A DNA stretch of 64,000 nucleotides from the NCBI GenBank assembly GCA_012813795.1, contig GCA_012813795.1_4087.1, one strand, 5' to 3'. This DNA is from a phage. Shown here in pieces: positions 1-64,000 of this stretch. The notes under the pieces were generated by a model. That model did not search any database and was not told the origin of the DNA. It worked only from the letters and a program-made list of their open reading frames with translations. Position numbers and translations under genes: made by a program. Numbering within the stretch: position 1 is the stretch's first letter; the number at the start of each line of letters is the position of its first letter.

Positions 1-906
<906 letters not shown>

Positions 907-954
907 GTAATAAAAGCTCCAAATAGTTTGTAATAGGTGTTGGTTACAGTAAAG

Positions 955-983
955 ATTGTATAACAATAATTGATTTCTGTCAA
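955..983 (-). promoter_or_regulatory. sigma70-like promoter (TTGACA-N17-TACAAT) upstream of the IF-3 gene
   Basis: Minus strand reads cTTGACAgaaatcaattattgttaTACAATc about 45 nt upstream of the IF-3 start. Confidence 0.45.
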
Positions 984-1174
984 GCTCCATTATTGTATTT
1001 TTTCAATGCATCACAAATAGCTTGTACTTGAATAAGATAAGTTTTTGCAAACTCAGCTTGTGTACGAACACGTGGGTTTGGTGCATTTTTAATCATAATG
1101 TCAAGGTCATATACAACTTTGTCGAATACACCTTTGTCATCAATGATACGATCATAGAATGATTTGTCTTCCAT
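980..1174 (-). CDS. hypothetical protein (64 aa)
   Basis: ORF with GGAG RBS upstream of the ATG at 1174; no recognisable motif. Confidence 0.55.
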   Translation of the reverse strand: MEDKSFYDRIIDDKGVFDKVVYDLDIMIKNAPNPRVRTQAEFAKTYLIQVQAICDALKKYNNGA

Positions 1175-1198
1175 GTCAAGAACTCCATGTAATAAAAA

Positions 1199-1765
1199 TT
1201 ATAGTTTAACGTATGTTACTTCGGTTGCATCAGCCAAAGATGGCACATCAACGTAAATGTTTTCATATTCCACAAAATCAATGGTGGTTTTTACGAAAGC
1301 ATTATCAATACGTTGGATAGTTTTTTGAACTGAAATTTGTTCTTGTTCTAATGCATTAGTGCCGTTACCAGTTAATGCTGCATTTAGCATATCCTGAATA
1401 ACTTTTGCAGCGGCAGCAGTTTTTTGATCTTCAGTTTTGAGTTCTTTTTGTTCTTCAGCACTCAATGTGCTCAGGAACGGCTCATAACTAATATACCCAA
1501 CATGAATAGATGCATCAGAAGGGATAGTTTTTGCTGTACCTTCAGTGTTAAATTCTACTGTGTAATAGGTAGGGACTGAATGTTCAGATAGTAGGCGTGT
1601 TACATATTGCATACGCAAATAGGCAATACTTTTCGCTTTTGTTTCTGCATCAGATGGGGCCAGGGTTGCATCTGATGAATCATAATCATCATATTGATTA
1701 TACATTTTGTTATCTAGATTTGTACCAGACACACTGATTTTAAATACTTTTAATAAATTGTTCAC
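1199..1765 (-). CDS. hypothetical protein (188 aa)
   Basis: ORF packed tightly between neighbours; no recognisable motif. Confidence 0.6.
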   Translation of the reverse strand: MNNLLKVFKISVSGTNLDNKMYNQYDDYDSSDATLAPSDAETKAKSIAYLRMQYVTRLLSEHSVPTYYTVEFNTEGTAKTIPSDASIHVGYISYEPFLSTLSAEEQKELKTEDQKTAAAAKVIQDMLNAALTGNGTNALEQEQISVQKTIQRIDNAFVKTTIDFVEYENIYVDVPSLADATEVTYVKL

Positions 1766-1809
1766 TGTATATTTTCTCCATTATACAAAGCACTTTTGAT
1801 TATTTATTG

Positions 1810-7392
<5,583 letters not shown>

Positions 7393-7417
7393 TCACCATA
7401 AAACACACAGTACCAGA

Positions 7418-7591
7418 TTATTCTTCAATTTTAGGTGTAAACATTATCACATGTGCTTGCACGAGATGTGTACCATCATTTAAGATCATACCATTATCAC
7501 GTACTGCAATCACAGAACCAGTAATTTTGTATCCACCTACAACAACAAACTCATAGACGATACCAGGCTCAATTGAAAAAATATCATTCAT
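7418..7591 (-). CDS. small hypothetical protein (57 aa)
   Basis: Short ORF (MNDIFSIEPGIVYEFVVVGGYKITG...) directly after the nrdB terminator; no clear SD, and below the 60-aa cut-off of the track. Confidence 0.3.
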   Translation of the reverse strand: MNDIFSIEPGIVYEFVVVGGYKITGSVIAVRDNGMILNDGTHLVQAHVIMFTPKIEE

Positions 7592-7610
7592 AAAATATAC
7601 CCATGTAAAA

Positions 7611-7636
7611 GGGGATTCAGTTGAATCCCCTAGGTT
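7611..7636 (-). terminator. rho-independent terminator downstream of nrdB
   Basis: Minus strand: GGGGATTCA-act-GAATCCCC followed by TTTT. Confidence 0.55.
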
Positions 7637-7642
7637 AGATTA

Positions 7643-8767
7643 TTATAGTTTGAATGGACTAAAAGTATCTTCATTCACATCGTTCACAATACCACCAATG
7701 ATATATGAACTGATTTCAGTTTCTTGTGGTGCGACTTGAACATCTGCACTTGTAATCCAGTGTTCAGTCCAAGGTAGTGGATTGTTCTTTGATACACTGT
7801 ACGGACATTTAACACCAACACCGGACATACGTTTAGAACCAATCCAACGAACATATTGTTTTAGGATTTCTGCATTCAAACCAATGATAGAACCATCTTT
7901 GAATAGATAGTCTGCCCACTTTTCTTCTTGTACAATGGCATCAATGAACATTGCTTGTACTGTATCATAGCACTCTTCTGCAATTTTTGCAAAGTCTGGA
8001 TCTTCTTTCTTAAGAAGACGTAGAATCATTTGGGTTGCGGCAAGATGTAGGTTTTCATCACGACAGATTAGACGGATAATCTTTGCGTTACCTTCCATCA
8101 ATTTATTTTCAGCAAAAGCCCAGGAACAAGCAAAAGAAGCGTAAAAACGAACGCCTTCAAGAATGTTGATACTATTCAAGCACAGCCACATTTTCTTTTT
8201 AAGTTCGTACATATCAACGACAATAGTTTTACCATTGACATTATGTGTTCCTTCACCCAGTACTTTGTACCATGTACCTAGCTCATCCAGTTCATCATAG
8301 TACTTAGACACATCTGCCGCACAATCGGTGATTTCTGGAATATCAAGCATAGTATTAAAAATTTCTGATGGATTTGCATAGATATTACGAATGATGTGCG
8401 TATATGACTTACTGTGGATTGCACCTTCGAAAAATGCCCAAGTTTCAATGAAGTTTTCTAATTCTGGTAATGATGCATAGGGGAGAAGCATCAAGTTTGG
8501 ACCACGACCCTGAACCGAATCAAGTAAGATTTGACGCTTTAGATTCGAATCAAAGATATGCTTTTCAGATGTTGATAAACCTGCAAAATCAATCTTATCT
8601 TTGGTTACATCAACTTCACCTGGTGTCCAGAAGAAACTTTTTTGTTGCTCAGTTAGTTTCTCTAGTGCTGAATATTTTACACTTTCAAATCGTTGAATGT
8701 CAACACTTTCATCAAAAAACATATTTTTTTCTAAGTGTGATTTTTTGTTAATTTTAAAGACTGACAT
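7643..8767 (-). CDS. nrdB: ribonucleotide reductase small subunit
   Basis: Class Ia R2 pattern (FFW.P.EVD...D......E......EG..F.SFA, diiron and tyrosyl-radical region). Confidence 0.9.
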   Translation of the reverse strand: MSVFKINKKSHLEKNMFFDESVDIQRFESVKYSALEKLTEQQKSFFWTPGEVDVTKDKIDFAGLSTSEKHIFDSNLKRQILLDSVQGRGPNLMLLPYASLPELENFIETWAFFEGAIHSKSYTHIIRNIYANPSEIFNTMLDIPEITDCAADVSKYYDELDELGTWYKVLGEGTHNVNGKTIVVDMYELKKKMWLCLNSINILEGVRFYASFACSWAFAENKLMEGNAKIIRLICRDENLHLAATQMILRLLKKEDPDFAKIAEECYDTVQAMFIDAIVQEEKWADYLFKDGSIIGLNAEILKQYVRWIGSKRMSGVGVKCPYSVSKNNPLPWTEHWITSADVQVAPQETEISSYIIGGIVNDVNEDTFSPFKL

Positions 8768-8813
8768 TTATATTCCTTTTTTGTAGAAAATCCCACCGAA
8801 GTGGGATTAATTA

Positions 8814-11132
8814 TTAGATTTTGCAACTGTCGCAGTCATCAGCATCCATTCCGGTGAGGTCAGGTAATACAAAACCACCTTTCTCTTTTGGTGCTGATTC
8901 ATTTAGTAGTTTCTCAACGTCGATTTCATCTGAACCATCATTGGTGTTATGATAGTAAAGGTTCTTAAGACCTACTTTGTACGCATACATCAATTCAGTC
9001 AAAAGTGTAGACATTGGTAATTTCCCTTCTGGGAAATGCTCAGGATTGTAACTAGTGTTGACACTAATACTTTGGTCAATATACTTCTGAAGAATACCAC
9101 AGATTTGTAGATAACCAATATTATCTTTTTGATCCCATAGTAGATCGTACTTATTCTTCAACTTACCAATCTCAGGAACTACTTGTTTCAAAATACCATC
9201 TTTGGATATTTTACGTGATACTAGCGAACGCGGTTTTTCGATACCATTAGTACTATTACTAATTTGTGCACTAGTTTCTGCTGGCATTAATGCCATAGTT
9301 GTTGCGTTACGAATACCATATTGTTTGATATCAGCACGTAATGATTCCCAGTCTTGTTTCAACTCAGAAGAAACTAATTCATCAATATCCGATTTATAGG
9401 TATCGATAGGCAAAATACCTTTTGCATATTTCAGATTTTCAAAACCTTCACAGCGGCCTTTTTCTTTTGCCAGTTGGACGGATGCCTTAAGCAAATAATA
9501 TGACCATGCTTCAGTCCATGTGTTTACGGTATCCAATGCTTTAGAATCGTAACGTAAGCCACGCTTAGCTAAGAAGTAAGCGAAGTTAATGATACCAACA
9601 CCCAATGGACGATATAGGTTTGTAGCTCGTTCTGCGTGCAATACGGGGTAGTCCTGATAGTCTAATAGAGAGTCTAATGCACGAACTGACAACTCACACA
9701 CCAACTCCATATCTTCTGGATTTTCAAAATTACCCCAGTTAATTGCACTTAGAGTACATAGGCTAATTAGACCATCACCATTATTAATATCATCAAATGG
9801 CACTGACGGTAGTGCGATTTCTTGACATAAGTTGGATTGCTCAACAGGTGCAACAACTTCATCAAATGGTGAATGCGTATTTGCATGGTCAATATTTTGA
9901 ATATAGATACGACCAGTTTCTGCACGCTCTTGCATTAAAGTACTGAATACTTCCAATGCTGGAACCACTTTCTTACGAATACTTGGGTCTGCTTCATATT
10001 TCTTGTATAGACGCTCGAATTCTTTTTGGTTAGAGCAGAATGCTTCATATAACCCAGGAACATCACCAGGACTAAAGAAACTAATATTTTTATTATCAAC
10101 CAAACGTTGATATAAAGTTTTATTAATCTGGAAACAATAATCTAGTTGACGTACTCGGTTAAATTCTGTACCTTTGTTATTCTTTAATACAACTAAACTT
10201 TCAAATTCTAAATGCCACAATGGGAAATGCACAGTTGCTGCACCACCACGCACACCACCTTGGGAACAGCTTTTAACGGTTTTTGCAGTACTTGCGATAA
10301 ATGGAATCAAACCAGTATGTACTGCATCACCACCACGGATTTCAGAATCAAGTGCACGAATACGTCCCATGTTGATACCAAGTCCGGCTTTGCGGGAGAT
10401 ATAACGCAAAATAGCATGGTTTGATGAGCCAATACTATCTAGACTATCACCAACGTTTAGTACTACACATGAGCTAAACTGACGTGTATTAGTACGTAAG
10501 CCAGCCATGATTGGTGTAGGTAGACTAATGTCGAAGTTACTGATTGCATCATAAAACTTCTTAACATATGACATACGAACGTCTTTATCATAACCCATAA
10601 AGATAATTGCTGCAATGGTCATGTATGCCATTTGCGGGGATTCATAAATCTTTTTGGTTACACGGTTCTTACACAAATACTTCCCTTCCCATTGACGCAT
10701 TGCGACATAGGTGAAACGGTCATCACGCTTATGCTTGATATACTTACCAAGTTCTTCGATTTCTTGAAGGGTGTATTTTTCTAGGATTTCAGGATCATAA
10801 ATCTTAGTGTCTACCATCTCCTGTAGATGAGCAGAATATTTAATTGGCTCATATTGTCCATATACTTGCTTACGAATACTATAGTTTAGTAGGCGACCAG
10901 CAACGTATTGATAATTCGGGGTATCCTCTGTGATTAGTTCAGCAGCGGATTTAATAAGAATATCATGAATAGTACTACTTTCGATACCTTCATAAAATTG
11001 TAGTTGTGCTTTAATCTCGATTTCAGATACAGACACACCACTTAGACCTTCACACGAAAAGAATAAAATTTGGTGAATTTTGTCCAGATTCAACGGTTCC
11101 TTTGAACCATCACGTTTGGTTACGTTAATCAT
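8814..11132 (-). CDS. nrdA: ribonucleotide reductase large subunit
   Basis: 772-aa protein starting MINVTKRDGSKEPLNLDKIH (ATP-cone) with class Ia R1 catalytic regions and a C-terminal Cys pair. Confidence 0.9.
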   Translation of the reverse strand: MINVTKRDGSKEPLNLDKIHQILFFSCEGLSGVSVSEIEIKAQLQFYEGIESSTIHDILIKSAAELITEDTPNYQYVAGRLLNYSIRKQVYGQYEPIKYSAHLQEMVDTKIYDPEILEKYTLQEIEELGKYIKHKRDDRFTYVAMRQWEGKYLCKNRVTKKIYESPQMAYMTIAAIIFMGYDKDVRMSYVKKFYDAISNFDISLPTPIMAGLRTNTRQFSSCVVLNVGDSLDSIGSSNHAILRYISRKAGLGINMGRIRALDSEIRGGDAVHTGLIPFIASTAKTVKSCSQGGVRGGAATVHFPLWHLEFESLVVLKNNKGTEFNRVRQLDYCFQINKTLYQRLVDNKNISFFSPGDVPGLYEAFCSNQKEFERLYKKYEADPSIRKKVVPALEVFSTLMQERAETGRIYIQNIDHANTHSPFDEVVAPVEQSNLCQEIALPSVPFDDINNGDGLISLCTLSAINWGNFENPEDMELVCELSVRALDSLLDYQDYPVLHAERATNLYRPLGVGIINFAYFLAKRGLRYDSKALDTVNTWTEAWSYYLLKASVQLAKEKGRCEGFENLKYAKGILPIDTYKSDIDELVSSELKQDWESLRADIKQYGIRNATTMALMPAETSAQISNSTNGIEKPRSLVSRKISKDGILKQVVPEIGKLKNKYDLLWDQKDNIGYLQICGILQKYIDQSISVNTSYNPEHFPEGKLPMSTLLTELMYAYKVGLKNLYYHNTNDGSDEIDVEKLLNESAPKEKGGFVLPDLTGMDADDCDSCKI

Positions 11133-11187
11133 TTATCATCCTTGTTACTCATTATTTCAGTTCAATATTTAGTACTGCAAAATTATG

Positions 11188-11211
11188 GGGAAGAAAAAGG
11201 CGGGACGCCTT
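11188..11211 (-). terminator. rho-independent terminator
   Basis: Minus strand: AAAGGCG-tcc-CGCCTTT followed by a T-run, immediately 3' of the 11212-11793 gene. Confidence 0.5.
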
Positions 11212-11793
11212 TTAAGGTTTGTCCCACCCACGGTATACAAATTCTAAAGTATATCCTGATTCTGCAAAATCATTATTACGAACTGTGAAACTCATATTTT
11301 TAGTTTGTTCATCGTAACTTGGATTTTCGAATGTAATCGATATAATAGCATCTGGTCTGTTGGTATTGTTAAATTGGGTTAGTAGAGTGTTTCCACCAAT
11401 CGTTACAATTTGAATAGTTCCTGATTCAAGAATTGTATTACTGGTGTTGTAAGCAATGTAATCAACGAATACACGACTTTGACTTTGAATATAAATGTCA
11501 TACATCTCTACATCTTTAAGTAAATCATAAACGAATGGTCGATTTATAATTTTAGAAACAGTTTGCCACGGGGTAAATTCTGTGATGATTTCCACGTTTT
11601 CTTTACCAGAATTAGGGTCAGTTTCCCATGTTCTACCCGCTACAATACTAGCTGGGTCAGATGAAGAAGGTAAACCAACAAACATACGACCTACATCAGT
11701 ACTGAATGCTAATTGACCCTTTTCTAATGCATCTGGTAAATCACGCTGTTTGCCAGTTCTAATTTGCTGCAACGCAATCTGTTGTTGTGCCAT
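11212..11793 (-). CDS. hypothetical protein (193 aa)
   Basis: ORF followed by a terminator. Confidence 0.6.
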   Translation of the reverse strand: MAQQQIALQQIRTGKQRDLPDALEKGQLAFSTDVGRMFVGLPSSSDPASIVAGRTWETDPNSGKENVEIITEFTPWQTVSKIINRPFVYDLLKDVEMYDIYIQSQSRVFVDYIAYNTSNTILESGTIQIVTIGGNTLLTQFNNTNRPDAIISITFENPSYDEQTKNMSFTVRNNDFAESGYTLEFVYRGWDKP

Positions 11794-11821
11794 ACTAATG
11801 TTCTCCTATAGTATTATAGGA

Positions 11822-12364
11822 TTATTTAGCATTTTCTTTTACTTCAGCAATACGCTCGTTAACTAAGCGAGATACAACTGAACTATCAACCGCTGCAAGA
11901 ATTGCTTCTGGAACTTCAGCTTTTAGGTGTTTGATATATGCTGCTACAGTTTTTAGTTCTTTTGATTGTAGAGAAGTTTTGATGATATCTAGATCTTCTT
12001 TGGAAGCTTCGATACGCTCAATAACAACAACATCTTCTTCGGATTCAACAGATTCTTGTTGTTCTTCTACAATTTGTTTTACTTCTTCTAGTGCTTTTTC
12101 TTGATCTTCTGAATTTTCTACGTATTCTTCGATAACTTCAGGTTTAACATTACGAGATGCTTCATCTACACTAATATCTTCAAAAATCTTTTCTTTGATT
12201 ACTTCTACTGGCTTAGCACCACGAGCTTTGTAATCCTTTGCGTTTTCAATGATACGCTGTGGTAATGGTAATGCTTCGATTTCCTCAATGCTCATTGCCA
12301 TAACTTCATCGATTTCATAACCTTTACTACGTAGTGCTTTGATAATATATAAGTCTTGTTTCAT
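11822..12364 (-). CDS. acidic hypothetical protein
   Basis: Start set to the ATG at 12364 (MKQDLYII) with GGAG RBS, avoiding a long overlap with the upstream gene; glutamate-rich. Confidence 0.5.
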   Translation of the reverse strand: MKQDLYIIKALRSKGYEIDEVMAMSIEEIEALPLPQRIIENAKDYKARGAKPVEVIKEKIFEDISVDEASRNVKPEVIEEYVENSEDQEKALEEVKQIVEEQQESVESEEDVVVIERIEASKEDLDIIKTSLQSKELKTVAAYIKHLKAEVPEAILAAVDSSVVSRLVNERIAEVKENAK

Positions 12365-12368
12365 TTGT

Positions 12369-13088
12369 TTATGCTGCTCCATTGGCTTCAATTTCTCCAC
12401 GTAAAATATAATATTGTTCCACACGACCAATCCACATATCAACTGCATCTTTAAAGTCTTGTCCTTCAATAACAAATTCTTGATATTGTAAATTTTGTGG
12501 ATCTTTTCTTACACAAATAAAAATCACACCACGCTCAATGTTAGTACCATGCATTTGATTATGTGCTAATGCATACGCGGCGATTTGCATACGATAATTT
12601 TCAATATGTTCCCATGTTTTGAGTTTTCGGGAGTTTTTATAATCCATTATCGTAGGTATACCATCATGAACACCAACTAAATCTGTTGTTCCTGCCCACA
12701 AACCTTCATAGAATAAAGGAACTTCTTGACCCCATACCTCGTTGATTCGAGGCCATGCTTCTGACTGGATTTTATCAGCCATTTTTCGTGCAAGAACTCG
12801 TATTGGCATTCCACCTTCATGGTCCGGTTTACCTTCCAAACGGAATTCTAAATTTTCATGCATGAAAGTACCAACAGTACAGGCTTCCAACGTTATCTCA
12901 TTTGCTTTTTCTTCTCCAACAAACTCACGCCATTTCTTCAAACCTTCATTATCTGAAGTGGCACTAAGTATTGTTGTTACTGACGGCAGATTACCCGTTG
13001 GAGTAGAATAAAGGCGACCTTCAGAGCCGCCTTCAATTCTTTTATAATCAACATAAGTATATCTGCTAACAATCGGTGGTGTGTACAT
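12369..13088 (-). CDS. PD-(D/E)xK-type nuclease (RecB/YqaJ-like)
   Basis: GTTDLVGVHDG.PTIMDYKNSRK resembles the D...(D/E)xK nuclease core. Confidence 0.45.
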   Translation of the reverse strand: MYTPPIVSRYTYVDYKRIEGGSEGRLYSTPTGNLPSVTTILSATSDNEGLKKWREFVGEEKANEITLEACTVGTFMHENLEFRLEGKPDHEGGMPIRVLARKMADKIQSEAWPRINEVWGQEVPLFYEGLWAGTTDLVGVHDGIPTIMDYKNSRKLKTWEHIENYRMQIAAYALAHNQMHGTNIERGVIFICVRKDPQNLQYQEFVIEGQDFKDAVDMWIGRVEQYYILRGEIEANGAA

Positions 13089-13101
13089 CCGTGTACTCCT
13101 A

Positions 13102-13130
13102 ATTATAGCACTATATTTTTGTTTGTCTCA
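13102..13130 (-). promoter_or_regulatory. promoter, family TGRGAC-N13-GTGC-TATAAT
   Basis: Minus strand: TGAGAC caaacaaaaatata GTGC TATAAT, directly upstream of the nuclease gene. Confidence 0.5.
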
Positions 13131-13136
13131 ATTTTT

Positions 13137-13469
13137 TTAATCTTTAGTCACAGATGCAGCTTTAGTAGCCCAATCGGTGACCTGTTCTTCTGAATTTTCT
13201 TGTCCATCAGGTGATGGATTTGTGTCCCCATCAGCACCTGCAAATTTCACTATATCAGAATTAACATCTTGTACAAATGGCAATGTGTTAAGAATATCCA
13301 TCATCACATTGTAAGGTACGTCGATGTTAGTTCTTTTTTTAATTTCGGAAATTAAGGATTGCAAATTCACTTCTTCACGACCAGAAGATACCAGAGACAA
13401 TGCAATAGATGTGATCATGTTGCGAATATCTTTTGGTGGTGCATCTTCAGTTAGATCACTGAATTTCAT
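13137..13469 (-). CDS. hypothetical protein (110 aa)
   Basis: ORF in the minus-strand gene array. Confidence 0.5.
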   Translation of the reverse strand: MKFSDLTEDAPPKDIRNMITSIALSLVSSGREEVNLQSLISEIKKRTNIDVPYNVMMDILNTLPFVQDVNSDIVKFAGADGDTNPSPDGQENSEEQVTDWATKAASVTKD

Positions 13470-13479
13470 AATTATATCC

Positions 13480-14109
13480 TTATTTCTTCACAACGCCCAA
13501 AACTTTTTTGATTTTGTGTTGGTTTTCAGTTAGCCAAGAATTCATTTCTGCTTTATTTGAGAAGTACTTAGTACCAATAGTACCGCGAATACTTTCCATC
13601 TCAACACCAATTTTTGTGAATTGTACAGATTCTTTCATTTCACGTTCGGTCGGGATTGGTTCTGAAATTAGGTCTTCTTCGAAATCTGCATCTGCACCCA
13701 TATCAAAAGATGGTTCAGAAGTTACATCAACATCAAACTCATCAGCACCCAAATCGGATACGTCTGGTGCATCAGTGATATCACCAGTTAGCTTTAGAGT
13801 TTCAGTACTGATCTTGTCCTTAACATCCATTAGTGTTGTTACTGCTTGTTGTAGTAAACCACTAACGCTGTTTTTAAAGTTTTCTGCTGCATCTAGACCT
13901 TGCTCAGCTTTGATACGGTCAAGTAGTGGGCCTAGTACGTCAACGCCCATGTTGTTGATAACTTCAGATTGACGTTGTAGCTTATCAACGATTTCACCTT
14001 TAACTGCCAAAACAATTTCTGCTTTTTCGATATTGGATTCGTTGAGTTTAATAAAAGTCATTGCTTCAGCCTTAGAAGAAGACTCCATTAGTTTTTTGTA
14101 ATTTGACAT
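13480..14109 (-). CDS. hypothetical protein (209 aa)
   Basis: ORF; acidic C-terminal half. Confidence 0.55.
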   Translation of the reverse strand: MSNYKKLMESSSKAEAMTFIKLNESNIEKAEIVLAVKGEIVDKLQRQSEVINNMGVDVLGPLLDRIKAEQGLDAAENFKNSVSGLLQQAVTTLMDVKDKISTETLKLTGDITDAPDVSDLGADEFDVDVTSEPSFDMGADADFEEDLISEPIPTEREMKESVQFTKIGVEMESIRGTIGTKYFSNKAEMNSWLTENQHKIKKVLGVVKK

Positions 14110-14142
14110 TTGTATTTCCTTATAAAAATATCCTAAATTTAT

Positions 14143-14832
14143 TTACTTGATATAACCTTCACTCTTGAGGAAGTTCATAACACGTTCTTTGAGTTTTAAT
14201 GCTTCTGCTTTCTTTTCAGCAATTAGTACGTCTAGATCTTTAGCTTCATCGTACTTAGACTCATTCAATACTTGTTGTCTCTTCTTTGCAGCATTAAGTG
14301 CTTCGTTCATCACATGAGTGAATTGCATCCCAGAGCTAATGATACCTAAAATTTTAGCATCAGTCAATACTCGACCTTCATTTAATAAGTTAACTAAAGT
14401 AAGTGCAGCTTCGTACATCATGATATTATTCATTAGTATTTGTGAGCTATGATTACTTTTGATACTATAGGTTTTTGTATTTTTAGTTCCTGGAACTTTC
14501 TCTTCTACTAAACACCAGTTGGTTTTTGGTTTAGTACTGGCACTCGGTGCGTATTGTGGTGTGGACGCTGGATGCCCCATAATGTGTTCATTGTAAGGGC
14601 TATTATATGTTGTTACATGAGGATGTTCTTGGTGTACCTGTTGTACTGGTTCACCGTAATTCATACCAGCCTCATTTAATGAGGTCAAAATATCAGTCAT
14701 TGCCCCAATATCACCACCAGTATTATAATGTGCACCAGATGATGCAGACACATTACCAGACTCGATATCATTCAAACCACTTAGTAAGTTAGTCATCATG
14801 TCAACCGATTTTTGGTCATATTCGTAATTCAT
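14143..14832 (-). CDS. hypothetical protein (229 aa)
   Basis: ORF; Q/H-rich N-terminus, predicted coiled-coil C-terminus. Confidence 0.55.
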   Translation of the reverse strand: MNYEYDQKSVDMMTNLLSGLNDIESGNVSASSGAHYNTGGDIGAMTDILTSLNEAGMNYGEPVQQVHQEHPHVTTYNSPYNEHIMGHPASTPQYAPSASTKPKTNWCLVEEKVPGTKNTKTYSIKSNHSSQILMNNIMMYEAALTLVNLLNEGRVLTDAKILGIISSGMQFTHVMNEALNAAKKRQQVLNESKYDEAKDLDVLIAEKKAEALKLKERVMNFLKSEGYIK

Positions 14833-15071
14833 TTCTTACTCCTTATTGACACATATACTTCATCACCATCATCGTTCTGTTCCTTATTTAGAACACCACG
14901 AGATACAAGTTTTTCAGCCAATTCTTCATAGTATTCATTGACATTTTTAACAGGCACAGTACCGCGTGCCTTTATTTTTTGTAATAACTTATATTCTTCG
15001 TTGGAAACCATAGTATTGTGTCCGTGTAAATTCGGAACAGTACGCATTATAGTCCTCTCATTCTCGAACAA
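14829..15071 (-). CDS. hypothetical protein (80 aa)
   Basis: ORF with a 4-nt overlap on the downstream gene. Confidence 0.45.
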   Translation of the reverse strand: MFENERTIMRTVPNLHGHNTMVSNEEYKLLQKIKARGTVPVKNVNEYYEELAEKLVSRGVLNKEQNDDGDEVYVSIRSKK

Positions 15072-16003
15072 GCATCAATAATTTGGTTAATAATATCATC
15101 ATTATCCGATTGAGCACTATTACCCATTTGACTTTCTTCACCAGAAAGGTCTTCTTCTTTCTCAATATCATTGATTGCATGAATCATCTCACCCATACCA
15201 GGCTGATGATTGGTCAATGGTGATTCACTTGGTTCATCGGTTGAAAGACCTGCATTATCAGGGGGAGCCATCAATTCATCATTGATTTCATTGGGGTCTT
15301 TTTCATCAGAAACACGGGTTTCTTGATCTTCAGTAACTTTTTGATTTTGCATATCAACCGGAGTTACATCATCAAGTGAAAATACATTTAATTCATTTGG
15401 TTTATTACCATTTTTTGTAATAACCAAAGATTGGTCTGGGGTTGCACCAATATCAACACCAATGACTGGCTCAACAGCATCAGTTCCAGATTGTGACCCA
15501 GGAACAGTAACTTGCATATTATTAGCGTTCTTTTGTAATTCCGCTTGTTTAAGTTTTGCTTGTGTTTGTGGATTCATTTGTTGTGTATTATTGTTCATAT
15601 TCACGGCTTGATTTGATTTTAGCTGTGAAGTGATATCTTCAAAAACCAAAGCTTTAAGTTCTTGAATACTAAGACTGGATACATCACAGTAGGTGTTCAT
15701 TGAACGATAATGTTCGGTTAATTCTTTCGCACTCATTGAGTCAACTTTAGAACACAATTCAGATGATTCATTGATGTGTTTCATAAAATTGGTTGGGCTA
15801 AAATAATTATAACTCTCACTCATATGTGCTTTATATTTTTGTAGCAATTGCATAATTGTACGGTTGTCTGAATTATCCATTGCACCATTAAGAGCAACGA
15901 AATCACCTGCATCCATATTATCAATAATAATTGCCACATCGATGTTCATTCCATGAGCATCAGCAAACTTCTGTAGTTCGCTTGCGGTTTGTTGCATGTC
16001 CAT
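15047..16003 (-). CDS. hypothetical protein (318 aa), Q/N-rich
   Basis: ORF. Confidence 0.55.
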   Translation of the reverse strand: MDMQQTASELQKFADAHGMNIDVAIIIDNMDAGDFVALNGAMDNSDNRTIMQLLQKYKAHMSESYNYFSPTNFMKHINESSELCSKVDSMSAKELTEHYRSMNTYCDVSSLSIQELKALVFEDITSQLKSNQAVNMNNNTQQMNPQTQAKLKQAELQKNANNMQVTVPGSQSGTDAVEPVIGVDIGATPDQSLVITKNGNKPNELNVFSLDDVTPVDMQNQKVTEDQETRVSDEKDPNEINDELMAPPDNAGLSTDEPSESPLTNHQPGMGEMIHAINDIEKEEDLSGEESQMGNSAQSDNDDIINQIIDACSRMRGL

Positions 16004-16056
16004 ATATTCTCCAAAATAAAAAAGACCTTAGTCTTGCTTTATGATATTTATCACAA

Positions 16057-16449
16057 TTAAGAAAAGGTCTGTTTACTGATGCTAATATTACGAGTACAAT
16101 TCGTTGTGATAAATTTTGTAATGCGGTTATTATTAACCACTGTAGGTAGTACTAATGGTATTCCATTTAATCTCAAATTCACATCAACTGGTAATGCAAA
16201 TTTGAAAGTACTAACAATACATTTTCCCCATGACGATGGTAAGCTGTAAAATTCAGAATTGTTTCCTTTGGTCAAATCAACTTCATCTCTAACAACACTT
16301 ACCATCATTGGATAATCATGCACCATAATTGCTTCAAGTAATCGTGACAAATTCATAGCACCTGTGAATTTAGAATCGATTATTGTTGGAGTACTACCAT
16401 CACCAATATCTACAACGGTATTAATAGTGTAGAATGTATATGGTTTCAT
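16057..16449 (-). CDS. hypothetical protein (130 aa)
   Basis: ORF. Confidence 0.5.
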   Translation of the reverse strand: MKPYTFYTINTVVDIGDGSTPTIIDSKFTGAMNLSRLLEAIMVHDYPMMVSVVRDEVDLTKGNNSEFYSLPSSWGKCIVSTFKFALPVDVNLRLNGIPLVLPTVVNNNRITKFITTNCTRNISISKQTFS

Positions 16450-16631
16450 TCCTTATCCTTTTTAATTTTATATTCTTTATACCCAAAGAAATTGGTTGGA
16501 GGAATACGTTTGAGTAATGGATAATTTAATCCAGTACTGATTGATGCAACTGCCCCTGCCGAGGTAGCACCTGCTGAAGCATTTTCTTTTAATTTCTTTT
16601 TCATATCAATTACCTTTATTACGTTTTTCAT
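16446..16631 (-). CDS. small hypothetical protein
   Basis: ORF with a 4-nt overlap on 16057-16449; start uncertain. Confidence 0.4.
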   Translation of the reverse strand: MKNVIKVIDMKKKLKENASAGATSAGAVASISTGLNYPLLKRIPPTNFFGYKEYKIKKDKE

Positions 16632-16878
16632 CCAGTGCTATATTTTCCAACCCCTTCTGAAACTTTTTGTAATCTCGGTTCTTGATACTCAAAAATAATC
16701 GTTTCTTTAAATCTTCAGCATCAATACTATTAAACTCATTATCTATACTCTCCAATAAATGAATTACAGAATTTATGGCATGGTCGGCCCTATTACCAAA
16801 ACTCTGCAATGTATCCTTCTCTGGAGTATAATTTACTATACTATCAAGTAGATTCTTTTTACTGGATTCATTAGCCAT
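16606..16878 (-). CDS. hypothetical protein (90 aa)
   Basis: ORF. Confidence 0.45.
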   Translation of the reverse strand: MANESSKKNLLDSIVNYTPEKDTLQSFGNRADHAINSVIHLLESIDNEFNSIDAEDLKKRLFLSIKNRDYKKFQKGLENIALDEKRNKGN

Positions 16879-16881
16879 TCG

Positions 16882-18408
16882 TTATTTCCTTTGATTCAAC
16901 CATTGTTTCATCATATTCGCACGATTAGTGCCAATATTAACAGGTTGTTGGGTTTCCTCTGTAGTGCTAGAAAGTGTAGCATTTTCTGTATTTAGTGTTA
17001 CGTCATCAGCTTCAACAGTACTTTGTGTTTGTACTGGTTTTTGTGCACCAGAAAGCGTGTGACGCAGTGTTTGCATAGTGGTTGGGGGGAGAGCCATGTT
17101 GCCACCACCGACCTTTGTTAGTCCGCTATGCTTGAACCCAGAACCATCGGTTTCGAATTGCTGAATGGTTGTTGCATGGTCCAACACACGTAATGAATCA
17201 ATGTCATAAGACATACGCAAACGCGAACCTACTGCACTACTGTTACGTGTTTTCTGGAAGTCAAACCACATCTCACCAGTTTCTTTACGTGCTTCAATGT
17301 AAATTACGTTATCTGCGGTATAGATCTTTGAAATACCACCAGCAATCTGACTTTGACTTTTCTTATCTTCACCCATACCACTACGGTTAAACTGGGATGC
17401 AGTGAATACAGTTAAATCCATTTTAGTTGCTAGAGCACGCAATTCTTCAGAAACAAACTTATCTTTGGTAAATGTATTAGATTTATCATTTGGACCTAGG
17501 CGATTAGATGTTAATAGATCTAAGTAGTCCACGCAAACATAGTCAAGTTTAATTTCCAATTTGATTTGTAATTCACGAAGGTAACTTTCAACATCATCTG
17601 TGGTTGTTACAGATTCAGGTAGACGCTTGATACGCATAACACCACTATTTTTACCTTCCATTTGTACTTGTAAACCGATTCGGTCAGCTTCATGTTTAAC
17701 ATTACTCAATTTGGATTCAGTCATCATACCATAGATACGGACTGCAACCAACTCTTCAGCAAGTTCTAGTGAAATGTAAGCACCGTTCAGTCCAGCTTTA
17801 GCAAAGTTTACTGCTAAGTTTTGTAGAACAACTGATTTACCACCACCTGATGCTGCGGCGAAGATTTCAAGTTCACGGCGACCGAAACCACCAAACAGTT
17901 TAAAGTCCAGTGTTTCCCAACCACTCTTGAATGAACCTTGCATCGTACTTAGTGAGCGAATTGTATCTTCTGGATTTTCAAAGATATCCAGACCTAGTTC
18001 GTTTTGTACAGAAACAAGCATAGCTTCACGAATTAGTTCTTCGATTCCACCATATTTTTTCTGATGTACTAACTCCATACCTTTCTCAACAGCTAAAGCT
18101 AGTGCTTTGTGTCGGCAGAACTCACTGCATGTATCAAGTACTGATTGCTTGTGTAGCTCACTTACTTCAGTACTATCATATGCAAAACCACCCTTAACTT
18201 CAATATCTTTTAAAGTTGGTGATGCACTATATTTTGCACTGTAATCATGAACGAATTTAATACTTTCATGAAAAGTGCTATCGAAATATTCAGGTTTAAG
18301 AATATTTTTACAGCGTACATATAAATCTGGGTTACTGAAAATTTGTGATAATAAATATTGTTGGGCATTAATCCCATATTGTTTGACGTCCACTGTGCTT
18401 TGAATCAT
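16882..18408 (-). CDS. 41: replicative DNA helicase (DnaB-like, T4 gp41 type)
   Basis: Walker A AAASGGGKS, DnaB-like motifs, sits next to the primase as in T4. Confidence 0.85.
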   Translation of the reverse strand: MIQSTVDVKQYGINAQQYLLSQIFSNPDLYVRCKNILKPEYFDSTFHESIKFVHDYSAKYSASPTLKDIEVKGGFAYDSTEVSELHKQSVLDTCSEFCRHKALALAVEKGMELVHQKKYGGIEELIREAMLVSVQNELGLDIFENPEDTIRSLSTMQGSFKSGWETLDFKLFGGFGRRELEIFAAASGGGKSVVLQNLAVNFAKAGLNGAYISLELAEELVAVRIYGMMTESKLSNVKHEADRIGLQVQMEGKNSGVMRIKRLPESVTTTDDVESYLRELQIKLEIKLDYVCVDYLDLLTSNRLGPNDKSNTFTKDKFVSEELRALATKMDLTVFTASQFNRSGMGEDKKSQSQIAGGISKIYTADNVIYIEARKETGEMWFDFQKTRNSSAVGSRLRMSYDIDSLRVLDHATTIQQFETDGSGFKHSGLTKVGGGNMALPPTTMQTLRHTLSGAQKPVQTQSTVEADDVTLNTENATLSSTTEETQQPVNIGTNRANMMKQWLNQRK

Positions 18409-18426
18409 TATATTCCCTTATTTCTT

Positions 18427-19476
18427 TTACATCCATTTATCGGTTTGTGCTTTGATATAGAAAGGTTCGTCAACTATACTTTCGTGTATTAGTTGTAGAC
18501 AAAATAAACGACCATATTTGGCACAGGCTTCGTCAAAATCTTTTATGTGACGAATACCACTACCTTCTTTTACGGCTCCAAAGTTTGGGAAAGCAACACT
18601 AAATCCATGCTCCAATGCTTGGTCAATTGTCACTAAACCATCTTTATCCCTGTCTGGTACAATTACTACTTTTTTACCTTTACTCTGTGCCAGTTTGAGT
18701 ATTTCAATCTGTGGTGTAGATAACTTAAAGTTATTTGCTGATACACCACCCATCAATGCGGCATCCATTGGTCCTTCACATACCAATAAAGTTTTTATAC
18801 GTTCATCATTCAACAAATCATAATTGTACAAAATATTAGTACTTACCTGATTAATAAAACGATACGTACTTCCTGGGTCTTTTAATTTATGTCTTGCAGT
18901 ATACCCAATTATTTTACCATTCATATAGTAAGGTATAATAAATCTATCATACATTTTATGTTCTTTAGATGGACTCCAATATAATTCCAAATCCAATAGA
19001 TATGGATTTCGGTCATTTACTGCATTCAGTACACTAAAAAATTCATTGGGTGCATTATCATCTGAAGCCCATTCAAAAAATGTCTTTGAATTAGGTGGTA
19101 AATCGCGTGCTGTTACCCTTTGATATAACTTCGATGTGGTAGACTCTTGTTCAGCATAATCACCACTCTCTACCATTTCTTTTATGTAAAATTTTAATAA
19201 TTCTATATCTTTTTGTTGTGCACCAAAAGAAATGAGCAAAGACTCCATATCTTTGCTCATATATTTTCCAGGTTGCCAACCTGTCTTTAAACTACAGTTA
19301 AAACAGTTATAAGATACTGAACCATCAGAATTAAACATATGATTACCACGACCCTTTACATCAGGTCTTGAATGTCCACGAAACACACACATAGGACAGT
19401 TGTGGTGTGTCCATATACCAATACCAGGTACAGGGTCATTCATGATTTGTGCCATAATGTCTTGTACTGAGTTCAT
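18427..19476 (-). CDS. 61: DNA primase (T4 gp61 type)
   Basis: N-terminal Cys/His zinc-binding region (HHNCPMC...CFNC) and TOPRIM-like LVCEGPMD. Confidence 0.8.
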   Translation of the reverse strand: MNSVQDIMAQIMNDPVPGIGIWTHHNCPMCVFRGHSRPDVKGRGNHMFNSDGSVSYNCFNCSLKTGWQPGKYMSKDMESLLISFGAQQKDIELLKFYIKEMVESGDYAEQESTTSKLYQRVTARDLPPNSKTFFEWASDDNAPNEFFSVLNAVNDRNPYLLDLELYWSPSKEHKMYDRFIIPYYMNGKIIGYTARHKLKDPGSTYRFINQVSTNILYNYDLLNDERIKTLLVCEGPMDAALMGGVSANNFKLSTPQIEILKLAQSKGKKVVIVPDRDKDGLVTIDQALEHGFSVAFPNFGAVKEGSGIRHIKDFDEACAKYGRLFCLQLIHESIVDEPFYIKAQTDKWM

Positions 19477-19503
19477 ATGTAATTCCTTTTCTTGTCTTCG
19501 ATG

Positions 19504-19532
19504 ATTATATCACAGCTTATACCATCGTCTCA
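19504..19532 (-). promoter_or_regulatory. promoter, family TGAGAC-N13-GTGA-TATAAT
   Basis: Minus strand: TGAGAC gatggtataagct GTGA TATAAT upstream of the primase. Confidence 0.45.
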
Positions 19533-20507
19533 TCGACGAATCAAAATTTTAGGAACAGTTAAGAGTGGGTTATAGATTTTACGGATTGCAGCATAATCAT
19601 ATGGGATTGGCTTAGAGATTGGACGAATACTAACAATCACACGAAGCCACATATAATTACCTTTAAAATTAAATGCTTGTATACCTTCCAACGGAACGGG
19701 TACGCCATTTTCATCTATACCATTCTCGATGTACTCTTTTCCATCCAACTTGATAATAAACCACTTATAGTTATCACTATCACTTGGTACATCATTACTC
19801 AAGCATCCTTGTAACTGTATCCTACCAATAAAACCATTACAGTAAATTGCAATAGTACTTAAACCATCAACTAAACCATATTGCATTTGTGCTCTCAAAG
19901 GCGATGTACACATAACATCAAATTCACCTTTAAAACCATCACTAATAGGTTCTCTGAACGCAGACTTGATAGATTTCCAAGATGGATTCTGATCAGCAGA
20001 AACTTCAATGCTTGGTACGAAAACAGGTGCTGCTTTGTCGGAGATAATTAGTTCAGATGATGCTTCATAATTTAAACCAGTATATAAGTACTGTGTTGGT
20101 TCAATCAACGAACCGTCCATAGTTACTTTAGTAATACTCCATCTGTATTTGGAACCAGGACTAGTATCTTGTATAATACCAGCAGGGATTATACAACCAT
20201 AATATACTTTTTTACTATTACCCAATGTAGGTTTTGCCTGACCACTGTCATTTAACCAACTGGGTTGAATCTTTTCCAATACAGTATCAAACAAAACAGT
20301 GTTGTTACGTGCATCGAAAATCATAAATGTTAAATATTCATTAGTTTTTAATTGAGTGTACTTTCCATCAGCATTGTGTACTGTGAAAGTTACGTTATTG
20401 TTAGCACCACGATAAATCGTTAACTTATCATTGTTAAATGGCATATTAAAATTGCCCAATGATACTTCCTGATTATAAGGGTACATATACACACCGTGAT
20501 GGGACAT
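19530..20507 (-). CDS. hypothetical protein (possible virion protein)
   Basis: Start moved to the ATG at 20507 (MSHHGVYMYPYNQ) with GGAAGGAA RBS; the ORF-track N-terminal extension is low-complexity. Confidence 0.5.
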   Translation of the reverse strand: MSHHGVYMYPYNQEVSLGNFNMPFNNDKLTIYRGANNNVTFTVHNADGKYTQLKTNEYLTFMIFDARNNTVLFDTVLEKIQPSWLNDSGQAKPTLGNSKKVYYGCIIPAGIIQDTSPGSKYRWSITKVTMDGSLIEPTQYLYTGLNYEASSELIISDKAAPVFVPSIEVSADQNPSWKSIKSAFREPISDGFKGEFDVMCTSPLRAQMQYGLVDGLSTIAIYCNGFIGRIQLQGCLSNDVPSDSDNYKWFIIKLDGKEYIENGIDENGVPVPLEGIQAFNFKGNYMWLRVIVSIRPISKPIPYDYAAIRKIYNPLLTVPKILIRR

Positions 20508-20532
20508 GATTATTCCTTCCATAAATAATAGG

Positions 20533-20545
20533 TATAAATTTATAC
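20533..20545. promoter_or_regulatory. palindromic late-promoter-like element TATAAATTTATA between divergent genes
   Basis: Reads TATAAATT on both strands, about 25 nt upstream of each divergent start codon; the T4 late promoter consensus is TATAAATA. Confidence 0.4.
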
Positions 20546-20564
20546 TAATATTTATGGAACTCAT

Positions 20565-20918
20565 ATGAATCAATATAATACTATTCCACCATTTATTACA
20601 GTACTGCAATATAATGGTAAAACTTACATTGGTATCATCAAGATTAAAAGTAAGCAATATACTACTTTGTATTGTTTTGATCTTATGGATGAATCTCTGC
20701 AAGATGAATTGTTAGGAATAGCACATGATTGGTGGTGGCAAAGTAACAGGTCAATACCAGTGTGTCTTTTCTTTCAAGAAGAAATGGAGAAATTTGAACC
20801 CTTCACACAACGCTTCGATACACCTATGGTGAATTTTGTTTGTGGTCCGGTAATTTCGTTAAGTGATTTACCACAAAAACGTATTAAAAGACGTAATGTG
20901 GCACTCAAGAAGAAGTAA
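20565..20918 (+). CDS. hypothetical protein (117 aa)
   Basis: Plus-strand ORF in a divergent intergenic context. Confidence 0.45.
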   Translation: MNQYNTIPPFITVLQYNGKTYIGIIKIKSKQYTTLYCFDLMDESLQDELLGIAHDWWWQSNRSIPVCLFFQEEMEKFEPFTQRFDTPMVNFVCGPVISLSDLPQKRIKRRNVALKKK

Positions 20919-21543
20919 GATGTTCAACCAATGCGTTTAATTGTACCACAATCATTAAGCTATAAGCATAAGCATGTGGTTTTTTAAAATAACGCAATTT
21001 TTTGCCCTCACTATCTAGCCCAATACTACTATAATCCCAAATAACAGATTCCACTTCAGACCAAGAGTTCATACTTTGACAATTTCGTTTCCCTGGACGA
21101 ATCATAGCAATAAACATAGCCAACTCGTCTATAGAACGGGGTTTCCAAACATTAAGTAAAGTTATATGCTTTTTAATTTGTGATAAATGATCAACAATTT
21201 CTGGTTCTAACAACAGATCCCAATTAGGCTCTCTGTTCATAAGTTCCTTTAGATGTTCTCTGTCACGAACATACATGTAAGCCGATTGTGAAAGGATATC
21301 AACCTTCTGATAACCCAACCTCTCGGCTTCTTTATATTGTATACTAGCCAATCCAGTTATTGGATCAATTGGAATATTATCAAAGTGTACACCACTATTG
21401 TGTGCAATCAATCCATCTTCTGTAATCTTTTCAGTACTTCTTACACATGGCAATTGAGCTATGACAGATTTACTATCTTTAAAATCAATATCAATATCTG
21501 TTCTAGCTTTTCTGTAATGATTAGAATTGGTTGAATCCTGCAT
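20905..21543 (-). CDS. hypothetical protein with DnaE (Pol III alpha) palm/finger-like motifs
   Basis: DIDIDF, KVDIL, AMFIAMIRPG and KPHAYAYSL.V.Q...L occur in the same order as the DnaE PDFDVDF, KFDFLGL, ALVALFRPGP and KSHAAAYALVSYQT motifs; motif-level only. Confidence 0.45.
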   Translation of the reverse strand: MQDSTNSNHYRKARTDIDIDFKDSKSVIAQLPCVRSTEKITEDGLIAHNSGVHFDNIPIDPITGLASIQYKEAERLGYQKVDILSQSAYMYVRDREHLKELMNREPNWDLLLEPEIVDHLSQIKKHITLLNVWKPRSIDELAMFIAMIRPGKRNCQSMNSWSEVESVIWDYSSIGLDSEGKKLRYFKKPHAYAYSLMIVVQLNALVEHLTSS

Positions 21544-21850
21544 TCTTTATTTGATCCTGTAATTTATTAATAGAATTTCTTAAGGTTCGTATTTCGTTTT
21601 CCATGTACTGAATCTTTCTTTTCAACTGTGCTGACTCACTAGACACAGAATGTAAACGTTCTTCATGCCTCTCGACTAGCTTAATCAATTGTTCTATTTT
21701 TACTGGATCATGAACTTGGAACGTTTTGTCACCCAATGTTATTTCAGTTATGCTTCCTTGACGAAGTAATTGTAATTCTTTACTTTTGTCCGATTTAGGT
21801 ACAGGAACGTACCCTTCTGGTATTTTATTGTATATACTTTTATTATTCAT
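21521..21850 (-). CDS. hypothetical coiled-coil protein (109 aa)
   Basis: ORF. Confidence 0.5.
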   Translation of the reverse strand: MNNKSIYNKIPEGYVPVPKSDKSKELQLLRQGSITEITLGDKTFQVHDPVKIEQLIKLVERHEERLHSVSSESAQLKRKIQYMENEIRTLRNSINKLQDQIKNAGFNQF

Positions 21851-22554
21851 AAACCCACCTGAGTTAACATGCTTCTTATATCCTCAAACTCTTTCTTATA
21901 TTTCAACTTTTTAATTTCAAAAAAGCTAGGATCGATGTATTTAAGTATATATTCAAATTCAGAATCTGATAGTCGTGAGAACAATTCATTGGATGAACTC
22001 ACTGGGGCAGTCCATATCAACCAAGGTGATATTTTACCACTTTCAATCCAAGAAATCAAACGTGCAGAACTAACATTCTTAAAGAATGTATTCCACGGAT
22101 TATTTGTCATTTGTTCCCATTCTACTAAAGCATTTACGCTTCTTGCAACGGCATCGTTTGGATGCTCATTTCGTATACATGAAAGTATCCATTCATCCTT
22201 AGCTTTGTAGGTGCTCCATTGCATAATAGGAACATTAGTTCTCATAAGATGTAAAGTGAAATCATCTATATGCAATATATCCCTATTATTCAGATAGTAT
22301 TCGGCAAAATCATAGAAATCTTTAAAGTATCTTGACTTTATAAAACTAATGTATGGTTCTAAATCTTTTTTAATTTTGAAATTATTAGTTTCCATGAATT
22401 GCATATACAAACGAAAAGCCTCACGCATAGTGCGGCTATCTCGATTATCATATCTATCACGCTTTTCACATTTGTGAGAATGTACAGTATCTTCACGTTT
22501 AAATTCACGATCACAAAATTTACATTGATATACAGGTTTAGATATCTTTGCCAT
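21847..22554 (-). CDS. hypothetical protein with N-terminal C2H2-like zinc finger
   Basis: CKFCDREFKREDTVHSHKC near the N-terminus. Confidence 0.5.
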   Translation of the reverse strand: MAKISKPVYQCKFCDREFKREDTVHSHKCEKRDRYDNRDSRTMREAFRLYMQFMETNNFKIKKDLEPYISFIKSRYFKDFYDFAEYYLNNRDILHIDDFTLHLMRTNVPIMQWSTYKAKDEWILSCIRNEHPNDAVARSVNALVEWEQMTNNPWNTFFKNVSSARLISWIESGKISPWLIWTAPVSSSNELFSRLSDSEFEYILKYIDPSFFEIKKLKYKKEFEDIRSMLTQVGL

Positions 22555-23380
22555 ATTTCTTACATTCTTCTTTGAATAGTTTCATCATTGCTTTTGAATC
22601 TTTATCTTGATAACCCATATTGTCAAGTAAAGTTTCGAATGATTTCTTAGTGTATTGTAATAAGATGATTTTATACTCATCCTCGTTCATTTGATTGGCA
22701 ACTGAACTTGGTTGTGTAGTTTTAATCAAATCAAATAATGCATTGTTTGCATGTTTTAAACTCTTTGAAAAGTTCAACCAACTACGTGGTAATTCTTTAC
22801 CACCAACCATATCCTGAACTGCACACATCAATTGATAAACTAGTTCAGGGTGTTCTTTCATATCCCAGAAACCATCATTGACCATATCATTTAACATAAT
22901 CAATTGATATTTTACTGTTGTACTATCAACCAAAGAAATTACTTCAGACCCTGAAATGCTAAAATCATTCATGGCTGCAATCAATTTGTTTGCATCGGAT
23001 TGACTCTGTACTGCAAACTTGATTCGCCAGTCGTAATCAGCATGACAGTACTTTGTTACTGATGATACATTCACTCCACTTGAATTTAATTCGGTGATTA
23101 ATTCAGTAAGTGCGTCTTTACCACCAGCTTTCCATTTTCCAAAAACGCTTTCAACTTTACTGCTTGGGTAAGTTACTTGGAGAGAATCATCCAGCGAACT
23201 TACCCAACGAAGAACAGTATAAGGTGTGAATTCTTTACGTTCTTCTTCGGTCATTTCAGAGTAATATTTGTAATCAGCCCTGTCAATATGTTTAAGAAAA
23301 TCATTAATAGAAAATGAATGACTTTCTTGTTTAATAACTTCATCAGACGATTTACTTTTAACATTACTGAAATCTAACAC
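22538..23380 (-). CDS. hypothetical protein (280 aa)
   Basis: ORF. Confidence 0.55.
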   Translation of the reverse strand: MLDFSNVKSKSSDEVIKQESHSFSINDFLKHIDRADYKYYSEMTEEERKEFTPYTVLRWVSSLDDSLQVTYPSSKVESVFGKWKAGGKDALTELITELNSSGVNVSSVTKYCHADYDWRIKFAVQSQSDANKLIAAMNDFSISGSEVISLVDSTTVKYQLIMLNDMVNDGFWDMKEHPELVYQLMCAVQDMVGGKELPRSWLNFSKSLKHANNALFDLIKTTQPSSVANQMNEDEYKIILLQYTKKSFETLLDNMGYQDKDSKAMMKLFKEECKKYGKDI

Positions 23381-23384
23381 TATT

Positions 23385-23882
23385 TTATACTCCTAAGTAT
23401 AAGTCTTGAATCTTTTCGTTCTCATCGGCAAAGTAAACACATGGTGGATTATCACCATTACTCAATGGAACACATAGTAAATTCTTTTTAGGTAACATAG
23501 GAATCTGCCACTTAGTTGTAAGTGCAAATACTCTTAGTACTTTTACTTGCTCGAATTTTGGATACATCGAACGAATCGGGTTGTATACAAATGCTTTAGG
23601 CTCTTTCATGTTTAAGATGTTTTCAATAGTACACATCTCAACCATACCTGATTCTTCATCACCTAGCATAATTTGCCATCCCAATGGTACTTGAATAATC
23701 TTATCACCAATTTGAAGATCTGCACTGATACTATTAAAAGATACAGTGTTTAGAATATGTCGGAAATAAAAATCTGAATCACCATTTGCACTCAAATCCA
23801 ACACACAATACATTTCTTCTGGAATGTGTTCAGTAACCAAATCCATATCAAATGAATTATTTTCTGGGGTTAATACGTTCAT
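23385..23882 (-). CDS. hypothetical protein (165 aa)
   Basis: ORF. Confidence 0.55.
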   Translation of the reverse strand: MNVLTPENNSFDMDLVTEHIPEEMYCVLDLSANGDSDFYFRHILNTVSFNSISADLQIGDKIIQVPLGWQIMLGDEESGMVEMCTIENILNMKEPKAFVYNPIRSMYPKFEQVKVLRVFALTTKWQIPMLPKKNLLCVPLSNGDNPPCVYFADENEKIQDLYLGV

Positions 23883-23891
23883 ATTGTCTCC

Positions 23892-24332
23892 TTAGTATAA
23901 TGAATCTTCGTCTTCTTCTTCATCATAATAATCTTCTTCTTCATCACACCCATAAAATTCTAATCCATAGGTATCACAAAGTTCTTGAATCTTATCACTA
24001 TCAGTATCAAGATATGAATCAAAGTTTCCACTTAGACTAACAATATCAACGAATGTTTTAGAATCAGTACTTGCATAAATGATATCATATTTTAGTGATT
24101 CAAATTTAGAATCTATACGTTGCTGTAATTCATAGATATTAACCCACGAATCACCATCAGTGTTACAACGCCATACATTTGTGTCATCTGTTTCTAATTC
24201 AGGAATATAATCCAATGAAGATACCATGTCATCCATGATATTATCATCATTCAATAACACATCCATAATGTCTAAAGTTTCTTGGTCGCAGATAAATGCG
24301 ATACTCGATCTAAGTTCCATATTTGTTAACAT
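23892..24332 (-). CDS. acidic hypothetical protein (146 aa)
   Basis: ORF; D/E-rich C-terminus. Confidence 0.5.
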   Translation of the reverse strand: MLTNMELRSSIAFICDQETLDIMDVLLNDDNIMDDMVSSLDYIPELETDDTNVWRCNTDGDSWVNIYELQQRIDSKFESLKYDIIYASTDSKTFVDIVSLSGNFDSYLDTDSDKIQELCDTYGLEFYGCDEEEDYYDEEEDEDSLY

Positions 24333-24374
24333 CCTTGATTTATTATACAGTCCATTATATCATAAACAGCGGGA

Positions 24375-25859
24375 TTATCCCGCTGTATTTTCCCAATCTT
24401 TCACGTCGATTACACTATGTGGATATTGTGCTTCTTTATAATATGCAATTCTTTCACGTAAGTGTTTTGCACTGTACTTATTAGAACCGCTTATATCATA
24501 AATCTCTACGTGGTCTTTATCTTCTGCTCTACGCAACCCACGTCCAATGGATTGTATCGTTCGCACAAAGCTTTTGCCTGGTTCTATCAGTACTACATTA
24601 TATAAACGTGAAATACTAATACCAGTACTAGCTACACCATATGTTGCAATGAGTATTTTGTTGTCGGCCCAGCGAATTTCACCATATGATGATTCACGGT
24701 CTTTCTTCTTCGTTTCACCACGAACAAATTCAGTTTTGGGTATCCCCAAAAACTCACATAACAATTCACCTGCTTCTAAACGGTCAACAAGCACCAACGT
24801 GTTACCAGATTCAGACAGTGCACTTATCAAAGATGCCACATATGCCATTCGGTCACGGTCAGTTACTAAGTATTTTAATTCTTCTGCATATGATGCAAAT
24901 TTTAAATTACTTTTTAATTTGATACAGTTAACGTTACAGGTACTTAGAATTTGCTTATCTTGCAATTCTTTTGCAGTGATTTTGAAAATAACATCACCGA
25001 CATTACATTTTATCTTTGCAGCCACTACTGGATCTTTCGGTATTGTACCAGTTAGCCCCCAGCGTAATGGGACATTGTTCATCACCTTCGATAGAACCTG
25101 TACCAGTGCATCACCACCAGCACCTTGACATTCGTCAACTATAACACACACAACGCCATCGATAAAATCATGAACGTCTTGTTCAGTTAGTTCGATTTCA
25201 CCCTTCTTAGTCTTTTTCCATAAAGAGTTGAATGACTGCCATGTGGTAATTGTGTGTTGGTGACCAAAATCCTTTTGTGCACCATAAAAAACACCAGTGT
25301 CTAATCCACACATAACATAATCATCATATGTCTGTTGGACTAGATCAGTACTAGGTACAATAATAACAGAACGTCCATACTCTTGGACCTTCTTGGATAA
25401 TGCTGCTGTGATTAGCGTCTTACCCGCACCAGTAGCAGCTAATAATAAACCATGTGGGTTAGCAAGGCAAGCATTAACTGCATTAACCTGGTGCTCCCTG
25501 AGCTTGATTGACTTACCTTCCATGTGGTGTCCAGCACCAAAAACCACATCACTAAAGATATTTTCATCAATAGGTTCAAAATTGAATCCATAATTTGGTC
25601 TATGGTCTTCAAGTTCAATGTCAATGTTAGCTTCTTCAAGAATAGGTAAAAGTTTGTCAAGCATATGAAAGTAAGTGCTTCCACCTAAATTCATAAATTG
25701 AACTTTTCCATCCCAACGCCCGATTCTACCTGCTGGGGTGAATTTGGCATAAGGCAACACATATTCAGTTGCCCTAATCATCTTTTGACGAATTGAAGGA
25801 GAAAGTCCTTCAAATTTACAATTAACCTCATCCAATAAGGTTAGCTTACAAGTATTCAT
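24375..25859 (-). CDS. uvsW: UvsW-like SF2 helicase
   Basis: Walker A LLAATGAGKT, DECQ box, and TYGVASTGISISRLYNVVLIEPGKS...IGRGLR closely matching T4 UvsW. Confidence 0.8.
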   Translation of the reverse strand: MNTCKLTLLDEVNCKFEGLSPSIRQKMIRATEYVLPYAKFTPAGRIGRWDGKVQFMNLGGSTYFHMLDKLLPILEEANIDIELEDHRPNYGFNFEPIDENIFSDVVFGAGHHMEGKSIKLREHQVNAVNACLANPHGLLLAATGAGKTLITAALSKKVQEYGRSVIIVPSTDLVQQTYDDYVMCGLDTGVFYGAQKDFGHQHTITTWQSFNSLWKKTKKGEIELTEQDVHDFIDGVVCVIVDECQGAGGDALVQVLSKVMNNVPLRWGLTGTIPKDPVVAAKIKCNVGDVIFKITAKELQDKQILSTCNVNCIKLKSNLKFASYAEELKYLVTDRDRMAYVASLISALSESGNTLVLVDRLEAGELLCEFLGIPKTEFVRGETKKKDRESSYGEIRWADNKILIATYGVASTGISISRLYNVVLIEPGKSFVRTIQSIGRGLRRAEDKDHVEIYDISGSNKYSAKHLRERIAYYKEAQYPHSVIDVKDWENTAG

Positions 25860-25873
25860 CCATGAATATCCTT

Positions 25874-26692
25874 TTAGTTAGTACGACTACTATACTCGTA
25901 CTCAAATGTATATACTAAATCTTTATCACAGTTTGGATTACTCGTGTCTAGGATATCACTATTAGTAATCATCCATTCAATGTAATTCAATGGTACAGTA
26001 CTCATTGGTTCGCCTTTATGCTTACCAAATGGCATAAATTGATAACACATTGGTGTATTGCAGAATGTGACAATTTGTTCACCAATATCCTGTTCTGGAT
26101 CAATATGACCACGTTCAATAGCAACTTCAATAAGTTTAATTAGAACCTGATAGCACATGAATACATCATCTTTTGCAGCATGAGCATTAACAGGACGATG
26201 TACATCACGATAACATCCAAATTTATACCACAAATAACTTAGTGTTAGATTTTTGAATTCTACATCTTCAGCAAACATTTTCTTAGCAAAACGAAGGGTA
26301 CAAATCCATTTATCCTCATCAAGAAGATACTGTGAAATTGAGTTACGATATTTATATTCATTATCAACCATCATTCTACGGTCAAATTGTACATTGTGAC
26401 CAACATAATATTCTCTGCACCCCATTAGTGCATCAATATTTTCGAGATCATCTTTATACCCAATACAATTTGCAACATCTTCAGTACTGATAAAATGCAC
26501 TGCCGACGCTTCAGGTGGAATGTCTTTCAATGGTTTATATCGCAATGTATAGTTATCAACTGTGTCAATATTTTCATGTGCATTTTGAGGATAAGAAATA
26601 CTAAATTCAATAATATCATCATCACTCTCAACACCAGTGGTTTCAGTGTCGAGTACTGAAACTTGTTTTAGAAAATCATCTATTTTAGACAT
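25874..26692 (-). CDS. DEDDh 3'-5' exonuclease (DnaQ-like, DexA-like)
   Basis: Exo motifs VLDTETTG, YYVGHNVQFD and HAAKDD. Confidence 0.7.
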   Translation of the reverse strand: MSKIDDFLKQVSVLDTETTGVESDDDIIEFSISYPQNAHENIDTVDNYTLRYKPLKDIPPEASAVHFISTEDVANCIGYKDDLENIDALMGCREYYVGHNVQFDRRMMVDNEYKYRNSISQYLLDEDKWICTLRFAKKMFAEDVEFKNLTLSYLWYKFGCYRDVHRPVNAHAAKDDVFMCYQVLIKLIEVAIERGHIDPEQDIGEQIVTFCNTPMCYQFMPFGKHKGEPMSTVPLNYIEWMITNSDILDTSNPNCDKDLVYTFEYEYSSRTN

Positions 26693-26702
26693 GTTTTTTT
26701 CT

Positions 26703-26730
26703 CAAATAAAAAGGACGCATGATTGCGTCC
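26703..26730 (-). terminator. rho-independent terminator
   Basis: Minus strand: AAGGACGCA-atca-TGCGTCCTT followed by TTTATTT. Confidence 0.5.
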
Positions 26731-26741
26731 TTATGATTAGT

Positions 26742-27203
26742 TTATTCTAAACGAGCATCTTCGATACCTGCTGTTCTTAGTTTTACTATATTGTTAAGTT
26801 GAAATGCTTTCATCTCCAACGATTTAACAATGCTACTATATTGATTTCGAATATATGATACTTCATTAATTAGTTCATATAATTCACATACTTCTTTATC
26901 ACCATCAACATACTTTTTACAATCAGATGATGATAATGCTCTACGGTATGCCTCAAGATAGTATTTGAACTTTTCAGCTTGTATCTGCTTCATTTCAATT
27001 TCTAACATTTCTAGTACTGCTTCAAGTTCTTGAAGCTGACTAAGACGTGTCTCATGCCAGCCAGGGATTTCTTGAGCAATCTTTTCAATGATACCAATCT
27101 TCTTGACTTCCTTACGTGCTTCTTCGATTTCTGCATCGAAGAATGTAATCATATCAATAAGTTTGCTTTTATCATCTTTAATGATCCAATGCCAAGGTTT
27201 CAT
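26742..27203 (-). CDS. hypothetical protein (possible UvsY-like recombination mediator)
   Basis: Immediately downstream of uvsX; weak C-terminal resemblance to UvsY only. Confidence 0.5.
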   Translation of the reverse strand: MKPWHWIIKDDKSKLIDMITFFDAEIEEARKEVKKIGIIEKIAQEIPGWHETRLSQLQELEAVLEMLEIEMKQIQAEKFKYYLEAYRRALSSSDCKKYVDGDKEVCELYELINEVSYIRNQYSSIVKSLEMKAFQLNNIVKLRTAGIEDARLE

Positions 27204-28321
27204 TATTCCTCACCGAGTCCAACATCAGTGCCAAAAGATTCATCACCTTTTTCTTCTTCCTTGACTTCTTCAATCAATGGGTGACGTTTAAATTGATGCA
27301 TAACCAAATCTAAACATGAATCTTCATTACGCATCCAGTCTTTACGGTACTTGAGGATTTGTTCACCTGTGTCAATGTCTACATACATTAGACGGTTACC
27401 AGATTTAACAATCAGTCCGTATTTCTCGAACATATCTAATAGGCCACTACGTGGGTCCATTCCTTTATCCCAAGGAATCTTGATTTCAACATCTTCAAAC
27501 GGTTTATTATAACGAGTTTTCATTACTTTACATTTTGAACGGATACCACTTACATCAGATGTTTTATTACCATCTTCATCTTCTTTAAGTTTTAGTTTCC
27601 CCATTGCAATTACCATAGATGATGCATAAATCAACCCGCTACCACCAGATACTTTAGGATCAGGGTTGAACATATCTTGTGATTCATAACTATGGTTAAC
27701 ACAAACCATACCAATGTTCAATGCACCGATACTGTTCACACAGTTTGTGATGTATGCTTTAAGCTGTTTAGGTTTGTGACCCATATCACCTTTTAGGTTA
27801 CCAGCTTTCATTTGGTCATTAGCAACTTCAGTGTTAAGCATACCGATAGAATCGATAATAAACAACACTTTTTGTCGTTCTTCTTTAGGTGTATTTTCGT
27901 ATTCTTTACGATACCCTTCAATGAACTCATAGGTGAATTTAGCAACGTCGCCAATCATACCCATGTTAACTTTCAATAATTTTTCTTCGGAAGTATCTAC
28001 TCCGAGTGCATGTAGCCAATCAGAATCAAGGGCGTTTTCAGAGTCAATCATGACAACGAAGATACCTTGCTGTTGTGCTTCACGTGCAATGTTACCAGAT
28101 ACGATAAATGATTTACCAGAACCAGATTCACCAGCAAACATTGTTACTTTACCCAGTGGGATGCCACGGTCAAAATAACCACTGATACGGTAGTTCAGAG
28201 CGTAGTTACCAGTACTAATCCATGTGTCTGGATCGTGAAAACCAACACTTACACCTGTATTCTTTTTAACACTACCAGTACTATTTTTTAGAATGTTTGC
28301 AAAACCACTTGTCATTTTCAT
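27203..28321 (-). CDS. uvsX: UvsX recombinase (RecA-like)
   Basis: Walker A GESGSGKS and DPRSGLLDMFEKYGLIVKSGN matching T4 UvsX. Confidence 0.85.
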   Translation of the reverse strand: MKMTSGFANILKNSTGSVKKNTGVSVGFHDPDTWISTGNYALNYRISGYFDRGIPLGKVTMFAGESGSGKSFIVSGNIAREAQQQGIFVVMIDSENALDSDWLHALGVDTSEEKLLKVNMGMIGDVAKFTYEFIEGYRKEYENTPKEERQKVLFIIDSIGMLNTEVANDQMKAGNLKGDMGHKPKQLKAYITNCVNSIGALNIGMVCVNHSYESQDMFNPDPKVSGGSGLIYASSMVIAMGKLKLKEDEDGNKTSDVSGIRSKCKVMKTRYNKPFEDVEIKIPWDKGMDPRSGLLDMFEKYGLIVKSGNRLMYVDIDTGEQILKYRKDWMRNEDSCLDLVMHQFKRHPLIEEVKEEEKGDESFGTDVGLGEE

Positions 28322-28339
28322 AATTCACTCCTTGAATTT

Positions 28340-28372
28340 TATGAAATAAAATAGGGCAAACTCCGTTGCCCT
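28340..28372 (-). terminator. rho-independent terminator downstream of gene 32
   Basis: Minus strand: AGGGCAA-cggag-TTGCCCT followed by ATTTTATTT. Confidence 0.5.
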
Positions 28373-28394
28373 ACGTACATTTATCTAATACTAA

Positions 28395-33287
<4,893 letters not shown>

Positions 33288-33319
33288 CTATAGGGACACC
33301 ATACGGTATCCCTCTCCAG

Positions 33320-34805
<1,486 letters not shown>

Positions 34806-34871
34806 TTATCGGTGATGGATGTTACCATTCTGGATGCCATGAAAATCCATTTTTCGTGTTTTTCGTTAATA

Positions 34872-34900
34872 ATTATAGCACATATAAATGTCTCTTCCCA
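34872..34900 (-). promoter_or_regulatory. promoter, family TGGGAA-N13-GTGC-TATAAT
   Basis: Minus strand: TGGGAA gagacatttatat GTGC TATAAT upstream of rnh. Confidence 0.45.
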
Positions 34901-35022
34901 TAATTGATAAATAATAGCATATAATCAAGGAAAGAAAATCACTTATTATGTGGGTGCTTTTAAATAATTGATAAATAATCTTAAGCAGGAGAGTCCTGCA
35001 CAAAATTGACAAGGAGATTTTT

Positions 35023-35622
35023 ATGAGTCTTAATTCTTTTAACCGTAACTATGGTATGTCTGCTAACTCCCGTGAGTACTGGGGTGGTGATAATGGTTTT
35101 GTAACCATCGTTGTTGATCTACCAGCAGATGTTGAAGTTGGTGCTACCAAAGTAACTTCCGATGGTTCTGAACTACAAGATGAAGCACTACAAACTGCGA
35201 TCACTAACGCACAATACAACCAATTCATGCTAACCCAACTACTACAACAACGTGCTGTTCTAGTTACTACTTCTGTACTAGCTCTTGACACTGACGTAGT
35301 AATCCCAGCGGATTTCAAAACTGTTGGCGGTAACGTAGTTGCTTTCGGTACTTCTGGTGCTGATGTTGCTGGCGGTGCTGGTTCTGTTGCACTAACCTTC
35401 ATCTGCGAACGTCAAGACGTTTTCGCTAAACAAGATGTTCGTCCAGGTGCTGCTTACTCTGTTCCAGTTGATCCAACTGTTGAACTAGCTAAAGTAATCG
35501 CTCAAGCTAAATTCTTCCGTACTAAATCTTTCGTAGATGTTACTACTGATGGTGTTGGTGATGCTGAAGCTGCTAAAGCTGTAGCTATTAAAGTTCGTGC
35601 TGCTCTACCAGTTCAACTATAA
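35023..35622 (+). CDS. abundant virion-type protein, paralog 1
   Basis: GGAG RBS; codon usage matches the major capsid gene (CTA Leu, CGT Arg, GGT, GCT); paralogous to the next gene. Confidence 0.7.
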   Translation: MSLNSFNRNYGMSANSREYWGGDNGFVTIVVDLPADVEVGATKVTSDGSELQDEALQTAITNAQYNQFMLTQLLQQRAVLVTTSVLALDTDVVIPADFKTVGGNVVAFGTSGADVAGGAGSVALTFICERQDVFAKQDVRPGAAYSVPVDPTVELAKVIAQAKFFRTKSFVDVTTDGVGDAEAAKAVAIKVRAALPVQL

Positions 35623-35637
35623 TATAAGGAGATTAAC

Positions 35638-36330
35638 ATGTCTAATATTAATACTTCTTTTGAACGAATTAACGGTTATTCTTTTGACAAAATTCTAGGT
35701 TATTTCTGTGGTACTAACGCCCTAGCTTCTATCGCTGTTAGTAAACTAGGTGACGTTAACGTGCGTGTTACTGGTGCAGTTGGTTCTTTTGCTGGTCTAC
35801 AACGTTTTCTAAACACTGATATTCCTGAAGTTATTACCGAATATCTAAATGACAAAGGTATCATCCGTATCGACGGTACTCCATTCGAAGTTGCCACTGT
35901 TGAAGCTGATTACAATGCTTCCTACGCTGCTCAAACTAACGTTAAACGTCTAGTTGATGTTGTTCAACAACGTGCAGTTGTTCTAAGTACTTCTGAAATC
36001 GGTGGTAATGATGCTTCCGCTCCACTAGCAGTCGAAGGTTTCACTAACGCAGTTGATGGTGTACTAAGTGTTGGTACTGTTGATATTGCAAGTGCTTCTG
36101 TTGTTACTTTCCTAGTTGAGCGTGCGAACGTATTTGACAAAGACCTCGTATCTTTCCAAGGCGTTCCAAGTACTGAAATCGAAGAAGGTCGCCTACTTAT
36201 CGACGATCTAACTGGTATCCCAATGCTTGCAAAAGATGGCGTTACTGAAGTCTTCCTAAAATCCCAAGCTGCTGATGCTGCTGGTGATTTCGGTATCAAG
36301 ATGTTCAAATCTATCCCAGCAATGGTTTAA
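35638..36330 (+). CDS. abundant virion-type protein, paralog 2
   Basis: Shares QQRAV.L.TS...D...V...F and ...FL.ER..VF.KD.V blocks with paralog 1; same codon bias. Confidence 0.7.
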   Translation: MSNINTSFERINGYSFDKILGYFCGTNALASIAVSKLGDVNVRVTGAVGSFAGLQRFLNTDIPEVITEYLNDKGIIRIDGTPFEVATVEADYNASYAAQTNVKRLVDVVQQRAVVLSTSEIGGNDASAPLAVEGFTNAVDGVLSVGTVDIASASVVTFLVERANVFDKDLVSFQGVPSTEIEEGRLLIDDLTGIPMLAKDGVTEVFLKSQAADAAGDFGIKMFKSIPAMV

Positions 36331-36340
36331 TAAATTAATA

Positions 36341-36378
36341 CAAGAAAAGGAGAACATATTGTTCTCCTTTTTTTTATT
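36341..36378. terminator. bidirectional rho-independent terminator
   Basis: AAAAGGAGAACA-tatt-TGTTCTCCTTTTTTTT: perfect hairpin flanked by an A-run and a T-run. Confidence 0.65.
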
Positions 36379-37123
36379 TGTATGATTTGAAACCTTCAGG
36401 TAAACCAGGTAGATTCTCTAACCCTGCGTTCGCACTCACTAGCTTTGCATCTTCGTTATCACTATAATCATCAGTAGCTAATTTGCGACCCAAATCACGA
36501 ACAAAGTTATCAATAATCTCTTCTTCATCCGTTCCTGGGTGACCTTCGGCTTTTAATTTCTTCCAAAAGTATTCATTGTAATCAAATACAAATTCTACTT
36601 CGTTTGTATCAGGATTCAAAATTACATCCAAATCAATCCAAGGCTCTTTACGTAATGTATAGATTTCCTTTGAATACTCTTGTTGTGTAATTTCATCATA
36701 CTTATACGCATACTCAATGGCTTTCAATCGTTTATCATCACCTTCAGGCATTAACTCGATTACTTCCATATCATACTCTTTTTGAGTAATAGTATCAGTA
36801 CTTAACTTTGCGTCAAGTACTTTTAAATCGTACTCTTCACGTGTAATCTTAGAGTACTTTAATTCGACAGCCGCCTGTTCAATTAGATATTTTAGTGTAT
36901 CTACAACACCATATTTCTTTTTAATATCCAATTGTGCAACATCAACTTCATATTCAGTAAGATATGTTAGTTCTGCAACTTTCAAATCTGCTTCATAATC
37001 GTCATTATAATAGTATGCTTTAGCAATCTCTTTCGCTTTACCAGAAAGTCCCCAATGGGCGGGGACCATCCAGAAAGGTAATAACCTTTTCTTAGCCATT
37101 TTTCTTTCCAAAGATTTCTTCAA
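36374..37123 (-). CDS. hypothetical protein (249 aa)
   Basis: ORF; start uncertain (ATG at 37123 or 37099). Confidence 0.55.
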   Translation of the reverse strand: MKKSLERKMAKKRLLPFWMVPAHWGLSGKAKEIAKAYYYNDDYEADLKVAELTYLTEYEVDVAQLDIKKKYGVVDTLKYLIEQAAVELKYSKITREEYDLKVLDAKLSTDTITQKEYDMEVIELMPEGDDKRLKAIEYAYKYDEITQQEYSKEIYTLRKEPWIDLDVILNPDTNEVEFVFDYNEYFWKKLKAEGHPGTDEEEIIDNFVRDLGRKLATDDYSDNEDAKLVSANAGLENLPGLPEGFKSYK

Positions 37124-37391
37124 TTTTCATTACATAGTATGTATCTTCACCACCACCAAGATCTTCAGTCAGGGGGGTGTTCAGAGAAGAACGACCAAAA
37201 ACAACCATATCACCCTCACGAATGTTATGTTCAGCGATTTGACCATTTGGTAGTACTTTACCTTCACCAACAGAAATAACCATACCAACACATGGAGGCT
37301 CTACATTACCGAGGATAATACCACCAGTACTTTTGTTTTGTGCTTCAATCTGACGAACAAGAACATAATCGTTAATCATTTTTAGTTTCAT
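37092..37391 (-). CDS. groES: co-chaperonin GroES homolog
   Basis: INDYVLVRQIEAQNKSTGGIILG...GMVISVGEGKVLPNG...REGDMVVF tracks the GroES consensus; start at the ATG at 37391 with GGAGGT RBS. Confidence 0.8.
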   Translation of the reverse strand: MKLKMINDYVLVRQIEAQNKSTGGIILGNVEPPCVGMVISVGEGKVLPNGQIAEHNIREGDMVVFGRSSLNTPLTEDLGGGEDTYYVMKIEEIFGKKNG

Positions 37392-37392
37392 A

Positions 37393-37599
37393 TTAGTAAC
37401 CTCCAGTGTTTGCAAACCATTTACCACGGAAATAAAGATTAGCCCCTTTATCACCTGGAGTGAACAATTCCAATTTCATGGTTTTTTCACCATTACAAAT
37501 AGGACAATCGTGTGGTTCTTCACGATTTGCGATTTTTACAATTTTATCCATACTGTGTTTACAGTCTTCTTTTTCACAACGATATGTATATAGTGGCAT
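37393..37599 (-). CDS. FmdB-family zinc-ribbon protein
   Basis: MPLYTYRCEKEDCKH...CPICNG matches the FmdB pattern MPxYxYxC..C...C..C; AAGGAAG RBS. Confidence 0.5.
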   Translation of the reverse strand: MPLYTYRCEKEDCKHSMDKIVKIANREEPHDCPICNGEKTMKLELFTPGDKGANLYFRGKWFANTGGY

Positions 37600-37658
37600 T
37601 TTATATCTTCCTTTACTTTTAAAACCAAAAGGGGAACTCCAGTTCCCCTGTACTTTTA

Positions 37659-38390
37659 TTAACAACCAGTTACATAGATTTTGTATACTGCGATACCAGT
37701 ATCTAATGTAACGTTCATCATACCAGTCTTGGTTAAACCAAGTGTTACTGATTCTGCATTAGATACACGAGCTAATGCTTGAAGAACACGGTCAATGTTA
37801 TAACCAAAGCCCAAACCTAATTCACCTTCAGTTTTAGAGAAAGCTAGAGCACCAACGTGGTTACTCTTGTTCTTCTCACCAACGTGGAAGTGAAGGGTGT
37901 CACCTTCAGTGTATGGGGTAACTAGTGAACTGAAAGATTTAAACACACCAGAGAAACTCTTTAGTTCCTGAACTTTAGCTGCACTAGGTGTAACCTGTAC
38001 GTCATATGGTTGTTCAGTAAAACGTGGTTGTGGTGGAATTAGTTTTTCAGCTTGTACCATAAAGGTAGTGCTTGCTTCTTCAGATTTGAATGCTAGGCTT
38101 TTAACAACACCATCTTTCAAATTAGAAGTGATAGTAGTACCTTCAGTACTGTAAGTCTTTAGGGACATTAGACCTTGTAGAAGACCCAAGTTACCTAGAC
38201 CAAAACGACCTTGAACTTCAGGAACGTCTTCTTTAGTGTATGCACGCATAACCAAAGTGCGGTCATCGGTATATGCTTCCATGTAAACGCGTTGACCTTC
38301 GCCACGGTCTTCACTGCTGATTGCGATACAAGAAAAATCAATACCGCTAGTGGTGTTAACTAGGTCACGTAGTACATTGCGTAGATCCAT
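37659..38390 (-). CDS. sliding-clamp-like protein (gp45-like)
   Basis: Size about 243 aa, position downstream of the polymerase, weak similarity to gp45; GGAG RBS before the ATG at 38390. Confidence 0.4.
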   Translation of the reverse strand: MDLRNVLRDLVNTTSGIDFSCIAISSEDRGEGQRVYMEAYTDDRTLVMRAYTKEDVPEVQGRFGLGNLGLLQGLMSLKTYSTEGTTITSNLKDGVVKSLAFKSEEASTTFMVQAEKLIPPQPRFTEQPYDVQVTPSAAKVQELKSFSGVFKSFSSLVTPYTEGDTLHFHVGEKNKSNHVGALAFSKTEGELGLGFGYNIDRVLQALARVSNAESVTLGLTKTGMMNVTLDTGIAVYKIYVTGC

Positions 38391-38483
38391 TATATATTCT
38401 CCGTTTATTGTTTTATTCGTTAATGTCAAGTCTATGACAAGCACCATTATATCTCGTTAACAGTGCTTGTCTCAATTATTTTA

Positions 38484-38798
38484 TCAGAATTTTGTATCCC
38501 ACTTACGTAGGTACGCTAAGTTATCAGTGAAGCTTCCAAGACCAATGTTGTGTTTTTCTCTGAAGTTTTTTAAGTTATCAAGCGACCAATTACTATCGTC
38601 AATAAAAACAACATTACGTTTTTTCTGTAATGTATAGACGTCCACAATTTCACCATCAATATCAACTGAACCAGTACGGGTAAAACCCGCACCTTTCAGA
38701 ACTTCTTCATCATCATTACTATATGCTAGTACTGAGTTGATAACATTATTACCTTCCAGTACTTCACCAATACGTTTGTAAACATTACTCATGGTCAT
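38484..38798 (-). CDS. hypothetical protein (104 aa)
   Basis: ORF. Confidence 0.5.
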   Translation of the reverse strand: MTMSNVYKRIGEVLEGNNVINSVLAYSNDDEEVLKGAGFTRTGSVDIDGEIVDVYTLQKKRNVVFIDDSNWSLDNLKNFREKHNIGLGSFTDNLAYLRKWDTKF

Positions 38799-38940
38799 CC
38801 CCCTGAGTAGTAGCCCACTTCACATATACTTCCCATGCCGAATTCAAATCGTCTTCAGTAATTTCAAGTTCTGCGTTTGAATATACATCATATACTTCAT
38901 TGTAGCTTAGTTCTACTTCATCATTTACTAATTTAGTCAT
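38785..38940 (-). CDS. small acidic hypothetical protein
   Basis: Start set to the ATG at 38940 with AAGGAT RBS, just after the polymerase stop. Confidence 0.35.
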   Translation of the reverse strand: MTKLVNDEVELSYNEVYDVYSNAELEITEDDLNSAWEVYVKWATTQGDDHE

Positions 38941-38950
38941 AATATTATCC

Positions 38951-41900
38951 TTACCAAGAGAAGAAACCATTGTTAACTGCTGCTGTACTTTTCTCATGAA
39001 TACCAATATCCATATCGAGAATACCAAAGATGTTTTCTAATTTCTTAGTTAAAACTATCTCTTCCATTTTCTCACTATCAAACGGTAATTCTAAGAACCA
39101 TTCCGGTAGATACTCTACACAGTCAATTGGATATCCTACAGCTTTAATTCCCATTGGGTTATCTTTTAGATTACACACGATAACTTTTGTACCATCAGTA
39201 ACTTCTGGTACTGACTTGTCATCATACACTTCACGTAGACGGTTCCATTGAATACCTGCCAATACGTGTCCTACTTTACACTTACCAGTAGTGTTATATT
39301 CCGCTTCCAGATTAGTGTAGTTCTTAACTGTTCGCGGAGAACCTTTCTCGTGTACTGGAATGTCTTTAAATACCGCTTTAAAGTCACGTACACGCTGTTT
39401 TAGTTCTTCCTCTGACTCCCCTACCAGTAGGGCGATTAGAGTCTCTTCTAGGAAGTTCTGGATGTATTTTGGCGTATCTGAACGTTTAATCTCAAGACCC
39501 ATTGCCTTGATTTCACCAGGTTTACCATCAACATCTTTACGGAAACCATCTTCCCAGTACTTCAGAATTGCATAACGTTTCTTCTTCAGGAACAATCCAC
39601 GAGAACCTACCATCTCAAGGTCAGCACCTACAATCTTACCTTTCTCAATTCCAGTGTTGAACATCTGATGCATAAAAGATGGGAAGGACTCACCAACTTC
39701 ATCACCAATTTTAATGTACATATCAACAATTTCTTCTTTAGATAGATTGTACGGAATACCTTGTTCTTTCAAGTAATGGGTTACACTGAAGTATACGGAG
39801 TCAGTATCACCATAAATTACAGAACCACCCTGGTGATTGTAAACACCAGTTGTAATTTCATTGATACGACTCGCCATGTGTTTAGTCATAGAACGACCAG
39901 TTAAGGTAACAGACTGACCCAAACGCTTATCAAAGAAACGTGAACCTTTGTTCAATAGTGCACCATATAGACTGTTTAGAAGAATCTTACGAATCTGCTG
40001 GTTCTGTTTCCAGAATGCACTTTGTTGTTTGAAATATGCTTTATCTTCTTTAGAACAGAAAATTCTTCCGTCTTTTAGTTCTAAACCATTTTCAACAATT
40101 AGTTTAGCTACATCTTCCCATTGACCTTTACCAATTGCAATACGCAATAGATAAACAGGATCATTTTCATGTAAGTTGGTGCGGAACATTGTACCAGGAG
40201 TATAGTTGGATAGAAGTGGTTCTACTTTCTCATAACCATTAAATTCCCAACCATCACTATACATGTGTTTGTAATCAATTACCATCTTTTGTTGTGCTTT
40301 ACGTTCAGAATACCATTGAGTTAGAATGTCTGGAATTACACCATACTTAGACTTGTCAAATAGTGTTCCGTTAGCACTTAGAACAATAGTACTGTCCTCG
40401 GCAAAGATTATATCATACAACTCTTTACCTGTTGCCTGGAAAGAACTTCCATCTTCCAAATCAACAATGATTGTTTGATCTGATTTCTCATGAACCATTG
40501 TAAACTCAACAGCAGCAAACAAACCATGCCATGCAGCAGTCCAGTCTGGTTCGAACGATTTAGATTTTGATTTGGCCTTTTGCTCTTGAATTTTTGCAGC
40601 AAGATACGCATCAGTGTAATCCTGACGAAGTTGCCCAAGAATGCATTCAGTACTCATACCTAATGTACGAAGTACAGTTGGATACAGTGAGTTAAAGTCA
40701 GTACATCCCAAATCACTCACCAAACCTAGTACTGGATCTTGTACCCATGCACCAGCAGCTTTAGCACTAATTTTCTCATCTGCTTCATCATCTTCATCTT
40801 CATATGATTCTGTTTCATAATCAACTTCAAAATCATCTTTAGGTGCTTTGTTGAATACCACTTCACCACGACTATGTGCAAGGTTAATAATTGCAGTATC
40901 AATCAGAGCTACCGAACCCATTGTAGTACTAATTAGTACACACTCTTTATGAGCAAGACGGTTGTGCAGGTTGATAAAGTCACATACAGCATCAATTTTC
41001 TTCAGAAGAATACTATCCTGTTTAGAATAACGCAAGAATGTAATGTAATCTTCACGATATAGTTTATCCAAAGAACCTTCATAAGATACTTTATTCTCTT
41101 TAGTTACTTTCTCTGCAATGTAATCTAGTTTATATGATTGTTCAACTTGACCAGCATGTTTCTTATAAAGAGCAAGATAATCTAAGTGAACACGTCCAAC
41201 TAAATCATAGGTTACTACAGTTTTACCAAAGTTATCTGCTTCACGAGCATTAGGTTTCTTATTCCACAAGCACCAACGAGCAGTGGTTGCTTCATTGAAG
41301 ATTTTCTTTGTGCGGTTAATCATGTATGGAATATCAAAGAACTCACTATTCCACCCTGATAATACATCAGAATCATCAATAAGACTAAAGAATTCCATAA
41401 ACATTTCTTTTTCATCCGTATAAAGGATGACAGTACTGTTAGGATCATTTGTCTCTTCGTTCAAACGTCGAACAATGTCTTGTGCTTCGTAAATTTCCAT
41501 GTCAACTGGTGGTAGTGTTAAAACATAATCCTTACCAGTCCATGATTGATACAAAGAAATTGCTGTTACTCGGTTGAACGGATCTGATGGTGGTGCATAA
41601 CCAAACTTCTTATGGAAGTCGGTTTCGATATCGAAGAATGCAATATTAAGGTCAGGTGAACCATTACCCATGTATTCCTTCGCTAACGTTTTAAATGTAA
41701 TGTTACAGTCACTTTCAAAAATACGTAGACCTTCACTTTTGTGTTGTTCTACACTTTTGTTCATTTGAGCCTGTGAAGAAAACTCAAGATGTTGTGCCAT
41801 TGTACCATATACAGTTTTGTGTGTACCTAATGGTGATTCTACATAATACTCAAATACTGGCTCCAGTTCACGGAGAATACGCTTCCCGTTTTTACGTTCA

Positions 41901-41956
41901 ACTACGTGAAGAATATCACCAGTACGTTTACGTTCCATATAAGCATCGATATACAT
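38951..41956 (-). CDS. 43: DNA polymerase, family B (gp43-like)
   Basis: 1001 aa with exonuclease and polymerase motifs including YGDTDSVYF. Confidence 0.9.
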   Translation of the reverse strand: MYIDAYMERKRTGDILHVVERKNGKRILRELEPVFEYYVESPLGTHKTVYGTMAQHLEFSSQAQMNKSVEQHKSEGLRIFESDCNITFKTLAKEYMGNGSPDLNIAFFDIETDFHKKFGYAPPSDPFNRVTAISLYQSWTGKDYVLTLPPVDMEIYEAQDIVRRLNEETNDPNSTVILYTDEKEMFMEFFSLIDDSDVLSGWNSEFFDIPYMINRTKKIFNEATTARWCLWNKKPNAREADNFGKTVVTYDLVGRVHLDYLALYKKHAGQVEQSYKLDYIAEKVTKENKVSYEGSLDKLYREDYITFLRYSKQDSILLKKIDAVCDFINLHNRLAHKECVLISTTMGSVALIDTAIINLAHSRGEVVFNKAPKDDFEVDYETESYEDEDDEADEKISAKAAGAWVQDPVLGLVSDLGCTDFNSLYPTVLRTLGMSTECILGQLRQDYTDAYLAAKIQEQKAKSKSKSFEPDWTAAWHGLFAAVEFTMVHEKSDQTIIVDLEDGSSFQATGKELYDIIFAEDSTIVLSANGTLFDKSKYGVIPDILTQWYSERKAQQKMVIDYKHMYSDGWEFNGYEKVEPLLSNYTPGTMFRTNLHENDPVYLLRIAIGKGQWEDVAKLIVENGLELKDGRIFCSKEDKAYFKQQSAFWKQNQQIRKILLNSLYGALLNKGSRFFDKRLGQSVTLTGRSMTKHMASRINEITTGVYNHQGGSVIYGDTDSVYFSVTHYLKEQGIPYNLSKEEIVDMYIKIGDEVGESFPSFMHQMFNTGIEKGKIVGADLEMVGSRGLFLKKKRYAILKYWEDGFRKDVDGKPGEIKAMGLEIKRSDTPKYIQNFLEETLIALLVGESEEELKQRVRDFKAVFKDIPVHEKGSPRTVKNYTNLEAEYNTTGKCKVGHVLAGIQWNRLREVYDDKSVPEVTDGTKVIVCNLKDNPMGIKAVGYPIDCVEYLPEWFLELPFDSEKMEEIVLTKKLENIFGILDMDIGIHEKSTAAVNNGFFSW

Positions 41957-42042
41957 CTATTGTATTCCTTTACATTGTATTAAGTTAAAATAAAAGCCCC
42001 CAACATTGGAGGCTCATAAATTTTTAAAGTGTTCAGTACTGA

Positions 42043-42345
42043 TTAATAATCATCAGCTTGTGGTAGATTATTAGTTACGCTTAGGATAGTTTCGATGTTG
42101 TCTAGTTTGTTTTGCTTATCAAAGTAATCACCTTTGTAAATGCGTTGTGCAGCTTGTTTGATATCGGATGCATCAATACCTAGCTCATCAGAAAGAGAGT
42201 TGATGAAATCAGTATAGGAAGCTTTGGTATCATCAATAAAGGTTAGCTGTACCACTGCATTGTTTAGACCATCACTTAGACGTTTACGTTGTTCGTCGTT
42301 TAGGTCACGAATTTCTACTTTTGCTTCTTTTTTAGACTTAGCCAT
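42043..42345 (-). CDS. hypothetical protein (100 aa)
   Basis: Start at the ATG at 42345 (MAKSKKEAKV) with GGAGAT RBS. Confidence 0.5.
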   Translation of the reverse strand: MAKSKKEAKVEIRDLNDEQRKRLSDGLNNAVVQLTFIDDTKASYTDFINSLSDELGIDASDIKQAAQRIYKGDYFDKQNKLDNIETILSVTNNLPQADDY

Positions 42346-42394
42346 TGTTTTATCTCCATGTGTTAATGAAAAAAATAGACACTCCACAATGTTC

Positions 42395-42432
42395 CTCGTG
42401 GAATGTCTCTATTATATCAGTACTTCTCAATG
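42395..42432 (-). terminator. rho-independent terminator
   Basis: Minus strand: AGAGACATTCCAC-gaggaacatt-GTGGAGTGTCT followed by ATTTTTTT. Confidence 0.5.
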
Positions 42433-42444
42433 TGTCCCAAATTT

Positions 42445-42900
42445 TTAAAGAAGGTTTAAAACTTCTTTAAGATCAGCGATTAGCTTCTCGTACTCAGCAG
42501 CTTCTTCAGTACTCAACATATCGAATTCTTTCTTCATGTCCAGTACTTTTTTGCGTTCACTCAAAAGATTGAATACTTGTTGTGCAGATAGTTGGCGTGG
42601 TGGTCTTTCGGAGAAAGTGCCGTTAACTTCGTTGTAAATTTTACCAACTAGTTCAGATTTATCCCCTGTATATTCAATTTCATATACACTATCATCTAAT
42701 GGACAGAGCATAGTAACATCATACGATGCACTAGTTACCATACCATTTTTATCTACTGTTATTTTTAATGTATCTTCTGAAAATAATTTATGTGAATCAT
42801 ACCAATCCATTCCACACTCAGAAATATAATATGCAATATTCATTCCTTTCAATTCAGGTTCATTACCTTCATATTTTTTAAAGTTTTTTAAAGTTATCAT
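42445..42900 (-). CDS. possible tail fibre assembly/chaperone protein
   Basis: Small gene immediately downstream of the tail fibre gene; assignment by position only. Confidence 0.3.
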   Translation of the reverse strand: MITLKNFKKYEGNEPELKGMNIAYYISECGMDWYDSHKLFSEDTLKITVDKNGMVTSASYDVTMLCPLDDSVYEIEYTGDKSELVGKIYNEVNGTFSERPPRQLSAQQVFNLLSERKKVLDMKKEFDMLSTEEAAEYEKLIADLKEVLNLL

Positions 42901-42903
42901 ATA

Positions 42904-44514
42904 TCACCCATCAATAGTTTTCCATGAACCATTAACTAAAATTTGCAAATATTTATAGTATACACCACCAATGTTATCAGCAGAGTTTTTACCAACATCC
43001 TGCACAATTATACCACTAAGCATTGCACCAGATGGACAGATGAAAGTCCAAGATATTTCGTTGTGGCCTGGATTAAATAATTTTTGCTCAATATAGCGGG
43101 CATCTTGTACTGAACCGGTAGTGATTGTTACATTACCATTACCATCTGCCCATGCACCATTAACTGTTCTCACGATAGGTTTACCACCAACAGATGCGGA
43201 ATTGGCATTAACTGTTAATGAACCTGGAATATACAAAGAACCACCACTGTTAACTGTTACAGCACCACCACCAGCACGAAGTCTTAGTTCATTACCTTGG
43301 AAGTATACTGCGGCACGTTCACCACCACTAGCGTTCTGGAAGAATAAGTACAAATCACCACCACCACGAATACCAGCACGGTTAGCAATGTATAATTCAC
43401 CAGACATTGTATCACCAGTTTTACGAACAAAACGATCATTTGCAGTATTTTCGCTCATCGCAACTGATGGTTCGGAAATGTTATACAAAATTGCAGTGTT
43501 AAAGTGTGGTACGTCAATACCTGTTACTGTATGGTTATGGGTAATTGTACGTGCGTTCGCATCATCATAAATTGGTTGTGAAGTTGATAATGCAGTTGCT
43601 GCATTGTTACCATCTACACTAAATTCCATACGGGCATTCTTATCACCAAAGATTGCTGGACCACGATAGCCTCTACCATCATTCCATGCTCTACCACTAA
43701 TGAAAACAGCATCATCTGCATCACTACCGTTAGTACCTAGCATTTTACCAGTTCCATGAATATGGTCTGGAATAGTGAAAGTACTCGGTGTTAATGAACC
43801 ACCACCTGCAATAATTGCGTCAGTTTTGGTTATACCACTAGTGGTGATACTTCTTAAATATCCATCACGGTTCAAGTTTGGTACTTGTTTGGTTATTGTA
43901 CCATTAGCACCTTGCCACTGCCACCACATACCATCAGCAAAACACCAACCATCGGATGTTTTCCACGGTTTAGCTTGGGAGCCGTCACGACCACTCTGTC
44001 CACCAGTACTACCCGACATTTGTTCACGTATACTAGCAACGGTTTGTCCAGATGTCAAGCTATAATGCATAATACATCCAGGTTTAGCACTCGTGTACAA
44101 ACCATTAGCACCTTGAATTGATGAAGGTGTTGGGAATATAATATTCAATGTAGTTCCGCTAATAGAAGCAGTTGGAATTGATGACATTGAATAGGTTACT
44201 CTATCAACCTTAGTTCCAAGTATAGAATTGATATCCTGAATCTGTTGTTCAATTGGTGCAACTACATCGGCAGCACTTAACATTTCAATCCAGTTAGTAC
44301 CATCATGATACTTCAAAGTAAGAGTGTTTTTGTCAAATACTATCGCCCCTGCTTCACCAACAGGTAAATCCTGAACAGGTAGTATTACCGATGAAGAATT
44401 CATTCTAATTGGTCGAGGATTAGTTGGTGTACCACCTAGTACTATTAGATTCAATGAACCATTTTCCGCAGTACTGGTTACAGTATTCTGTGGATGATTA
44501 AAACTTATGCTCAT
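42904..44514 (-). CDS. tail fibre protein
   Basis: G/S/T/N-rich beta-type composition with H.H motifs (IPDHIHGTG, HNHTVTG) as in T4 gp12/gp37 tips. Confidence 0.6.
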   Translation of the reverse strand: MSISFNHPQNTVTSTAENGSLNLIVLGGTPTNPRPIRMNSSSVILPVQDLPVGEAGAIVFDKNTLTLKYHDGTNWIEMLSAADVVAPIEQQIQDINSILGTKVDRVTYSMSSIPTASISGTTLNIIFPTPSSIQGANGLYTSAKPGCIMHYSLTSGQTVASIREQMSGSTGGQSGRDGSQAKPWKTSDGWCFADGMWWQWQGANGTITKQVPNLNRDGYLRSITTSGITKTDAIIAGGGSLTPSTFTIPDHIHGTGKMLGTNGSDADDAVFISGRAWNDGRGYRGPAIFGDKNARMEFSVDGNNAATALSTSQPIYDDANARTITHNHTVTGIDVPHFNTAILYNISEPSVAMSENTANDRFVRKTGDTMSGELYIANRAGIRGGGDLYLFFQNASGGERAAVYFQGNELRLRAGGGAVTVNSGGSLYIPGSLTVNANSASVGGKPIVRTVNGAWADGNGNVTITTGSVQDARYIEQKLFNPGHNEISWTFICPSGAMLSGIIVQDVGKNSADNIGGVYYKYLQILVNGSWKTIDG

Positions 44515-44554
44515 GTAAAAATCCTTTTTTGTTTAATATATATCATATTTATAT

Positions 44555-44863
44555 CTATAGTAAATCATTTTCCATATCATCCAATACGGAATCAATAATA
44601 TTTGCAGCTAACTTTTTAGGCATCTTGAACCATTCAGAGTTAGGTTGCCTTGTTGCATTCATTTGCTTTAATCTCTTATGCACTTCCTTTTCTGCTGTTC
44701 GTGCATCGTCAAACATAACCTGATGGTATACCTCAAAATCCCTGAATGGTGAAGCAGTCTGGTAAACACCTAAACGCTCTTTCATCTCTGATTTTGTAGT
44801 GAAGCCTATCTTTACATATTCAGGCCATGCACTATTAGTGATTACATAACATATTTGTGACAT
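44555..44863 (-). CDS. T5orf172 / GIY-YIG-like domain protein (102 aa)
   Basis: ICYVITN....YVKIGFTT.....R......ASP.........EWF fits the T5orf172 pattern. Confidence 0.5.
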   Translation of the reverse strand: MSQICYVITNSAWPEYVKIGFTTKSEMKERLGVYQTASPFRDFEVYHQVMFDDARTAEKEVHKRLKQMNATRQPNSEWFKMPKKLAANIIDSVLDDMENDLL

Positions 44864-44893
44864 AGATATCTCCTAGTATGGAGATATTTATTA

Positions 44894-45244
44894 TTAACTA
44901 ATTCTGAAGTTTACACCCGCATCTATCAGGCGTTGAAATGGATTTTGAGGATCAAACTCGGATGGGGTTTTAGGAGTGTTCAGTACTGGAGCATCAGCAT
45001 GTAACTTCGACATGCGTTCTTTGTATTTGTCAATATATTCTTCATACAACATGTCTTCTGAATCAGTACTCAATATATCTTCTATAAAATGATCAGTACT
45101 GTAATCCAGACGATCATCATTGTAATACAACGTCTCCGTAGCCTCATCATAACCCACCAACGTTCCATAAGGAACATTGATCTCAATTTTTGAGTACTGA
45201 CTCTTTAAGTACTCTTCTTTTTTAAAAATGTATACAGTTAACAT
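44894..45244 (-). CDS. hypothetical protein (116 aa)
   Basis: ORF. Confidence 0.5.
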   Translation of the reverse strand: MLTVYIFKKEEYLKSQYSKIEINVPYGTLVGYDEATETLYYNDDRLDYSTDHFIEDILSTDSEDMLYEEYIDKYKERMSKLHADAPVLNTPKTPSEFDPQNPFQRLIDAGVNFRIS

Positions 45245-45268
45245 AGTGAAAGCTTCCCTGCTTAGTGT

Positions 45269-46381
45269 TTATTCAAATGTATTTACAATCTCCAGTACTG
45301 TTTCAAGATACTTAGCATCAAAAGTTTCTGTGAATCCTGATGGCAACTCTTCAGTACTTACTACACCACTATCAATGTATTGTTTCAAAAACTTTTCCAG
45401 TACTAATGGTTTATGTCCATCTTCAAAGTAACGTTCTACCAGTACAGTGTGTTTAAAATCAGAATGACGACTTTGCTCATTTACACGGCGTTTCATATCG
45501 CCAGTGATTCCATACTTGTACACTGTCTTATCTTTATTAGTTAGTTTTTGAACATAGAAATATCCAGGTTTTGATGGCTGATATCCGTATTCACCACAAC
45601 CAGGACATCCCCTACCAGCAATGTGGGATTTTGGTGACTGTTGAAATATGCCATGTGTAGGACACGTTATTTTTACTGGAACAATACTACTTTCATACTC
45701 TACCGTACTGTAATCATACTTGTGACCATGAACTAGTTTTGCTTCAGAAATAAATTGTTCTGTTGTTCTTCCACCTTTACCAGAACATACACCACAACCT
45801 GATTTACCAAGTATCAATGTTTTTGGATCAACTTCCCAATCATGTTTCCCTTCATTACAATGTACTGTTACTTTAGTTGCTCTGTTAACATACTTTGTTT
45901 TTGAGAAACTAAGTTTATCACCATAGTTACGTTTGACAATTTTTATAAATTCGTCATTTGTATGCACAGTATTAATATTACAAACGTTACACCCAGCACC
46001 AGTTAATAACTTGTTCGGTGTTATGTCAAAATACCCACCATGTTCAGTACAGAATATTGAAACTTTAGTTTTTGCATTTACATAATTCAATTTATCAAAT
46101 TTAAATTTGTCAGCACCAAATTTTTTTTCAACTTTAGAAATGAAATCATCATTGTTTGAACGCTGTGACATGTTACTGTAACAATTTGAACATGTACATG
46201 AAATATGACGAATCGCTGATTTTGTATTTTCAATACCACATTTATTACATTTTAATGTAGTTTTACTTGATTTAAAAATCATTGAATCAAAATCAAACTC
46301 ACCATACATTCCGTATTTTTTAATCATATTTTCTTTAAAGTTTTTAATTAACATTTTATTCATCTCGGTGATTGTCTTCAA
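45269..46381 (-). CDS. putative homing-endonuclease-like protein: zinc-ribbon repeats plus C-terminal T5orf172/GIY-YIG-like domain
   Basis: N-terminal CxxC...CxxC, three ~45-aa repeats (KYxYS.V.Y.....K[VI].[VI].C..HG.F...P..H..G.GC..C), then GYFYV...VYKYGIT....R. Confidence 0.5.
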   Translation of the reverse strand: MKTITEMNKMLIKNFKENMIKKYGMYGEFDFDSMIFKSSKTTLKCNKCGIENTKSAIRHISCTCSNCYSNMSQRSNNDDFISKVEKKFGADKFKFDKLNYVNAKTKVSIFCTEHGGYFDITPNKLLTGAGCNVCNINTVHTNDEFIKIVKRNYGDKLSFSKTKYVNRATKVTVHCNEGKHDWEVDPKTLILGKSGCGVCSGKGGRTTEQFISEAKLVHGHKYDYSTVEYESSIVPVKITCPTHGIFQQSPKSHIAGRGCPGCGEYGYQPSKPGYFYVQKLTNKDKTVYKYGITGDMKRRVNEQSRHSDFKHTVLVERYFEDGHKPLVLEKFLKQYIDSGVVSTEELPSGFTETFDAKYLETVLEIVNTFE

Positions 46382-46477
46382 TGTGATAATTATATATAAT
46401 TAAATTTACCATGTCAAGCTTTTTTGTAAAAGAAAAGGGACTCCGAAGAGTCCCTAGTATATTTAAATTCTTTGTTA

Positions 46478-47653
46478 TTACATGAAAGTAACGTTTTTGA
46501 TAGCGATTTTGCTGTAGTAGTCAGCAGCATTACCCAAACTTGAAGTTGAGTCAGTGAGTTGCACGTAGCCATAGCGTGTTAAAAATGTCGTGACCAATTC
46601 TCCAGTGTTAGGGTCCATTACAGTACCAGAAGCCATTAGTGGGATGTATGGGCAATAGAATACACCAGCATCAGTTTCTGCATTACCTTTATAACCAATT
46701 AGAATATCTTCTACATCTGAGGCGTAAGTATCGACAAATATACGCATGGTGCTGTTTAGAGTACCAACGAATTTAACGTTAGTTGGTGCTTCAAAAGTAC
46801 CTTCAGTAGTACGTGCAAAGCTGGAAGTAGTTGCAGACTGTAGAATGGTTAGAGCAGTTGGGGAAACAACAGCCCAGTTCGCAGCACCACGTTTGGTACG
46901 ACGAGCAACTTCGTTCGCTTGACGGTTGATTAGGGTAGCTAGAGCAGCGTGCTCATCACCTACGAAGGTTGCAACGCCAGTAACTTTAGATTGGTCATAA
47001 GTTACAGCAGCAGCACCAGGTAGTGCACGTAGACGGCTTAGTAGCTCTTGGTCGATTTCAACGGTAACTTCTTGAGCGATAGCAGCCATTAGTTCAGCTT
47101 CAACGTCGATACCATGTTGAGATTGTGCATCTTGTGCAGATTCAACAGTCCAACGTGCAGATAGACGACGAGATTTCGCTTCAACAGTTTCACGTAGGAT
47201 ACGGATGTTAACGCGACGACCCATAGTACCTTCTAGTTGGCTAGTAGGAGCAGCTTGTGGGTTACTGTTGTCAGAGTTTAGCTCACCAGTGTAAGATTTA
47301 GCAATCTTGAATGGAGATAGCATTTCTTCGCCAGCTACAACACCTGGTGCGTTGTCAGCGTATTGAACACGTAGAGTGTGGATTTGACCAACTGGGCCAG
47401 TCATTGGTTGAACACCGATGATTTCGTTAGCGATAACGGTTGGCATTACACGACGCATAATTGGTAGAATCACTTTGTTTAGAGTAGCGATGTTACCAGC
47501 AGAAGTTGCACCAGAGGTTGCAGATTCTTGTAGCATAACTTTGCGATGGTTATCAAGTACGGTTTCCATTACAGATTTACGAGTACCTTGAAGACCTTCA
47601 ACTAGTTTCTCTTTAACTGCTACCCATTTGGATTCATTTAGTAGTTGTGACAT
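46478..47653 (-). CDS. 23: major capsid protein (gp23-like)
   Basis: LNKVILPIMRRVMPTVIANEIIGVQPMTGPVGQIHTLRVQY matches the conserved gp23 block; strong codon bias. Confidence 0.85.
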   Translation of the reverse strand: MSQLLNESKWVAVKEKLVEGLQGTRKSVMETVLDNHRKVMLQESATSGATSAGNIATLNKVILPIMRRVMPTVIANEIIGVQPMTGPVGQIHTLRVQYADNAPGVVAGEEMLSPFKIAKSYTGELNSDNSNPQAAPTSQLEGTMGRRVNIRILRETVEAKSRRLSARWTVESAQDAQSQHGIDVEAELMAAIAQEVTVEIDQELLSRLRALPGAAAVTYDQSKVTGVATFVGDEHAALATLINRQANEVARRTKRGAANWAVVSPTALTILQSATTSSFARTTEGTFEAPTNVKFVGTLNSTMRIFVDTYASDVEDILIGYKGNAETDAGVFYCPYIPLMASGTVMDPNTGELVTTFLTRYGYVQLTDSTSSLGNAADYYSKIAIKNVTFM

Positions 47654-47745
47654 TATATTATCTCCTTAAAGATGTTATATTCGTTTTTCAGTATGTTATT
47701 ATTTATGGTACTGAAAAAATTGATTATTAAAATGCTTTAAAATGT

Positions 47746-48864
47746 TTATTTTTTATTGATACCAGAAAGAACGTCGAGTTCTTTTAGGAATGCCATATCG
47801 TCAGCGGTCATTTCTTCGCTTTCAACAATAGCCTGACGGTTGCCAGTGATTACTTTACCTTCTGCTAGGGTTGTTTTCTTCGCTGAAGGTTGAACTGCTT
47901 GACGAGTGGTAGCAGATTCATTTACTTTAGTACCGTTAAGTACAGACTTATGGTACTTGCTGAAATCTTCTTTAAGCTTTTCTGTTGGAGAAGCAGCTAG
48001 AAGGGATTCCATAATTTGTTTTTGTTGACTAGTCAAAGGCTTAACCAATTCAGACATAATCGCATTGCGTGCCTGTGTATCTTCCATGATACGTAGTTTT
48101 GATTGAACTTCTTTAACTGCGTTAACAGATTCATTTAGTTCTTGTTTAACTTGAGCAATCTCATCTTCTTTAGATTTGATTGATTCAGTCAAAGAACGAA
48201 GTAGTGAATTCTCATTAAATTGTTTGGTATTAAATTCTTGAGCAAATGCTTCAAAGATTTTACGACCGAACATATTTTGTTTAGCTTCAGCAAGATCTTG
48301 TTTCAAAGCGTAAAGATTTTTCTGAGTGGTTTCTGCAATATATTTAGCAGCACTTTCAGAGGTACGTTTGATAAAGTTATTACGTGCTTCTGCAATTTGA
48401 CGAGAACCTTCAGCAAGTAGTTTTACACGAGCTTCTACTAGTTGACGTTTTTCGCTGTGGAATTCTTTTAGTTCTTCAGCTAGGATACCGTTAGAGAAAT
48501 TAACGAATTTACCGAGGCTTTCTTGAACTAGTTTACGTTCGTTACGCATTTGTTTAACTTCTTCAGCTAGTACTGAATTAGCGAATTCAGAGAAGTTACC
48601 AAGAGTTTTACGGAGGGTAACGCGGTCTTCAACGAGACGTTTTTTCTCGTCATATACTGCACCCATTTCTTCAGCGATAACTTGAGTAACCATAGTGTTA
48701 AGACCTTCTGTTAGTTCAGCTAGGTCTTGTTTATAACGGCCTTTCATTTCTTCACGCATTTCAGCGGCTAGTGTGTTCTTTTCTTCATTCCATGCTTCCT
48801 GAATTAGCTGTTTTGCTTCATCAGAAAGAGATGATTCTTTTAGAAGCTTTTCTAATTTAGACAT
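47746..48864 (-). CDS. 22: prohead scaffold protein (gp22-like)
   Basis: Long coiled-coil, K/E/Q-rich protein between the protease and capsid genes. Confidence 0.6.
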   Translation of the reverse strand: MSKLEKLLKESSLSDEAKQLIQEAWNEEKNTLAAEMREEMKGRYKQDLAELTEGLNTMVTQVIAEEMGAVYDEKKRLVEDRVTLRKTLGNFSEFANSVLAEEVKQMRNERKLVQESLGKFVNFSNGILAEELKEFHSEKRQLVEARVKLLAEGSRQIAEARNNFIKRTSESAAKYIAETTQKNLYALKQDLAEAKQNMFGRKIFEAFAQEFNTKQFNENSLLRSLTESIKSKEDEIAQVKQELNESVNAVKEVQSKLRIMEDTQARNAIMSELVKPLTSQQKQIMESLLAASPTEKLKEDFSKYHKSVLNGTKVNESATTRQAVQPSAKKTTLAEGKVITGNRQAIVESEEMTADDMAFLKELDVLSGINKK

Positions 48865-48913
48865 TCTGTTCTCTCCTTTAAGTACTGAAATATCTGTACT
48901 TCAAATATACAAA

Positions 48914-48921
48914 TATTTATA
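48914..48921 (-). promoter_or_regulatory. late promoter (TATAAATA)
   Basis: Exact TATAAATA on the minus strand about 50 nt upstream of the scaffold start. Confidence 0.45.
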
Positions 48922-48932
48922 ATTTTAAAATG

Positions 48933-49553
48933 TTAACCTTTTAATTTCTTGAAAAAATCATAAATTTCAGAATCTAGTTTATTTACTGATTTAGATTCTG
49001 CGATTTTTTTAGGTCCATTGCAAGGTGAGCCGTACTTACTCATCAAAGACTCAAATACCGCTGTTGGGTACGCTTCGGGAGCACTAGGTTGAGCAACAAT
49101 ATCAATTGTGATAATTTCGAAATCAGAAACTATTCCATTATAATCAACGTTACCGGAACCACGAGAACTTACACCAAGTTTTACACCTGCTTCGAGCATT
49201 TTACGAATATTTTGACCATGTGCAGTATCAAGTAATTTGATTTCTGCCATCCCATTAGAACCTTCCATCCAGACTTTAGTAATCATTGCTGCTACACGGT
49301 CAAGGTTAATAGTCAAAGTTTCAGGGTGGTCACATTCTACTAGAATGCTTTCGCCTTTAGCCAAACGTTGAGCCATATTATTAACAGCTTTAGCAATTTC
49401 GGCTAAAGGGTAAATTCTTTCGTTCAAATTACGCTGGTCAGCTTGAATTGCGATACCACGAAGATAGCAATCGCGACCTCCCAGCCCATTTTCACGATGT
49501 TCCATAACAATTTGTGAATCATTGAATGAAGACCATTCACGAATCATACTCAT
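48933..49553 (-). CDS. 21: prohead core protease (gp21-like)
   Basis: ILVECDHPETL resembles the gp21 GELDHP active-site region. Confidence 0.7.
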   Translation of the reverse strand: MSMIREWSSFNDSQIVMEHRENGLGGRDCYLRGIAIQADQRNLNERIYPLAEIAKAVNNMAQRLAKGESILVECDHPETLTINLDRVAAMITKVWMEGSNGMAEIKLLDTAHGQNIRKMLEAGVKLGVSSRGSGNVDYNGIVSDFEIITIDIVAQPSAPEAYPTAVFESLMSKYGSPCNGPKKIAESKSVNKLDSEIYDFFKKLKG

Positions 49554-49583
49554 AATGATCTCCTTTCTTTGTTTTATTTATTA

Positions 49584-50438
49584 TTAGAATTTTGGTTGTG
49601 ATTTTGGTAGTGGGGAACGAGACTTAGAAGAACCAGTGGTTACTTTCTTAACGTCTTTCATTACGCCTTTGCCGCTATCCATAACATTATTCATGTCGTC
49701 TGGTACAGTGTGAGATTCAGTGTCTACGCCATCAAATTTGTCATCAACTACTGGAGTTGAGCTTTTAGCGATTTTTACTGGAGCTACGCCTTGTACTGGA
49801 GATTTAGCTTGGGAAGCGACTGGGGATTTAGTATTTGCACCAGCTTTTTCTTTCTTATCAACATCAGCAACTGCTTTTAGTTTGAAAGACTCACCAACTT
49901 TTTCATCACCGAATTGAACATCAGCAAAATCATCACCGCCGTCTTCGGAACCAACTTCTAGATCAACTTCTTCTTCGCCACCTACTGGTTCTTCAGCGTC
50001 TAGGTCAACTTCACCTTCGCCGGAGATTTCATCAAACATTTGTTGTAGGCCACGGAAAGCATCTTGAATGGAAGCCCATTGGTCTTCGGAAGGGACTTCT
50101 TCACCTTCTGCACCAACTTCACCTTCAGAATCTTCTTCACCAGCTTGGAATTCGATATCATCTTCAGCACTCTTGTCTTCTTCACCAAGAGAATATTCGA
50201 TTTGACTATTAAGACCAGCATCTGGGGAAACGTCGAAGTCTTCTTCTAGTTTCTCTTCTTTGTCGTCTTCATCGCAGCATTCTTCGTCGTCCATGCTTTC
50301 TTCTAGTTCTTTGTTAATTTCTTGTGCTTGTTCAACAAAGTACTTACGCATTTTTTTATCAGCTACATCTTGCTCGCCGTTAGCAAAAGCTTCGATTGCT
50401 TCTTGTAGTAGTTTTAAATTAGCCATTATATCCTCCAA
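49584..50438 (-). CDS. highly acidic prohead core / internal-protein-like protein
   Basis: D/E-rich 284-aa protein inside the head module. Confidence 0.4.
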   Translation of the reverse strand: MEDIMANLKLLQEAIEAFANGEQDVADKKMRKYFVEQAQEINKELEESMDDEECCDEDDKEEKLEEDFDVSPDAGLNSQIEYSLGEEDKSAEDDIEFQAGEEDSEGEVGAEGEEVPSEDQWASIQDAFRGLQQMFDEISGEGEVDLDAEEPVGGEEEVDLEVGSEDGGDDFADVQFGDEKVGESFKLKAVADVDKKEKAGANTKSPVASQAKSPVQGVAPVKIAKSSTPVVDDKFDGVDTESHTVPDDMNNVMDSGKGVMKDVKKVTTGSSKSRSPLPKSQPKF

Positions 50439-50530
50439 AGATATATTTAATTCCTATAAAGTATGATATTATTTAGTACTGAAAAAATTCGTCATTTTTA
50501 AAAGCTTAAAAAATAGCGATTTTTAAGGTA

Positions 50531-50818
50531 TTACATCATTCCGGCATTCGCATCGGGTGCTGGTGCTGGAGCATAAACAACAGCGACTACATTATTTCTA
50601 CGCTGTTCTTCATTTGCTTTAAATTCTCTGTACTTACGCAAATTGTTAAGTACTTGCAATGTGAGTTTGGGTTTTCTGGAATCCGTAATTTTATATACGG
50701 TCTGATCATCTTCAGGGTCGTACATAGAATCAGAATTCGATTCAAAGATATCCTTTAACATGCTATCTCCTTGCATTAATATGAAGGGAATTTTTACGTT
50801 CCCTTCATTTATATACAT
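50531..50818 (-). CDS. small head-module protein (95 aa)
   Basis: ORF between the portal and the acidic protein; position corresponds to small prohead core proteins. Confidence 0.35.
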   Translation of the reverse strand: MYINEGNVKIPFILMQGDSMLKDIFESNSDSMYDPEDDQTVYKITDSRKPKLTLQVLNNLRKYREFKANEEQRRNNVVAVVYAPAPAPDANAGMM

Positions 50819-50830
50819 TGTTATTTATTA

Positions 50831-52558
50831 TTAAAAAGATTCACCTAAATTATTAGGGTCAAAAGAGCCATTTCCTTGCTGATTTTGGTATTCAGCGTCC
50901 GCACTTTCAAGATTACCTTCTGCATCCAATCCTAGGTCCATACCAGGGTCATTAGGGGAGTCGATACCAACTGACTGTAATCCAGCAACATCTTCTTGAT
51001 GTGGTGCATTAGAATCTTGTGGATTCTCTTGTAGCCATAGCTGTTCGTTTTTAACAATATCTTTCTGGGAGAAGCCCATTTTTTCAAGGATAGTTTGTTT
51101 AGCCATATATGGTAATTCATTAAGTGGCATATAAGTATTAATGAGTTTCGCATCCAATTCTGCCTTACGATACGAAGCTAAGTTAATTGGTGGATTCATA
51201 ATAACTTCAAAAGAAGAAGTACTAATGTTATATCCGCTTTTTACCATGAAACGCTTAAATTCAGCATCGAAAATTTTTGCTACTAGACGCTGATAACGCA
51301 TACATTGGTTATTAAAACGTAATTCACTTGCCATTGCTTGAGTTGCACCATCACCGAATAGTGATACACCACCGTCATCTGGGCCTTGTGGAAGGTAAGA
51401 TGCAGGTATTTGCAATCCGCGAATTAGTTTATTGTTGAAATATCTCAAGTCATCAATCTGACCCAAGTTATCGCCGCCAGGTAGTGTTTGAACATCTGAA
51501 CCACGACCTTCTGAAGTTTGTGGGAAGAAGTAGTCTTCCAGAATACTTAGTGGGTTATATGCTGCATCCATCAATGAAGTACTACCACCTTTATTAGAAG
51601 GTATACGTCTTTGGTGGATTTCATTTTTAAAGCGTTCAACATAGGCCATTGCTTGGTGAGTTTGCATATCCCCAACATCAATTTTGAATACACGGCGTTC
51701 TGGAGCACGTTGTACACGATAGATAATAATACTATCTTCAAGAAGTTCTTTTTGTTTGTAGACTTTAAAGACATCTTCTAGTATACTTGTACCGAAAGGC
51801 CAAACTCCATCTTGTCCTGTATTTAGTGACAGATGAATTACGTGTTCTGCACCGACTGGTAGGATATCCATACGACCACTGGTATTAAATGGATCGGAAC
51901 TATTACCTTGGTTGGTAAAGCCGGATGCACCACCTGCTGCAACTTGACCACCACCACCTAATGTATTAGGTACTGCACCTGGGTATGAAGCTTTATCGAA
52001 ACCAATTTGAAGGTTACTAAAAACTTTATCTTTAAGGTTAAGAGATACATCTCTTATGTAGTATATTACTGGAGTTTTTCCGGTTGCTTCGTTAACAAAA
52101 ACCTGTTCGACATTTTTTGGGTTCACCCAATACCAGTCGAATGTTTCGGGATCACGAATAAAGAACTGGTCACCGTACTTAAGTAGTCCGCGAACAATTT
52201 CATACATTCTTGTTTTGAAATCATTCTGTTCGGTCCATGCATCTAAGCGATCTTCAATAGTGGTTACTTCCGTATCACCAATATTATCTTTATATTTAAT
52301 TTTATATGGTAGACCAAAATCTTCAGTACTCTGTGTACAAAAGTCAGCAATAATGTTTAGTGCCGTTCTGATTTCTGGGTCTTGATCCATCTGGTCGTAT
52401 TGACTGTAACGGTCAGTACGGTTTGCTAATCCATTATAAACCACCGGAAGGTAGGAAGCAAAATTAGTTTTGCTCCCAGTGGATTTATTACTATTGGATT
52501 GCTGGGGTACGATCGATAATTTTGATCTTCCCATAGTCATGTGACGTTTCCAACTCAT
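50831..52558 (-). CDS. 20: portal vertex protein (gp20-like)
   Basis: IIYRVQRAPERRVFKIDVGDM...LPGGDNLGQIDDLRYF matches the T4 gp20 core. Confidence 0.85.
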   Translation of the reverse strand: MSWKRHMTMGRSKLSIVPQQSNSNKSTGSKTNFASYLPVVYNGLANRTDRYSQYDQMDQDPEIRTALNIIADFCTQSTEDFGLPYKIKYKDNIGDTEVTTIEDRLDAWTEQNDFKTRMYEIVRGLLKYGDQFFIRDPETFDWYWVNPKNVEQVFVNEATGKTPVIYYIRDVSLNLKDKVFSNLQIGFDKASYPGAVPNTLGGGGQVAAGGASGFTNQGNSSDPFNTSGRMDILPVGAEHVIHLSLNTGQDGVWPFGTSILEDVFKVYKQKELLEDSIIIYRVQRAPERRVFKIDVGDMQTHQAMAYVERFKNEIHQRRIPSNKGGSTSLMDAAYNPLSILEDYFFPQTSEGRGSDVQTLPGGDNLGQIDDLRYFNNKLIRGLQIPASYLPQGPDDGGVSLFGDGATQAMASELRFNNQCMRYQRLVAKIFDAEFKRFMVKSGYNISTSSFEVIMNPPINLASYRKAELDAKLINTYMPLNELPYMAKQTILEKMGFSQKDIVKNEQLWLQENPQDSNAPHQEDVAGLQSVGIDSPNDPGMDLGLDAEGNLESADAEYQNQQGNGSFDPNNLGESF

Positions 52559-52573
52559 TATATTATTAATCCT

Positions 52574-54745
52574 TTAACTATTGCGTTCACCTTGTGTATT
52601 TTCAGAAATTGTTCTTAAGTAATTATTTGTCTGATTTGTTGCTGCGAGTGATTGTTCACTCATTTCTGCTAGACGTTTAAAAATTTCTTTGATCTCTTCT
52701 GAACTCATGTCATTATTTATAGTTCCGTTTTGAGGCGTTACCAGAGATTTTATATCACGATCTGGTTCTGGTGGGAATGGTGCTTCACCAGGTTTCCATG
52801 CGGATTTATCATAATGTTTACGAGTTAATTCCATCATAGGTGGTGTATTTGGCATTACTGTAGTCTGGGCGTTTTTAGGTGGTTCATAGCCCAAGACTCG
52901 ATATGCATTATCTACGTTAAATGGTCTAGGTGGTGTATATAATTTAGAAGATTTCCATTTTTGGAAGTCAAGTGTTTTTTCTTCTACAAATTTTGTGAAA
53001 TCGTCTACTGAATTACCAATAGAATCCCAGAAAGATGTAGCTTTCTCTTCTATTTTCTTTTTAGGTTCTTCTTGTTTTTCAGATTTATCATCTGAACCAA
53101 ACCATCCTTTTACTTTATCCCATAACTTTCCAGGTAAATCCATGAGATTCTTCATGAAGTCATCGAATGCTTTTGAAACTTGAGTATATGTGTCCCCAAA
53201 TATGTCAGAACCCAATCCCTCAAGCCATAATACAAATTCTTCACCAATACGGTCAACATAAGAAACCGCATCCTTGAATATTGGAACTAACCCAAATCCA
53301 TCTTTAGCCAATTCCCAAATAAATCCCCATGCACTATCGGTACGATCTGCAATTGCTGTCAAATAATCAACAACATTATTTTGAACATCAGCATACATTT
53401 TATTGAATGGAGCAACAAATTCAGTACTGACCCATCTGTTCAATCTATCAGTAAATTCTGCGATTTTATCTGCTGGTCGATTTTTGTCAGCATTAATTGC
53501 AGCTTCCATATCTAACATTTGCTTAGCAAATGCGGCAGCGGTGAAGTTTTGACTTCGTTGCATATCTTCCATATCTTTTTCAACGCGTTTTCTGTTTTTC
53601 TTCACCCACTGATATTGTGCTTCACGTATAGCTTTTGCATCGGTTACACCAGACTTAACCATGTTCTCACCAAGGTCAGCGAATTCGCTAATCATTGGAG
53701 ATAATAAATCATCAGGAACACCACCAATTGATATTCTGTGGCTAATCAATCTTAGGAAATCAGTACCCATATCCCCCATACCACCTGCCGCTTCGGTAAG
53801 TGCTTTAGTGGTTAATGTTGCGGTTTCTTCTGATAGTCCCACCCAGTTGTTTAGTGTAGTTTTTAGTATTCTTGCATCAAATGATTTATCAAGTGATTGT
53901 GTCTTTTTAAGTAATTCATCAATTGACATACCCATTGTCTTACTAAAAGTAGACATAGTTTTAATTAACTCTTGGGTACTTTGTGCTTGGTTTATATTCC
54001 TTACTAGTTCTGCACCACCAAATTGTTTTTGAATTTTGATGTTACGTGCTGCTAAATCTGATAAAGTTTTTTGTGACATACCATATAGGCCAAGTTTATC
54101 TTGGGCATTTTGAACTACACCTAACAATTTACCAAATTCCTTAACGCCATCTCCATACGAACCATCCAATTGTGCAATAACATCACTATGAGTTGATATT
54201 ACTTCACTGAATAGATCCATAGACATTAACGCTGAACCTGAACCTTTTAGCAAAGAGCCATAACCTTCAGCAAGAGAAACACCCGCACTGTTGACTCTGT
54301 TGTACATTTCAAGCTGGGCGTTCATTACGTTATATACTGCCATCCCTACATCAGCAACCATTTTAAATGCTGATGCTGCCATTCCTACAGGACCAGGGAT
54401 CATAGAAAGAGAGCCAGCTACGGATGATGCACTCATACCCATTGAGTTAATGACAGTACTGACATTCGCTGAAGTACTCATCATTGTTTTACCAACGTTT
54501 GTCATTTCACTGGACATTACTCTGAACATTTTACCCATAGAGGATGAATTACCACGAGAACCGCGTCCACCACCACTTGGTCCAGATGAATCGCCAGGTG
54601 ATGGGTTACCACCACCATTATTTTTCTTTTTATCATTCTTTAAACTTTCTGCTAACAATTCACGTATAGCTGAAAGACCATCTACGGTATCATTAGATTT
54701 ATTCACTATCTGTTGTAGTAAGTAATCACTGTTGTTTACAGCCAT
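52574..54745 (-). CDS. tape-measure-like protein (gp29-like)
   Basis: 723 aa with a G/S-rich N-terminus and M/A/G-rich helical body; assignment by composition only. Confidence 0.35.
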   Translation of the reverse strand: MAVNNSDYLLQQIVNKSNDTVDGLSAIRELLAESLKNDKKKNNGGGNPSPGDSSGPSGGGRGSRGNSSSMGKMFRVMSSEMTNVGKTMMSTSANVSTVINSMGMSASSVAGSLSMIPGPVGMAASAFKMVADVGMAVYNVMNAQLEMYNRVNSAGVSLAEGYGSLLKGSGSALMSMDLFSEVISTHSDVIAQLDGSYGDGVKEFGKLLGVVQNAQDKLGLYGMSQKTLSDLAARNIKIQKQFGGAELVRNINQAQSTQELIKTMSTFSKTMGMSIDELLKKTQSLDKSFDARILKTTLNNWVGLSEETATLTTKALTEAAGGMGDMGTDFLRLISHRISIGGVPDDLLSPMISEFADLGENMVKSGVTDAKAIREAQYQWVKKNRKRVEKDMEDMQRSQNFTAAAFAKQMLDMEAAINADKNRPADKIAEFTDRLNRWVSTEFVAPFNKMYADVQNNVVDYLTAIADRTDSAWGFIWELAKDGFGLVPIFKDAVSYVDRIGEEFVLWLEGLGSDIFGDTYTQVSKAFDDFMKNLMDLPGKLWDKVKGWFGSDDKSEKQEEPKKKIEEKATSFWDSIGNSVDDFTKFVEEKTLDFQKWKSSKLYTPPRPFNVDNAYRVLGYEPPKNAQTTVMPNTPPMMELTRKHYDKSAWKPGEAPFPPEPDRDIKSLVTPQNGTINNDMSSEEIKEIFKRLAEMSEQSLAATNQTNNYLRTISENTQGERNS

Positions 54746-54852
54746 ATAATAATTCCTACATTAAGTTTATATAGGAATATTTATGAAATGCAATGCATAA
54801 AAAAAGCCCACATGGATATTAACCATATGGGCTTTGATTTTATTTAATTATT

Positions 54853-55341
54853 TTAGTATCGTGGTTCCAGTACTGCACTATAGGTTCGTTTTGGTGAACC
54901 GTCACTAACATTTTTATTACTGAATATGATAGAGTTTGTTTCTCTATTAACATACAATGTACCTTCAAGTTTTACTGTCTTTTGAACACCGCCGACAGTA
55001 TAAGTGAAGTCGTTAATGTTGTAATAAACATCATATCCAGATGCAGTACTTCCAATATAACTCCATGATTCATATGTCTGACCCATCAGTACTTCATCAC
55101 CGTTAACAGTGAATTGGATGAATGTCCATTTTAAATGTTCCTCGTTAGGATCTTCGTTATACAGTTTACCTTTGTAGCTAACAATTTGTGTTGGTAATTC
55201 ACGTTTAGTTAACTGCTCTTTGTACTCTGATTCTTTAGTTGTGGATGTTTCGCTTTTCGGAACAATCATACCGATTACTAACATAACAACCATAAAGATA
55301 CCAAAGGCTTGGAACAAACGTTTGATTGTTGTCTTTATCAT
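54853..55341 (-). CDS. membrane-anchored hypothetical protein
   Basis: Start at the ATG at 55341 with AGAGGAA RBS; N-terminal TM helix (FGIFMVVMLVIGMIV). Confidence 0.5.
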   Translation of the reverse strand: MIKTTIKRLFQAFGIFMVVMLVIGMIVPKSETSTTKESEYKEQLTKRELPTQIVSYKGKLYNEDPNEEHLKWTFIQFTVNGDEVLMGQTYESWSYIGSTASGYDVYYNINDFTYTVGGVQKTVKLEGTLYVNRETNSIIFSNKNVSDGSPKRTYSAVLEPRY

Positions 55342-55418
55342 AAAATATTCCTCTTGGGTGATTTTGAAGTTTTGAACATACATAAATACTTTCATAATTA
55401 TTGCATGGAGAAAGTATT

Positions 55419-56288
55419 ATGTCAATGAACCCGTTAGCAAAATACACAAAAATCGAAGAAATTAGTACTAAACTCGTCACTAACAACATTTTCCAGTACA
55501 AAGATGGTGTATTGGGGAGCAAAGGCATTAAATGTGGTGTCTGTGCTCGTAGTGCTCGTGACGAAATGATGCTCAATACACCTGATATGTTACTCAATGG
55601 TAGTGCAGTGTCATCTGTTATCGAAAACTGTGTACCAAACATTCTAAACGCAGAAGAGCTTTATGTCAATGACGTTGAGCAAATTCTTATTGCTATCAAG
55701 TTAGCATCCAAAGAAACCAGTTATGATATCAATGTCGTATGTCCATCCTGTTCAAAAGAAGGGCGTTTTGAACGTGACCTTTCTTATCTATTGGAAACGG
55801 CTGAATCTTTTACTGAAATTCCGAGTATTGATCTTATTAATGGTTTATCTCTCCAGTTTAGACCACTTACTTGGAAAGAATATTCAGAGTTTTCTCAACG
55901 TATGTTAGCTGAACAACAAAAAACTAAGTATCTTGAGAGTACTATTGATATTTCAGAAGATGATAAAATTAAAATGTTTTCTGAAGTATTTGAAAACATG
56001 GCACAACTAAACTTTGATATGATTGCTGGAGTTATTGATAAAGTAATTACTCCTGATGGTGATGAAGTATCAGATAAGAAATTCATAAGTGAATGGTTAG
56101 GTACTCAATCAAAAGAAGTGATCAAGCAAATCAGAGAGAAAATGGATGAAGTACTAGAAATTGGTGTATCACATACTATGGAAGTTGAATGTATTGAATG
56201 TCAGCATCAATGGGAACTTACTGGATTAAAGTATGACCCTACTCATTTTTTCGATCTCAGCTTCTCTTCTCAAACCCAGAAGAAATAA
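55419..56288 (+). CDS. hypothetical protein with CxxC pairs
   Basis: Start at the ATG at 55419 with GGAGAAAG RBS; CGVC, CPSC and CIEC pairs; CATAAATA late-promoter-like element upstream. Confidence 0.6.
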   Translation: MSMNPLAKYTKIEEISTKLVTNNIFQYKDGVLGSKGIKCGVCARSARDEMMLNTPDMLLNGSAVSSVIENCVPNILNAEELYVNDVEQILIAIKLASKETSYDINVVCPSCSKEGRFERDLSYLLETAESFTEIPSIDLINGLSLQFRPLTWKEYSEFSQRMLAEQQKTKYLESTIDISEDDKIKMFSEVFENMAQLNFDMIAGVIDKVITPDGDEVSDKKFISEWLGTQSKEVIKQIREKMDEVLEIGVSHTMEVECIECQHQWELTGLKYDPTHFFDLSFSSQTQKK

Positions 56289-56477
56289 AAGAACTTCTGG
56301 ATGATATGGAGTTGAATAAATCAGATATTAAAAATGCCCTTATGGATGCTGCTGTTTATGTAGATAATGTCGATTATGCAACTCTACTTAATATGCCAGT
56401 AAATGACAGAGATATGCTTATTAAGGCATACAATAAGAAAGTAAAGAAGATGAACGAGAAGCACTAATACTCATAAG

Positions 56478-56510
56478 AAGCCAGCACATTGTTGCTGGTT
56501 TTTTTGTTTT
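56478..56510 (+). terminator. rho-independent terminator
   Basis: AGCCAGCA-acattg-TTGCTGGTTTTTTTG. Confidence 0.5.
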
Positions 56511-56756
56511 TGTTTTTTGGGTTTTTACTTACAAAGTAGATGAAAGAAATTATGATCTTAAAAGATTTATTCTTGAAGGAATTCATTTGATTTATATTGA
56601 ACTCATCTAACTCATTTCATTCGTTAGCTGAAGAATATTCGTTAACTACGTTAACTCATATTCATTTTAATATAATTATAAAGAACTTTAAATGATTTAA
56701 TACTTGACGGGATTTGTTGAGGATATTTCATCCCCCCGCAGGGGAATGAAGATAAT

Positions 56757-57232
56757 AAAAAAGAGACAATTAAGTCTCTGTTTCTTGACGCTGATGGCAT
56801 CGGTATTATTGTATTGCGAATTTCTTAAAATTTAAACGTAATTATATTGTAAAAATATTAAGAACGAAAGCGGGTTGCTCTGTTTCTCTCTATCGCAGTC
56901 ATGTGCAACGGTCGTCAGTCTTAAACATCCTGACACTCACCTGAAAGTCTATACAATCAAACTTCAGGCTGTTTAATGAAATGAATCATCAAACTCCCTT
57001 AGCAAATCTGGTAAGGTGCGATCCTTATACATCTATCGAGGAACTCTCTGTATGCTTATCGGAGTTCTTTATTGAGCCGTGTCGCCGTGAGGGGTTCATA
57101 ATATGCCCACATCTAACGGGTTTCTTTTGCTCATCGCACTGTTGAACTGCTCATCTACCCTCTACATTTTCGAGTGGATTAGGTTCTAATTTATATGCAT
57201 TTCTGCATTCAACAGGATTGTCAGTACTACAT
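56757..57232 (-). ncRNA. candidate structured non-coding RNA (promoter-to-terminator unit with no ORF)
   Basis: Minus-strand promoter at 57238-57266 and hairpin plus T6 terminator at 56757-56781 bracket about 470 nt with locally raised GC, several stem-loops and no ORF of 60 aa or more on either strand. Confidence 0.3.
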
Positions 57233-57237
57233 AAAAC

Positions 57238-57266
57238 ATTATAGCACGCAATTTAAAAGTGTCTCA
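57238..57266 (-). promoter_or_regulatory. promoter, family TGAGAC-N13-GTGC-TATAAT
   Basis: Minus strand: TGAGAC acttttaaattgc GTGC TATAAT, pointing into the ORF-free region. Confidence 0.5.
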
Positions 57267-57361
57267 AAATATCTAATCTTTTTTATAAAAAAGTACTTAA
57301 AAATTTCTTAGGAATGTATTTCATAAATATTTCATAAACTAACTTAGATCTAAGGCACATT

Positions 57362-57853
57362 ATGAAACGAAGACTTAAAGATAGTAAGGAAGCTGCTACG
57401 TACAGAAATGAATTATTAAAAAAGCAAAAAGGTATTGATCCTATAATCAAAGAACCGATTAAGAAACCAGTACTCGACCACTATCACTTCGAAAACCAGC
57501 ATTGTAGAGAAGTTCTACAAAATGAGGTTAACGCATGGGAAGGTAAGGTGCAGAACTCTTTCAATCGATACTTGCGTCATTTAACTGATAAACCTCTTCA
57601 TGAAGTACTAAGAAATCTGGCAGATTATCTTGAAAAGAACAATAATATTCCACCAGAAGAGCAAGTGATTCATCACACGGCATTAACTGTGGATGTTAAT
57701 AAGTTTAAAAGGCTCCCAGCAACGCAGCAAAACGCGATTCTGGAAGGGTTAGGAGTTGTCCCTGGTAGCAACACTACTGCTCGTGTAAAACAGGCTAGGA
57801 AGCTTATTAAGGACGGCAAATTAAACATGTTAGATATAAAAAAAGGGAGCTAA
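57362..57853 (+). CDS. hypothetical protein with endonuclease VII-like (His-Me finger) motif
   Basis: LDHYHFENQHCREVLQNEVNAWEGK parallels T4 EndoVII DHDHELNG...RGLLCNLCNAAEGQ, but the zinc-ligand cysteines are replaced. Confidence 0.55.
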   Translation: MKRRLKDSKEAATYRNELLKKQKGIDPIIKEPIKKPVLDHYHFENQHCREVLQNEVNAWEGKVQNSFNRYLRHLTDKPLHEVLRNLADYLEKNNNIPPEEQVIHHTALTVDVNKFKRLPATQQNAILEGLGVVPGSNTTARVKQARKLIKDGKLNMLDIKKGS

Positions 57854-57873
57854 GGCTCCCTTTATTCATTATA

Positions 57874-60021
57874 TTAGAAAATATCATCAAGAGTAGCATA
57901 TTCAACAGTACTGAAACCGTCTTCTTTAACAACTTTAAGGATTTTTTCTGTTTTAGATAGTAATTCTTCTCTGTGAGATATTGCATATACGTTTTTACCA
58001 CGTACAGCAGCCATATCCTGGAAGATTGACCATACTCTTAGAACACCACTTGAATCAAGACCCTGATCTATCATCTCATCTATGATAAGAATATTAATAC
58101 TTTGATATAATGATTCATAAGTATCGCGGAAAGCACATGATAATGCAATATTAACACGTGTTCGTTCCCCACGACTCAATTGTTTGTAGTCAAAGTACTG
58201 TCCACTCTTCTCAATCTCAACACTAAGGTCATTCAAGAAGACCACATTGTGTTCTGAACCACACATATCAATATAGTACTGCAATCTGGAGTTCAAATAT
58301 GAGATATTTTGTTCAATGATACGTTTACGAACATAACTATCCTTATTGAGCAATAGTTTAACTAAGAAATCTTGGTGATTAGCCAATTTTTCAAGGTTAT
58401 TGAAGTCAGTATAATCAATAGGAACCAACGAATCGGTTGTTAAAGTATTAATCTGACTAATAAACGTATTAGTTGTGTTCATTTCGCGTTCAAGTTGTTG
58501 AGTAAGTGAGTTAAATGTCATTTCTAACTCTTTAACTTCTGATTTATTCAACGCATCTGGAACTTCCTTTACTTCTAATGCATCAAGAGCCTCATAAGAA
58601 GACATTAGTTCATCACGGTAGATGTTAATTTGTTCTTCCTCACTCTTTTTAATAAGTTCTTGTAGCTTATGGTCATGCATTTGGGCTTCGGTAAGGGTAT
58701 TATAGAAAGTTACAGGTTTAGGGGGCATATCAAATATCTCAATTGCATTGATTTCATCTGATAGTGTTGCAATTTCCAACTCAACCTTACTTATATTTTC
58801 TCTGATTAGACGAATAGTATCATTAATCTTATCTTTTATACCATTACCATGCTCATTATGCTCCAACTCTGATAAACAAAGTGGACATTTACTATCCTCA
58901 ACTGATTTTAATTTCTCTTCTTCTGCTGTAAGAGATTTAATATGAGCATTCAACGAAAGATTTAGTGAATTTAGTTTCTGTGTTTTGAAATTCTTTTGCA
59001 ACTGATTATCTTTTAAGATAGATTCTAGTTGTTTCCACAGTTCCATTTCTTCATGGTTTTTTAATTCAGATTCAATATCAATAGTTTTTAATTTATCGAT
59101 ACTATGCTGAATAATATTTTTATTAGTGGCTAGTTCTCTATCGTACTGATCATATTTCACTGCAAGTTCTTGAACTCTACGTTCGAGTTGTAAACGTTTA
59201 GAGATGTGTAGAAGTGCTTCTTCTTTCTCTTCAGCAGCAGCATATAAATCAGAAAATACAAAAGTACTGTATTCTTCCAATTCACTTTTTAGTTTTTGCA
59301 CTCTATTAGCCTTATCAATTTCAAACTTATTAGCCTGTTCCTGTAAGGTTTCAATGCTGCGTTGAATGCGTTCATTACTTGCTGCAACTGTTTCAATTTT
59401 AAACTTCTCTTGGTCAGCTAAACGTTTTGACTCTTTGTTCATATCCTTTAACAGTTCAGCTTTCTCTGTTAATTGGGTAATACCTAATAGCTCTTCAATC
59501 ATATCACGTTGTTTCTGTGAAGAAAGAGCAAGGAAAGGTTCAACGTTAGCATTCAGTACTACAATGTGCTCAAAAAGTAATTGAGAGATTCCTAGAATTT
59601 CATTTAGATCTTCTTGTGTATCTTTCTTTTCACCTCTTGATTCATCGAGAACTTTATTGTCCTGACCAAGAGTGATGAAATTGAAATATGTGGGACTACG
59701 CCCACGCTCAACAAGGTATTGTATACCGTCTTTCTCGAACTCAACGGTAACTTCACAATTTTTAGCATTTGTTTTATTAACTAAGTTTGGAATTTTAATA
59801 TCGTTACCAATACTTTTTCCAAATAGTCCAAAAACAAGACCTTGAATAATTGCACTTTTACCTACACCGTTACGACGACCAGAACTATCACCACCTTCAA
59901 TGACAGCATCATTGTTTTGACCGAGTACTAAAGATATGTCAGCACCATTTAAATCAATAACTTGTGGTGCATTACCAAAGGAAAAGAAATTCCTCATTGT
60001 TATACGTGTAATGTTTAACAT
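57874..60021 (-). CDS. 46: Rad50/SbcC-like recombination ATPase (gp46-like)
   Basis: N-terminal Walker A GRRNGVGKS, long coiled-coil with a CPLC zinc hook, C-terminal signature region. Confidence 0.85.
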   Translation of the reverse strand: MLNITRITMRNFFSFGNAPQVIDLNGADISLVLGQNNDAVIEGGDSSGRRNGVGKSAIIQGLVFGLFGKSIGNDIKIPNLVNKTNAKNCEVTVEFEKDGIQYLVERGRSPTYFNFITLGQDNKVLDESRGEKKDTQEDLNEILGISQLLFEHIVVLNANVEPFLALSSQKQRDMIEELLGITQLTEKAELLKDMNKESKRLADQEKFKIETVAASNERIQRSIETLQEQANKFEIDKANRVQKLKSELEEYSTFVFSDLYAAAEEKEEALLHISKRLQLERRVQELAVKYDQYDRELATNKNIIQHSIDKLKTIDIESELKNHEEMELWKQLESILKDNQLQKNFKTQKLNSLNLSLNAHIKSLTAEEEKLKSVEDSKCPLCLSELEHNEHGNGIKDKINDTIRLIRENISKVELEIATLSDEINAIEIFDMPPKPVTFYNTLTEAQMHDHKLQELIKKSEEEQINIYRDELMSSYEALDALEVKEVPDALNKSEVKELEMTFNSLTQQLEREMNTTNTFISQINTLTTDSLVPIDYTDFNNLEKLANHQDFLVKLLLNKDSYVRKRIIEQNISYLNSRLQYYIDMCGSEHNVVFLNDLSVEIEKSGQYFDYKQLSRGERTRVNIALSCAFRDTYESLYQSINILIIDEMIDQGLDSSGVLRVWSIFQDMAAVRGKNVYAISHREELLSKTEKILKVVKEDGFSTVEYATLDDIF

Positions 60022-60030
60022 CCGTGTCCC

Positions 60031-61080
60031 TTATAATGATCTATAGATTTGTATTAGTAGATTCTTGTCGAACATTGGAGAATCAATTTCCATGATTTGT
60101 TGTAAAACTATCTCATCAACTGATTCAGTACTTTCAAAGTGTTCACCTTCTTCCAAAAGTTCTTTGATACTTTGTTTACTTGTAACAACGTTAAACTCAC
60201 GAATATTATAAAGTTTAGTAAAAGTATCACGAATAAAACTAATCTCATCAGTTGTGATTGGAATATCAACCTGAACTTTCGAGATAGAGTTATCTTGTAA
60301 GTAATAACTTGGATCAGTTAGTAGCTCTGACAAAGTAAATGTTCTGTATTTCGGTGCAGCATCCCATGATTTGAATGTTGGTTCTGAACCGTGTTCAAGA
60401 ATCATAACACCTCTAGCATCATCCCATGTGTCTGAGAAGTTATGAGGGAAACAGTTACCAGTATAAATTACACGAGTTCCTTTAGATGTGAGTTTGGACT
60501 GTCGTTTATGGAAATGCCCACTAAAAACATACTCACAACCACCAAAAGAACCTTCAGTCTCTTTACCATGATCTGGCATTTCTACCATTTTGTTAAGCAA
60601 ATATCCAGGCAATTCAAGATGACCAAATACATATTTGCTTTGTAATTTAGGTAGCATTTTGTATTCATCTTCAATCATAAATGGGATGAAAGTACAATCA
60701 TCAATTGTTGTAATTTCATTAATGAACTCGATGTTTTCATAAACTTGTGCCATATTAATACTTGTAATATCGCGTTTGTTTTTATGATACATGTCATGGT
60801 TCCCAACTAAGAAGTAAACTTTATCAAAGTTGTCATTTAGTAATTGGAGAATTTGTAAACCATAGTTTAATGTTTGAATATTAATGTTGCTGCGGTTATG
60901 GAAGTAATCTCCCATAAACACACATACTTTAATACCTTTCTTTTTGGCTTCATCAATCATAAATTTAATGAAGTTCAAACAATCTTCGTTGTGCTGCTTA
61001 CTGTTATTCTTTAATCCTAAATGAATATCAGTGAATGTAATTGCTTTATCAAATAGTGCCATCGTCATTTTTCCTTTCAA
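60031..61080 (-). CDS. 47: Mre11/SbcD-like nuclease (gp47-like)
   Basis: Phosphoesterase motifs DIHLG, GDYFH, GNHD and GHFH; start codon choice uncertain. Confidence 0.85.
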   Translation of the reverse strand: MKGKMTMALFDKAITFTDIHLGLKNNSKQHNEDCLNFIKFMIDEAKKKGIKVCVFMGDYFHNRSNINIQTLNYGLQILQLLNDNFDKVYFLVGNHDMYHKNKRDITSINMAQVYENIEFINEITTIDDCTFIPFMIEDEYKMLPKLQSKYVFGHLELPGYLLNKMVEMPDHGKETEGSFGGCEYVFSGHFHKRQSKLTSKGTRVIYTGNCFPHNFSDTWDDARGVMILEHGSEPTFKSWDAAPKYRTFTLSELLTDPSYYLQDNSISKVQVDIPITTDEISFIRDTFTKLYNIREFNVVTSKQSIKELLEEGEHFESTESVDEIVLQQIMEIDSPMFDKNLLIQIYRSL

Positions 61081-61888
61081 TCATATTCATTTCGATTTCA
61101 ATCTGTCTTGTATGTGATGGTGTAAAACCATGCATCTCAAGAAGGTCGTCGCGAATGTTACGTACATTCTTCTCACTGTTCAAAATAGAACGGAAGCTAT
61201 TGTTAACGAATGACGTATAGTATGAGAAAGGATTTAGTTGGACAGCAGGTTTATCTTTCTTATACAAGATACTCTCTTTGAAGAGAAGTGCATTTTTAAC
61301 TAATTGTATTCTAGCATCACCCATCATTTCATCCAAATACGTATAATTTCTGTAGTTAGATTTGTGAGAGATCTCTTCGGCTAGTTTAATGAACATTTTA
61401 CCGAGTTCATTTGTGATTTTACCATGTGTTAAGTAGAAATCGCCATCTTCCAAGTCGCCTTTCCAATGTGAACGAACAACTTCATACAGAATACCTTCAT
61501 TATCAACGATATAATGTTTAAATGGTTCAAAATTCACTCGTGTATCTGGTGGAATGTGCTCATCAGTGATAACTCTAATCACCACTTCATCCAGTGGTAC
61601 ATCATTTACGAATAGACCGTGCTCATCAGCATATTCCTTTGCTTTCTTAGCACTCATATTCTCTTTTTCGCGAACACTATCAAGCATTTCATTATTCAAA
61701 CGTTTGATTCGTGCTGCTTTTGCCTTTTCAAGTAATTCTTCTGTGATTTCAGACTCATGAAACACAATATAATCATACATACCATAACTTTTATCCAAAA
61801 GCCAGCAGTATGATATCTTACTTTTATGTATTTCACGTAATAAGTCTGCGTTATTCAGATACTTCTTACGCTTCGGCTTGTTTATCAT
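61049..61888 (-). CDS. 55: late-transcription sigma factor (gp55-like)
   Basis: KPKRKKYLNNADLLREI and NPFSYYTSFVNNSF parallel T4 gp55 KPKYNYVNNKELLQAI and NPHAYITQACFNAF; start set at the ATG at 61888 with GGAGAG RBS. Confidence 0.55.
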   Translation of the reverse strand: MINKPKRKKYLNNADLLREIHKSKISYCWLLDKSYGMYDYIVFHESEITEELLEKAKAARIKRLNNEMLDSVREKENMSAKKAKEYADEHGLFVNDVPLDEVVIRVITDEHIPPDTRVNFEPFKHYIVDNEGILYEVVRSHWKGDLEDGDFYLTHGKITNELGKMFIKLAEEISHKSNYRNYTYLDEMMGDARIQLVKNALLFKESILYKKDKPAVQLNPFSYYTSFVNNSFRSILNSEKNVRNIRDDLLEMHGFTPSHTRQIEIEMNMIERKNDDGTI

Positions 61889-61939
61889 TGTAACTCTCCA
61901 TGTAATGACCAATAGGCACAATCCGTGTGCCATCGCTAA

Positions 61940-61969
61940 TATTATAGCACTAAAATCAGCTTTGTCCCA
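61940..61969 (-). promoter_or_regulatory. promoter, family TGGGAC-N13-GTGC-TATAAT
   Basis: Minus strand: TGGGAC aaagctgatttta GTGC TATAAT upstream of gene 55. Confidence 0.5.
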
Positions 61970-61970
61970 C

Positions 61971-61978
61971 CTATAAAT
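61971..61978 (+). promoter_or_regulatory. late promoter (TATAAATA)
   Basis: Exact TATAAATA about 35 nt upstream of the plus-strand structural gene start at 62013. Confidence 0.45.
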
Positions 61979-62012
61979 ACTTCAAATGTTTCCTTGTAAT
62001 GGAGTAACACAA

Positions 62013-62744
62013 ATGATTGATCGTCGAATCCGACTAAGACCTAAAGCCGCTGGTGCTAACTATGTGTATGGGGATTTTGGTGACGGAGCCAACCCAACAC
62101 TACTATCGTTTTTGCGTCCAACCAATGGTTTGGTATGGACCGTAACGCCCACAATCACAGAACAAAGAAGTATTCAGTATGAAACACAGTCTCCTGTGCA
62201 TTCAAATAGTAACTATAACAACTATAAAAATACAAGTAATACTATTTTCACGATACAAGGTGAATTTTATGCAAATACTGCTGCTGAAGCTCTATACACT
62301 TTAGCATGTATGCATTTTATTCGCTCTGTATCATTGATGGATTTTGGTAGAAAAGCTGCATCAGCTAATAACCCCGATTTAGCTGTTCCTGGTGCACCAC
62401 CACCAATCCTATTACTAAGTGGGTATGGTCGTTATACATATAATGATATTCCTGTAGTAATGAAATCATATAATTTTACCTATCCAAATGATGTTTCTTA
62501 TATTCAAGTACCATTGGATAGTAGTAACAGTACTTTTAATTTGTCCGATATGGATAGTAGACAATTTTTTGAACAATTAAGAAGTTCTGGGTACATGAAT
62601 CCACAAGATGAAGTGTGGGTTCCACAAAAGATATCGGTAACTATTCAATTAGAAGAGCAACCAACATCAGAATTTATGACTAAGAAGTTTAATCTTAACG
62701 CATTTAAGCGTGGTGATATGCTTCGCAATGGAGGATTCATTTAA
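62013..62744 (+). CDS. putative baseplate/tail structural protein
   Basis: Start at the ATG at 62013 preceded by TAATGGAGTAACACAA; position beside a LysM-like tail protein. Confidence 0.45.
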   Translation: MIDRRIRLRPKAAGANYVYGDFGDGANPTLLSFLRPTNGLVWTVTPTITEQRSIQYETQSPVHSNSNYNNYKNTSNTIFTIQGEFYANTAAEALYTLACMHFIRSVSLMDFGRKAASANNPDLAVPGAPPPILLLSGYGRYTYNDIPVVMKSYNFTYPNDVSYIQVPLDSSNSTFNLSDMDSRQFFEQLRSSGYMNPQDEVWVPQKISVTIQLEEQPTSEFMTKKFNLNAFKRGDMLRNGGFI

Positions 62745-63058
62745 TGTCAAACTATAGTCAATATTCACCTTATGCAAAAGTTAAACAAACATGGTATCTG
62801 GATTATAACTTACCTCGTGACATAATTCCAGCAGATACTGATGATTTTTATGAAATACCTGCAAAGTACAACCACCAACCGTGGCGTTTAGCGTATGAAA
62901 TGTATGGCAATGAGCGTTTGTATTACGTATTTGCATTACTTAACCCTGATTTATTGGGTGAAGACCCTATTTACAACTTTCAAACTGGAATAACTATTAG
63001 AATACCTTCAAGTCAACGCATTCAAGCATACCTGAATGGTACACGCAGTGTAGGTTAA
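62744..63058 (+). CDS. LysM-like tail/baseplate protein (tail protein X / gp53-like)
   Basis: W.LAYEMYGNERLYYVFALLNPDLLGEDPIYNFQTGITIRIP fits the LysM-like tail protein X pattern (YG....L...NP.......G..L.IP). Confidence 0.45.
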   Translation: MSNYSQYSPYAKVKQTWYLDYNLPRDIIPADTDDFYEIPAKYNHQPWRLAYEMYGNERLYYVFALLNPDLLGEDPIYNFQTGITIRIPSSQRIQAYLNGTRSVG

Positions 63059-63067
63059 TGGAGTAAC

Positions 63068-64000
63068 ACATGGATACTAAAATTGGACTAGACCCTAGTC
63101 AGAGTAACAAATATGGTGCTAAAGTAAGTAATGTACAATCAAAACCAATCCAAAGCACACATACTGATAGAATTTATGACGATAAAAAGATTTCTGATTT
63201 TATTATTGACAATGAAAATGTTTTATTAAAATACAATTCAGCAACGTGGCACTTTACCTTGTTTGCCTTAGATAAAGATGACTTTAAGATGTTCTGGGAA
63301 AATCCAGATGCTGAAGTCCAACGTTATGTAATCACTGAAAGTGGCGTTACTGGTAAGTATAATATCACAAATGTTCAGATGACGCAAGCTGGACCGTCAA
63401 CACCTGGTATGACAACTAACTATACATTTAATACTGCTTCAATAAGTATGTCAGAAAACAATAGTATGAGTTTTTATGATGAGTTGATATCATTAAGTAA
63501 TAAACTTCGTTATCATAAATTTATGGATTTACCATTAATACTTGAACTCAAGTTTATTGGATACAATGAAGATGGCGTGCCACAAGTTATACCAAATACA
63601 ACAAAACGTTGGTCTGTTAAGATTAATAACGTTAAAGCAAGTGCTAGTGCAACTGGTAGTACAATGTTATATACCATTAACTTAGTACACAATCGTGCCG
63701 CTTTAGTCGATAACATTGAATGGACATTAAAAGAAACATTCTCATGCACTGCTGCACAATTTGGTACATTTTGTTATGACTTAGAAGATAAGTTAAATGA
63801 AATGTCAGAACAACAGTATGGTTATTTGTGTATGAAATTTCCAGAACTTGCAGATGGTAAATTTTTTGAATTTAAAGTTGCACCTGAACTAGCTGATATG
63901 TTCATAAACTATGATTCTAAACAAATGACTGAAGTAACTTCAACAAAAAATGGTTCACAGGGTTCTAAAAACTTTTCATGGAATCCAAGTACACCAATAT
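63068..64000 (+). CDS. putative baseplate structural protein, 5' part (continues past the window end)
   Basis: Frame open from the ATG at 63068 to the window end; same TAATGGAGTAACAC initiation motif as the gene at 62013. Confidence 0.5.

Follow-up and report, generated by a model that had tools for sequence, protein, structure and literature searches.

A probable C-terminal unit of a minimal DNA polymerase III alpha split over two genes in an Asteriusvirus-like jumbo phage

The open reading frame and its genomic neighbourhood

The window analysed here, a stretch of 64,000 nucleotides, comes from an Asteriusvirus-like jumbo phage of the 121Q / PBECO4 / RaK2 group and is about 77% identical to 121Q-type phages. 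On its minus strand, at positions 20905-21543, lies an open reading frame (ORF) with an ATG start that encodes a 212-aa product. This product, designated here the C-unit, probably represents the C-terminal unit of a split minimal Pol III alpha, in which the catalytic beta-sheet of a Pol-beta-like palm is combined with a reduced helical fingers module. The start of the ORF shares 23 nt with the stop of an upstream 109-aa ORF. An earlier note on this DNA had reported five DnaE motifs in canonical order within the 212 aa, and all five were found in this ORF, on the minus strand and in the DnaE order: DIDIDF (aa 16-21, 21481-21498), AHNSGV (aa 47-52, 21388-21405), KVDIL (aa 80-84, 21292-21306), AMFIAMIRPG (aa 142-151, 21091-21120) and KPHAYAYSL (aa 188-196, 20956-20982, with K187 standing just before it). 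The E. coli counterparts named in that note were located on the real dnaE gene (NC_000913.3) as PDFDVDF 400-406, GKHAGGV 509-515, KFDFLGL 553-559, FRPGP 638-642 and NKSHSAAYAL 757-766; only the last one had been misquoted, as KSHAAAYAL, whereas the actual sequence is KSHSAAYAL. DIDIDF corresponds to E. coli D401-x-D403-x-D405 and carries catalytic aspartates 1 and 2, AHNSGV corresponds to the GKHAGGV strand (509-515), KVDIL corresponds to K553-F-D555 and carries catalytic aspartate 3, AMFIAMIRPG corresponds to the ALVALFRPGP fingers helix (633-642), and KPHAYAYSL corresponds to NKSH760SAAY in the fingers 'O-helix'. In E. coli, H760 is the proposed steric gate that touches the sugar of the dNTP, and it has been called invariant in Pol III alpha (PMC8485763).

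The C-unit gene is part of a replication/recombination block in which transcription runs toward decreasing window coordinates. The block begins with SSB, RecA/UvsX, UvsY, a DnaQ-like exonuclease, UvsW and several unknowns, and continues with a zinc-finger protein, a coiled-coil protein, the C-unit, a virion protein, a primase and DnaB. RecA/UvsX, UvsY and SSB are annotated in relatives, and the window also carries UvsW, a Dda-like helicase and RNR. The upstream neighbour at 21847-22554 (minus strand) encodes a protein of 235 aa whose N-terminal part holds a C2H2-like zinc finger and which belongs to phrog_11058 (function unknown). This protein has no Pfam match, and its search against PDB sequences returned only marginal matches to C2H2 zinc fingers (E about 0.9). 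Downstream, on the same strand, are a DNA primase at 18427-19476 (phrog_47, E 5e-33) and a DnaB-like replicative helicase at 16882-18408 (Pfam DnaB_C, E 1.4e-16). On the plus strand, a 117-aa ORF at 20565-20918 (phrog_11637, function unknown, E 1.9e-56) runs convergently to the C-unit gene, and the 3′ ends of the two overlap. The family B DNA polymerase that the earlier note had attributed to this phage was located at 38951-41956 on the minus strand (1001 aa; Pfam DNA_pol_B_exo1, E 3.8e-22, and DNA_pol_B, E 5.3e-21) and is presumably the main replicase, so that the C-unit exists alongside a replisome of the T4-like type. No other Pol III domains were found among the ORFs scanned.

The arrangement around the C-unit is shared with distant relatives. 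A neighbourhood survey covered 80 IMG/VR loci, mostly 38-47% identical to the C-unit, and synteny held down to about 38% identity. A homologue of the 235-aa zinc-finger protein was present upstream on the same strand in all 59 loci whose flank extended 3 kb or more; it is a possible partner of the C-unit. A homologue of the 117-aa ORF was present on the opposite strand in 79 of the 80 loci, usually directly downstream of the C-unit. Among the 56 loci flanked by 4 kb or more, the primase homologue was found downstream on the same strand in 54 and DnaB in 53. The same gene order, with the convergent 117-aa ORF placed likewise, was found in the phages PA5oct and Slickus01.

Homology to the palm and fingers of DnaE

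Sequence searches with the C-unit alone gave faint signals. Against Pfam, the only match was PF17657 (DNA_pol3_finger) at aa 129-160, the stretch around AMFIAMIRPG, with an E-value of 0.19 and 11.5 bits, where the cut-off is 22. A phmmer search against PDB yielded weak unrelated matches, such as mannosylglycerate synthase (E 0.28), and a profile of the C-unit family built from 23 sequences detected only Mycobacterium tuberculosis DnaE1 among PDB sequences, at E 1.4 and in four collinear pieces. Comparison by hhalign with the single E. coli DnaE sequence resulted in a probability of 4.6%. The profile search against DnaE that had been proposed as a check on the motif assignment was likewise weak for the C-unit alone (probability 27%, E 6.6e-4, against a 17-sequence DnaE alignment). 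That alignment is shallow, consisting of gammaproteobacterial DnaE plus one Streptomyces-phage and one Clostridium-phage DnaE, because the contig scan gave only gammaproteobacterial DnaE of at least 67% identity. In contrast, when the C-unit was joined to the N-terminal unit described below (N-unit), the combined profile matched the same DnaE alignment over 341 columns with a probability of 98.5% and an E-value of 1.5e-15, and its search against PDB sequences returned nine matches, all of them Pol III alpha, at about 3e-11. The C-unit also matches PHROG 11778, 'DNA polymerase', over its full length (E 3e-106).

In the hhalign alignment of the fused profile, the DIDIDF of the C-unit pairs with DFDVDF of DnaE, H48 with the histidine of KHAGGV, KVDIL and AMFIAMIRPG with their DnaE counterparts, and FKKPHAYAY with FNKSHSAAY. 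D16, D18 and D82 thereby align to the catalytic D401, D403 and D555 of E. coli DnaE. Because the tests on the C-unit sequence by itself were weak, the joined profile and a comparison of structures were needed. An AlphaFold2 model of the C-unit, computed with the family alignment as input, reached a pLDDT of 92.3 and places strands at residues 17-21 (DIDIDF), 44-53 (AHNSGV) and 80-85 (KVDIL). When this model was compared with PDB by Foldseek, the top eight matches were Pol III alpha chains (probability 0.87-1.0), and after them no match exceeded 0.08, so that C-family polymerases were the sole structural matches and the unrelated fold that would have spoken against the earlier assignment was not seen. 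Moreover, Z in the structure comparison doubles once the N half joins the C-unit. As modelled, the C-unit folds like the part of DnaE that bears the three catalytic aspartates, the KHAGG strand, the first fingers helices and the O-helix. Taken together, these analyses confirmed genuine homology between the C-unit and the palm and fingers of DnaE, of which it keeps a severely reduced version.

The extent of the shortening can be read from E. coli DnaE. The N-unit corresponds to the palm at about 290-395, including GRGSGAGS (361-368). In the C-unit, D16/D18/D20 correspond to D401/D403/D405, the segment H48...G51 to the KHAGG strand, K80/D82 to K553/D555, the helices through R149-P150-G151 to the fingers up to R639-P-G, and K187/H190/Y194 to K758/H760/Y764 of the O-helix. 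Two DnaE regions have no counterpart in the mini-enzyme that the two units would form, namely the thumb at about 410-505 and the segment at about 645-745, which includes LRRAMGKKK (708-716), and the hhalign alignment stops at DnaE 772-774. A Pfam scan of the C-unit revealed neither a PHP nor an OB domain, as the earlier note had held, and no match to the thumb, the complete fingers or the beta-clamp-binding motif. The mini-enzyme as a whole is therefore without PHP, thumb, most of the fingers, clamp-binding region, OB fold and tau-binding region. We take the LRRAMGKKK segment to help bind the incoming triphosphate, as in the Taq and PolC ternary complexes, and since the part of the fingers that contains it is deleted, nucleotide binding by the mini-enzyme may differ. 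The missing thumb likewise makes the binding of duplex a difficulty for the mini-enzyme.

What remains of the polymerase is strongly conserved. In 104 representatives, corresponding to clusters at 50% identity, 14 positions are at least 90% conserved: D16, D18, D20, H48, G51, K80, D82, W108, P135, A142, R149, P150, K187 and H190. Eleven of them sit in DnaE active-site motifs, including the DxDxD strand, KxD, RP and K-x-x-H, whereas W108, P135 and A142 lie outside these motifs. Conservation reaches 98/98/95% for D16/D18/D20, 97% for H48, 96% for G51, 100% for K80 and D82, 97% for R149, 98% for P150, 90% for K187 and 95% for H190.

The N-terminal unit and the position of the split

The N-unit was identified in phage A4, which is 97.7% identical to the window at the nucleotide level and whose C-unit is 100% identical in amino acids. 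It is the product of A4_84, a protein of 172 aa with the C-terminal end ...GLGRGSSVASYCLFLIGLHMVDSLKYDLDVNEFLKW, which is encoded about 31 kb from the C-unit in phage A4, that is, about 10 kb past window coordinate 1. By itself, A4_84 matches Pfam PF07733 above threshold (E 1.2e-9, profile positions 16-95) and phrog_11127 with an E-value of 9e-87. Within the window no N-unit was found (the best tblastn match, E 0.054, was spurious), and that the genome behind the window carries one is an extrapolation from phage A4. The proteins of 109 aa (coiled-coil), 235 aa (zinc finger) and 280 aa encoded upstream of the C-unit were considered as the missing N half and rejected, as they had no polymerase-related matches in Pfam or PHROG.

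Concatenation of the two units raised the PF07733 score from 38.6 to 52.6 bits (E 6.7e-14; cut-off 23.9), and the alignment crossed the junction into DIDIDF, reaching profile position 112. The same junction has been closed in nature. Two members of the C-unit family, P0176 and P0267, are N+C fusions. P0176, a protein of 375 aa, shares 36% identity with the A4 N-unit over residues 10-180 (E 5e-26), and the C-unit profile recognises its residues 189-372 (E 7.8e-49). The other fusion, P0267, is shorter (336 aa), and its gene shares 4 nt with a PF03090 'Replicase' gene. In a joint alignment with the fusions, the ends of the N-units and the starts of the C-units meet at one column, and the split point falls in the loop directly ahead of the DxD strand. 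Apart from the fusions, the halves of the mini-enzyme are separate genes, 11-43 kb apart. An N-unit was not found within 8 kb of the C-unit in any of the 80 diverse IMG/VR loci, which indicates that the separation is itself conserved. Despite this distance, the two units are found in equal numbers when phage records are counted by genus: Escherichia 34/34, Pseudomonas 11/11, Salmonella 8/8, Erwinia 8/8, Xanthomonas 4/4 and Yersinia 4/4. Both are also present, 11 kb apart, in the Alishewanella phage Slickus01, a non-jumbo phage of 141 kb. From the fusions and the co-occurrence, we infer that the N-unit and the C-unit associate physically.

The C-unit begins only 15 residues ahead of the DxD and does not carry the GRGS motif, and G.GRGS is kept in all 110 N-units examined. 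To our knowledge, every nucleotidyltransferase of the Pol-beta fold binds the triphosphate via the helix-turn of such a GS motif.

Proposed function, rival explanations and relation to known systems

The explanation that best accounts for these data, and that we consider probable, is a minimal Pol III alpha made from two genes, that is, a C-family, DnaE-like polymerase, whose metal-binding C-terminal half is the product of this ORF. The N-unit and the C-unit would come together without a covalent link to form a single Pol-beta-like palm that carries a small fingers module, and the complex would catalyse the two-metal, dNTP-selective, template-directed addition of nucleotides to a 3′-OH. Having neither a thumb nor clamp contacts, it would probably be distributive. 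The enzyme most likely acts at the replication fork, since its C-unit gene is nearly always located close upstream of primase and DnaB. Its likeliest job would be short-patch synthesis, for example the extension of primers that the family B polymerase then takes over; the alternative would be synthesis in gaps or during repair. Between the two, primer extension, as suggested by gene neighbourhood, is the preferred guess.

Several other explanations have to be weighed against a templated polymerase. The closest of them, which we regard as unlikely, accepts the N+C complex as an active nucleotidyltransferase of the Pol-beta fold and denies that it copies a template; untemplated 3′ tailing, de novo priming, nucleotidylylation of protein or DNA, or the making of a small nucleotide product would then be its activity. 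This reading stays alive because about 100 residues of the fingers have been lost. The earlier note had suggested a minimal nucleotidyltransferase in general terms, an idea that holds for the pair of proteins and fails where the 212 aa are taken as the whole enzyme, as the GRGS half resides on a separate 172-aa gene. A C-unit that is self-sufficient without the N-unit is accordingly very unlikely. It would agree with the presence of all three catalytic aspartates, with the confident fold that the chain adopts alone and with the empty 8 kb around it in the 80 loci, but it would have to work without the helix-turn of the GS motif, which is invariant on the separate N-unit. Nor would it explain why the N-unit co-occurs genome by genome, why natural fusions of the two exist, or why adding the N half doubles Z.

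The remaining readings deprive the C-unit of catalysis altogether. Inactivated polymerase paralogues serve as scaffolds in other systems, and the C-unit might likewise keep a polymerase-like fold without catalysis and serve the phage replisome in a structural or regulatory capacity. This is extremely improbable, since inactive paralogues normally lose their metal ligands, whereas in this family no residues are better conserved than D16, D18, D82, K80 and H190. Codon data point in the same direction and argue with this conservation against a dead scaffold. Compared with its homologue in phage Turkey3, the C-unit gene differs synonymously at 91 codons and non-synonymously at 16, the identity being 88.7%, 94.4% and 54.5% at codon positions 1, 2 and 3, respectively, with dN 0.07 and dS saturated. 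The same evidence of strong purifying selection, together with an active site conserved at 95-100%, rules out for practical purposes the proposal in the earlier note that the gene is a remnant, in other words a functionless, decaying fragment of a once full-length dnaE. Such a fragment would be far shorter than DnaE, as the C-unit is, and dnaE genes of other phages are indeed broken near the same place. However, decay would not have left a family that comprises about 590 clusters when grouped at 90% identity and 509 representatives when grouped at 50% (from an exhaustive profile search of 1.84 billion representatives), nearly all stand-alone and of a uniform 190-220 aa, nor a synteny kept down to about 38% identity and a fold predicted with high confidence.

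PHROGs and several GenBank records already name this gene 'DNA polymerase' or 'DNA polymerase III subunit alpha'. The two-gene polymerase differs from the canonical enzymes of its family in size and in construction. DnaE and PolC (PF07733 + PF17657; PDB 2hpi, 2hnh, 5m1s, 3f2b, 7pu7) comprise about 1160 aa and hold the palm in one polypeptide, whereas the mini-enzyme has a total of about 380 aa and its palm is divided between two. It thus constitutes the smallest natural version of the catalytic core of the bacterial replicase, in two chains, and it occurs in phages whose replication otherwise relies on a family B polymerase of the archaeo-eukaryotic type. Breaks near the same catalytic motif are found in full-length phage genes. 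In the dnaE of Clostridium phage CS266P1, an I-HmuI-like HNH ORF breaks the gene one residue before DIDVDF, within about 10 residues of the split point of the mini-enzyme, and the dnaE of Bacillus phage vB_BceM_WH1 is annotated in three pieces, the first break lying just after PDVDTD. In both cases the pieces belong to a full-length polymerase, are adjacent and are presumably rejoined by splicing, in contrast to the distant genes of the mini-enzyme; a search for group I introns in these two dnaE genes gave no Rfam match at gathering thresholds. By analogy, it may be speculated that the split of the mini-enzyme arose via an endonuclease-type insertion at the catalytic motif.

A functional parallel is offered by Bacillus subtilis DnaE (DnaE3), a full-length, clamp-binding polymerase that extends primers and hands over to PolC. 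The likeness is one of function only, a C-family polymerase placed beside the main replicase at the primosome, and the linkage to primase and helicase suggests, by this analogy, a division of labour with the family B polymerase comparable to that between DnaE3 and PolC. A more ambitious combination of these ideas would have a polymerase dedicated to the primosome that extends the products of the adjacent primase, the universally co-located zinc-finger protein at 21847-22554 as a DNA-gripping third subunit that replaces the thumb, and a split that began when a homing endonuclease or an intron inserted at the DxD, an arrangement of which CS266P1 would be a surviving example. As a whole, this combination is doubtful. 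Were it true, the split mini-Pol III would be the phage analogue of eukaryotic Pol alpha or of Bacillus DnaE3, as well as the smallest known functional core of a C-family polymerase and a tractable model of how the fold works.

A 172-aa protein had been noted before the 2021 description cited below, as a 'truncated' DnaE-like protein, in the paper on phage CBB. A search of the literature found no biochemical or genetic characterisation of any member, and experimental follow-up was absent also from the PA5oct omics study, CRISPRi-ART, a 2026 survey of bacterial polymerases and the genome papers on Sharanji and RsoM2USA. The natural fusions, the occurrence in a 141-kb non-jumbo phage, the synteny with the zinc-finger protein, the convergent ORF, primase and DnaB, and the conservation of the steric-gate histidine are observations made in the present analysis. 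Together with the exact split point, they supply handles for experiment, in which the value of the system now lies rather than in its discovery: fusions that can be expressed, the histidine itself, the linkage to primase, helicase and zinc-finger protein, and the 141-kb phage.

The kind of system described here is already known, and its recognition in the window is a correct rediscovery rather than a new finding. In the available portion of their paper, Iyer, Anantharaman, Krishnan, Burroughs & Aravind (Viruses 2021;13:63; PMC7824862) describe a split minimal Pol III alpha in group 2.2 jumbo phages, in which NTP binding falls to an N-terminal protein and the binding of Mg2+ and template to a C-terminal one, the two being encoded by distant genes, in phages that also encode a family B polymerase. 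The proposals found there are that the enzyme models the ancestral form of the Pol III module and that it serves as an additional polymerase, either for one of the strands or in repair (PMC7824862). As far as that portion of the paper extends, nothing essential differs between the two descriptions; the system is the same, and the ORF at 20905-21543 corresponds to its C-terminal unit.

Conserved and variable neighbours of the C-unit

Among the neighbours of the C-unit, the metal-binding half of the split minimal Pol III alpha, there is a 235-aa protein with a C2H2-like zinc finger at its N-terminus (phrog_11058; window 21847-22554, minus strand), which lies upstream of the C-unit in all 59 of the loci with sufficient flank. 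No match for this protein was found in Pfam. The protein is a candidate third partner of the split enzyme, possibly acting as a DNA-binding stand-in for the missing thumb. On the other side, a 117-aa ORF (phrog_11637; 20565-20918, plus strand) is convergent with the C-unit and overlaps its 3′ end. A homologue of this ORF is found on the strand opposite to the C-unit in 79 of the 80 diverged IMG/VR loci, usually just downstream of it, and the convergent ORF is also present in PA5oct and in Alishewanella phage Slickus01.

The gene immediately upstream of the C-unit, which shares 23 nt with the C-unit's start, encodes a 109-aa coiled-coil protein (21521-21850, minus strand). This protein corresponds to phrog_14909 'virion structural protein' and is annotated as 'tail needle protein gp26' in fEgEco12. 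Only two of the 80 diverged loci have such a protein, and it is therefore placed outside the conserved cassette.

Virion gene and exonuclease of the window

A mechanically called 390-aa ORF with a TTG start (19530-20702, minus strand) matches a PHROG virion protein, the match starting at residue 66; about 325 aa are annotated in relatives. An internal ATG is probably the real start. This virion structural gene is sandwiched among replication genes.

The window also encodes a 272-aa DnaQ/RNase T-type exonuclease with a QSregVF_b / ExoX-like C-terminal tail (25874-26692, minus strand), annotated in relatives as either Pol III epsilon or exodeoxyribonuclease X. It might proofread for mini-Pol III, which is composed of the N- and C-units and lacks the PHP domain on which epsilon docks.

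Interrupted, fused and split enzymes elsewhere

Two phages have a full-length dnaE that is broken beside its catalytic DxD motif: Clostridium phage CS266P1 (L088:3032-6600), with an I-HmuI-like HNH endonuclease ORF one residue before DIDVDF, and Bacillus phage vB_BceM_WH1 (L086:2960-7158), where the annotation divides dnaE into three parts. Rfam revealed no intron in either interrupted gene. Natural single-gene fusions of the N-unit (the NTP-binding half) and the C-unit occur on two metagenomic contigs, as the 375-aa P0176 (L004:1066-2193) and the 336-aa P0267 (L091:3171-4181), the latter preceded by a gene with Pfam PF03090 'Replicase' that overlaps it by 4 nt.

The non-jumbo phage Slickus01 (141 kb) encodes both units 11 kb apart: the C-unit at L173:18346-18957 (OQ508957.1 68346-68957) and an unannotated N-unit at L173:29796-30308 (OQ508957.1 79796-80308; hmmsearch E 1.8e-17). 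The split enzyme therefore extends beyond phages larger than 200 kb.

Follow-up and report, generated by a model that had tools for sequence, protein, structure and literature searches.

An ancient pair of paralogous, abundant virion proteins in RaK2-like jumbo phages and its possible place in the outer capsid layer

The locus studied here raises the question of what two adjacent, strongly codon-biased genes, oriented against their surroundings, contribute to the phage that carries them. The window, by which we mean the whole 64,000-nucleotide stretch of phage DNA that was analysed (GenBank assembly GCA_012813795.1), belongs to Asteriusvirus. Over the 2-kb region compared it shares 99.6% DNA identity with Escherichia phage A4 (ON286972, 355.5 kb), and the phage is a RaK2-like jumbo coliphage of about 350 kb; the same region finds 41 further jumbo-phage records (coliphage, Salmonella and Klebsiella) at 60-90% identity. 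A preliminary description of the window had singled out two plus-strand ORFs inside a minus-strand array. Both are present in the ORF map (Table 1), and from about 5.9 to 54.7 kb of the window this map shows no further credible genes on the plus strand. Only 15 nt separate the two genes, which are therefore probably co-transcribed, and an AAGGAGA site lies 5-6 nt before each ATG.

The A4 record annotates both counterparts, A4_26 and A4_25, as 'structural protein'. They are flanked there by a divergently transcribed RNase H-like 5'-3' exonuclease on one side and by a convergent 'structural protein', followed by GroES, on the other, and the phAPEC6 and G17 records show the same layout. The convergent neighbour in the window (36374-37123, minus strand) encodes 249 amino acids that match phrog_13349 'virion structural protein', and has RaK2 ORF105 and the CBB neighbour FDG95_gp269 as orthologs. 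It shares its terminator with the pair and uses ordinary codons (CTA/Leu 0.19); its phAPEC6 counterpart, gp212c, is absent from the published phAPEC6 virion proteome. Further along the minus-strand array, the large terminase gene (30970-32608) is broken into ORFs of 112 and 445 amino acids by a 1-nt insertion near 32345-32350, exactly within the Walker A motif. The window and the A4 GenBank record both read CAGATGCGGAAAAAC at this point, unlike G17, and dropping the inserted C restores the motif; this could be a sequencing error common to the window and A4, or a genuine frameshift in an essential gene. Beside it, a 234-aa ORF (32583-33287, minus strand) is annotated 'large terminase subunit' in A4, and its counterpart in the corresponding place of a distant metagenomic relative (L008 6900-7634) matches Pfam Terminase_6N. 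The lineage may thus carry a second, short terminase-N-like gene.

Table 1. Positions of the gene pair and of its signals in the window.
Feature	Position	Strand	Remarks
Distal late-promoter-like motif, ATAAATAATAGCATA	34907..34921	+	T4-late-like ATAAATA core
Proximal late-promoter-like motif, ATAAATAAT	34971..34979	+	inside repeated AATTGATAAATAAT
5'-UTR stem-loop, GCAGGA-GAG-TCCTGC	34985..34999	+	starts 6 nt after the proximal motif
Ribosome binding site of gene 1, AAGGAGA	35011..35017	+	read from sequence; core identical to that of the capsid gene
Gene 1	35023..35622	+	short paralog; 199 aa, 20.9 kDa, pI 4.5; orthologs A4_26, RaK2 ORF107w, CBB_271, phAPEC6 gp210
Ribosome binding site of gene 2, AAGGAGA	35626..35632	+	read from sequence
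Gene 2	35638..36330	+	long paralog with helical insertion; 230 aa, 24.4 kDa, pI 4.4; orthologs A4_25, RaK2 ORF106w, CBB_270, phAPEC6 gp211
Intrinsic-terminator hairpin	36342..36374	both	bordered by an A-run and a T-run; overlap with the convergent gene's stop codon

The two proteins are clearly paralogs, as the preliminary description had proposed. BLASTP aligns them at 34% identity over 86 amino acids (E 5e-5), and the two conserved blocks that had been pointed out, QQRAV..TS and TF(I/L)xER..VF.K, both fall inside this alignment. Profile-profile comparison with hhalign, using profiles built from 38- and 41-member alignments, extends the relationship to 175 columns (98.8% probability, E 5.2e-17) and places an insertion of about 29 amino acids in the gene 2 protein relative to the gene 1 protein. 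Ten positions are invariant in both families (gene 1 numbering: R8, G11, G22, N24, A63, N66, R77, S84, E129 and R130). Both proteins match phrog_9326 'virion structural protein' over nearly their full length (gene 1, E 9.6e-82, residues 1-199 of 199; gene 2, E 1e-77, residues 5-230 of 230), and the pair does not differ substantially from the known members of that group, of which it is a further one. Pfam passes no family for the pair, its sole match being KdgT at E 0.18, and NCBIfam returns no match. The 'hemagluttinin repeat-containing protein' label carried by phAPEC6 gp211 (MK817115, L003 3925-4614) receives no support from either Pfam or NCBIfam, and appears to be an artefact of annotation.

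The family is narrow in its range and rigid in its setting. An exhaustive HMM search across 1.84 billion representatives recovered only 41 clusters, and tblastn found the family in 74 phage genomes, including every phage of the group that was searched; gene 2 orthologs are 57-100% identical, and about 38% identical in one Vibrio phage. Nearly all of the records listed have genomes of about 310-385 kb, and the few shorter ones look incomplete. Their hosts are Escherichia, Klebsiella, Salmonella, Erwinia, Yersinia, Serratia, Pectobacterium, Cronobacter, Xanthomonas and, for the one phage mentioned, Vibrio. Wherever the contig is long enough to judge, and as far as the most distant metagenomic members, the gene order is kept: a leftward exonuclease, the short and then the long paralog (both rightward), a leftward gene and a Zn-ribbon gene. 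The plus-strand pair thus holds a fixed position between the RNase H-like exonuclease and the convergent virion gene that is followed by GroES. All distant homologs down to E ~1e-11 occupy this exonuclease/pair/Zn-ribbon context on jumbo-phage contigs, and among these members none lies beside a capsid or sheath gene of a smaller phage. The orthologous pairs RaK2 ORF107w/106w, GAP32 gp265/gp264, CBB_271/270, phAPEC6 gp210/gp211, and 121Q gp617 with its neighbour share with the window the two-gene order, the flanking genes, the promoter motifs, the 5' hairpin and the terminator. Both paralogs stand side by side in every relative examined, the most distant contigs included. Since the distant members keep both copies in one arrangement, the duplication predates the lineage, and the joint retention of the two paralogs suggests that their roles are non-redundant and probably joint.

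Published virion analyses place the orthologs in the particle, in agreement with the virion role (decoration, neck or tail component) that the preliminary description had considered: they are present in the virions of RaK2, CBB and phAPEC6, and absence from the virion proteome, which that description had named as grounds for refutation, does not apply to them. In RaK2, ORF107w and ORF106w were called 'two distantly related proteins' whose sole homologs were those of GAP32 (Simoliunas et al. 2013, PMC3622015). They formed abundant SDS-PAGE bands that were discussed together with the capsid and sheath proteins, and they ran at their predicted mass, and are therefore not cleaved (PMC3622015). Sequence coverage in the CBB virion was 91.3% for CBB_270, the highest of 55 proteins, and 56.4% for CBB_271 (PMC5259590), and in the phAPEC6 virion 69.9% for gp211 and 69.8% for gp210, against 74.9% for the capsid protein and 68.0% for the sheath (PMC7247149); such coverage is saturated, as are the published peptide counts, from which an emPAI-style estimate does not discriminate, so these figures cannot separate 150 from 1620 copies. 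We conclude that the window genes very probably encode two ancient paralogous acidic proteins that rank with the most abundant virion components and that, in the RaK2 orthologs, are unprocessed. Because the published proteomes already list the orthologs at 56-91% coverage, this core finding is not new; an account of the abundant, paralogous pair in virions was published as early as 2013.

Non-structural proteins do occur in these proteomes, and it could be argued that the pair consists of very highly expressed late proteins that merely accompany the particles through purification, like SSB, thymidylate synthase and topoisomerase; SSB even shares the codon bias described below. We regard this as highly improbable. 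The high coverage was obtained in three laboratories, with CsCl-purified particles in the case of RaK2 and CBB, the RaK2 bands stood out strongly enough for the authors to treat them alongside capsid and sheath proteins, and the co-purifying enzymes reach only 7-17% coverage in phAPEC6 (PMC7247149).

The codon usage of the two genes speaks to how strongly they are expressed. As had been noticed in the window, they use the codon set of the capsid gene: CTA makes up 0.86 of the leucine codons in gene 1 and 0.82 in gene 2, against mostly 0.0-0.35 in the remaining window ORFs, and CGT makes up 1.00 and 0.75 of the arginine codons. The gene used for comparison (46478-47653, minus strand) is the major head protein (phrog_138, E 8e-98). 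In a principal component analysis of relative synonymous codon usage (188 ORFs, 196 kb; PC1 24.5% of the variance), gene 1 ranks first, followed by the capsid protein, SSB, gene 2 and the tail sheath, with a tube-like gene at rank 14, although codon bias is noisy in short genes. The pair thus ranks level with the capsid protein, which is present in 1620 copies, and exceeds the sheath, present in about 150. As the replication gene SSB has the same bias, the bias marks high expression and not lateness as such. The earlier proposal of very high late expression is supported by the codon ranks of 1 and 4 and, as to timing, by the late-promoter-like ATAAATA motifs.

The codons preferred in the biased genes are CGT, CTA, GGT, CCA, TCT, ACT and GTT. 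CTA is a rare leucine codon in E. coli, yet it is preferred in the highly expressed phage genes. We considered the phage tRNAs as a cause of the CTA and CGT preference and rejected them: the A4 tRNA cluster (L007 41019-44088) encodes Ser-UGA, Gly-UCC, Ser-GCU, Met, Asn and Thr-UGU, the codons that these serve, such as GGA and ACA, are ones that strongly biased genes avoid, and the approximately 245 kb of A4 that were scanned contain no tRNA-Leu(UAG).

The control elements of the operon are typical of strongly expressed late phage genes. Upstream of gene 1 lie two ATAAATA motifs, a form that has been proposed as the T4-like late promoter of the group, acting with a gp55-like sigma factor (CBB paper, PMC5259590); there is no convincing plus-strand match to a sigma-70 promoter upstream of the pair. 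The extended form of the distal motif, TAAATAATANCATA, has exact matches at three places in the 64 kb, each time in sense orientation just upstream of a gene, namely gene 1, the capsid gene (47692-47705, minus strand) and the virion gene 49584-50438 (minus strand). A site with one mismatch precedes the virion gene 29636-30937, and at one mismatch or fewer there are five sites against 0.61 expected, a count equalled in 0 of 100 shuffles. The distal ATAAATA lies about 117 nt before the ATG, a position kept in G17, RaK2 and CBB. Two exact copies of AATTGATAAATAAT stand upstream of gene 1, the second of which holds the proximal motif; this motif is found 52-60 nt before the ATG in the window, in G17, RaK2 and CBB and in one metagenomic relative, and GATAAATAA is kept in 8 of 10 relatives.

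The 5'-UTR hairpin that follows is found at the same place in all 10 relatives examined, and its stem is maintained by compensatory double changes in three of five pairs (GCAGG/CCTGC, GTAAG/CTTAC and GCCAG/CTGGC, for example). Pairing holds in 84% of cells, compared with 26-38% when the partner is slid, and the covariation score was matched by none of 500 shuffles. We infer that this hairpin forms the 5' end of the late transcript, or stands close to it, and has a stabilising effect on the mRNA; the transcript itself would start some 6-8 nt after ATAAATAA. At the other end, the bidirectional terminator that had been read from the window is flagged on both strands by a consensus scan. Its folding energy is -18.8 kcal/mol for the plus strand and -15.5 for the minus strand, where the U-tract is weaker (UUUUCUUGUAUU), and its stability (z about -5) was reached in 0 of 200 shuffles. 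Equivalent hairpins follow the pair in G17, whose record annotates the terminator, in phAPEC6, RaK2 and CBB, and in two metagenomic relatives. Their stems differ yet stay complementary (GGAGAAC/GTTCTCC, GGAGAGC/GCTCTCC, GGAGAATC/GATTCTCC, GGGAGTC/GACTCCC and GGCGC/GCGCC).

The divergent intergenic region that holds the late promoters of the pair also holds a signal of another kind. An extended -10-like motif, TGTGCTATAAT, occurs at 34872-34882 and 29544-29554, both on the minus strand, and at eight further sites with one mismatch, giving 10 matches at one mismatch or fewer against 2.7 expected. It precedes the RNase H-like exonuclease, recurs in the region ahead of SSB, and is likely to represent an early/middle promoter class. 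The exonuclease copy, which is the one in the divergent region, is kept in G17 and phAPEC6.

Where in the particle might such a pair belong? The one place suggested so far is the tail: Simoliunas et al. (2013) suggested that RaK2 gp106w or gp107w may be the tail tube protein, or the two together its subunits, on the basis of size (21-24 kDa), abundance and a beta-rich prediction (PMC3622015). T4 gp19-type tube proteins are indeed in a similar class of size and abundance, and the gene 2 model contains a long beta-hairpin at residues 130-161. The setting of the genes argues otherwise: in A4 the sheath gene A4_547, at 142-145 kb, directly precedes three PHROG tail-tube genes in canonical position, the pair lies at 227-228.5 kb, and the proposal is weakened by the presence of those three genes. 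These three candidates (A4_549-551) rest on PHROG labels and position: neither PDB sequence and profile searches nor hhalign against T4 gp19 tied them significantly to gp19 or to any PDB tube, and coverage of PHROG 'tube' candidates in the phAPEC6 proteome is low, at 9-30% (PMC7247149). The tube reading is therefore weakened and keeps a small probability. The pair itself compares with T4 gp19 at a probability of 0.15% in hhalign, and its models lack a beta-sandwich or beta-barrel of the tube type. Taken together, a role in the tube is very unlikely.

A location on the surface of the tail, or at the anchors of fibres, is another option. phAPEC6, 121Q and CBB carry unusual hairs on both tail and head, and a tail decoration protein has been seen at two levels; the pair might then account for the extra densities at the collar and distal tail, or for the bases from which the 'hairy' fibres of sheath and capsid arise. 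For features confined to a few annuli, or to one position per hexamer (about 270 sites), expression at the level of the capsid protein would be unnecessary, and every phage of the group that was searched carries the family. We consider this quite unlikely.

The interior of the head offers a third location, in which the pair builds, or helps to build, an inner body. A radiation-sensitive body of 91 x 18 nm, with DNA spooled around it, has been seen in the heads of 121Q and phAPEC6; to build it, small proteins would be required in hundreds of copies. The inner-body proteins of phiKZ form paralogous families, and the genes of the pair have packaging and replication genes as neighbours (terminase, RNase H, SSB). 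Against this, internal proteins of the T4 and phiKZ type are processed by a prohead protease, while the RaK2 orthologs are uncleaved at their predicted mass and the alignment shows no cleavage-type motif common to the N-termini of both paralogs. Moreover, the strong acidity of the proteins (pI 4.4-4.5) is not suggestive of contact with DNA, and the phAPEC6 authors preferred RCC1-like proteins. The inner body is for these reasons an unlikely destination.

Structure prediction gives the two proteins a common and unfamiliar shape. The AF2 monomer models (pLDDT 80.4 for gene 1, 82.9 for gene 2) have a beta-alpha-beta-beta-alpha-beta core with a 26-residue helix, forming a ferredoxin-like alpha+beta sandwich, to which the gene 2 model adds a helical hairpin. 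Foldseek against the PDB gave nothing at E < 0.2, a sequence search of the PDB gave no match, BFVD returned only family members and uncharacterised phage proteins, and the predicted fold matches no known tube, decoration or cement fold. Both models begin with a low-confidence N-terminal arm of about 20-30 residues. In gene 1 this arm is the most conserved part of the protein, with a column conservation of 0.79-0.91 over residues 1-30 and a pLDDT of 43-48 over residues 1-20, and residues 11-30 of gene 2 are likewise conserved yet of low pLDDT. In these models, an arm that is conserved and poorly predicted points to an intermolecular interface that forms only in the assembly.

Cryo-EM studies of two relatives describe a layer that such proteins might form. 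In 121Q, a probable independent decoration protein was seen across the two-fold axes (PMC5646251). In phAPEC6, an elongated outer protein bridges the local two-folds in a copy number equal to that of the capsid protein; the mass spectrometry data gave no assignment, and its authors allowed for the ridge being an additional capsid-protein domain. We also considered phiKp24 as a possible solved relative and set it aside: its capsid is T=27 and built from a single large capsid protein, gp372, and its cryo-EM study yielded nothing usable for the family of the pair.

Internal proteins of T4-type heads are normally cut by the prohead protease, and the lack of cleavage in the RaK2 orthologs thus argues for addition from outside a head of this type. 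Of the roles considered, capsid decoration best fits the codon bias at the level of the capsid protein, the use of the same promoter form as the capsid gene, the abundance, the absence of cleavage and the obligatory retention of two paralogs. Our main reading is that the pair may form the outer decoration lattice of the T=28 capsid, to which we give a probability of roughly 45%. Several observations weigh against it. phAPEC6 gp347 (75%), gp306c (66%) and gp315c (69%) are equally possible lattice proteins (PMC7247149), the predicted fold is unlike that of known decoration and cement proteins, and SSB, which is not structural, ranks equally high in codon bias.

T4 Soc and lambda gpD serve us here as a working analogy only. 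The traits shared in this analogy are small size, very high abundance, absence of processing, transcription from a separate late unit away from the head-gene cluster and, as we propose for the pair, binding to a gp23-type lattice between capsomers. The differences are plain. The pair has no sequence or fold similarity to Soc or gpD, nor any such relation to Hoc, Dec or Psu; its members are two to three times larger than Soc and form a set of two paralogs in place of one protein; and Soc and gpD are known cement proteins, while the capsid location of the pair is proposed.

The region is very probably a self-contained late operon, composed in order of two ATAAATA motifs, the 5'-UTR hairpin, two strongly translated genes and a terminator common to the convergent gene. 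The hairpin would stabilise the late mRNA, and host-optimised codons would allow output at the level of the capsid protein. If the lattice reading is right, the two products would co-assemble, probably 1:1, as an outer second layer on T=28 capsids such as those of 121Q and phAPEC6, binding the expanded shell from outside as a functional analogue of T4 Soc, with the N-terminal arm docking onto the capsid protein or the partner paralog. More tentatively still, we picture a heterodimeric cement lattice with a fold new among decoration proteins, in which about one heterodimer is present per capsid protein or per pair of them and the N-terminal arm threads the gp23-type lattice.

In summary, the pair is a lineage-wide component, at the level of the capsid protein, of some of the largest coliphage virions. 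What is new here are the two ATAAATA motifs, the covarying 5'-UTR hairpin, the invariant synteny, the fold model and the conserved, low-confidence N-terminal arm; the remainder is ordinary annotation of a known family. The sole published guess, the tail tube, now looks unlikely. Two cryo-EM studies left the outer capsid layer without a gene, and the pair provides prime candidates for it together with a model to fit. If our reading is true, the outer layer seen in 121Q and phAPEC6 would gain its genes, and the capsid cements a new structural class. The pair would also be a possible high-copy display scaffold for phage engineering.

Follow-up and report, generated by a model that had tools for sequence, protein, structure and literature searches.

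Two genes for nuclease-like proteins lie close together between the capsid and tail-fibre genes on a 64 000-nucleotide stretch of phage DNA (contig GCA_012813795.1_4087.1; hereafter the window), and the question they raise is whether both, one or neither of them is a mobile homing-endonuclease gene. In the reading that we consider probable, both are T5orf172 genes (GIY-YIG superfamily), related only distantly and opposite in evolutionary behaviour: the larger, encoding 361 residues, is a homing-endonuclease gene, and the smaller, encoding 102 residues, has been domesticated or was never mobile. The source phage is an Asteriusvirus-like jumbo coliphage, with phage A4 as its nearest relative. 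Both ORFs proved to be real and to have the positions, within 44555–46381, that a preliminary description of the locus gives; they lie on the minus strand, and their placement between the capsid and tail-fibre genes is confirmed by the Pfam Gp23 and phrog_13229 matches of the flanking genes (Table 1). The distance between them, previously put at about 400 bp, was measured as 405 bp. Inside this gap sits a 116-residue gene, syntenic in relatives, which is found ahead of the small nuclease gene in every case. No paralogs of the nuclease genes were found within the 64 kb window. The two nuclease domains were also considered as recent paralogs of one another; they are instead distant relatives, because profile–profile alignment with hhalign gave only E = 0.003 and a probability of 11%. 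In this weak alignment (E = 0.003) the motif residues of the large protein fall in register with K18–G20, R30 and E58 of the 102-residue protein.

Table 1. Positions of the genes and sequence features of the locus in the window.
Feature	Position	Strand	Details
Tail-fibre gene	42904-44514		phrog_13229, 1e-218
Stand-alone T5orf172 (GIY-YIG-fold) protein	44555..44863	-	102 aa; conserved
116-aa gene	44894..45244	-	phrog_15724, no Pfam family
Putative free-standing T5orf172-class homing-endonuclease gene	45269..46354	-	361 aa from ATG; phrog_681 'endonuclease', 8e-80
T5orf172/MUG113 (GIY-YIG superfamily) domain	45272..45568	-	aa ~263-361 of the 361-aa protein
Four tandem zinc-finger modules, CapR/DUF723/DUF4379 type	45587..46354	-	Predicted DNA-binding; aa 1-62, 63-127, 128-192, 193-256
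Recombinant tract, ~1 kb	45587..46592		L010-like (97-100%) within A4-like backbone (99-100%)
Sigma-70 promoter TTGACA-17-TATAAT	46389..46417	-	12/12 matches; sole such site in 64 kb
Capsid-gene intrinsic terminator	46436..46455	-	Terminator scan; conserved edge of insertion slot
Major capsid gene, gp23-like	46478-47653		Pfam Gp23, 5e-90
Capsid silent-site hot patch	46529..46603	-	Codons 351-375 of 391; adjoins slot

The large protein most likely comprises 361 residues, beginning at the ATG at 46354, rather than the 370 residues first assigned to it, which would require a start at the TTG at 46381. The shorter length is adopted because 361–362 residues are found in the homologs and in two independent gene calls, and phage A4 aligns with a ribosome-binding site and an ATG at window position 46354. 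Alignment of the N-terminal modules gives four tandem copies of ~62–65 residues each, in place of the three repeats of ~45 residues originally described. Modules 2–4 carry the pattern Cx2(5)H...Cx2C and share 27–39% mutual identity. The N-terminal CxxC pair noted previously is indeed present, but it forms part of a degenerate first copy of the module (CxxC...CxCxxC); this is the copy that is missing from three-module alleles. The Cys/His ligands of the modules are invariant across 36 homologs. The zinc region in the window gives weak Pfam matches (DUF723, DUF4379, CapR and HypA), of which those to DUF723, DUF4379 and CapR are sub-threshold; these three families are precomputed on nearly all homologs of the large protein, and the allele that occupies the same genomic slot in phage Turkey5 matches CapR strongly (1e-10). 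The AF2 model of the protein (pLDDT of 85, pTM of 0.37) has the character of beads on a string, with each zinc module predicted to form a helix and a hairpin. A whole-chain Foldseek search of the PDB with this model returned only noise (best TM of 0.19), a result of the flexibility of this multi-domain chain.

The assignment of both proteins to T5orf172 in the preliminary description holds directly for the 102-residue protein, which clears the Pfam cut-offs for T5orf172 (49.0 bits against 20; 9e-13; profile positions 2–99 of 101) and for MUG113 (48.4 bits against 22.3; 1.5e-12), and at the level of the family for the large one. The C-terminal domain in the window falls below both cut-offs, with 17.2 bits against 20 for T5orf172 (E = 0.007–0.02) and 19.3 bits against 22.3 for MUG113 (E = 0.002–0.006). 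Its membership is accepted because of the phrog_681 match (8e-80), the behaviour of the homologous C-termini, which match at E ≤ 0.1 in 16/17 cases for MUG113 (best 5e-6) and 15/17 for T5orf172 (best 1.7e-5), and the motif residues Y267, Y279, K280, G282, R290, E320 and E343, all of which are invariant in 36 homologs, some of them distant. A JNE01-type allele from the same slot clears the Pfam cut-off with 26.2 bits. The domain is predicted by AF2 to have β-β-α-β-α topology and shares 33% identity with the ICP1 'tcgB putative homing endonuclease'. Neither protein matches the canonical GIY-YIG family in Pfam (PF01541) at E ≤ 1. No solved T5orf172 structure appears to be detectable by sequence in PDB profile searches: the profiles of the two nuclease domains retrieved a designed repeat protein in one case and E > 4 in the other.

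Comparison with relatives that do not carry the insertion, an approach proposed at the outset, revealed a clean empty site and a presence/absence polymorphism for the large gene. Relative to PBECO4 the gene is a clean indel of ~1.1–1.2 kb. Across a survey of 22 loci, which are not independent of one another, the slot is empty with a clean junction in six (PBECO4, SD-1_S14, fEgEco12, CMSTMSU, Yen9-04 and Hallingskeid), contains a decayed remnant in GAP32 (E = 8e-13) and elsewhere holds ORFs of five size classes. Among the occupants are at least four lineages of T5orf172 and one nuclease class unrelated to them. PBECO4, with an empty slot, and SHEFM2K, with a nuclease ORF of 332 residues, have identical capsid genes and different slot states, and the gain or loss is therefore recent. 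Homing had been suggested for both genes of the locus. For the large gene this suggestion fits the empty sites, the several slot alleles and the recombinant allele described below, and it appears well supported; the small gene is fixed and constrained (see below), and for it the suggestion is not supported.

In the mechanism that we infer for the large gene, the four tandem zinc modules would jointly recognize a long DNA target site, with cutting left to the C-terminal T5orf172 domain. The nuclease gene and its own host-type promoter would form a cassette that has been inserted just past the terminator of the capsid gene. During mixed infection, early production of the nuclease would lead to a cut near the slot in the genome of a related phage, and repair of the break by copying the nuclease-carrying genome would transfer the cassette with some of the flanking sequence. 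The σ70 promoter of the window is kept in the A4, L010, L011 and 121Q alleles and is missing from the phages with empty sites, and each nuclease cassette brings its own σ70-like promoter. The capsid terminator is conserved in filled and empty sites.

The position of the 361-residue gene directly beside the capsid gene would also suit a protein that acts mainly as a sequence-specific DNA-binding regulator of capsid or late genes, in the manner of CapR or of I-TevI autorepression, with cleavage being secondary or lost. The zinc modules share homology with CapR, which is proven to repress the capsid operon of ICP1 and comes from the same gene class (PMC8096241), and the promoter could drive the two downstream genes as well, since no terminator follows the nuclease gene. 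We nevertheless consider such a role improbable. The nuclease motif is invariant across 36 homologs, which would be unexpected if only binding mattered, whereas CapR has lost its nuclease domain; unrelated nuclease alleles have replaced one another in the slot, which suits selfish elements better than a regulator; and the gene is dispensable, because close relatives have empty sites.

Judged from sequence comparison, the copy of the large gene in the window is a recombinant with breakpoints in the nuclease gene and in the neighbouring capsid gene. Runs of informative sites and sliding identity profiles place these breakpoints at 45578/45587 and 46592/46598, and the tract that they bound spans the zinc modules, the promoter, the terminator and ~115 nt at the 3′ end of the capsid gene. 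The zinc modules, promoter and capsid 3′ end derive from an L010-like phage and the nuclease domain from an A4-like phage, the two parts having been joined in the conserved YGYQPSKPGYFY linker. The tract proves that exchange took place at the large gene; it does not prove that the nuclease was its cause. The tract also bears on the possibility that the gene is chiefly a weapon in competition between phages, or between phages and satellites, that destroys or excludes competitor DNA. The Odn nuclease of ICP1, which is of the T5orf172 type, is used in this way (PMC8263062), a perfect early-type promoter would suit rapid attack and the slot, next to an essential gene, is contested by many alleles. 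However, gene segments that have been transferred together with flanking capsid sequence are a signature of repair-mediated copying rather than of simple destruction, and no satellite or competitor target was identified. The weapon role also overlaps heavily with homing, marker exclusion being the population-level effect of the latter, and as the chief function of the gene it seems unlikely to us.

The part of the capsid gene that adjoins the slot contains a silent-site hot patch, with 0.735 synonymous differences per codon compared with a mean of 0.19 for the gene and no non-synonymous changes; this value was reached in none of 5000 permutations. Four of the five Ser TCN↔AGY switches in the capsid gene fall in codons 369–381, at or just 3′ of the patch. 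The patch was considered as an immunity mark that tracks the state of the slot, and this was rejected on the grounds that identical capsid genes occur with empty and with filled slots. Its haplotypes reassort with the slot alleles independently of slot state, and the patch is therefore not readable simply as target-site immunity. In per-gene dS profiles between the window and 121Q, calculated for a recombination boundary at the slot, the capsid dS was low in every comparison.

The small gene behaves in the opposite manner. It was present in all 22 loci inspected and is single-copy, full-length and syntenic in 63/63 records with a close homolog, which represent at least four genera (synteny extends over Asteriusvirus, Mimasvirus, Eneladusvirus, Munch and XaC1). 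Presence at the same position in all related genomes is the pattern that the preliminary description had named as contradicting homing, and it is the pattern found here for this gene. The encoded protein is 71–87% identical between relatives, compared with only 30–36% between genera for the 116-residue neighbour and 41–53% for the tail fibre, and its conservation is comparable to that of the protease, scaffold and DNA polymerase. The dN/dS is 0.03–0.1, as a rough Nei–Gojobori estimate with dS saturated in most pairs. These sequence comparisons indicate that the gene is under strong purifying selection, is fixed in the jumbo-phage clade and is not mobile.

The 102-residue protein has a GIY-YIG-type β-β-α-β-α fold with the conserved Tyr, Arg and Glu, and residues Y6, K18, G20, R30, E58, E77 and W78 are invariant. 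This intact T5orf172 motif set is one reason to ask whether both genes might be homing-endonuclease genes, the small one having swept to fixation and remaining active through targets outside the clade. Similarly short T5orf172-only ORFs occur in some T5-like phages and not in others, with annotations as putative homing endonucleases, and 24 of the 149 nearest representative relatives of the 102-residue protein stand alone with no more than 110 residues. We regard this alternative as having little probability: no presence/absence polymorphism of the gene was seen in 63 records or 22 loci, no identity breakpoints occur at its borders and the protein is without a DNA-recognition domain. Further, its core-like conservation and low dN/dS are the opposite of post-fixation decay, as exemplified by the GAP32 remnant.

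Most probably the 102-residue protein is a nuclease that has been domesticated or never was mobile, and it would have a function for the phage that encodes it, DNA processing being one example. Since it consists of a nuclease domain alone and has no DNA-reading domain, it may act together with a partner protein. A split nuclease with the 116-residue protein as the detached DNA-binding partner was considered and found to be unsupported, since comparison of its profile with the N-terminal extensions of 149 T5orf172 relatives gave E > 0.4. The 102-residue protein was not detected in the accessible portion of a mass-spectrometry table of phAPEC6 virions; this negative result is weak, given the small size of the protein and the absence of the tail-fibre product from the same portion. 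A non-catalytic DNA-binding or adaptor protein that retains the T5orf172 fold is a rather unlikely alternative. It would accord with the first proposal of a DNA-binding role for T5orf172, which was based on its association with Bro-N and KilA-N (PMC8096241), with the conserved acidic C-terminal helix, which could mediate protein contacts, and with the position of the gene within the late structural gene cluster. However, the catalytic-equivalent residues R30 and E58, together with Y6 and E77, are invariant in 23/23 aligned homologs, and the closest solved folds are those of the active nucleases SLX1 and HIGLE. The association with defence that was originally raised for these genes has support at the level of the domain only: the PADLOC matches concern the 102-residue protein and cover just its T5orf172 domain (PDC-S57, positions 5–93 of a 212-residue model, 3.6e-16; PD-Lambda-1, weak), the PADLOC search with the 361-residue protein gave no relevant match and the genes lie among the structural genes of a lytic jumbo phage.

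A more speculative proposal, which we hold to be possible but doubtful when its two parts are taken together, is that the 102-residue protein is a captured homing-nuclease domain turned core gene of the clade and that the capsid hot patch reflects an arms race of at least five nuclease lineages. Such a captured domain would have a dedicated role, for example in DNA processing with a partner or in promoting exchange of the hypervariable tail-fibre gene, and in such an arms race lineages from two nuclease classes would compete for one slot by cutting the 3′ end of the capsid gene.

By its architecture, the large gene appears to belong to the T5orf172 homing-endonuclease class described by Barth, Dunham and Seed, in which repeated CapR, DUF723 and DUF4379 modules are combined with T5orf172 and undergo domain swapping (Barth et al., 2023; PMC10448857). 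Those authors deduce homing from genomics, and 31% of the T5orf172 homing-gene neighbourhoods contain a capsid gene (PMC10448857). The ICP1 members of the class (gp121, gp130, gp165 and gp174; 'tcgB') resemble the large gene in having N-terminal tandem zinc modules and a C-terminal T5orf172 domain, in standing free beside a capsid gene, in having alleles that differ in module number, in domain swapping by recombination in the linker and in their location at a boundary of genetic exchange. Over the nuclease domain the proteins share only ~33% identity, and homing is a deduction for both. The host lineage also differs, being that of the ~350 kb Asteriusvirus coliphages, which are not mentioned in the main text of PMC10448857. 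That T5orf172 can act as a nuclease module has been demonstrated by experiment with ICP1 Odn: the purified protein cleaves DNA in vitro, and cleavage is lost with the E180A substitution (PMC8263062). Odn (Gp88) likewise combines a DNA-binding domain with a C-terminal T5orf172 domain that has the conserved Arg and Glu, and likewise has a recombinant origin from two lineages (PMC8263062). It differs in having a RepA_N domain and in being an anti-parasite weapon directed at the replication origin of a satellite, whereas the large protein has zinc modules and the distribution of a selfish insertion. CapR of PLE shares a homologous zinc-finger module and the association with a capsid gene (PMC8096241), but it is satellite-encoded and has lost its nuclease domain, which in the large protein is intact and conserved.

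Established knowledge of phage T4, together with the discussion in PMC10448857, allows comparison with the Seg family and I-TevI. These nucleases too are encoded by free-standing cassettes between conserved genes and are built as 'beads on a string'; they are expressed from promoters of their own and show localized co-conversion of the markers that flank them. The T4 enzymes have an N-terminal nuclease and a C-terminal binding domain, an order that is reversed in the 361-residue protein, and the second motif of the latter is K-x-G rather than the YIG of T4-type GIY-YIG enzymes. The 102-residue protein is better compared with small stand-alone GIY-YIG-fold nucleases such as the catalytic domain of SLX1, UPF0213/EF2693 and the T5orf172 ORFs of T5 phages. 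SLX1 requires SLX4 and additional domains; the ORFs of T5-like phages are variably present, whereas the 102-residue gene is fixed, and core-like, throughout its clade.

Annotation of these genes in relatives is inconsistent, the labels being 'hypothetical', 'endonuclease', 'GIY-YIG nuclease', 'homing endonuclease' or even 'DNA polymerase II'. The present analysis distinguishes between a gene that is truly mobile and a fixed one of similar appearance. The locus offers a natural test system, in culturable Escherichia coli phages, for whether T5orf172 genes home: phages with filled and empty slots are available as near-isogenic pairs (SHEFM2K/PBECO4 and 121Q/PBECO4), and a natural chimera maps an exchange tract of ~1 kb. 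The published observation of nuclease genes at exchange boundaries is extended from vibriophages to jumbo coliphages. Some jumbo coliphages are under study for phage therapy, and in these phages both genome stability and host range are affected by recombination next to the genes for capsid and tail fibre. With the conserved 102-residue protein of nuclease fold, the phages may encode a new DNA-processing function. Elsewhere in the window, TATAAATA was considered as an enriched late-promoter motif and set aside (6 observed against 8.4 expected, no enrichment); three copies of it lie directly upstream of structural genes.

Megablast with 42000-49000 matched 73 phage records, the best being Escherichia phage A4 (Asteriusvirus; 92% identity across the entire interval), with 121Q, PBECO4 and further ~350-kb jumbo coliphages next. 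Every gene of the region is on the minus strand, in the transcription order prohead protease, scaffold, major capsid protein (MCP), large ORF, 116-aa ORF, 102-aa ORF, tail fibre and tail-fibre assembly protein, with the DNA polymerase gene located beyond the last of these. The two ORFs assigned to the T5orf172/GIY-YIG family in the preliminary description, the large and the 102-aa one, are both real and belong to that family.

Features of the capsid-to-tail-fibre region
Feature	Coordinates	Strand
gp23-like MCP	46478-47653	minus
Hot patch, MCP codons 351-375	46529-46603
Conserved terminator hairpin	46436-46455
Promoter, TTGACA-17-TATAAT	46417-46389
Large ORF as first described	45269-46381	minus
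Low-G+C segment	45800-46400
116-aa ORF	44894-45244	minus
102-aa ORF	44555-44863	minus
Acidic tail of 102-aa protein	44555-44600
Tail fibre	42904-44514	minus
Late-promoter motifs TATAAATA	44546-44553, 42950-42957, 48914-48921	minus

The large ORF was initially read as 370 aa from a TTG, a start that is probably unused. The nearest database homologs have 361-369 aa, two independent gene calls at the equivalent position give 361 and 362 aa, and in the A4 alignment AAGAGA-N8-ATG stands where the window has ATG 46354; because of this agreement the protein is taken as probably 361 aa long. Instead of the three ~45-aa repeats originally described there are four, of ~62-65 aa apiece, each predicted to form a helix and then a β-hairpin with a zinc site. 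The ligand pattern is CxxC...CxCxxC in module 1 and Cx2(5)H...Cx2C in modules 2-4, which are 27-39% identical pairwise. The C-terminal domain alone scores just under the Pfam thresholds for T5orf172 (17.2 versus 20 bits) and MUG113 (19.3 versus 22.3 bits). Homologous C-termini match T5orf172 in 15 of 17 cases (best E 1.7e-5) and MUG113 in 16 of 17 (best 5e-6), the large protein matches phrog_681 'endonuclease' at 8e-80, and Y267, Y279-K280-x-G282, R290, E320 and E343 are invariant among 36 homologs. The zinc-module half of the gene has 25-30% G+C versus 44-48% in the adjoining capsid gene, which fits a foreign, recently exchanged segment.

The C-terminal half was tied by tblastn to the Vibrio phage ICP1 gene annotated 'tcgB: putative homing endonuclease'. 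In the T5orf172 class described by Barth, Dunham and Seed (2023; PMC10448857), repeated CapR/DUF723/DUF4379 zinc-finger domains precede a T5orf172 domain, intragenic repeats recombine and so change the number of modules, members swap DNA-binding and nuclease halves between genes, and a capsid gene is present in 31% of gene neighbourhoods. The large gene has exactly this architecture and belongs to this already described class; Asteriusvirus, 121Q and Rak2-like phages go unmentioned in the main text of that paper. The same zinc module gave rise to the satellite repressor CapR (PMC8096241). T5orf172 is a proven nuclease module, since ICP1 Odn, when purified, cleaves DNA in vitro, an activity abolished by E180A in a conserved glutamate (PMC8263062). 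Relatives already carry the annotations 'endonuclease', 'T5orf172' or 'GIY-YIG nuclease'; the present analysis adds a slot survey, a mapped natural chimera, a silent-site hot patch in the capsid gene and the recognition of the small gene as a core-like stand-alone nuclease-fold protein. Record labels for the two genes vary (hypothetical, endonuclease, GIY-YIG nuclease, homing endonuclease, DUF4379 protein), and one large-gene ortholog (OQ708376.1, phage vB_EcoM_CRJP21, 204014-205087) is labelled 'DNA polymerase II', an apparent misannotation.

The contents of the slot between the capsid-gene terminator and the 116-aa ORF were surveyed in 22 loci, of which six are empty. PBECO4 keeps the 116-aa and 102-aa-type genes with nothing between the terminator and the former, and a four-way alignment defines a clean indel of ~1.1-1.2 kb, bounded by the terminator hairpin and the start of the 116-aa gene.

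Slot contents among relatives
Contents	Loci
Empty	PBECO4, SD-1_S14, fEgEco12, CMSTMSU, Yersinia phage fHe-Yen9-04, Erwinia phage Hallingskeid
Decayed fragment, last ~52 residues of T5orf172 domain (E=8e-13)	GAP32
Small unrelated ORFs	XaC1
3-module alleles, ~305 aa	Sharanji, Munch
4-module alleles, ~361-368 aa	window, A4, 121Q, EJP2, metagenomic phage contig L010, L011
Distinct T5orf172 gene, 332 aa	JNE01, TH47, SHEFM2K
CapR+DUF723+DUF4379+MUG113 gene, 406 aa	Turkey5
532-552-aa gene, DUF7487 and weak restriction-endonuclease-like (MTES_1575) match	UE-S1 (L016:1435-3093), ph0011 (L017:1484-3082)

The capsid genes of PBECO4 and SHEFM2K are identical and their slots differ; gain or loss is therefore recent. 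In GAP32 an annotated 77-aa ORF (L005:3756-3989) covers the decayed fragment, which is 47% identical to the JNE01-type allele and is, on its sequence, a fossil of an earlier occupant in another genus. The UE-S1/ph0011 gene represents a different nuclease class, and the zinc modules have many homologs in databases under the name 'very-short-patch-repair endonuclease'; on these grounds alternative nuclease domains appear to be combined with the same binding modules. The overall pattern is one of invasion, decay and loss, as expected of homing endonuclease genes, and marks the slot as a probable hotspot for them.

The promoter between the terminator and the large-gene start codon matches the sigma-70 consensus at 12/12 positions and is the only such site in the 64-kb window (0.12 expected by chance). 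It is identical in the A4, L010 and L011 alleles; the corresponding sequences are TTTACA-17-TATAAT in 121Q and TTGCAC-17-TATTAT in the JNE01 type, and empty-site phages have no such promoter at the slot. The genes around the cassette are late structural genes. Host polymerase would, we infer, transcribe the nuclease gene early, as would suit an enzyme required to act on a co-infecting genome.

Sliding identity profiles revealed a natural chimera. Identity of the window to A4 is 99-100% over the stretch running from the tail fibre to the part encoding the nuclease domain, inclusive, and returns to this level midway through the capsid gene; across ~45570-46600 it is only 54-85%. In exactly that interval identity to L010 is 97-100%, compared with only ~75-85% elsewhere. 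Informative sites are A4-like in a long unbroken run up to 45578, L010-like from 45587 to 46592 (~290 sites, with only isolated exceptions) and A4-like or mixed from 46598 onward. Zinc module 4 is joined to the nuclease domain by a linker that is conserved at the nucleotide level and encodes ...CG-x-YGYQPSKPGYFY; the left breakpoint lies in this linker and the right one ~115 nt into the capsid gene. Together, the profiles and site runs show transfer between lineages of one ~1-kb tract carrying the DNA-binding modules, promoter, terminator and capsid 3' end, with the same domain swapping and exchange-boundary behaviour as proposed by Barth et al. (PMC10448857). The tract documents exchange at the large gene and does not itself prove that the nuclease initiated it.

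No difference occurs in the final 59 capsid residues among the Asteriusviruses examined. Among 15 unique capsid sequences, the hot patch has 0.735 synonymous differences per codon, four times the gene-wide mean of 0.19, with no non-synonymous changes; 0 of 5000 codon permutations reached this value. Switches between the TCN and AGY serine families number five in the gene, and four of them lie in codons 369-381, at the patch or immediately 3' of it; the last ~45 nt are nearly invariant. The patch could be the residue of repeated import of divergent tracts beside the slot, or could reflect selection of silent changes that avoid cleavage. Because patch haplotypes reassort independently of the neighbouring slot's occupant, a simple immunity model is ruled out.

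The 102-aa protein is unambiguously a T5orf172/MUG113 protein (E=9e-13 and 1.5e-12, over the Pfam cut-offs), distantly related to the nuclease domain of the large gene (hhalign E=0.003) and without a DNA-reading domain. A tblastn search with this protein gave 63 records at E<=1e-30, all single-copy and full length at 70-100% identity, from Asteriusvirus, Munch-like Salmonella phages, GAP32, CBB, Serratia phage BF, Yersinia phage fHe-Yen9-04, Erwinia phages and Xanthomonas phage XaC1. At every locus inspected the next gene downstream is the tail-fibre gene, apart from XaC1, where one extra small ORF lies between; a 116-aa-type gene precedes the 102-aa gene except in XaC1, where no homolog of the former was detected. 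Its cross-genus identity (71-80%) is comparable to that of the prohead protease (62-86%), the scaffold (59-72%) and the N-terminus of the DNA polymerase (61-80%) and higher than that of the 116-aa protein (30-36%) or the tail fibre (41-53%). Rough Nei-Gojobori estimates gave dN/dS of 0.03-0.1 where dS was measurable; elsewhere synonymous sites were saturated and dN was 0.1-0.2. Y6, K18, G20, R30, E58, E77 and W78 are invariant. An exhaustive profile search found 4081 relatives, just two representatives of which reached E<=1e-30, marking the clade as tight and isolated; 24 of the 149 nearest representatives are stand-alone proteins of <=110 aa. The protein is absent from the available part of the phAPEC6 virion mass-spectrometry list.

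Homing had been suggested for both genes. For the large gene this reading, itself inferential, is supported by the empty sites, decay, allele turnover and chimera. The small gene, being fixed, under selection and intact in its active site, is not a currently mobile homing gene; it is best regarded as a stand-alone nuclease that was domesticated, or was never mobile, and that would serve some function of the phage. A defence role had been mentioned as an alternative. PADLOC matched the small protein to PDC-S57 (3.6e-16) over positions 5-93 of 212, the T5orf172 domain only, and weakly to PD-Lambda-1, and gave no relevant match for the large protein; the suggestion is explained by the domain shared with defence proteins, and nothing else here favours it.

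The extreme C-terminus of the 102-aa protein is a conserved acidic tail, ...DD(M/L)(E/D)N(D/G)LL, on an amphipathic helix, and looks like a protein-interaction tail. The 116-aa protein, fast-evolving and without family assignment, has a conserved C-terminal segment and could be a partner of the small protein, although no sequence evidence for such a partnership was found. The T4-type late-promoter motifs lie 30-50 nt upstream of the starts of the tail-fibre, tail-fibre-assembly and scaffold genes, and across the whole window they show no enrichment. Downstream of the tail fibre, chaperone gene content differs between 42043-42900 and A4 (L001:948-2101), which has two annotated chaperone genes and ~700 bp more, one more local mosaic difference in an otherwise near-identical pair.

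Follow-up and report, generated by a model that had tools for sequence, protein, structure and literature searches.

ORF content of the locus

What does a jumbo phage encode in a stretch of about 1 kb that offers no sizeable open reading frame (ORF)? The question arises at positions 56290-57361 of the 64,000-nt phage sequence analyzed here (the window), which is from an Asteriusvirus and shares 98.5% identity with Escherichia phage A4. A first-pass annotation made from the sequence alone had reported that this interval contains no ORF of 60 aa or more on either strand, and an ORF listing with a 30-aa floor confirmed it. The largest ORFs are of 53 aa (56306-56467, plus strand), 54 aa (56981-57145, plus strand), and 55 aa (57283-57450, minus strand), the last of which extends into the EndoVII gene. 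The extent of the gap held only in part. The plus-strand segment 56306-56467 is a coding segment kept across genera with 41-70% identity, and judging from its sequence it probably extends the gp26-like gene through a -1 frameshift. The true non-coding gap is therefore 56468-57361 (894 bp). Its GC content is above that of its surroundings, as first noticed (0.43 at 56900-57199 versus 0.22-0.33 on the flanks).

A small protein gene might still be hidden in the gap, as suggested by window ORFs of 33-54 aa and by the 'hypothetical proteins' annotated in homologous regions. However, no conserved ORF was found in the RNA region described below: the small window ORFs keep a start codon or an in-frame, stop-free reading frame in only 1-9 of 52 copies of the locus, and segment lengths among copies differ by non-multiples of three. 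A conserved small protein gene in the interval would have refuted the structured RNA that the first-pass annotation proposed; none was found among the 52 copies, and we regard a hidden gene as vanishingly unlikely.

Promoter and terminators

A consensus scan found a minus-strand promoter, TTGAGA(CA)-N16/18-(TGc)TATAAT, pointing into the gap at 57267-57238, where one had been proposed (TTGAGA-N18-TATAAT; 11 of 12 matches, plus a TG extension). Transcription is inferred from this sequence to start near 57231 on the minus strand. The promoter family, TG[GA]GAC[AG]-N16-TATAAT, proved genuine: the window has eight sites, every one on the minus strand, versus 0.9 expected from shuffles. Its other window members precede the genes for a late sigma factor, a gp32-like protein, a PD-(D/E)XK nuclease, and DHFR. 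By alignment, the promoter is kept at the orthologous locus in other genera, and every RNA copy examined has its own promoter.

The proposed minus-strand terminator was likewise found at its site, 56779-56757, as a hairpin (AGAGAC-UUAAUU-GUCUCU) followed by a U run; it would end an RNA of ~475 nt. Covarying stem variants occur in different genera (AGAUCC/GGGUCU, AGUACC/GGUACU, GAACC/GGUUC), around a conserved UUAAUU loop. Six terminator-like sites lie in the 4 kb scanned, versus 1.3 expected. Another hairpin terminator, at 56505-56475, is shared with the convergent gp26 operon and is conserved at the corresponding locus in other genera. It is strong on the plus strand (T7 tail) and weaker on the minus strand (tail CUUCUUAU), and it is likely the end of a ~750-nt read-through form that probably extends to about 56481. 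We conclude, in the absence of transcript data, that 57231-56757 (minus strand) is very probably the gene for a ~475-nt structured non-coding RNA that represents a real new family.

Distribution of the RNA family

The RNA has 286 copies in 72 Rak2-like phage genomes, with two to five per genome. Elsewhere, pattern scans of genome and metagenome contigs were filtered with nhmmer. Among the matches listed, homologues were confined to jumbo-phage-type contigs; the other matches listed were chance occurrences in GC-rich bacteria, and nhmmer separated true copies from chance cleanly. The window copy matches the family HMM with an E-value of 1e-135 and meets the family core motifs (GACCGU...GAAAC.G....ACCCGC, GAUAGAYRUAU, AAGGGAG, G6A, helices Pa-Pk, and PK2). 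No further copy was found within the 64-kb window. Phage A4 has four paralogues, each in an ORF-free gap of 650-900 bp.

Across genera the copies occupy five syntenic loci, dispersed at roughly 65, 126, 206, 285, and 321-336 kb of a 355-kb genome. They are intergenic at every locus and always lie on the main transcription strand. Locus 1, to which the window copy belongs, adjoins the gp26 homologue. A terminator follows the core RNA at loci 1, 3, and 5 and is missing at loci 2 and 4. The paralogues show gene conversion, with ~100 nt identical in the window copy and the A4 copy at 125 kb.

The RNA is among the most conserved DNA of this 350-kb phage clade, in which the shared portion of genomes or proteins is otherwise no more than roughly a quarter to a third (PMC13070987, PMC5259590). 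The family is unannotated in all 72 genomes. Several annotators have placed 'hypothetical proteins' within homologous regions, and these are spurious in some records. A practical consequence is that the RNA region should be masked from ORF calling in Rak2-like genomes.

Covariation supports a conserved fold

Covariation was analyzed in a MAFFT alignment of 52 non-redundant copies. It supports 81 base pairs, with 92.7% of cells paired versus 39-45% when the partners were slid. The first-pass annotation had pointed to compensatory changes in related phage genomes as a check on its proposal, and these were found: 704 cells were double-compensatory versus 195 in shuffles, and none of 500 shuffles scored as high. 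G·U pairs exceeded A·C pairs 315:74 on one strand only, which fixes the RNA strand. The fold has at least 16 helices and three pseudoknotted contacts, namely Ph crossing Pi/Pj, the Pf loop with a strand 3' of Pi, and a 3-bp helix, T1. RNAalifold independently recovered most helices, including Pa, Pb, Pc, Px, and Pd, and the window copy forms each consensus helix. Folding of the single sequence was only weakly better than that of shuffles (z = -1.85); the case for structure is covariation, not folding energy. Together with the absence of a conserved ORF and the cross-genus promoter, the covarying pairs, pseudoknots, and strand-specific G·U excess sustain the reading of the promoter-to-terminator unit as a structured RNA.

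Two other pairings were rejected. A CCU/GGG alternative to Pe suggested by RNAalifold was dropped because Pe covaries (UGAG/CUCA, UAGG/CCUA) and AAGGGAG is invariant. A helix between the 5' leader and the 3' block (UGUUGA/UCAACA) can form in Asteriusvirus but not in GAP32-type copies.

The same data bear on whether the locus is instead a repeated DNA-level element without RNA-fold function, such as a protein-binding site, a recombination hotspot, or a mobile-element or intron remnant. Direct NCGUCA(A)G repeats and the gene conversion between paralogues would fit such an element, but it would not account for compensatory changes that hold 92.7% of cells paired or for a more than four-fold excess of G·U over A·C on one strand. 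The copies are moreover intergenic at all loci, without a match in Rfam (intron families included), and their syntenic positions across genera indicate that the element is not mobile. We consider a DNA-level element very improbable.

Architecture of the core RNA

All parts are given 5' to 3' on the minus strand. Paralogue and orthologue alignments delimit a 5' leader (57231-57187) with a variable hairpin (GAAUGCAGAAAUGCAUA, 57210-57194); a short leader motif, AAYCCWG, is conserved among locus-1 orthologues. Domain 1 (57186-56994), defined by pair counts in the 52 copies, begins with hairpin Pa (57182-57155; loop GAAAAUGUA; 93.7% paired), an invariant GAUGAG, and hairpin Pb (57150-57136; 100% paired). 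A long-range helix, Pc, joins 57133-57129 with 57077-57073 (98.8% paired), and the domain also contains helix Px (CCGU/ACGG), as recovered by RNAalifold. Hairpin Pd (57067-57041; 94% paired), GAUAG, hairpin Pe (57027-57012), and the invariant AAGGGAG (57000-56994) complete the domain. The tertiary helix T1 pairs ACA at 57082-57080 with UGU at 57031-57029 (96.7% paired). Pa, Pb, Pc, Pd, and T1 all have changes on both sides.

Hairpin Pf (56968-56940) carries the apical loop AUUGUAU (56957-56951), which forms pseudoknot PK2 with AUACAAU (56814-56808), a long-range helix from RNAalifold. All seven PK2 pairs have changes on both sides, and the helix is 90.9% paired; its variants include UUGUAU/AUACAA, UCGAAU/AUUCGA, UCAUGU/ACAUGA, and CUGAAUU/AAUUCAG. 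Hairpin Pg follows (56935-56913; 88.8% paired, with five of six pairs changed on both sides). The pseudoknot core (56912-56808) holds the most invariant residues (GACCGU, GAAAC.G, ACCCGC). In it, Ph (GUUGC 56909-56905 with GCAAC 56878-56874) crosses both Pi (UGCGA 56897-56893 with UCGCA 56819-56815) and Pj (GAGAG 56890-56886 with CUUUC 56870-56866). Each of these three helices is 100% paired in the 52 copies, with three to four doubly changed pairs. Hairpin Pk (56864-56822) has an inserted ACAAUAUA...AAAUUU module. The last hairpin, Pl (GAUGC-CAUCA-GCGUC, 56801-56784), was read off the alignment and ends in the first copy of the CGUCAAG repeat (56790-56784). Its compensatory variants (GACGA/UCGUC, AGCU/AGCU) also come from reading the alignment, as the MAFFT register was poor there in the formal count.

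Conserved sequence beyond the terminator

Conservation and RNA-type covariation run ~250 nt past the terminator. A block at 56746-56703 (minus strand), present in all copies of the alignment, opens with a pyrimidine-run/G6 hairpin (56746-56732; 98.1% paired) in which the only changes are C to U opposite G; the G run and the next A are invariant in the 52 copies. The remainder of the block consists of GAUGAAAU, CAACAAAUCC, and a second CGUCAAG (56709-56703). Each genus has its own variant of NCGUCA(A)G, identical at the two sites of every paralogue in a genome. The block matches the core in conservation, so functional transcripts must extend past the terminator. Genome-wide counts revealed no enrichment of CGTCAAG, AACGAAGTGA, and related motifs outside the RNA units. 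G6A runs elsewhere in A4 belong to a distinct element, an early-promoter leader.

The downstream module (56702-56506, minus strand), delimited by alignments and the GC profile, opens with 40 nt at 21-23% GC that hold TATAAT-like motifs. It contains the hairpins GUUAAC-GUA-GUUAAC (56655-56641) and CUAAC-GAAUGAAAUGA-GUUAG (56627-56607), and two more at 56584-56569 and 56567-56555. All five loci have a hairpin with the loop GAAYGAARUGA and a GNA-triloop hairpin 3' of AAUUCUUUGAC, both with compensatory stem changes, and at the other loci the module ends on the SD-AUG of the next gene. A TATAAT/TATAAAT-like motif 3' of CGUCA(A)G may, from its sequence, be a late promoter. A sigma-70 promoter in the 3' block was rejected, as the spacing does not fit.

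This arrangement raises the possibility of a cis-acting leader, in which the nascent fold controls its own RNA polymerase, either by antitermination of the put/nut kind or as an attenuator responsive to a ligand or protein. The polymerase would pass the built-in terminator and go on into the conserved module downstream and the genes that follow. A co-oriented ORF does lie 28-188 nt downstream in 38 of 48 informative copies (79%), every copy faces the main transcription direction, and conserved sequence with hairpins continues 3' of the terminator. The presence of a terminator between core and ORF at loci 1, 3, and 5 only would suit the typical pairing of a conserved 'aptamer' with a variable 'platform', and in some phages an extra gene has been inserted precisely after the cassette at locus 1 (a DNA methylase in L019, a 204-aa ORF in L010). 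Against this, the remaining 10 copies have no co-oriented ORF before the next terminator; all are locus-1 copies, from several genera, with covariation fully kept. In most genera, the window's included, the locus-1 copy thus lacks a downstream ORF and is nonetheless fully conserved. The downstream genes are also mutually unrelated (ADP-ribosylglycohydrolase, methylase, unknowns), no upstream segment was seen to covary with a terminator arm in an alignment inspected by eye and not exhaustively, and the core is about six times the size of known cis-antiterminator RNAs, to which it is related in neither sequence nor structure. We judge a cis-acting leader to be rather unlikely.

A replication origin, one of the alternatives listed by the first-pass annotation, would explain the gene-less copies, since origin function is locus-autonomous. 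Each unit would be one of four to five transcription-primed origins, with the transcript forming an R-loop at the G6 and AT-rich stretch that primes leading-strand synthesis, as at T4 oriF/oriG or with ColE1 RNA II. The four to five units are indeed dispersed along the genome, their promoter class drives replication and recombination genes, and an invariant G6 on the non-template strand precedes the 40 nt of 21-23% GC. Of these features, a replication-phase (middle-type) promoter class and an AT-rich stretch after it are necessary for a T4-type origin and not specific to one. T4 oriF adjoins genes 25/26, which may be compared with the gp26 homologue beside locus 1. However, no known primer RNA needs three pseudoknotted contacts and many invariant unpaired bases, RNA-type covariation runs through the supposed unwinding region, and the G run at loci 1, 3, and 5 is preceded by an intrinsic terminator. 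Cumulative GC skew has no turn at the units, and it is uninformative on origins because it tracks gene orientation only. Origin function is not excluded and not favored, and in our estimate quite improbable. Nothing supports a packaging signal, which had also been listed.

A possible role in trans

Our tentative preference is for a stand-alone RNA that acts in trans as an RNP scaffold or ribozyme, a role inferred without an identified partner protein or target. The gene-less locus-1 copies (10 of 48) that keep full covariation count for it, as do the variable copy number (two to five) and an NCGUCA(A)G variant that is uniform among the paralogues of a genome and differs between genera. Counting against it are the 38 of 48 copies that precede a co-oriented ORF, the two of five loci without a post-core terminator, a post-terminator block conserved like the core, and the weak thermodynamic signal of the single sequence. 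The paralogues have also held fixed positions since before the genera split, and a cis role would fit as well.

Acting in trans, the RNA would be stable and made in large amounts, and would serve as a scaffold or catalyst bound to a partner that the phage encodes. The contacts would lie in the unpaired invariant nucleotides and in the NCGUCA(A)G repeats particular to each genus. Dosage in the replication phase would come from the several gene copies, and any gene 3' of a unit would simply be co-transcribed by read-through. It is possible, if doubtful, that the RNA is a machine peculiar to Rak2-like jumbo phages, either a ribozyme or RNP subunit or a fold that primes or marks replication at five sites.

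Few large RNAs combine several pseudoknots with dozens of invariant unpaired nucleotides. Those characterized are mostly ribozymes, RNP cores, or elaborate sensors, although the function of some (ROOL, GOLLD) is unknown. The new RNA joins the short list of large ornate RNAs as a candidate for structural work and offers a testable entry to the replication-phase program of jumbo phages that depend on the host RNA polymerase.

Comparison with known RNAs

The Rfam search that the first-pass annotation had suggested returned no match to Rfam 15 anywhere in the window at gathering thresholds, in line with an undescribed family. The scan took in RNase P, group I and II introns, tmRNA, 6S, ROOL, GOLLD, HEARO, T-box, riboswitches, hammerhead, and hairpin. 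Relaxing the cutoff to E<=10 gave only scattered chance matches for the window copy and for two divergent copies, in differing places and families, none of them recurring. The literature open to searching contained no description of the element and no transcript data for any phage of the Rak2-like clade. On these sequence comparisons the family matches no described RNA family.

The annotation had seen neither a tRNA cloverleaf nor group I intron signatures. ARAGORN found no tRNA or tmRNA. Group I introns have the order P3-[P4-P6]-P7-P3'-P8-P7' and are inserted in a gene with exon continuity. The copies here are intergenic and without an Rfam match, and their helix order differs (Ph5'-Pi5'-Pj5'-Ph3'-Pj3'-Pk-Pi3'): the knot encloses no P4-P6-like domain, and Ph3' and Pj3' are not separated by a hairpin. 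Other resemblances were compared by hand and failed on conserved positions or helix order. The hammerhead ribozyme has an invariant CUGAUGA ... GAAA core around stem II and a UH cleavage site; the look-alike reads (C/U)AGAUGAG, or GUUGAG in ~10 copies, and its post-hairpin segment is GAUGAGC/GAAGUGC, paired in Pc, instead of GAAA. An AGAAACA heptamer is in common with the hairpin ribozyme, but A306 and G307 are paired in the new RNA. Resemblances to RNase P CR-IV/V, group I P3-P7, lambda boxA/boxB, and the 11-nt receptor extend to a few bases.

HK022 put and lambda nut act on the polymerase that made them, and the new units resemble them in having a promoter-proximal RNA element followed by an intrinsic terminator and co-oriented genes. 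put is ~70 nt with two stem-loops, and nut consists of boxA and boxB. In contrast, the new core is ~400 nt with three pseudoknotted contacts and unrelated sequence, and no gene lies behind the window copy. The downstream module contains a boxA-like AAUUCUUUGACA, which we take to be a resemblance only.

With T4 oriF/oriG the units have in common a promoter of the replication/recombination class, an AT-rich stretch after it, and several dispersed copies per genome, and with ColE1 RNA II an RNA of ~0.5 kb with a G run. To our knowledge, the T4 origins have no common conserved RNA fold and RNA II has no pseudoknots. The new RNA differs from both in the covariation through its AT-rich part and in the lack of GC-skew support.

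In PA5oct, a distant relative of the Rak2-like phages, RNA-seq defined four main-strand transcribed regions without ORFs, ncRNA001-004, of 236-619 nt (PMC7318152). They resemble the new RNA in their ORF-free, main-strand setting. They were rejected as homologues, as the best nhmmer E-value was 1.2 and no core motifs were present.

ROOL (RF03087) and GOLLD (RF01998) are close in kind, being large phage or prophage non-coding RNAs of 0.5-0.8 kb with many helices and pseudoknots, recognized by covariation alone and without a known function. They are usually single-copy, often near tRNA genes, and found mainly in Firmicutes and related hosts. Cryo-EM has shown that both self-assemble (PMC12286853). 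By cmscan, neither has a sequence or structure match with the new RNA, which, unlike them, occurs in two to five syntenic copies per genome, with its own promoters, in jumbo phages of Enterobacterales and Xanthomonas.

A corrected non-coding gap

The first-pass annotation had described window positions 56290-57361 as an ORF-free region of about 1 kb. No ORF of at least 60 aa is present there on either strand, an ORF listing with a 30-aa floor agrees, and a non-coding gap does exist, but its bounds did not hold: the 53-aa ORF at 56306-56467 is conserved and coding, which leaves 56468-57361 as the true non-coding gap. It is flanked on one side by a gp26-like baseplate hub gene with this 53-aa extension (plus strand), convergent on the RNA unit (the minus-strand promoter-to-terminator unit at 57231-56757), and on the other by an endonuclease VII gene (plus strand), divergent from the RNA promoter. 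GC content is indeed raised as first described, at 0.43 for 56900-57199 compared with 0.22-0.33 on either side.

Existing annotations of 72 related genomes place no RNA at the gap, and several annotate short "hypothetical proteins" there. A conserved small protein gene, which by the first-pass annotation would have refuted the RNA reading, was sought in 52 copies. None of the window's small ORFs was kept: frame, start codon, or stop-free state persisted in just 1-9 of the 52, and length differences between copies were not multiples of three.

The gp26-like gene (55401-56288) and the extension ORF (56306-56467) are two separate genes in current annotations. Sequence comparison indicates that the gp26-like gene probably undergoes -1 programmed ribosomal frameshifting at 56246-56252 (plus strand). 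The slippery heptamer T TTT TTC, in the correct register, was kept at each of the 11 orthologous loci compared, which represent several genera, and at none of them does a stop interrupt the -1 frame between the heptamer and the 53-aa ORF. The 0 frame reaches a stop 6-15 codons past the heptamer, at a position that varies between loci.

Promoter of the RNA unit

A consensus scan recovered the claimed minus-strand promoter as a near-perfect extended -10 promoter at 57267-57238. The pattern TG[GA]GAC[AG]-N16-TATAAT has eight sites in the window, all on the minus strand and mostly with the TG extension (61969, 57266, 42439, 38474, 29572, 19532, 13130, and 3993), versus 0.9 in shuffled sequences, indicating that the promoter is not a chance match. 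Genes behind this promoter family include the gp55-like late sigma/gp47/gp46 operon, a gp32-like gene, a PD-(D/E)XK nuclease, DHFR, and others. Orthologues of this locus in other genera keep the promoter as TGGGACA, TGGAACA, or TGAAACA, N16-17, and then TGnTATAAT. The family corresponds to the "divergent RpoD-like" promoter class of phage CBB, which has a TGAAACG -35 element and was linked to DNA-synthesis genes (PMC5259590). A different repeated leader, a hairpin (GAGGGGGG-AAAUGGUU-CUCCCC) that closely precedes the SD of small early genes, lies outside the window at 9.5-14.7 kb of the Escherichia phage A4 record, behind early-type promoters TACTTGCAA-N16-TGTATAAT.

Distribution and synteny of copies

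The window comes from an Asteriusvirus, a Rak2-like or 121Q-like jumbo myovirus. By BLAST, the region is 98.5% identical to phage A4 and matches 4-5 places per genome. Outside the stretch covered by the window, A4 carries three further copies, near 65.2, 125.8, and 321.0 kb. Each lies in an ORF-free gap of 650-900 bp, and all are on the A4 plus strand, which corresponds to the window minus strand. Part of the 1.5% difference between A4 and the window comes from the 3' arm of hairpin Pd, where the orthologous A4 copy has 11 nt duplicated in tandem (AGTTCCTCGAT x2) and the window (57041-57051) does not.

INPHARED yielded 286 places in 72 records, all Rak2-like phages, with Escherichia, Salmonella, Klebsiella, Cronobacter, Pectobacterium, Erwinia, Serratia, Yersinia, and Xanthomonas as hosts. 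In wider pattern scans, which covered IMG/VR, JGI metagenomes, and 185,579 prokaryotic genomes, chance matches were numerous; among the matches listed, a family HMM kept only jumbo-phage-type contigs. When the flanks of all copies were placed on A4 with tblastx, the copies fell at five syntenic loci, near 65, 126, 206 (the window's, locus 1), 285, and 321-336 kb in A4 coordinates, and the paralogues are thus older than the genera and not mobile. Copy number ranges from 2 to 5 per genome; the ~285-kb locus was lost in Asteriusvirus and only two loci are kept in RaK2. Gene conversion is occasionally visible, as in a ~100-nt stretch over which the window copy is identical to the 125-kb copy of A4.

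A covarying, pseudoknotted fold

From an alignment of 52 copies, non-redundant at 96% identity, a covarying-column complementarity scan, inspection by eye, and RNAalifold all reached one structure, with 81 pairs in 16 helices. Standard pairs fill 92.7% of cells, compared with 39-45% after the 3' partners have been shifted by 1-3 columns. Changes on both sides occur in 62 pairs, and the compensatory changes proposed for comparison amount to 704 doubly changed cells versus 195 ± 12 in column shuffles; none of 500 shuffles reached the observed values. G·U pairs exceed A·C pairs by 315 to 74, identifying the window minus strand as the folded one. The 81 pairs and this strand signal bear out a structured minus-strand RNA running from promoter to terminator.

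Pairing in helices Pb, Ph, Pi, and Pj holds in all sequences though their identity changes; for example, Ph varies from GUUGC/GCAAC to GUCAU/AUGAC, Pi from UGCGA/UCGCA to UGAAG/CUUCA, and Pj from GAGAG/CUUUC to ACUGG/CCAGU. There are three pseudoknotted contacts. Ph crosses both Pi and Pj; hairpin Pf forms, through its apical loop, a 7-bp pairing with the strand directly after Pi, all seven pairs being doubly changed; and a 3-bp tertiary helix, T1, joins the Pc-enclosed loop to a GAUAG-NNN segment (ACA/UGU, AUG/CAU, AUA/UAU, and GUC/GAC). Unpaired GAUGAG, ACCCG, GAUAG, AAGGGA, GACCGU, GAAAC.G, ACCCGC, and G5-6A are invariant in 52 of 52 copies. A sub-module, (U)ACAAUAUAGAUCCGUCCAAAAUUUGAG, itself a hairpin, occupies one of two alternative sites, after AAGGGAG or inside Pk (window 56822-56864), depending on the copy; the copies concerned include homologous loci L006, L018, L077, and others. 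The window copy has the sub-module only in Pk, whereas both sites are filled in some copies, such as the one at 125 kb in A4.

The terminator and the module behind it

The claimed hairpin and T-run terminator (56779-56757, minus strand) was seen in the consensus scan; its stems covary and its UUAAUU loop is kept. Past the terminator position, every copy has a pyrimidine-run/G6 hairpin, with only C-to-U changes opposite G, followed by GAUGAAAU, CAACAAAUCY, and a second NCGUCA(A)G heptamer. The first such heptamer is the end of hairpin Pl, before the terminator. The variant is genus-specific and the same at both sites in all paralogues (CGUCAAG, CGUCAG, CUUCAAG, or GUGUCA), and this co-evolution suggests a shared partner. 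An AT-rich stretch of about 40 nt (21-23% GC), in which a TATAAT/TATAAAT-like motif occurs, comes next, and then hairpins whose loops are kept (GAAYGAARUGA, and a GNA triloop preceded by AAUUCUUUGAC) and whose stems again covary.

By analogy with T4 oriF/oriG or ColE1 RNA II, the unit might be an R-loop origin. The five dispersed copies, the promoter of the replication-gene class, the invariant G6 run, the AT-rich stretch behind the unit, and the locus autonomy that this function would have all suit such an origin, but the elaborate fold and the covariation continuing through the AT-rich part do not, and GC skew is uninformative; we consider it improbable.

Downstream genes and function

At most loci the downstream module reaches the SD-AUG of the next gene, and 38 of 48 informative copies (79%) have a co-oriented ORF 28-188 nt after the unit. 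This arrangement would suit a cis-acting leader working by processive antitermination or attenuation, as would a terminator present after the RNA core only at loci 1, 3, and 5, the need for functional transcripts to read through it, and the insertion of extra genes directly behind the cassette: in a few phages a methylase or other ORF sits exactly behind the locus-1 module. However, the downstream genes are unrelated to each other, inspection of the alignment by eye detected no antiterminator, and at locus 1 in most genera, including the window, no ORF follows, the module running into a hairpin at 56505-56481 that is common with the convergent gp26 operon. A cis-acting leader remains possible but doubtful.

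Several genera retain the gene-less locus-1 copy, complete with compensatory changes, and the function common to the copies can therefore not rest on an ORF behind the unit. We regard this as the deciding argument for the model in which the unit would act in trans as a stable RNA, either an RNP scaffold or a ribozyme. The knotted fold with its many invariant unpaired bases, the variation in copy number from 2 to 5, and the co-evolving heptamer fit this trans-acting function, which we infer only tentatively, at somewhat less than even chance. Trans and cis action are not mutually exclusive, and the remaining probability falls to functions not yet imagined. Function is directly testable by experiment.

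Two locus-1 orthologues have genes using the SD-proximal end of the module: an N6/N4 DNA methylase directly behind it in Yersinia phage fHe-Yen9-04, and, in an IMG/VR contig, a 204-aa ORF, also directly behind it and without a Pfam match. In the window this position is empty. Hairpin terminators reported for both strands lie at 57842-57863, between the convergent gp46-like and EndoVII genes, and at 56475-56505, between the convergent gp26 extension and RNA unit. The latter has few U residues in its minus-strand tail (CUUCUUAU), and minus-strand transcription may therefore continue, in antisense orientation, into the gp26 extension.

Comparison with known RNAs

The feature is real and was rightly interpreted in the first-pass annotation. 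A covariance-model search of Rfam 15 with three divergent copies gave no family match at any threshold, and the element is unmentioned in the RaK2, CBB, G17, UE-S1, and fEgEco12 genome papers and in searchable large-scale surveys of phage structured RNAs. Resemblances to hammerhead and hairpin ribozymes, RNase P, group I introns, and boxA/boxB extend to a few bases and fail on conserved positions or helix order. The related phage PA5oct has four lncRNAs defined by RNA-seq (PMC7318152), and these are not homologous. Judged by Rfam 15 and the searchable literature, the RNA family is new and unusual in size, complexity, and copy number. Although the RNA unit belongs to neither family, it is nearest in kind to ROOL and GOLLD, which are large, ornate, phage-associated RNAs.
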